IMG/VR virus record: IMGVR_UViG_3300045988_110003
Coordinates: 1 to 15,280 of that record
Length of the DNA stretch: 15,280 bases
Strand: one strand, 5' to 3'
Origin: a virus
The position numbers and the translations under genes are program-made. The notes below the pieces were generated by a model. The model ran no database searches, had not been told where the DNA came from, and saw only the letters and a program-made list of their open reading frames with translations. Positions 1 through 15,280 of this stretch are shown one piece after another. How positions within the stretch are numbered: the stretch's first letter is position 1; each line of letters opens with the position of its first letter.

Positions 1-211
1 TATACACATCACTGTAGTGAAGTACCTCAAATTCCCCAACTACTTTATGAGAGTGAAGTGGCAGTTAGTTATCGCGAACAAACCGCTTCACTGAAATAAA
101 GCGCTTCACTGTAATGAAGTAGCACCTTACGGGATAGCCAGGACGACATAGCTTGTTGTATACAAGATAAAGTTCATTGATGAATCTGCAAGAAAGTGTT
201 GACAGGTGGGC
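1..211 (+). repeat. Left inverted terminal repeat (211 bp)
   Basis: Bases 1-211 equal the reverse complement of 15070-15280, checked in 10-nt blocks. Identity breaks at 212/15069. Confidence 0.97.
7..121. repeat. Array of AGTGAAG/CTTCACT heptamers and two 16-bp imperfect palindromes inside the ITR (mirrored at 15160-15274)
   Basis: Two imperfect palindromes: CATCACT-GT-AGTGAAG at 7-22 and CTTCACT-GT-AATGAAG at 104-119. Isolated half sites: AGTGAAG at 52-58 and CTTCACT at 86-92. The 16-mer TCACTGTARTGAAGTA occurs at 9-24 and 106-121. The 10-mer CGCTTCACTG occurs at 84-93 and 102-111. Confidence 0.8.
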
Positions 212-227
212 ACAAGTGTGCTATACT
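199..227 (+). promoter_or_regulatory. Left terminal promoter (sigma-A/sigma-70 type)
   Basis: TTGACA at 199-204, a 17-nt spacer, and TATACT at 222-227 preceded by TG (extended -10). The -35 box is inside the ITR and the -10 is outside. The first ORF follows about 40 nt downstream. Confidence 0.7.
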
Positions 228-273
228 ATAGACAGTGAAAGGGAACACACCTCAAGAGAAAGGACATACAACA

Positions 274-474
274 ATGAAACTCTATAATGTATACGTTCAT
301 AACAACCGTGATAACTACAATGATTGTTATATGGTGAATGCGGAAGACCCCGTGGATGCACGCAATGTGGCGGTTCAGCGGTTAATTGATGAAACTGGTG
401 ACGGTCTGAACGTGTGGGAGATACTGGGCGTAAAGGGTGTTCTTAGTTCAAAGTATGGCAAGACCAATAATTAA
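274..474 (+). CDS. Hypothetical early protein, 66 aa
   Basis: ATG at 274 is preceded by AAAGGA at 259-264. The tracked GTG start at 235 would sit at the predicted transcription start, so it is unlikely. I recognised no family. Confidence 0.6.
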   Translation: MKLYNVYVHNNRDNYNDCYMVNAEDPVDARNVAVQRLIDETGDGLNVWEILGVKGVLSSKYGKTNN

Positions 475-489
475 CAGGGGGTGCACACA

Positions 490-756
490 ATGAAAACGTT
501 TGTAGTCAGTATGAGACAGATGAAAGAGCTTCAGCAGAAAGGCTGGACAATCGGCAAGTCTTTTGAGTATTACCGTGTGGGTGTTGAAGATGGAACGGGC
601 AAGCTTCTTGTCAAGCGGTATCCGAAACGTTTCTACAATGTGAATCTTCACAAGTATGGTTACTGTCATAGTATGGAAGAAGCTTCACGGCGTGGGATTC
701 TCAGCGACACGCACAAAGTTCGCTTAATGTCAAGTGAGAAAGGACAGAAGCAATGA
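490..756 (+). CDS. Hypothetical early protein, 88 aa
   Basis: ATG at 490 is preceded by AGGGGG at 475-480. The stop overlaps the next start (ATGA at 753-756). Confidence 0.65.
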   Translation: MKTFVVSMRQMKELQQKGWTIGKSFEYYRVGVEDGTGKLLVKRYPKRFYNVNLHKYGYCHSMEEASRRGILSDTHKVRLMSSEKGQKQ

Positions 757-983
757 TTCAATACATTAAATGTAGCAACTTTGAACCCATAGAAAATTAC
801 CTGCTCCGTCACCAAGACAGCGAGTACAAGACAACCAGATACAAATACACCTTTGAAGTGGTGGGCGATTGTGCCGGAATCTTCCGGACGGGCCTTGTCA
901 ATGCAAGTGCAACCGCTTCACATCCGGCAATCAAGAAAGGTGAGCGGGAGTTAATCGTATATTATCATGATGGGGAGTTTTAA
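753..983 (+). CDS. Hypothetical early protein, 76 aa
   Basis: ATG at 753 is preceded by GAAAGGA and is translationally coupled to the upstream ORF. Confidence 0.65.
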   Translation: MIQYIKCSNFEPIENYLLRHQDSEYKTTRYKYTFEVVGDCAGIFRTGLVNASATASHPAIKKGERELIVYYHDGEF

Positions 984-985
984 CA

Positions 986-1225
986 ATGAAAGTTTACATT
1001 TATGAGCACGTCACTTGCGCACCGGAAAAAGCGCACCCGGTGAACCGAATTGAGCATGGTTTTGCTTGGCGTCTTAAAGCAGGATGCAAACAGATGAACA
1101 TGCAAGAACTTGACAAGTATATGAAGTTCATTCGTGTAACCATGTTCAATCCGAATTTGATTCTTCTGCCGGCTGGGGATTTCCGGTTACAATATTTTGA
1201 TATGAGGGGGAAATACCATGATTAA
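986..1225 (+). CDS. Hypothetical early protein, 79 aa
   Basis: ATG at 986 is preceded by GGGGAG and packed tightly against its neighbours. Confidence 0.65.
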   Translation: MKVYIYEHVTCAPEKAHPVNRIEHGFAWRLKAGCKQMNMQELDKYMKFIRVTMFNPNLILLPAGDFRLQYFDMRGKYHD

Positions 1226-1427
1226 ATTAACCGATACCATGCGGAAAAAGCTTGTAGACAGCGGTGTCTACATTGGCGCAAGGCACTATTACACATACGA
1301 TTCACAAACTTGTGTCATTGCAAAGTATGATAAAAAAGGTGAAAAGCTGCAAGAGGTGGGTTCAGAAGATTTGAACCTGTGGGCACTGGTTACAAGTACC
1401 ATCCGGGAGTATAAGGGGAGTAAGTAA
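1218..1427 (+). CDS. Hypothetical early protein, 69 aa
   Basis: ATG at 1218 is preceded by GAGGGGGA and overlaps the upstream ORF by 8 nt. Confidence 0.65.
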   Translation: MIKLTDTMRKKLVDSGVYIGARHYYTYDSQTCVIAKYDKKGEKLQEVGSEDLNLWALVTSTIREYKGSK

Positions 1428-1428
1428 C

Positions 1429-2196
1429 ATGAAGAAACTGAAAAACCAAACCGGTCTTGTCCAGTCCGATGAAAACGCCAAGGCCCGGGCCCGGAAAGAA
1501 TCGGGCAAGACGTCCAACAAAAAAGCAGCCAAGCAGCGCAAGCAGCAAAAGCTCGCTGAAAAGAAAGAACAGAAGAAGCGGAAACAGGGGGGCCCGGGCC
1601 GTCCGTTCCGTGCCAAGCCTTGGGCGGACTACGCACAAGGCGAAAAACCCGTTAAAGCATACAGCACCGAACAGCTCCGGGACATCAACAGAAGAGCGGC
1701 CAAAGCAGCGAACAGCCGCTTGCGTGCTCTGGAAAAAGCCGGGCAAACCAAGTGGGCCTATAATATGGCCGCTCGCCTTACTGGCAAGGAAAAGCCACGG
1801 TTTACGGAAAGTCAAAAGGCTATTGCCAAGATGTCCCGGCAGCAGCTCGAAAAGCAGTTTTACAATCTCCGGGAGTACATGACAGCCAAAACAAGCACAT
1901 TGCAGGGGTTAAGAGCCCATGAACAAAAGGTGTTGAATATGGCCCGGGAAGAGGGTTTTCAGGGAACTACGGAAGAGCTCTCCGCCCTCTTTGAAAAGTA
2001 CATGACGGCAGAATGGGAAAAGATTCTGGGTTCTCCGCTCATTCGTGGTGAGATTCTTTCCGGTCGTGCTGCACACGGCTCTTTGGAATATCTGAGGGAA
2101 CAGCAAGAGCGGGCCAGCGAGATGGGCCGCTTGTACGATGAAGACAAACAACAGGGCGCTTTACTTCTGGAATCTTTACGAAAGTTTGGGGGTTAA
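1429..2196 (+). CDS. Candidate terminal protein (replication primer), 255 aa
   Basis: It lies immediately upstream of the protein-primed DNA polymerase, as phi29 gene 3 precedes gene 2, and is close in size to phi29 TP (266 aa). The N-terminal ~60 aa are extremely Lys/Arg-rich and the rest looks helical. The ATG is preceded by AAGGGGAG. I saw no direct sequence similarity. Confidence 0.5.
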   Translation: MKKLKNQTGLVQSDENAKARARKESGKTSNKKAAKQRKQQKLAEKKEQKKRKQGGPGRPFRAKPWADYAQGEKPVKAYSTEQLRDINRRAAKAANSRLRALEKAGQTKWAYNMAARLTGKEKPRFTESQKAIAKMSRQQLEKQFYNLREYMTAKTSTLQGLRAHEQKVLNMAREEGFQGTTEELSALFEKYMTAEWEKILGSPLIRGEILSGRAAHGSLEYLREQQERASEMGRLYDEDKQQGALLLESLRKFGG

Positions 2197-2198
2197 GT

Positions 2199-4238
2199 AT
2201 GAGATACTCGCAAGGAATCGAGATAGCAGAAACCAAACAAGAATTTCTTGCGATGCTCAAAAAGCCCAAGGCTGTGGCCCAAAAATCCAAGCGTGCAAAA
2301 GCTGGGCAGCGCCGTTTTGTGCGCAAGTACATGGATGTCACTTGTACTTTTGATATTGAAACCACCAACACGGAAGAGGACGGCTTTGCATACTCGTTTC
2401 AGACCTGTATCGGTGGGGCCGTGGTGGTTCCCCGTTACTTTGAAGACTGGGTGGACATCATTGACACGCTGGTAGACAAGTGGGGCATTACCGAAAAGAA
2501 GCGCCTCATCATCTTTGTGCACAATCTGGGCTATGAATATACCTATCTGATTCAGATGCTTTGTGCACACTGGGGCGACGCCAAAGCCCTGTACACCAAG
2601 AGCCGCAAGCCCTTGTATTTGCAGTTCTCGAACGGAATCGAATTCCGGGATAGTTTAAAGCTTTTCCAAAAGAGTCTTGCCCGGGCAACTGAGGGCTGCA
2701 AGCATGAAAAGTTAAAGGGCGATTTGGATTATACGGTTTATCGGACATCCGACACGCCTTTAACAGATACCGAATTTGCGTATTGTGTGAATGATGTTCT
2801 TGGTCTGTGGGAAGCAATCGAACGCTTAAAGAAAGAGCGTGGTTATAACACGGCCACTTTGCCGCTGACAAATACAGCGCTTGTCGTTGCTGAGGTCAAC
2901 AGCAAGATTTCTCATGACAAAGTATGCCGGGACGCTATACGGCGGCTTGCGTTGTCCAAGAGTCAAACCCTTTTGGCGTATAAGGCAATGGCAGGCGGTG
3001 ACACTCACGGGACAAGATGGCGGGCGGGTCAAACCTATTACAACTGTAACTCGTATGACTTCAAGAGTGCCCACCCGTCACAACAGCTTTTGTGGAAGTT
3101 TCCAAGCGGCAGGCCCTTTGACCTGCCGGACGAAACGGAAGAAGACGACATGAACCGCCTGATTGCTGCCGGGTATGGCTGGGTGGGCAAAATTCTGTTG
3201 ATTGACTTTCAGATAAAGCCGGAATGTCCTGACCCCTGTATTTCGGTCAGTAAGTGTGCAAGCATTGACGGGGAGTTAGGCGTTGACAATGGCCGCTTGC
3301 TGGGTGCCCACGGCGCTTTTATCTACGTTGATTCCAACGACTGGCAAAGAATCCGGGACGGATACCTTTATACAAAGATGATTTGTATGGAATCCTTTGC
3401 TTTTCAGCTGGCCTATTTGCCCGACTCGTTCCGGCTTGCGATTTTGGAAAAATTCAAAATCAAAGAAACCATGAAGAACAGCCCGGATTACGCATTCTCG
3501 AAAATATGTGTAAACACGATTTACGGCGCAACTGCCCAAAAGCAAATCCGTGATGAATACGACGCACAAATAGGAGATGATATTGAATTTGAATGCACCC
3601 ATTGGGAAGATACCCTGCAAGACATGAACGACGACAAAGTTTATAAGAAGCAGTCTGAGAAGTTCCCCTTTCTGTGGGGACTCTGGACAGCCAGCTTAAC
3701 CCGTTTAAAGCTGTGGCAGCTCTTAAAGATTGTCGGCTGGGAATCCGTCATCTACTGGGATACAGACAGTTGCAAGTATCAAGGCCCAAAGATGAAAGGC
3801 GTTCAAGCCTATAATGAATCCGTGGCCCGTCAGTGTGAAAAGCGTGGTGTGGTCGTCAAAAAAGCAAACGGGAAGAAAGTCTTCATCGGGGTTGCGGAAG
3901 ATGAACACCCGCAAGCCGATTTTGGCTATACCGAATTCAGGTTTCTTCACGCCAAATGCTATGCGGCCCGGACGTGTGACGGGGTTCTCGAAAGTACCAT
4001 TGCAGGAGTTGGCAAGAAAGAGGGGAAAGCAGCCCTCAAGAACGATATAGAAAATCTGAACGATTTTCTCATTATTGAAGACGCTGGGGGCCAGATGCTC
4101 ACATATCACAATAGCCCCATCAAAGAACGTCACGACATGAAGAAACCCACTCACAGTGCCTCTTGGGTTGTCATGACTCCAAGGCGCTATGAAGTGGGCC
4201 AGATGACAAAAGATTTTACAGAAGAAAGGCTTGGTTAA
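2199..4238 (+). CDS. Family B DNA polymerase, protein-primed type, 679 aa
   Basis: Motifs found: ExoI FDIETT, ExoII VHNLGYEYTYL, ExoIII YCVNDVLGL, motif A YDFKSAHPSQ, motif B KICVNTIYGATAQK, motif C IYWDTDS, and KxY as HAKCYAAR. Confidence 0.93.
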   Translation: MRYSQGIEIAETKQEFLAMLKKPKAVAQKSKRAKAGQRRFVRKYMDVTCTFDIETTNTEEDGFAYSFQTCIGGAVVVPRYFEDWVDIIDTLVDKWGITEKKRLIIFVHNLGYEYTYLIQMLCAHWGDAKALYTKSRKPLYLQFSNGIEFRDSLKLFQKSLARATEGCKHEKLKGDLDYTVYRTSDTPLTDTEFAYCVNDVLGLWEAIERLKKERGYNTATLPLTNTALVVAEVNSKISHDKVCRDAIRRLALSKSQTLLAYKAMAGGDTHGTRWRAGQTYYNCNSYDFKSAHPSQQLLWKFPSGRPFDLPDETEEDDMNRLIAAGYGWVGKILLIDFQIKPECPDPCISVSKCASIDGELGVDNGRLLGAHGAFIYVDSNDWQRIRDGYLYTKMICMESFAFQLAYLPDSFRLAILEKFKIKETMKNSPDYAFSKICVNTIYGATAQKQIRDEYDAQIGDDIEFECTHWEDTLQDMNDDKVYKKQSEKFPFLWGLWTASLTRLKLWQLLKIVGWESVIYWDTDSCKYQGPKMKGVQAYNESVARQCEKRGVVVKKANGKKVFIGVAEDEHPQADFGYTEFRFLHAKCYAARTCDGVLESTIAGVGKKEGKAALKNDIENLNDFLIIEDAGGQMLTYHNSPIKERHDMKKPTHSASWVVMTPRRYEVGQMTKDFTEERLG

Positions 4239-4239
4239 T

Positions 4240-4320
4240 ATGGACACTGTTATTAAATGTGTAACCGTTGTATTGGTTGTGGATATCGTTCTTGTGATTA
4301 TCCTGTACAAATCCCTGTAA
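4240..4320 (+). CDS. Possible 26-aa hydrophobic micropeptide (MDTVIKCVTVVLVVDIVLVIILYKSL)
   Basis: The ATG lies 1 nt after the polymerase stop, with AAAGG about 10 nt upstream. It has a single predicted TM-like segment. It is below the ORF-track length cut-off and has no other support. Confidence 0.25.
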   Translation: MDTVIKCVTVVLVVDIVLVIILYKSL

Positions 4321-4344
4321 ATGTTCCACGTGGAACAAAAGAAA

Positions 4345-4372
4345 AGCCCCACGGCCTTTCGGTCGTGGGGCT
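4345..4372. terminator. Bidirectional intrinsic terminator between the convergent arms
   Basis: Stem AGCCCCACG (4345-4353) pairs with CGTGGGGCT (4364-4372). It is flanked by an A-run upstream and TTTTT downstream, so it reads as hairpin plus U-tract on both strands. It sits between the polymerase stop (4238) and the fibre stop (4378). Confidence 0.8.
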
Positions 4373-4377
4373 TTTTG

Positions 4378-6285
4378 TTAACTTACGGTAATGATGGCGG
4401 AAAACTGAATAAGCGCCATTTTAGTGAGGTCGATATCTTCCGGTTTGGGGAATGCTCCTCCTTGTGCAAGAAGAGCGTTATAACGTCCCTCGGGAACGCC
4501 AGACTTAAAAACAAGCGAAAGGGGATTCATCTCTGGGTTCGTAATCGTGTTACCATACGAAATCTTATACTCTCCAGCAGTGGTATAATAGGCAATGTGC
4601 CAAAAGGCTTGGCTGATGCTGATTGCGTGCCCGGGTTTTACTCGGAACGGAATAGAAATGTTGTCAAGCTGTAGTTTCGTTGTCGAATTGGGGTTAACAA
4701 TGCCCATGCCGCCCAATGTAATATACTGAGAACGGGGTACGGGGTACACTTCCAGATTAGACACGTCGGGAATCTCGCTCCTGTCCGCCTTGTCCGTTTC
4801 CAGCTTGGCGATCTGCCCGGCGTGTTCTTCCAGCTCGGTTTCCTGGGAGGTCGCACACTGGGAAACGGTCTGACCGGGGTGGTCGGTCGTCCAGTCGCCA
4901 ATAATGGCATCCTGTGCGGCCTGCCCTGCCGTGTAAACTTCCGTCTTGACGTAACCGGACAGGTCTTCCCTCAGATGGGCGATAGCGTCAGTGTTGCCGG
5001 AAATGGCGGTATCCTGGGCCGTGTTCTTGGCCTTGAGGTCGGCAATGTCCTGCTTGTTGGTCGTGTTGTCGGTCTCCAGGGCAGAAATCCGGCCCTCATG
5101 GTCCGCCAACTCGGTTGCATGGTCGGCCAGCTCGGCGGCATTCTTGGCAATGAGCTTGCCCTGTGCCAGTTCCGCCGCCTTTGCCCGGTCAACCTCAGCG
5201 GTCAAAGCGGTATTGGTTGCATCGGTCTTGGTGTCCAGACCGTCAAGACGGCCCTCAGCGGCGGTGGTGCGCTTTTCCAGTGCATCCAACCGCCCATCCT
5301 GCTGCACATCCTTTTCCTGAATGTGGGCGATGGCGTCCCGGTTCGCTTCGATTTTGGCTTCATCTTCGGTGAGGTCGGAACGCAAAGAGGCGATGTCAGA
5401 AGTATTCCGCTCAATCGCCGTGTGATTGTCGGTGATTTCCTTATGCTGGGCGGTGAGCCGGGCTTCGTGGTCTTTCAGCTCTTCGGCATGGTCGGCCAGC
5501 TCATGGGCGTTGACGGCAATCTGGGCGGCATTGTCCTGAATGTTTTTGGTGTTCTTGGCAATGTCTGCGGTGTTCTGGGCCAACGTGGCGTCATGGGATT
5601 TCAGCTTAGTATCAATGCCATTCAGCCGGGAATCCTGCTCCACGTCTTTGGCCTGAATTGCCGAAATGTCGTTGTCGTTGCTGGTAATCTGCCGCTGCAA
5701 ATCCTCATCCTTGGCGTGCAGGTCGGCAATCTCTGTGGTGTGCTGGGCGGTCGTGGCCTGCAAGCCGTCGATTTCCGTCTCAGCGGTTGCAACACGCTCC
5801 GAAAGAGCATCAACCCTTGCGTCGTTCTTGGCAACGGTGTTTTTCATCTCCGCATTGTCTTTGTCGTACTGGGTGATTTTTTCACGGAATTCCTTATTGT
5901 CTTCTGCAAAGCCCGTCACCTGACTGGACAGGTCGGAAACACCGGCTTTGAGCTGTTCCAACTGGGCGTTGTATGCTCCGGTCTTGGCCCAATATCTTTC
6001 ATTGGTGATGTCGATACCGGGGGGCACCGGGCAACGGCTGGTATAGGACTCATTGTTATGGGTCACAATGATAAGGTTTTCATAAGCCTTTGCGCCGTCC
6101 CACTCGCTGGGGTCGGCCAACTTCGGAACGTACCGGGCCCCGATGTACTGAGACGGGGGACAAGGCGGGGGCGGCGGGGGACAATGCCCGGGACGGGGGC
6201 CCGGCTTGCAGGGGCCACACCCACCGGGAGCGTAGGGAGCAGGTTCAACAGGATAAGGGCGGCAATCATGTTTGTTGCAACTCAT
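4378..6285 (-). CDS. Tail fibre / appendage protein, 635 aa
   Basis: The protein has four regions: a Cys/Pro-rich leader (residues 1-45); a YIGARYVP...YTS...YW..TG..N module of a kind I recall at the N-termini of tail fibre proteins in Firmicutes phages; about 400 aa of repetitive coiled coil; and a ~120-aa non-repetitive C-terminal domain. It is the last gene of the structural operon. RBS GAAAGGAGA. Confidence 0.7.
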   Translation of the reverse strand: MSCNKHDCRPYPVEPAPYAPGGCGPCKPGPRPGHCPPPPPPCPPSQYIGARYVPKLADPSEWDGAKAYENLIIVTHNNESYTSRCPVPPGIDITNERYWAKTGAYNAQLEQLKAGVSDLSSQVTGFAEDNKEFREKITQYDKDNAEMKNTVAKNDARVDALSERVATAETEIDGLQATTAQHTTEIADLHAKDEDLQRQITSNDNDISAIQAKDVEQDSRLNGIDTKLKSHDATLAQNTADIAKNTKNIQDNAAQIAVNAHELADHAEELKDHEARLTAQHKEITDNHTAIERNTSDIASLRSDLTEDEAKIEANRDAIAHIQEKDVQQDGRLDALEKRTTAAEGRLDGLDTKTDATNTALTAEVDRAKAAELAQGKLIAKNAAELADHATELADHEGRISALETDNTTNKQDIADLKAKNTAQDTAISGNTDAIAHLREDLSGYVKTEVYTAGQAAQDAIIGDWTTDHPGQTVSQCATSQETELEEHAGQIAKLETDKADRSEIPDVSNLEVYPVPRSQYITLGGMGIVNPNSTTKLQLDNISIPFRVKPGHAISISQAFWHIAYYTTAGEYKISYGNTITNPEMNPLSLVFKSGVPEGRYNALLAQGGAFPKPEDIDLTKMALIQFSAIITVS

Positions 6286-6302
6286 ATTGGAAGTCTCCTT
6301 TC

Positions 6303-6725
6303 TTAGTAGTTGATAATCAGATGGCCGTATTCCGGCTCTGTGATGTCCATCGGCGTACAGAATTTCAGGAAATTCCAGTTAGCGGGGACATAAGCCACGA
6401 AATGGCCGTCAGGGGTCAGACCAAACCACACAAACCGAACCATAGCAAGAACCATATCCGGCAAGTTGTCATTGGCCCACCGTTCAAAGTTCTCGTTTTC
6501 AAAGTCCCCGTGGTTCAGTCGTTCGTTGATACAGGTCTGGGCTTTGGCAAGGTCGGTCAGTGCGCTGTTGAGTGCCGTAATGTTGCCGCCCTGAGCTTCC
6601 TGTCCTTTGGCAAGTCCCTGACAAAGCGCCGTAAGGCTCTGAATCTGAGAAACCATCCACCTCAAATCGTACATTGCGGGGTCTCCGGGCGTGTAGCCCG
6701 GCTGTGCGCAAAACGGATAATCCAT
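6303..6725 (-). CDS. Hypothetical protein, 140 aa, between holin and fibre genes
   Basis: Its start overlaps the holin stop (ATG/TGA sharing nt 6725). It has no TM segment, a coiled-coil-like N-terminal half, and no family I recognise. Confidence 0.6.
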   Translation of the reverse strand: MDYPFCAQPGYTPGDPAMYDLRWMVSQIQSLTALCQGLAKGQEAQGGNITALNSALTDLAKAQTCINERLNHGDFENENFERWANDNLPDMVLAMVRFVWFGLTPDGHFVAYVPANWNFLKFCTPMDITEPEYGHLIINY

Positions 6726-6973
6726 CAGTTTCGCCTCTCTTTCATCTGCTTCATGTAAATATCAGCCTGCATAGCTTCCGGGGTAAAGCTGTTGTTTTCC
6801 CACCAAGCCCAAATAGCAGCAGCGGTGGTGAGGCCAGCAGTTACCCACTGTTCCACGGAAGCGGAATCAATGGGCAGCGGGCTTTTGCCTGCTGCGCTCA
6901 GCAGCTGATTCACAAGGGCAAGGGCAAGAACAACAGTTCTTGCGACGGTTGCGGGTTTGACGTTCATTTTCAT
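6725..6973 (-). CDS. Holin, SPP1/XhlB-like family, 82 aa
   Basis: ARTVVLALALVNQLLSAAGKSPLPID...AAAIWAWWENNSFT matches the RT..L..AL.NQ....GKSPL...W.KNN pattern I recall for B. subtilis XhlB-type holins. There are two hydrophobic segments. Confidence 0.75.
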   Translation of the reverse strand: MKMNVKPATVARTVVLALALVNQLLSAAGKSPLPIDSASVEQWVTAGLTTAAAIWAWWENNSFTPEAMQADIYMKQMKERRN

Positions 6974-6976
6974 AAG

Positions 6977-7201
6977 TTATTCACCCACTTTCCTTTCTAA
7001 ATCGTCGATTCTGTGGTTTGCAACTTTGATTTGTTCTTCAATGACAGGAACACGCAAAGCAAAATTATTGTGCATCCTCACTTCCCTTGTCAGCTCTTCC
7101 AGCTTCGTTTCCGTCACCGCTGCTGAACGGCTGTTTGCAATGAGAACACCCAACAGGGTTACACCACCGGAAATGAGGGCCATAACGATTTCCGTTATCA
7201 T
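6977..7201 (-). CDS. Small membrane protein (N-terminal TM plus C-terminal coiled coil), 74 aa; lysis accessory or holin-like
   Basis: ATG at 7201 is preceded by AAGGAGTGG. The tracked start at 7276 overlaps the collar gene and lacks an RBS. The protein starts MITEIVMALISGGVTLLGVLIA and continues as a charged helical region. It sits immediately upstream of the XhlB-like holin, the position xhlA occupies in PBSX-type lysis cassettes. Confidence 0.55.
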   Translation of the reverse strand: MITEIVMALISGGVTLLGVLIANSRSAAVTETKLEELTREVRMHNNFALRVPVIEEQIKVANHRIDDLERKVGE

Positions 7202-7214
7202 AATACCACTCCTT

Positions 7215-8411
7215 TTAGTAAACGTCAAGACAGAATGTGCTACGCCAAGAATCTGCGATGTACCGATAGATGTCAAACTTCACGGTTTCCCGCTCTGCTT
7301 CAATCATCTGCTGGGTCGTGGTGACGCCGATGTTACCGCCTTTGGTGTATTCGTGCACCACTTCCGTGGTAACGTTTTCTTTGCCGGTCTGGGCAGTAAT
7401 ACTGTGTTCATCGTGCTTGCCGGTCTTGGAATCCTGAGCCGTGCCACGGTCGCCAGCCTGCCGTTCCGTGTGCCCGTGGCCGTCCGTGCTGCCGGTATCC
7501 CCGTGGGTTCCGTGGGCCCGGGATGCACTGTCAGAAAGTCCCGTGGTCAGCTGGCTGGTGTCTTCCTTGGTTTCCGTGTCACTGGTACTGGTCTGGTGGT
7601 CGGTCATGTGCTCTGTGGTCACATCGTCTTGGGTGCCGCTGGTGTTTTCGTTCTCTGTCCAATTGGTGTTGCGGGTTTCATCAGCGGTTCCCGTCTCCTT
7701 ATAAATGGTGGTGCTTGCGTCGAACGGCTGATAATTGGCTTCATTCTCTGCTGAAATTTTGCCCTCTACATCAGTTTGGGAGTCCTTGGTGGTCTTGACT
7801 TTATCGGTCATGGTTTCATCGTGGGACGTGAGGCGGGTTCCCGTGGTATCCCGGTCAAGCGTGCCCTTGGTATCCCGGGTGTCGTCCGCTTCGGTCTGAG
7901 TATGAGCAAACCCATGCTTCTTGCCGTCCTGACTGCCCACGGTCTTTTCCGTGGCGGCTCCGGTATCCGTGGTGAATCCATCATCCTTGGTATGCTCATG
8001 ATAAAGGTTGCCGGTGGTTTCCATCTGGTGACGGTCGTCGGAATGCTGGGACTGTTCTTCCGCTCCACCGTTGGAATGCTGGGCGACGTTCTGGGACGTG
8101 TCCCGGGTCACGGATGTCACGTCCCGGCTCCGCTCGCTCATATCGGTATTCCAAATCGGGTTATAGTCCAGTTTGGTCGTAGCAAAGAGCTTTTTCCAGA
8201 TGGGCAAATTCTGACGACTCCACCAGTACATCTCCTGCTTCATCCAATAGGGGTCAGGATGATACAGGGGGGCCAGACCATGAAGACGGCGAATACAGGC
8301 GATTACGCCGCCTTTTTCCACGCCGTCCGGGACAACCATGTTGGAAAACAAATCCCGGTCAACCATCAGCATGGTTTCCAAACAGGTCGAATGCAATTCA
8401 TTCAGAAGCAT
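7215..8411 (-). CDS. Lower collar / tail tube protein candidate (phi29 gp11 position), 398 aa
   Basis: It directly follows the portal gene with a 14-nt overlap. The ATG is preceded by GAGGTGAAGAAAG. The termini look globular and flank about 260 aa of Thr/Asp/Ser/Gly/His-rich polar sequence. Confidence 0.55.
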   Translation of the reverse strand: MLLNELHSTCLETMLMVDRDLFSNMVVPDGVEKGGVIACIRRLHGLAPLYHPDPYWMKQEMYWWSRQNLPIWKKLFATTKLDYNPIWNTDMSERSRDVTSVTRDTSQNVAQHSNGGAEEQSQHSDDRHQMETTGNLYHEHTKDDGFTTDTGAATEKTVGSQDGKKHGFAHTQTEADDTRDTKGTLDRDTTGTRLTSHDETMTDKVKTTKDSQTDVEGKISAENEANYQPFDASTTIYKETGTADETRNTNWTENENTSGTQDDVTTEHMTDHQTSTSDTETKEDTSQLTTGLSDSASRAHGTHGDTGSTDGHGHTERQAGDRGTAQDSKTGKHDEHSITAQTGKENVTTEVVHEYTKGGNIGVTTTQQMIEAERETVKFDIYRYIADSWRSTFCLDVY

Positions 8412-9378
8412 CTTTCTTCACCTCTTTTTCCTCTCTGCTGGGCTGCTGTTCGGATTCATCCGCTTCGCCTGCATCAAAATCCGGTTCAATCATCTTAAAG
8501 GTGATATTGGTTCCGTACATCTCGTTCACGATGTCCAAAGACTTTTCCAGTGTGATTCTCCACACTTCACGACGGTTGAACGTTTCGGCGTCCGCTGCTT
8601 TGGACTCCGTGACAACCATTCTTTCCTTTTTGTTGGGCTGAACACTGACGCCCAATTCCCGGTAAAAATCGCACAAGATGTTGCGGCGGTATTCCATAAG
8701 GTCGGGCAAGATAAAGTTCTTGCTCAAATCCCGGTCAAACTGCACCACCGGGAGCGTCCAGCCGGTTTCCCCTTTTGCGCTGGTCAGCTCTTTTACCATG
8801 TCGGGGTTCATGATGATACCGGGTTGACCGTTTGCAAGCTTCTGGAACAATGCTTCCAAACTCCGCTTCTGTTTGTCGTTTTTTGCCATTGCAGCGTATG
8901 CAAAACGGGCGTTGATTGCGCTTTGCCGGATTGCGATTTCTGCAAGCTGCATCTCTCTTGCGTATTTCGTCACCAAATCCCATGTGCCTTGGTAATCAGG
9001 CGTGAGCTTGATAACCCCGCATTCTTTGCCAATTTCCAGCGGACGGGGGAAATTAAAGAACGTGGTTGAAACCTGCATTCCCCGTGGCTGGAATTGCAGG
9101 CCAAAACCCGTGGGAAAGGCAGGCTGCACGACAAGGCCATAAGTTTTGGAACGAAAAACCGTTGCAAAACCCGTCCGGAACAGCTGGTATAAAAAGGCGT
9201 CATAATCCCACCCAACTTGCCCGGGCCCGGCTTCCGGGAGTCCGTTAAATTCAATCAGACCCCGCAAGCGCTGAAAGAAAGAGCGTTCCCAATACGTCAT
9301 ACTGTCTGTGGAAAAGGTTGCATCGAAATTGCCGCAAAGCGTACCCCCATCGTAATACCCACTATAACACTGATACAT
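8398..9378 (-). CDS. Portal (upper collar/connector) protein, phi29 gp10-like, 326 aa
   Basis: NKKERMVVTESKAAD...LDIVNEMYGTNITFK parallels phi29 gp10 EKKERMVTDEVSSND...CEKINELYGLNVKVK. IEFNGLP parallels FEWENLP. I prefer the start at ATG 9378, which is preceded by GAGGTGA. The alternative upstream ATG at 9441 overlaps the knob gene by 53 nt. Confidence 0.82.
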   Translation of the reverse strand: MYQCYSGYYDGGTLCGNFDATFSTDSMTYWERSFFQRLRGLIEFNGLPEAGPGQVGWDYDAFLYQLFRTGFATVFRSKTYGLVVQPAFPTGFGLQFQPRGMQVSTTFFNFPRPLEIGKECGVIKLTPDYQGTWDLVTKYAREMQLAEIAIRQSAINARFAYAAMAKNDKQKRSLEALFQKLANGQPGIIMNPDMVKELTSAKGETGWTLPVVQFDRDLSKNFILPDLMEYRRNILCDFYRELGVSVQPNKKERMVVTESKAADAETFNRREVWRITLEKSLDIVNEMYGTNITFKMIEPDFDAGEADESEQQPSREEKEVKKDASE

Positions 9379-9388
9379 AAGCTTCACC

Positions 9389-10915
9389 TCATTCAATAAA
9401 TACTCCTGAATCCATTGCGGAATTGATGTAGTCGATTTCATCCGGCTTTGCGTTCAGGGGTTGACAGGAAAAACCCGCTGTTCTGCAATACCCCATTGCA
9501 GGGGTTGCAACCCTCATAACGGGATGTCCATACAAGCCCTGAAAACCGGAATCGTCAATGGGCGGATAATACAGCAGTGTGAGCCGGGCCGTCAGGGGGA
9601 GATAAATCTGACTTGCACCGGACAGCGTGCCCACGCTCTGGGTGATGGGCTGTATTGACTGAGTGACAGCAGATACACCGCCTGCCGCTGCATTGGCTGC
9701 TTGCCCGGAACCAAAAGCGGCCAACTGCCCAAGGCCAGCACCGAAACCCCTTGCAGCAGCCATCACACCACCACCGAATGTCATTGCGCTGCCCACGGCT
9801 GAAACGGCTCCGCTCAACATTTTGCCCGGGTCAAAGTTGGATGTCCCGATACCATAAGGGGCCGAAATGTTGGTACTGCCCGTATAAATGGTATAGTTCC
9901 CCGCATTGACTTTGACCGTCACACCACCGTCAACAAAGGAAAAAGCCGTGATAATCGTTAAGCTGCTCTCGCCGTTGCACTGGTCAACGGGAATTCCAAT
10001 GACTCCGATAAAGGGGAGATAAAGCTGAATTTGGCAGTTCATCCGTTTCCAGTCATCAGCAGGCCAAGGGATGTCAATATTGACAACGTGCACTTTGTTG
10101 CTATTTGCACTGACGATGGGGGCAGAAACTCCGGTGGAAAACTGCCCCAACGTAATATTGCCGCTGCCTGTTCCCACAAGCCCGTCATCCACGGGAATCC
10201 AAATGCACGAACGGATATTGGAAGTTGCGTTTGCACCGAAAACAAGTTTGTTCATAAATTCAGGGAGTGCAATCTTCCAATCAATCATTGCTTTGGTTTC
10301 TGCTGCCCAACTGATGGAAATTGCGTCCAGCAGGCTGGCAAGCTGGGAGCGGCTGAGTGCGTAGGACAGCAGGCCGTCTTTACCAACTGCCGAAAGGACA
10401 TACACGCCAGCAGCGGAAATTGTGCCGGGACAAGTCTCTACTTCGCTGCTGCTGATTGTCGGGTGACGTGCTACCGCCTGCCGGGTATCCTGCAAGCGAT
10501 AGGTTGCACCGCTTGCGTCCTCATTGAAGCCATACAAAATGTATGCCTTGGTTTTCAAGATTTCATCCCGGTACGTTGCCAGCGGGTCAAGCTCTAACGA
10601 AAAAGTCCAGATGTTCGCCGTACCACGGCCACGGACGCCAATGGAAATGTCTTTAATCCAATAAAAAGATGCTGTTTCTTCACACTGGCAGTAATTCCAC
10701 TGGGGGGAAATGTTGATGCTATTCAGTGTGACGAAAATAACAGGATGTTCCATGCTGGTCGTCTGCTTGAAATCACAACGCTCTACATCCGGGAGTTTGG
10801 TGTAGTCAAAGGCTTGGGTGCTGTTCACTCGCTTTTGGACGTTGCCAAAATGGAAAGTATAACCATGCTCCACACTGGGGGCAGGAACAGCGCCGTTAAA
10901 GTCTCCTCTTGCCAT
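9389..10915 (-). CDS. Tail knob protein, phi29 gp9-like, 508 aa
   Basis: It lies between the capsid and portal genes, as in phi29. It has a Gly/Ala-rich hydrophobic segment (residues ~366-432) like the gp9 loop. The C-terminal LYGHPVMRVATP...DEIDYINSAMDSGVFIE parallels gp9 KYGYKINRVKKP...DLQEIRTIFDNGITLW. Confidence 0.75.
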   Translation of the reverse strand: MARGDFNGAVPAPSVEHGYTFHFGNVQKRVNSTQAFDYTKLPDVERCDFKQTTSMEHPVIFVTLNSINISPQWNYCQCEETASFYWIKDISIGVRGRGTANIWTFSLELDPLATYRDEILKTKAYILYGFNEDASGATYRLQDTRQAVARHPTISSSEVETCPGTISAAGVYVLSAVGKDGLLSYALSRSQLASLLDAISISWAAETKAMIDWKIALPEFMNKLVFGANATSNIRSCIWIPVDDGLVGTGSGNITLGQFSTGVSAPIVSANSNKVHVVNIDIPWPADDWKRMNCQIQLYLPFIGVIGIPVDQCNGESSLTIITAFSFVDGGVTVKVNAGNYTIYTGSTNISAPYGIGTSNFDPGKMLSGAVSAVGSAMTFGGGVMAAARGFGAGLGQLAAFGSGQAANAAAGGVSAVTQSIQPITQSVGTLSGASQIYLPLTARLTLLYYPPIDDSGFQGLYGHPVMRVATPAMGYCRTAGFSCQPLNAKPDEIDYINSAMDSGVFIE

Positions 10916-10944
10916 TATTCTATCATCCTTTCTTGTAAAAGTAA

Positions 10945-10970
10945 AGGCCCGGCCTTTTAAGGTCGGGCCT
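10945..10970 (-). terminator. Hairpin downstream of the capsid gene (partial terminator/attenuator)
   Basis: Minus-strand RNA is AGGCCCGACC-UUAAAA-GGCCGGGCCU (9 of 10 pairs) followed by UUACUUUUAC. It starts 10 nt after the capsid stop and lies upstream of the knob RBS. Confidence 0.55.
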
Positions 10971-10979
10971 TGCGGCTGG

Positions 10980-12239
10980 TTACGGCTGGGCGTCGTCTGC
11001 CATATAGAAGAGAATGGCGTTTTCGGTCGGGTCCTGAATATAGTTCATCTTCCAATGATGCTCGGTGTTATAATACTCGCCTTTCGTGTTAAAGGGAGTC
11101 GTATAAACACTGTCCATCATGTACACCGTTGCAAGGGCCCGACGGTCATACAGCAGGCCAACCACATAATCGAGTTTGACTTCCGGGCCAGTCTCCTGTA
11201 CTGCCGTATCGACGTTAAACTGAGCCGGGATAACGTCAACGGCTGATTTGTCGTTGATGTTCTGCCAGAAGTTGACGCCCTCGAAATTGCCAAAGGACAG
11301 GTATCCCGGGCCAAAGATAGCAGGGAAAACCCACGCCTTGGCATCGTTGATAAGGGGCTGATACAGGAGCAGTTTCTGTTCACTCTTGGGCGTGTCTCTG
11401 AGCAGGGTCAACGGGTCGCCGTTGTCATCGGTACAGGCGGGAACAAGGTGATACAGGTCGGTGCTCTCTTCCAACAGGGCCGTCTGGGTTTCCAGCAGGG
11501 AAACAAAGAACGAAAGAAACTCCTGCAAATGGGTGGTCAGCAGGTCGTGCGTGGTGTACGCTGTGCCTCTTGCCTTGTTGTACTCCGTGGTGAGGTTGAC
11601 TTTCTGGGCGGCTTTGCCGGTGTTGTACAGCATACCGATAAAGTTCATCACCTGAGCCCTGTTTTCTGCCGTCTTCCATCTTGCCACATCGTTTGCAACT
11701 TCCGTGGTAATGCCTGCCAGAAATGCGGATAGCTCGCTCTCGCTGGTGAATGCGGTCTTGAGCTGGCTTCTGAAAGTCGTGTAAGTCTGGTCAAGAGTGC
11801 TCTGGCCAGTATACCACATTTCCAGCGGATACCGCTTGGAAATCTTGTACATGTCCACGCTCTGGCCGTCTCTCAGGGTGTCGGGGTTCTGCTTGGTGTT
11901 GATGAATTTGGTTTCATCAAACTTGCCAGAAAAGAATGCAATCTTGCGGACGAAAAGGCCCCATTCCTGAGACGTTGCTTCGATGCTGGTAAAGCGGCCA
12001 GAATAGCTTCGGGTGGTGACGATGGTTCTTGCAACCATGTTGTAGAGGGCCTGCAACGTGCCCTCTTTGCTCTGGTTAAGACACATCTGACCAACGTTGA
12101 TAAAGCTGGACGTGTCAACCGCCTGAATAGCGGGGGTTTGGCCCGTTACCTGCTTAACCAACTCATTGGCAATGGTGTAGATGTCCTGCGGGCGGAAAAC
12201 GCTTGCACCTGCCAGCGTCGGAAAGTTCGGATTTGCCAT
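10980..12239 (-). CDS. Major capsid protein, phi29 gp8-like, 419 aa
   Basis: [25 protein letters not shown] parallels gp8 [41 protein letters not shown]...YYNTEHHW parallels VLVDKDWFMVYDNL...YWNYYYHVW. It follows the scaffold candidate. RBS AAAGGAG. Confidence 0.8.
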   Translation of the reverse strand: [419 protein letters not shown]

Positions 12240-12656
12240 TTACTTTACAACTCCTTTCATGAAATCCACGTCAGCGGCGGGGGCCGCTGCGGGCTTGATT
12301 GCACCCATGATGATATCTTCAACACTGGTAACGGTGGGGGGTGCGCCCACGGTGCCAGCGGACGGAACGGGGTTTGTCAACACTTCAACCTTTTTGCTCA
12401 GGTTCTCAAGCGCCGTCATCATCTGCCCATAATCGGGAATGGCGGGGGACTTGGGCGGCTCGTTCATCTGAGTGCCCAACGGGTCAGTTTTATGCATGTC
12501 CGGGACGGTCTGAACCGTGGGTGCTGCTGCACCGGGAACCTGTACCGGGCTGGGGGGAGTCGTCTGTGGATTGCCCAAGTTCATAAATGCTGCGATGTCC
12601 GATTTGGTAAAGCCAGCGTTTGCAAGGGATACAACTTCGTTAAGAGTGAGTGCCAT
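12240..12656 (-). CDS. Scaffolding protein candidate, 138 aa
   Basis: It is immediately upstream of the capsid gene. ATG at 12656 is preceded by GGAAAGGTGG. The protein is Pro/Ala-rich with no TM segment. The assignment rests on position only. Confidence 0.45.
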   Translation of the reverse strand: MALTLNEVVSLANAGFTKSDIAAFMNLGNPQTTPPSPVQVPGAAAPTVQTVPDMHKTDPLGTQMNEPPKSPAIPDYGQMMTALENLSKKVEVLTNPVPSAGTVGAPPTVTSVEDIIMGAIKPAAAPAADVDFMKGVVK

Positions 12657-12657
12657 A

Positions 12658-13056
12658 TCAATAACCACCTTTCCAGCGTGCGTGCCCTGTACGCACGTCT
12701 ACATGCGTGAACGTTTTATAAATGCCGATACCGCCTGAGCTGCCCAAATAGCATTCTGCTATTTCGGCAACCCTTGCAGGTGGTACACCTGCTATGACGA
12801 TATCAGCAGCCTTTCCGACACAATGCTGTGAGTGGGGAGATGCATTCTTGAGCGTTGCGTTGTACTCCGGTGAACGGTATCCGCTGTTAATGTGAACGGG
12901 TTTTCCCGTATAATTCCGGATGTTCTCCAAGAGCCGCAACAACTTTTCATCCACCTTTACAAGGTCGGTGGGGTCGTGTTTGGAATGAAATTCCCTCACT
13001 CGAAAGTGAGGGGACAGCCGTTTTTCGGCTGCGTATTTATAGGAGTAAGTGAGCAT
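12658..13056 (-). CDS. Zn-dependent cell-wall peptidase, Peptidase_M15_3 (M15A, YcbK-like) family, 132 aa; endolysin candidate
   Basis: FRVREF...LLRLLENIRNYTGKPVHINSGYRSPEYN...SQHCVGKAADI...GIGIYKTFTHVDVR carries the SGYR, SxHxxGxAxD and HVD zinc-ligand pattern of this family. Confidence 0.8.
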   Translation of the reverse strand: MLTYSYKYAAEKRLSPHFRVREFHSKHDPTDLVKVDEKLLRLLENIRNYTGKPVHINSGYRSPEYNATLKNASPHSQHCVGKAADIVIAGVPPARVAEIAECYLGSSGGIGIYKTFTHVDVRTGHARWKGGY

Positions 13057-13079
13057 TGTCCCACGTCCTTTCTAACAAA

Positions 13080-13150
13080 GCAGGGGGTGCGCAAAACTGA
13101 AATGCTACCCCGTGGGCTTCCGGCCCATCAGTTTTCTGGGGGCCCCCTGC
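13080..13150 (-). ncRNA. 71-nt structured RNA element at the 5' end of the internal-promoter transcript (leader, attenuator or small RNA)
   Basis: Minus-strand RNA is GCAGGGGG-CCCCCAG-AAAACUGA-UGGGC-CGGAA-GCCCA-CGGGGUAGCAUU-UCAGUUUU-GCGCA-CCCCCUGC followed by UUUGUU. This gives three nested stems of 8, 8 and 5 bp, plus a possible crossing CCCC/GGGG pairing. It starts at the predicted transcription start site. Confidence 0.4.
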
Positions 13151-13156
13151 ACTTAT

Positions 13157-13185
13157 ACTATACTAAAGTTAGTCTTCGATGTCAA
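13157..13185 (-). promoter_or_regulatory. Internal promoter for the structural operon (sigma-A type)
   Basis: On the minus strand: TTGACA (13185-13180), a 17-nt spacer, TATAGT (13162-13157), and an A-rich tract upstream (AAAATCAAAAAATATC). It overlaps the 3' end of the ATPase gene. Confidence 0.65.
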
Positions 13186-14239
13186 GATATTTTTTGATTT
13201 TGAGCAGGGTCGGAATGTCGCTGCACCAAACCTGATTCAGATTCAGCATTGCTTCAAAGAACGGGTGATGCAAACGAAAGGCAGTTTTCCCGGCTTTACT
13301 GTCTTCATACACTTCACGACTGTCATGGTGGGACGTGCACAAGTAGTACCGGTTGCCGTTGTAGCTGTAGCAGTACAGGCCAGCAACAACAAACTCCGGT
13401 TTCATACCTCTCAAGTTCATGGGGTGAACGTTGGACAGGTCGTTATAGGAAAACTTATTTTCCATTGCCATCTGATAGAATTTACTGTCTTTGTTCTTGG
13501 ACATGTGACGCATGAACGCCGTTTGGGCCCGTTTGCTACTGACAACTTCCGACTTAGGCATTGCCAGAAAAACGCCGGAATCTGTCATCATCCATTCTTT
13601 GCCGGTACGTACCATTTTTGAAAGGTCGTCCAGCAATCCCAATTCCACCAAGATGGGCGACGCAATATCAAAGGCATTCGCCAGCAGCCAAATCTTGAGC
13701 GGGGGCTTGCCTTGCAGTTCCCGGTTGCCATTGATGGTAACATAAGCGTTTAAGAGTGCATCGCCCTCAGCCTTGCGCTTGACCACGATTCTTTCCGGAA
13801 TAAATTCATCAAAGACAACCTCTTCAAACTGTGTGCCGTTGAAGCCACGAATATTGGCAATGCTGGGGAGCGTCATTCCAATTCCGTACTTTTCAAGACA
13901 CTCTTTCGGCTTGCCCTCTTCATACTCAAAGCGGCCAATGGTATAAGTCACCTTGCCACTCTTCACAATGTCCGCTTCAAACCCCTCAGACTTGAGCGGA
14001 AGAAAGGGATTCAAATCCGGGTCACTGGTAATGGCGTCAAATTCGGTTGTAGTGCGTCTCAGATACAGGAACCGCTTGCCCTGTTTTAATTCGTGTAAGA
14101 GTGTGCCATAAGTCTTGCCCACTTGACGCTTGCCGATGATGATATTACACCAACAACCTAAAGAAGCGATGGATGGGATATTAACCCACCCACCGCTTTG
14201 GTAAAGGTCAAGCGGGATAACTCTACTCCGCCTGCTCAT
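13169..14239 (-). CDS. DNA packaging (encapsidation) ATPase, phi29 gp16-like, 356 aa
   Basis: Walker A IIIGKRQVGKTY parallels gp16 VIGARGIGKSY. RFLYLRRTTTEF parallels QFIYVRRYKPEL. Walker B VVFDEFIPE parallels IVFDEFIRE. RBS GAGGTGA. Confidence 0.9.
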   Translation of the reverse strand: MSRRSRVIPLDLYQSGGWVNIPSIASLGCWCNIIIGKRQVGKTYGTLLHELKQGKRFLYLRRTTTEFDAITSDPDLNPFLPLKSEGFEADIVKSGKVTYTIGRFEYEEGKPKECLEKYGIGMTLPSIANIRGFNGTQFEEVVFDEFIPERIVVKRKAEGDALLNAYVTINGNRELQGKPPLKIWLLANAFDIASPILVELGLLDDLSKMVRTGKEWMMTDSGVFLAMPKSEVVSSKRAQTAFMRHMSKNKDSKFYQMAMENKFSYNDLSNVHPMNLRGMKPEFVVAGLYCYSYNGNRYYLCTSHHDSREVYEDSKAGKTAFRLHHPFFEAMLNLNQVWCSDIPTLLKIKKYLDIED

Positions 14240-14241
14240 AT

Positions 14242-14583
14242 TTATTTCACCTCATACCGGGTTTTGAAGTCGATTTTAGCGCCCTTGTCCATGCAATGAG
14301 CGCCCACCGTGTCAATAACACGCTGCTGGTCTTCGTCGCTGAGATAAATCCGATACTGGTCATACCACTGGTCATTTTTGCCCTTGGTCTGGGGCATTGC
14401 AATGAACATGCCGTTTTTCCCCTGCACAACTTTCAGGTTCATAAACGTTGCGCCGGAAATGTTCAGGGTGAACACGGCGATATTGTCAGCGATGAGGTGA
14501 GCGGCCTGAATGGTTGCGCCTTTGATGCTGAGATACTGCTTGACGACTTCGGGGGCGGCGTTCTGGTTGTTCTTGTTAAACAT
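14242..14583 (-). CDS. SpoVG-fold nucleic-acid-binding protein, 113 aa
   Basis: FTLNISGATFMNLKVVQGKNGMFIAMPQTKGKNDQWYDQYRIYLSDEDQQRVIDTV parallels B. subtilis SpoVG [55 protein letters not shown]. I prefer the start at ATG 14583, which is preceded by AAAGGTAGGAAG. The tracked ATG at 14601 has no RBS. Confidence 0.7.
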   Translation of the reverse strand: MFNKNNQNAAPEVVKQYLSIKGATIQAAHLIADNIAVFTLNISGATFMNLKVVQGKNGMFIAMPQTKGKNDQWYDQYRIYLSDEDQQRVIDTVGAHCMDKGAKIDFKTRYEVK

Positions 14584-14623
14584 ATTCTTCCTACCTTTCA
14601 TTATTTACGGGTGCTTGTATCGG

Positions 14624-14995
14624 TCAGAAAATCCAACGCATGAGAAACTGCTTTGCGGTGCTATCGCCGTTCGTCGGGTAAAGCGCCGTGGGGCTCTGGT
14701 TCGTGAAGATGGTACCGATGTGGTGCCGCTGGGCTTCCAGCTCTGCTGCCTGCTGCTCCATGGTCTTGCCATCGTGGCAACAGGGGTTCCACTGGGGTGC
14801 ATACGGGAAACCACGCCTTGCGGCCTCTTCAAAGGCGCTGATGGGCAGCGGGTCAAGCTTGCCAACACCGCAAACGATGTTCAGCAGATTGCCGTCTTTG
14901 TCATAGACAAGCCCATAAATGTTCTGTGCTGCATCTTCATACAGCATAACGTGCGAAACGTTGGTGGGAGTGGTACAGGTACAAGTATCAGCCAT
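14624..14995 (-). CDS. Hypothetical right-end early protein, 123 aa
   Basis: ATG at 14995 is preceded by GAAAGGAAG. The tracked TTG start at 15049 lies at or upstream of the predicted transcription start. I recognised no family. Confidence 0.6.
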   Translation of the reverse strand: MADTCTCTTPTNVSHVMLYEDAAQNIYGLVYDKDGNLLNIVCGVGKLDPLPISAFEEAARRGFPYAPQWNPCCHDGKTMEQQAAELEAQRHHIGTIFTNQSPTALYPTNGDSTAKQFLMRWIF

Positions 14996-15053
14996 TGGTG
15001 TCTTCCTTTCGTCTTGTGATTGATGTTCGGTGCAAGTTTGTCCTTGCAACTAT

Positions 15054-15082
15054 ATGATAACACTTGCAAGCCCACCTGTCAA
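15054..15082 (-). promoter_or_regulatory. Right terminal promoter (sigma-A type)
   Basis: On the minus strand: TTGACA (15082-15077, inside the ITR), a 17-nt spacer, and TATCAT (15059-15054) preceded by TG. It mirrors the left promoter. Confidence 0.65.
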
Positions 15083-15280
15083 CACTTTCTTGCAGATTCA
15101 TCAATGAACTTTATCTTGTATACAACAAGCTATGTCGTCCTGGCTATCCCGTAAGGTGCTACTTCATTACAGTGAAGCGCTTTATTTCAGTGAAGCGGTT
15201 TGTTCGCGATAACTAACTGCCACTTCACTCTCATAAAGTAGTTGGGGAATTTGAGGTACTTCACTACAGTGATGTGTATA
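15070..15280 (-). repeat. Right inverted terminal repeat (211 bp)
   Basis: Exact reverse complement of 1-211. Confidence 0.97.

Follow-up and report, generated by a model that had tools for sequence, protein, structure and literature searches.

RESULTS

Genome and gene setting of the locus

The stretch of DNA analyzed here, referred to as the window (15,280 bp), was the complete linear genome of a small phi29-like phage, with perfect 209-nt inverted terminal repeats at its ends and a GC content of 50.5%. A left-hand operon on the plus strand (235-4238) ended with the gene for a protein-primed type B DNA polymerase (2199-4238), and a right-hand train of genes on the minus strand ran from 15075 down to 4378. 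The phage is phi29-like as judged from its sequence: the inverted terminal repeats, the protein-primed type B polymerase, the Podovirus_Gp16 ATPase, and the phi29-type connector and capsid protein. Whole-window megablast against GenBank phages gave no match, and no tRNA or tmRNA gene was found in the window.

The packaging ATPase gene, with its stop codon at 13171-13169, was followed on the same strand by an intergenic gap (13057-13168) and then by the M15 peptidase gene, whose ATG was located at 13056 and whose RBS lay at ~13070-13066. The structural-lysis (late) operon headed by the peptidase gene was 8.7 kb long. An earlier note on this DNA, made from the letters alone, had called the gap the only sizeable non-terminal intergenic one; it was one of just two longer than 100 nt, the other being the convergent-terminator gap at 4239-4377. 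A sub-threshold Rfam cluster at 4295-4407 represented the convergent terminator only.

Promoter and anatomy of the 71-nt RNA

The minus-strand promoter TTGACA-17-TATAGT described in the earlier note was found in the gap at the same place and was conserved among relatives. It was one of only three sites in the window that scored 11/12 against sigma-70, the highest score there, and the remaining two were located at the genome ends; its -35 hexamer overlapped the last codons of the ATPase gene. Transcription was predicted to start at ~13151-13150, which is at, or 1-2 nt ahead of, the first base of helix P1. A promoter match of at least 10/12 was present in 35 of 44 lineages, with the -10 end mostly 5-7 nt before P1, compared with 10 of 2200 random positions. 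Since the position of the promoter is conserved, P1 begins at the 5' end of the transcript.

The elements of the RNA were arranged from 5' to 3' as P1, PK, a 5' bulge, a hairpin (C), the contiguous 3' strand of PK, a short linker, the D hairpin, and the 3' strand of P1 (Table 1). One arm consisted of PK, a 5'-only bulge of 11 nt (with 1 nt on the opposite strand), and hairpin C; the other arm was hairpin D. Eight bulge bases adjoining hairpin C had their complement in eight bases of the loop of D. The window RNA had 8 bp in P1, 4 bp in PK, and just 2 bp in D, the last being 3-4 bp in most MAG lineages. Counting PK and D as helices gives the RNA a three-way junction. MFE folding of the window RNA produced this junction form, which also exceeded the nested form in stability in 18 of 25 lineages. 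Single-sequence folding compared with shuffles was not significant (z = -1.12), and the structure therefore rests on comparative data.

Table 1. Features at and around the 71-nt RNA, with positions in the window
Feature	Position	Strand	Description	Evidence
SpoVG-like protein gene	14242-14601	-		
Packaging ATPase gene	13169-14239	-	phi29-type (Podovirus_Gp16); directly upstream of the RNA; proposed RNA partner	Pfam PF05894, 1.5e-10; phrog_2150, 1.4e-23
Promoter, sigma-70/sigma-A type	13157-13185	-	-35 TTGACA 13185-13180, 17-nt spacer, -10 TATAGT 13162-13157	
Whole structured RNA, 71 nt	13080-13150	-	Five helices, three-way junction, bulge/loop pairing	Covariation; covariance-model match; descriptor
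P1, 5' strand	13143-13150	-	GCAGGGGG; pairs with 13087-13080; counterpart of pRNA A helix	
PK, 5' strand	13138-13141	-	CCCC; pairs with GGGG 13111-13108; counterpart of pRNA C helix	
Ba	13128-13135	-	AAAACUGA; part of the 11-nt bulge that separates PK from hairpin C on the 5' side; complementary to Bb; counterpart of pRNA CE (right-hand) loop	
Hairpin C	13113-13127	-	UGGGC[CGGAA]GCCCA; loop 13122-13118; counterpart of pRNA E hairpin	
PK, 3' strand	13108-13111	-	GGGG	
Hairpin D	13091-13105	-	Stem GC 13105-13104 with GC 13092-13091; counterpart of pRNA D hairpin with left-hand loop	
Bb	13093-13100	-	UCAGUUUU; within the 11-nt loop of hairpin D	
P1, 3' strand	13080-13087	-	CCCCCUGC	
Tail	13074-13079	-	UUUGUU after P1, then the RBS	
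M15 peptidase/endolysin gene	12658-13056	-	First gene downstream of the RNA; heads the structural-lysis operon reaching 4378	
Capsid protein gene	10980-12239	-	phi29-type	
Connector gene	8398-9441	-	phi29-type	

All three nested stems proposed in the earlier note were present on the minus strand where it had placed them, and each was supported by covariation. The CCCC/GGGG pairing that it had mentioned as a possible crossing interaction proved to be a real helix (PK). Its second stem, AAAACUGA/UCAGUUUU, did covary as a pairing but was re-read as complementarity between the bulge and the D loop; its remark that there was no obvious three-way junction did not hold once PK and the newly found helix D were counted. 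The end of the element in UUUGUU, followed by the M15 RBS, was seen in the window, but the tail was not conserved across the wider family.

Covariation in two families of relatives

Searching IMG/VR with the ATPase yielded 140 contigs of ~15 kb at 73-82% identity, and the element lay directly after the ATPase stop codon in all 80 contigs inspected. Fifty-nine distinct homologues were aligned with MAFFT, and pairs were counted against column shuffles and slid partners. Paired cells amounted to 98.3% in the 59 homologues; column shuffles gave 82.7% and slid controls 39-53%. Compensatory (both-side) changes were observed in 20 of the 27 pairs.

Every helix contributed to these counts. Six of the seven P1 pairs were compensatory, for example GCAGGGG/CCCCUGC changing to CCCCGGA/UCCGGGG, as were four of the five pairs of hairpin C, whose loop CNGAA (CGGAA, CAGAA or CCGAA) was kept down to 26% ATPase identity. 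PK changed from C-G to U-A in 24 sequences and was replaced by AGCCGC/GCGGCU in L208 (the 57%-identity relative), by GUUGC/GCAAC in L212, and by UGCGC/GCGCA in L210. For D, C-G was exchanged for G-C in three sequences, and the stem read GGG/CCC in the L209 family, GACC/GGUC in L210, and GAG/CUC in L213. Between Ba and Bb, 100% of the cells were paired and six of eight pairs were compensatory; more than 20 different complementary Ba/Bb pairs were found across lineages. When the bulge/loop complementarity was compared with shuffles locus by locus, it averaged 4.3 nt against 3.3 nt shuffled, with p <= 0.05 at 7 of 56 loci; the loops are short and this comparison has little power, so the argument is carried by the covariation counts.

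A second family, represented by MT836115 (~31% ATPase identity), supplied 340 IMG/VR relatives and an independent alignment. Its cells were paired at 94.5%, compared with 86.1% in shuffles and 25-50% in slid controls; all helices were supported, and RNAalifold alone predicted the three-way junction for this family. Compensatory changes in the three stems, which the earlier note had named as a check, were thus seen in two independent families. An alignment of 48 lineages derived from the helix descriptor (below) was left out of the pair counts, since the descriptor enforces pairing and the count would be circular. The promoter and the 71-nt RNA are conserved, and the RNA covaries strongly.

Distribution and specificity

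The covariance model of the close family had a sole significant match in the window, the 71-nt RNA itself (85.7 bits). Distant relatives in GenBank were four contigs from human faeces (MT835901, MT836115, MT835998 and MT836155) and one cultured phage, Amedibacillus phage AD70P3 (OP172639), whose RNA lies at 5864-5925 (L212); their ATPases were 26-57% identical, and they carried the same RNA plan with entirely different helix sequences. For these distant members the close-family model was too sequence-specific, giving 9-11 bits at the correct places, and a strict, explicit descriptor of the five helices, tested against shuffled controls, was used instead. This descriptor yielded exactly one match per genome in six lineages (26-57% ATPase identity) and zero matches in 0.97 Mb of shuffled DNA.

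An alignment-based ATPase scan added 77 contigs of ~12-15 kb from GTDB MAG bins (ATPase identity 23-44%), the host names of the bins being too mixed to trust; a single-protein ATPase search of GTDB genomes had found nothing. The descriptor matched 30 of the 77 contigs. All 30 matches were located on the ATPase strand, 1-222 nt past the ATPase stop codon, and none elsewhere. Many of the remaining MAG contigs carried a type II variant at the same place, in which P1 was combined with a helix of CCC/GGG, a bulge reading ACGAAGA, a CGGAA hairpin, and another hairpin whose loop was AGCRACR. The type II variant kept the junction and the CGGAA hairpin without the bulge/loop complementarity (L211, L303, L304, L306, L307, L311, L312 and L325). 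A DNA pattern scan of IMG/VR returned mostly chance matches in large contigs and added little. Across lineages, the RNA was 62-81 nt long with a P1 of 5-14 bp, and it was conserved in hundreds of gut phage genomes, the whole family numbering some 500 members or more.

Searches of Rfam 15 with the window at E <= 10, with 13040-13200 alone, and with 21 relatives returned nothing relevant, and the RNA family is not in Rfam 15.

Comparison with the phi29 packaging RNA

The canonical pRNA model (RF00044), which scores phi29 at 145 bits with a gathering score of 100 bits, gave no match at E <= 10 in the window, in 13040-13200 alone, or in the 21 relatives. By this model test, the RNA is not a member of RF00044. 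The earlier note had seen no pRNA-like gene at the genome ends, and the RF00044 search of the whole window likewise found none there.

The RNA does, as far as can be read from predicted structures, have the layout of pRNA domain I element for element, with all testable architectural features shared. Both occur in phi29-like phages with a gp16-type ATPase and a phi29-type connector. In both, transcription starts at the base of the helix that joins the 5' and 3' ends, and this helix closes a three-way junction, of which one arm is a helix followed by a 5'-only bulge and a terminal hairpin, and the other arm is a D hairpin that comes after it. The Rfam consensus line of pRNA accordingly reads A, C, a 9-nt 5' bulge, the E hairpin, the contiguous 3' strand of C, 3 nt, the D hairpin, and the 3' strand of A. 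Covarying Watson-Crick complementarity between the bulge bases adjacent to the hairpin and the D loop is also common to both. In phi29, complementarity between the right-hand and left-hand loops is what links pRNA molecules in a ring on the portal. There the bulge bases AACC, adjacent to E, pair with GGUU in the D loop of the neighboring molecule, and covariation of the loops is the hallmark of the family (PMC5066667, PMC12670572).

The differences were in size, detail, and gene position. The present RNA is about half as large (71 nt, 62-81 nt in relatives) as phi29 pRNA (~117 nt for domain I to 174 nt) and its helices are shorter, with 8 bp in P1 versus ~25, 4 bp in PK versus ~9, and 2-4 bp in D versus 6, whereas its bulge/loop complementarity is longer (4-8 nt versus 2-4 nt). 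The A helix of phi29 pRNA, ~25 bp long, has bulges that are needed for gp16 function. The junction linkers of the present RNA lie in other places, domain II is absent, and no sequence or covariance-model similarity to pRNA was found. Its gene is located at the head of the late operon beside the ATPase gene, whereas that of phi29 pRNA is at the left end of the genome. Finally, pRNA has its own terminator, which is often absent here: the U-rich tail is weak and non-conserved, and the late genes follow directly.

DISCUSSION

The conserved fold raises the question of what the RNA does. We tentatively favor the view that the element is a discrete small structured RNA, a miniature packaging RNA of the pRNA type, a reading that the shared layout makes a serious candidate while leaving room for others. 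Its more specific form is put forward with a little more reserve: the RNA may be a minimal prohead RNA of ~62-81 nt belonging to non-Bacillus phi29-like phages, homologous or convergent to phi29 pRNA, that is excised, forms rings, and docks the gp16-type ATPase. The existence of a discrete RNA species, its multimerization, its binding to proheads, and its role in packaging are what we infer.

On this reading, transcription from the near-consensus promoter begins at the first base of P1, and the first 71 nt of the transcript fold into the three-way junction. The RNA would be released from the late transcript by weak termination at the U-rich tail, by nuclease trimming to P1, or by RNase P where a tRNA follows. 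Pairing of the bulge with the D loop (Ba with Bb) would join RNAs into a ring on the portal; the RNA would bind the portal vertex of proheads and would dock the short gp16-type ATPase at the portal for packaging of the protein-primed genome.

The earlier note had offered a pRNA-like RNA as a speculative idea. The junction and the bulge/D-loop complementarity make this idea stronger than was thought then, but the RNA is short, it has no RF00044 match, and its function is putative. The presence of a short phi29-type ATPase, with no canonical pRNA found, was counted for a packaging RNA; that Y-shaped RNAs are common was counted against it. The connector N-terminus had no basic RKR-like stretch such as binds pRNA in the phi29 connector, and this is weak evidence against the packaging reading.

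The main competitor, plausible and somewhat less probable in our judgment, is a cis-acting leader of the late operon, that is, a doubly pseudoknotted 5' fold with intramolecular bulge/loop pairing that acts on its own transcript. Such a leader might protect the 5' end of the mRNA against the 5'-dependent decay carried out by RNase J or RNase Y, or it might load a factor or modify RNA polymerase co-transcriptionally, in a put/nut-like manner, letting the 8.7-kb operon be read through. The position of the RNA is what a leader would have, as it always begins where transcription of the structural operon starts. In MT835998 (L210), too, the RNA heads the structural operon, even though the ATPase gene is on the other strand, and this was counted against a packaging RNA; the earlier argument that the element abuts the packaging ATPase gene is only partly right. 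A terminator after P1 is missing from many lineages; this was likewise counted against a packaging RNA, since without processing the RNA is then no more than a leader at the 5' end of the late mRNA.

The geometry of the fold bears on the same choice. PK and D were equal in length (4/4 or 3/3) in most lineages, which hints at side-by-side packing of the two helices in a monomer and at an intramolecular bulge/loop pairing; covariation does not distinguish pairing in cis from pairing in trans. The linkers within which an 8-bp Ba/Bb helix would have to form in cis are 3, 0, 3 and 0 nt long. The type II variant, having no loop-loop pairing, also fits a leader, and because of it ring formation through that pairing cannot be universal. 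In the L209 family and L210, a segment of 7-9 nt before the RBS was complementary to the hairpin C region (p ~0.002-0.008), which hints at refolding of a leader, but no such downstream complement was found in the window's own family (p > 0.1).

Other observations speak against a leader. A simple hairpin would do as a 5' stabilizer, whereas the five-helix fold is kept down to 26% ATPase identity in genomes of only 12-15 kb, which implies a specific macromolecular partner, one recognized in three dimensions. In two lineages a true tRNA gene (L219, 64.8 bits; L313, 65.2 bits) begins 4-7 nt after the RNA; RNase P would therefore excise the RNA, which need not stay on the mRNA and as a leader would be severed from its message. 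The spacing between RNA and RBS ranged from 18 to 259 nt, with insertions tolerated, and such variability argues against translational control. The first downstream gene also varied by lineage (peptidase, holin-like, or small ORF), and no internal terminators requiring antitermination were identified.

A terminator-like attenuator, as suggested in the earlier note, appears improbable. Here P1 and the U-rich tail would stop most transcripts until a phage RNA-binding protein, for example the SpoVG-like one, opens the late genes, and a consensus promoter ahead of late genes would indeed call for a delay mechanism. The window has a GC-rich P1 followed by UUUGUU, many close relatives have P1 followed by UUUUAUAG, and L210 has 12 bp followed by UUUUUG. 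However, about one-third of the divergent lineages have no U-run after P1 (e.g., L314, L318, L319, L330, L351 and L353), with the RBS of L318 only 5 nt after P1, and several close subgroups have the weak tails GUUCUAAG and UUAUCAUAG; P1 with a U-run was rejected as a conserved terminator on this ground. Co-occurrence of SpoVG with the RNA was rejected as well, since L210, L212 and L213 have a phi29-SSB-like gene in place of the SpoVG-like one and yet retain the RNA. No mutually exclusive antiterminator helix was seen: the five helices covary together, and the window's family showed no significant alternative pairing. With neither the U-run nor the SpoVG-like gene universal, attenuation under SpoVG-like control found little in its favor.

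A riboswitch aptamer or a self-cleaving ribozyme in the 5' UTR, such as an HDV-like nested double pseudoknot, is very improbable: the dense pseudoknotted fold is of comparable complexity, and on inspection of the sequence the strand order of PK, B and C equals that of P1, P2 and P3 in the HDV-like topology, but the isolated region matched none of the Rfam models of such RNAs at E <= 10, the junction nucleotides differ between lineages with the CNGAA loop alone kept, no conserved C occupies the HDV catalytic (J4/2) position (the linker is AUU here and varies in relatives), and helix and loop sizes are unlike those of HDV-like ribozymes, so that the HDV-like topology was rejected.

Among other known systems, HK022 put, lambda nut/boxB, and the T4 gene 32 leader pseudoknot are promoter-proximal, cis-acting phage leader RNAs. 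The present RNA resembles them in being a structured RNA of ~70 nt that starts a long phage operon; its small GC-rich hairpin with a conserved purine-rich pentaloop is reminiscent of boxB, and a pseudoknot followed by an AU-rich stretch and an RBS is shared with the gene 32 leader. It differs in its five covarying helices, three-way junction, and bulge/loop pairing, a fold that none of those leaders is known to have, and in the tRNA gene that in two lineages separates it from the mRNA; no N-like or gp32-like partner protein was identified.

A bulk screen of IMG/VR by Fremin et al. in 2023 reported six candidate RNAs consistently adjoining Podovirus_gp16 genes; they are described as being upstream of gp16 and were suggested to be cis-regulatory, with no structure given and no link to pRNA made (PMC10690425). 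The gp16 neighborhood and IMG/VR, where the present family is abundant, are common to both studies. The RNA described here lies after the ATPase gene, and it is set apart from those candidates by their description only.

With regard to pRNA itself, which is also much used in RNA nanotechnology, we know of no other RNA that is an essential part of a viral DNA-packaging motor, and to our knowledge all examples reported in nearly 40 years come from Bacillus phi29-like phages. Reviews describe pRNA as known only from Bacillus phi29-like phages (PMC11476376, PMC5066667), and an Infernal search published in 2025 added further Bacillus-type pRNAs only (PMC12670572). The present analysis adds a conserved RNA with the layout of pRNA, at half its size, in gut phages, and the cultured carrier, Amedibacillus phage AD70P3, makes the packaging question directly testable. 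If the RNA is a cis-acting leader instead, it would still be a new, widespread, doubly pseudoknotted RNA class that controls the late genes of abundant gut phages. If it is a packaging RNA, then RNA would be an ancestral and general part of phi29-type motors rather than an oddity of Bacillus phages, and the family would define a minimal packaging-RNA architecture and supply many new self-assembling three-way-junction modules.

Variation in the RNA and in the sequence before the first late gene

A variant of the 71-nt RNA, which we refer to as type II, was found in eight relatives. Besides the end-closing helix P1, it contains a CCC/GGG helix and a bulge conserved as ACGAAGA; of its two hairpins, the first is the CGGAA hairpin and the second has a loop conserved as AGCRACR. 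It is without the complementarity between bulge and loop.

The sequence between the structured RNA and the first late gene also differed among the relatives. In L219 and L313, a true tRNA gene (Rfam, 64.8 and 65.2 bits, respectively) lies 4-7 nt 3' of the structured RNA, ahead of the RBS of the first late gene. In L277, L291, L210 (MT835998) and L209, which represents a second phage family, a 7-9-nt segment just 5' of this RBS is a perfect complement of the region of hairpin C, the hairpin with the CNGAA loop (p about 0.002-0.008 versus shuffles), and the segment changed in step between L291 and L293. No pre-RBS segment complementary to hairpin C was seen in the window's own family. Some close relatives (L051, L052, L057, L066-L068, L072 and L076) carry, 3' of the RNA and ahead of the first late gene, a 40-60-nt insertion with a small hairpin of its own (GUCGCCC...GGGGUG), and some of these have a different start of the first late gene.

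Coordinates of features in the window and in related phages
Feature	Location	Strand	Remarks
Type II RNA variant	L211 5040-5125; also L303, L304, L306, L307, L311, L312, L325		just after ATPase stop
tRNA gene	L219 5132-5204; L313 2787-2857		
Hairpin C-complementary segment	L209 about 5390-5400; L210 about 12880-12870	L210, minus	
SpoVG-like gene	window 14242-14601	minus	directly upstream of ATPase
phi29-SSB-like gene, weak	L210 3138-3488; L212 4495-4869; L213 4205-4558		
Inverted terminal repeats	window 1-209 and 15072-15280		209 nt, perfect
-35 boxes of two terminal promoters	window 199-204 and 15082-15077		within inverted terminal repeat
Convergent (bidirectional) terminator hairpin	window 4295-4407		between polymerase operon and tail gene
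Terminator-like hairpin, CCCTCACTTTCGAGTGAGGG then AATTTC	window 12993-13012	minus	within 5' part of M15 peptidase gene
Structured non-coding stretch	L214 (MT837693) 5590-5740		3' of ATPase, behind promoter
GC-rich structured gap	L380 9978-10126	minus	Clostridium phage CI130P2
GC-rich structured gap	L382 12523-12733		Eggerthella phage LE1-1

Other features of the window and larger structured stretches

The slot of the SpoVG-like gene is occupied in other lineages, including Amedibacillus phage AD70P3 (L212, OP172639), by a weak phi29-SSB-like gene. The SpoVG-like product may be the single-stranded-DNA-binding protein of the window phage, rather than the RNA regulator that an earlier note had considered.

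Because their -35 boxes fall within the terminal repeat, the two terminal promoters are mirrored, and both ends fire inward. The convergent terminator hairpin accounts for a cluster of sub-threshold Rfam sRNA matches at the same place, and the hairpin within the M15 peptidase gene is probably a coincidence with coding sequence.

Directly upstream of the ATPase gene, GC-rich structured gaps of 150-210 nt were observed in other cultured non-Bacillus phi29-like phages; that of CI130P2 holds a promoter, a closing helix and a U-run. In L214, a clean hairpin terminator (GUCACAA...UUGUGAC UUAUUG) lies 3' of the stretch of about 150 nt; this stretch may be an expanded relative of the 71-nt RNA, closer in size to the phi29 packaging RNA (pRNA, Rfam RF00044).
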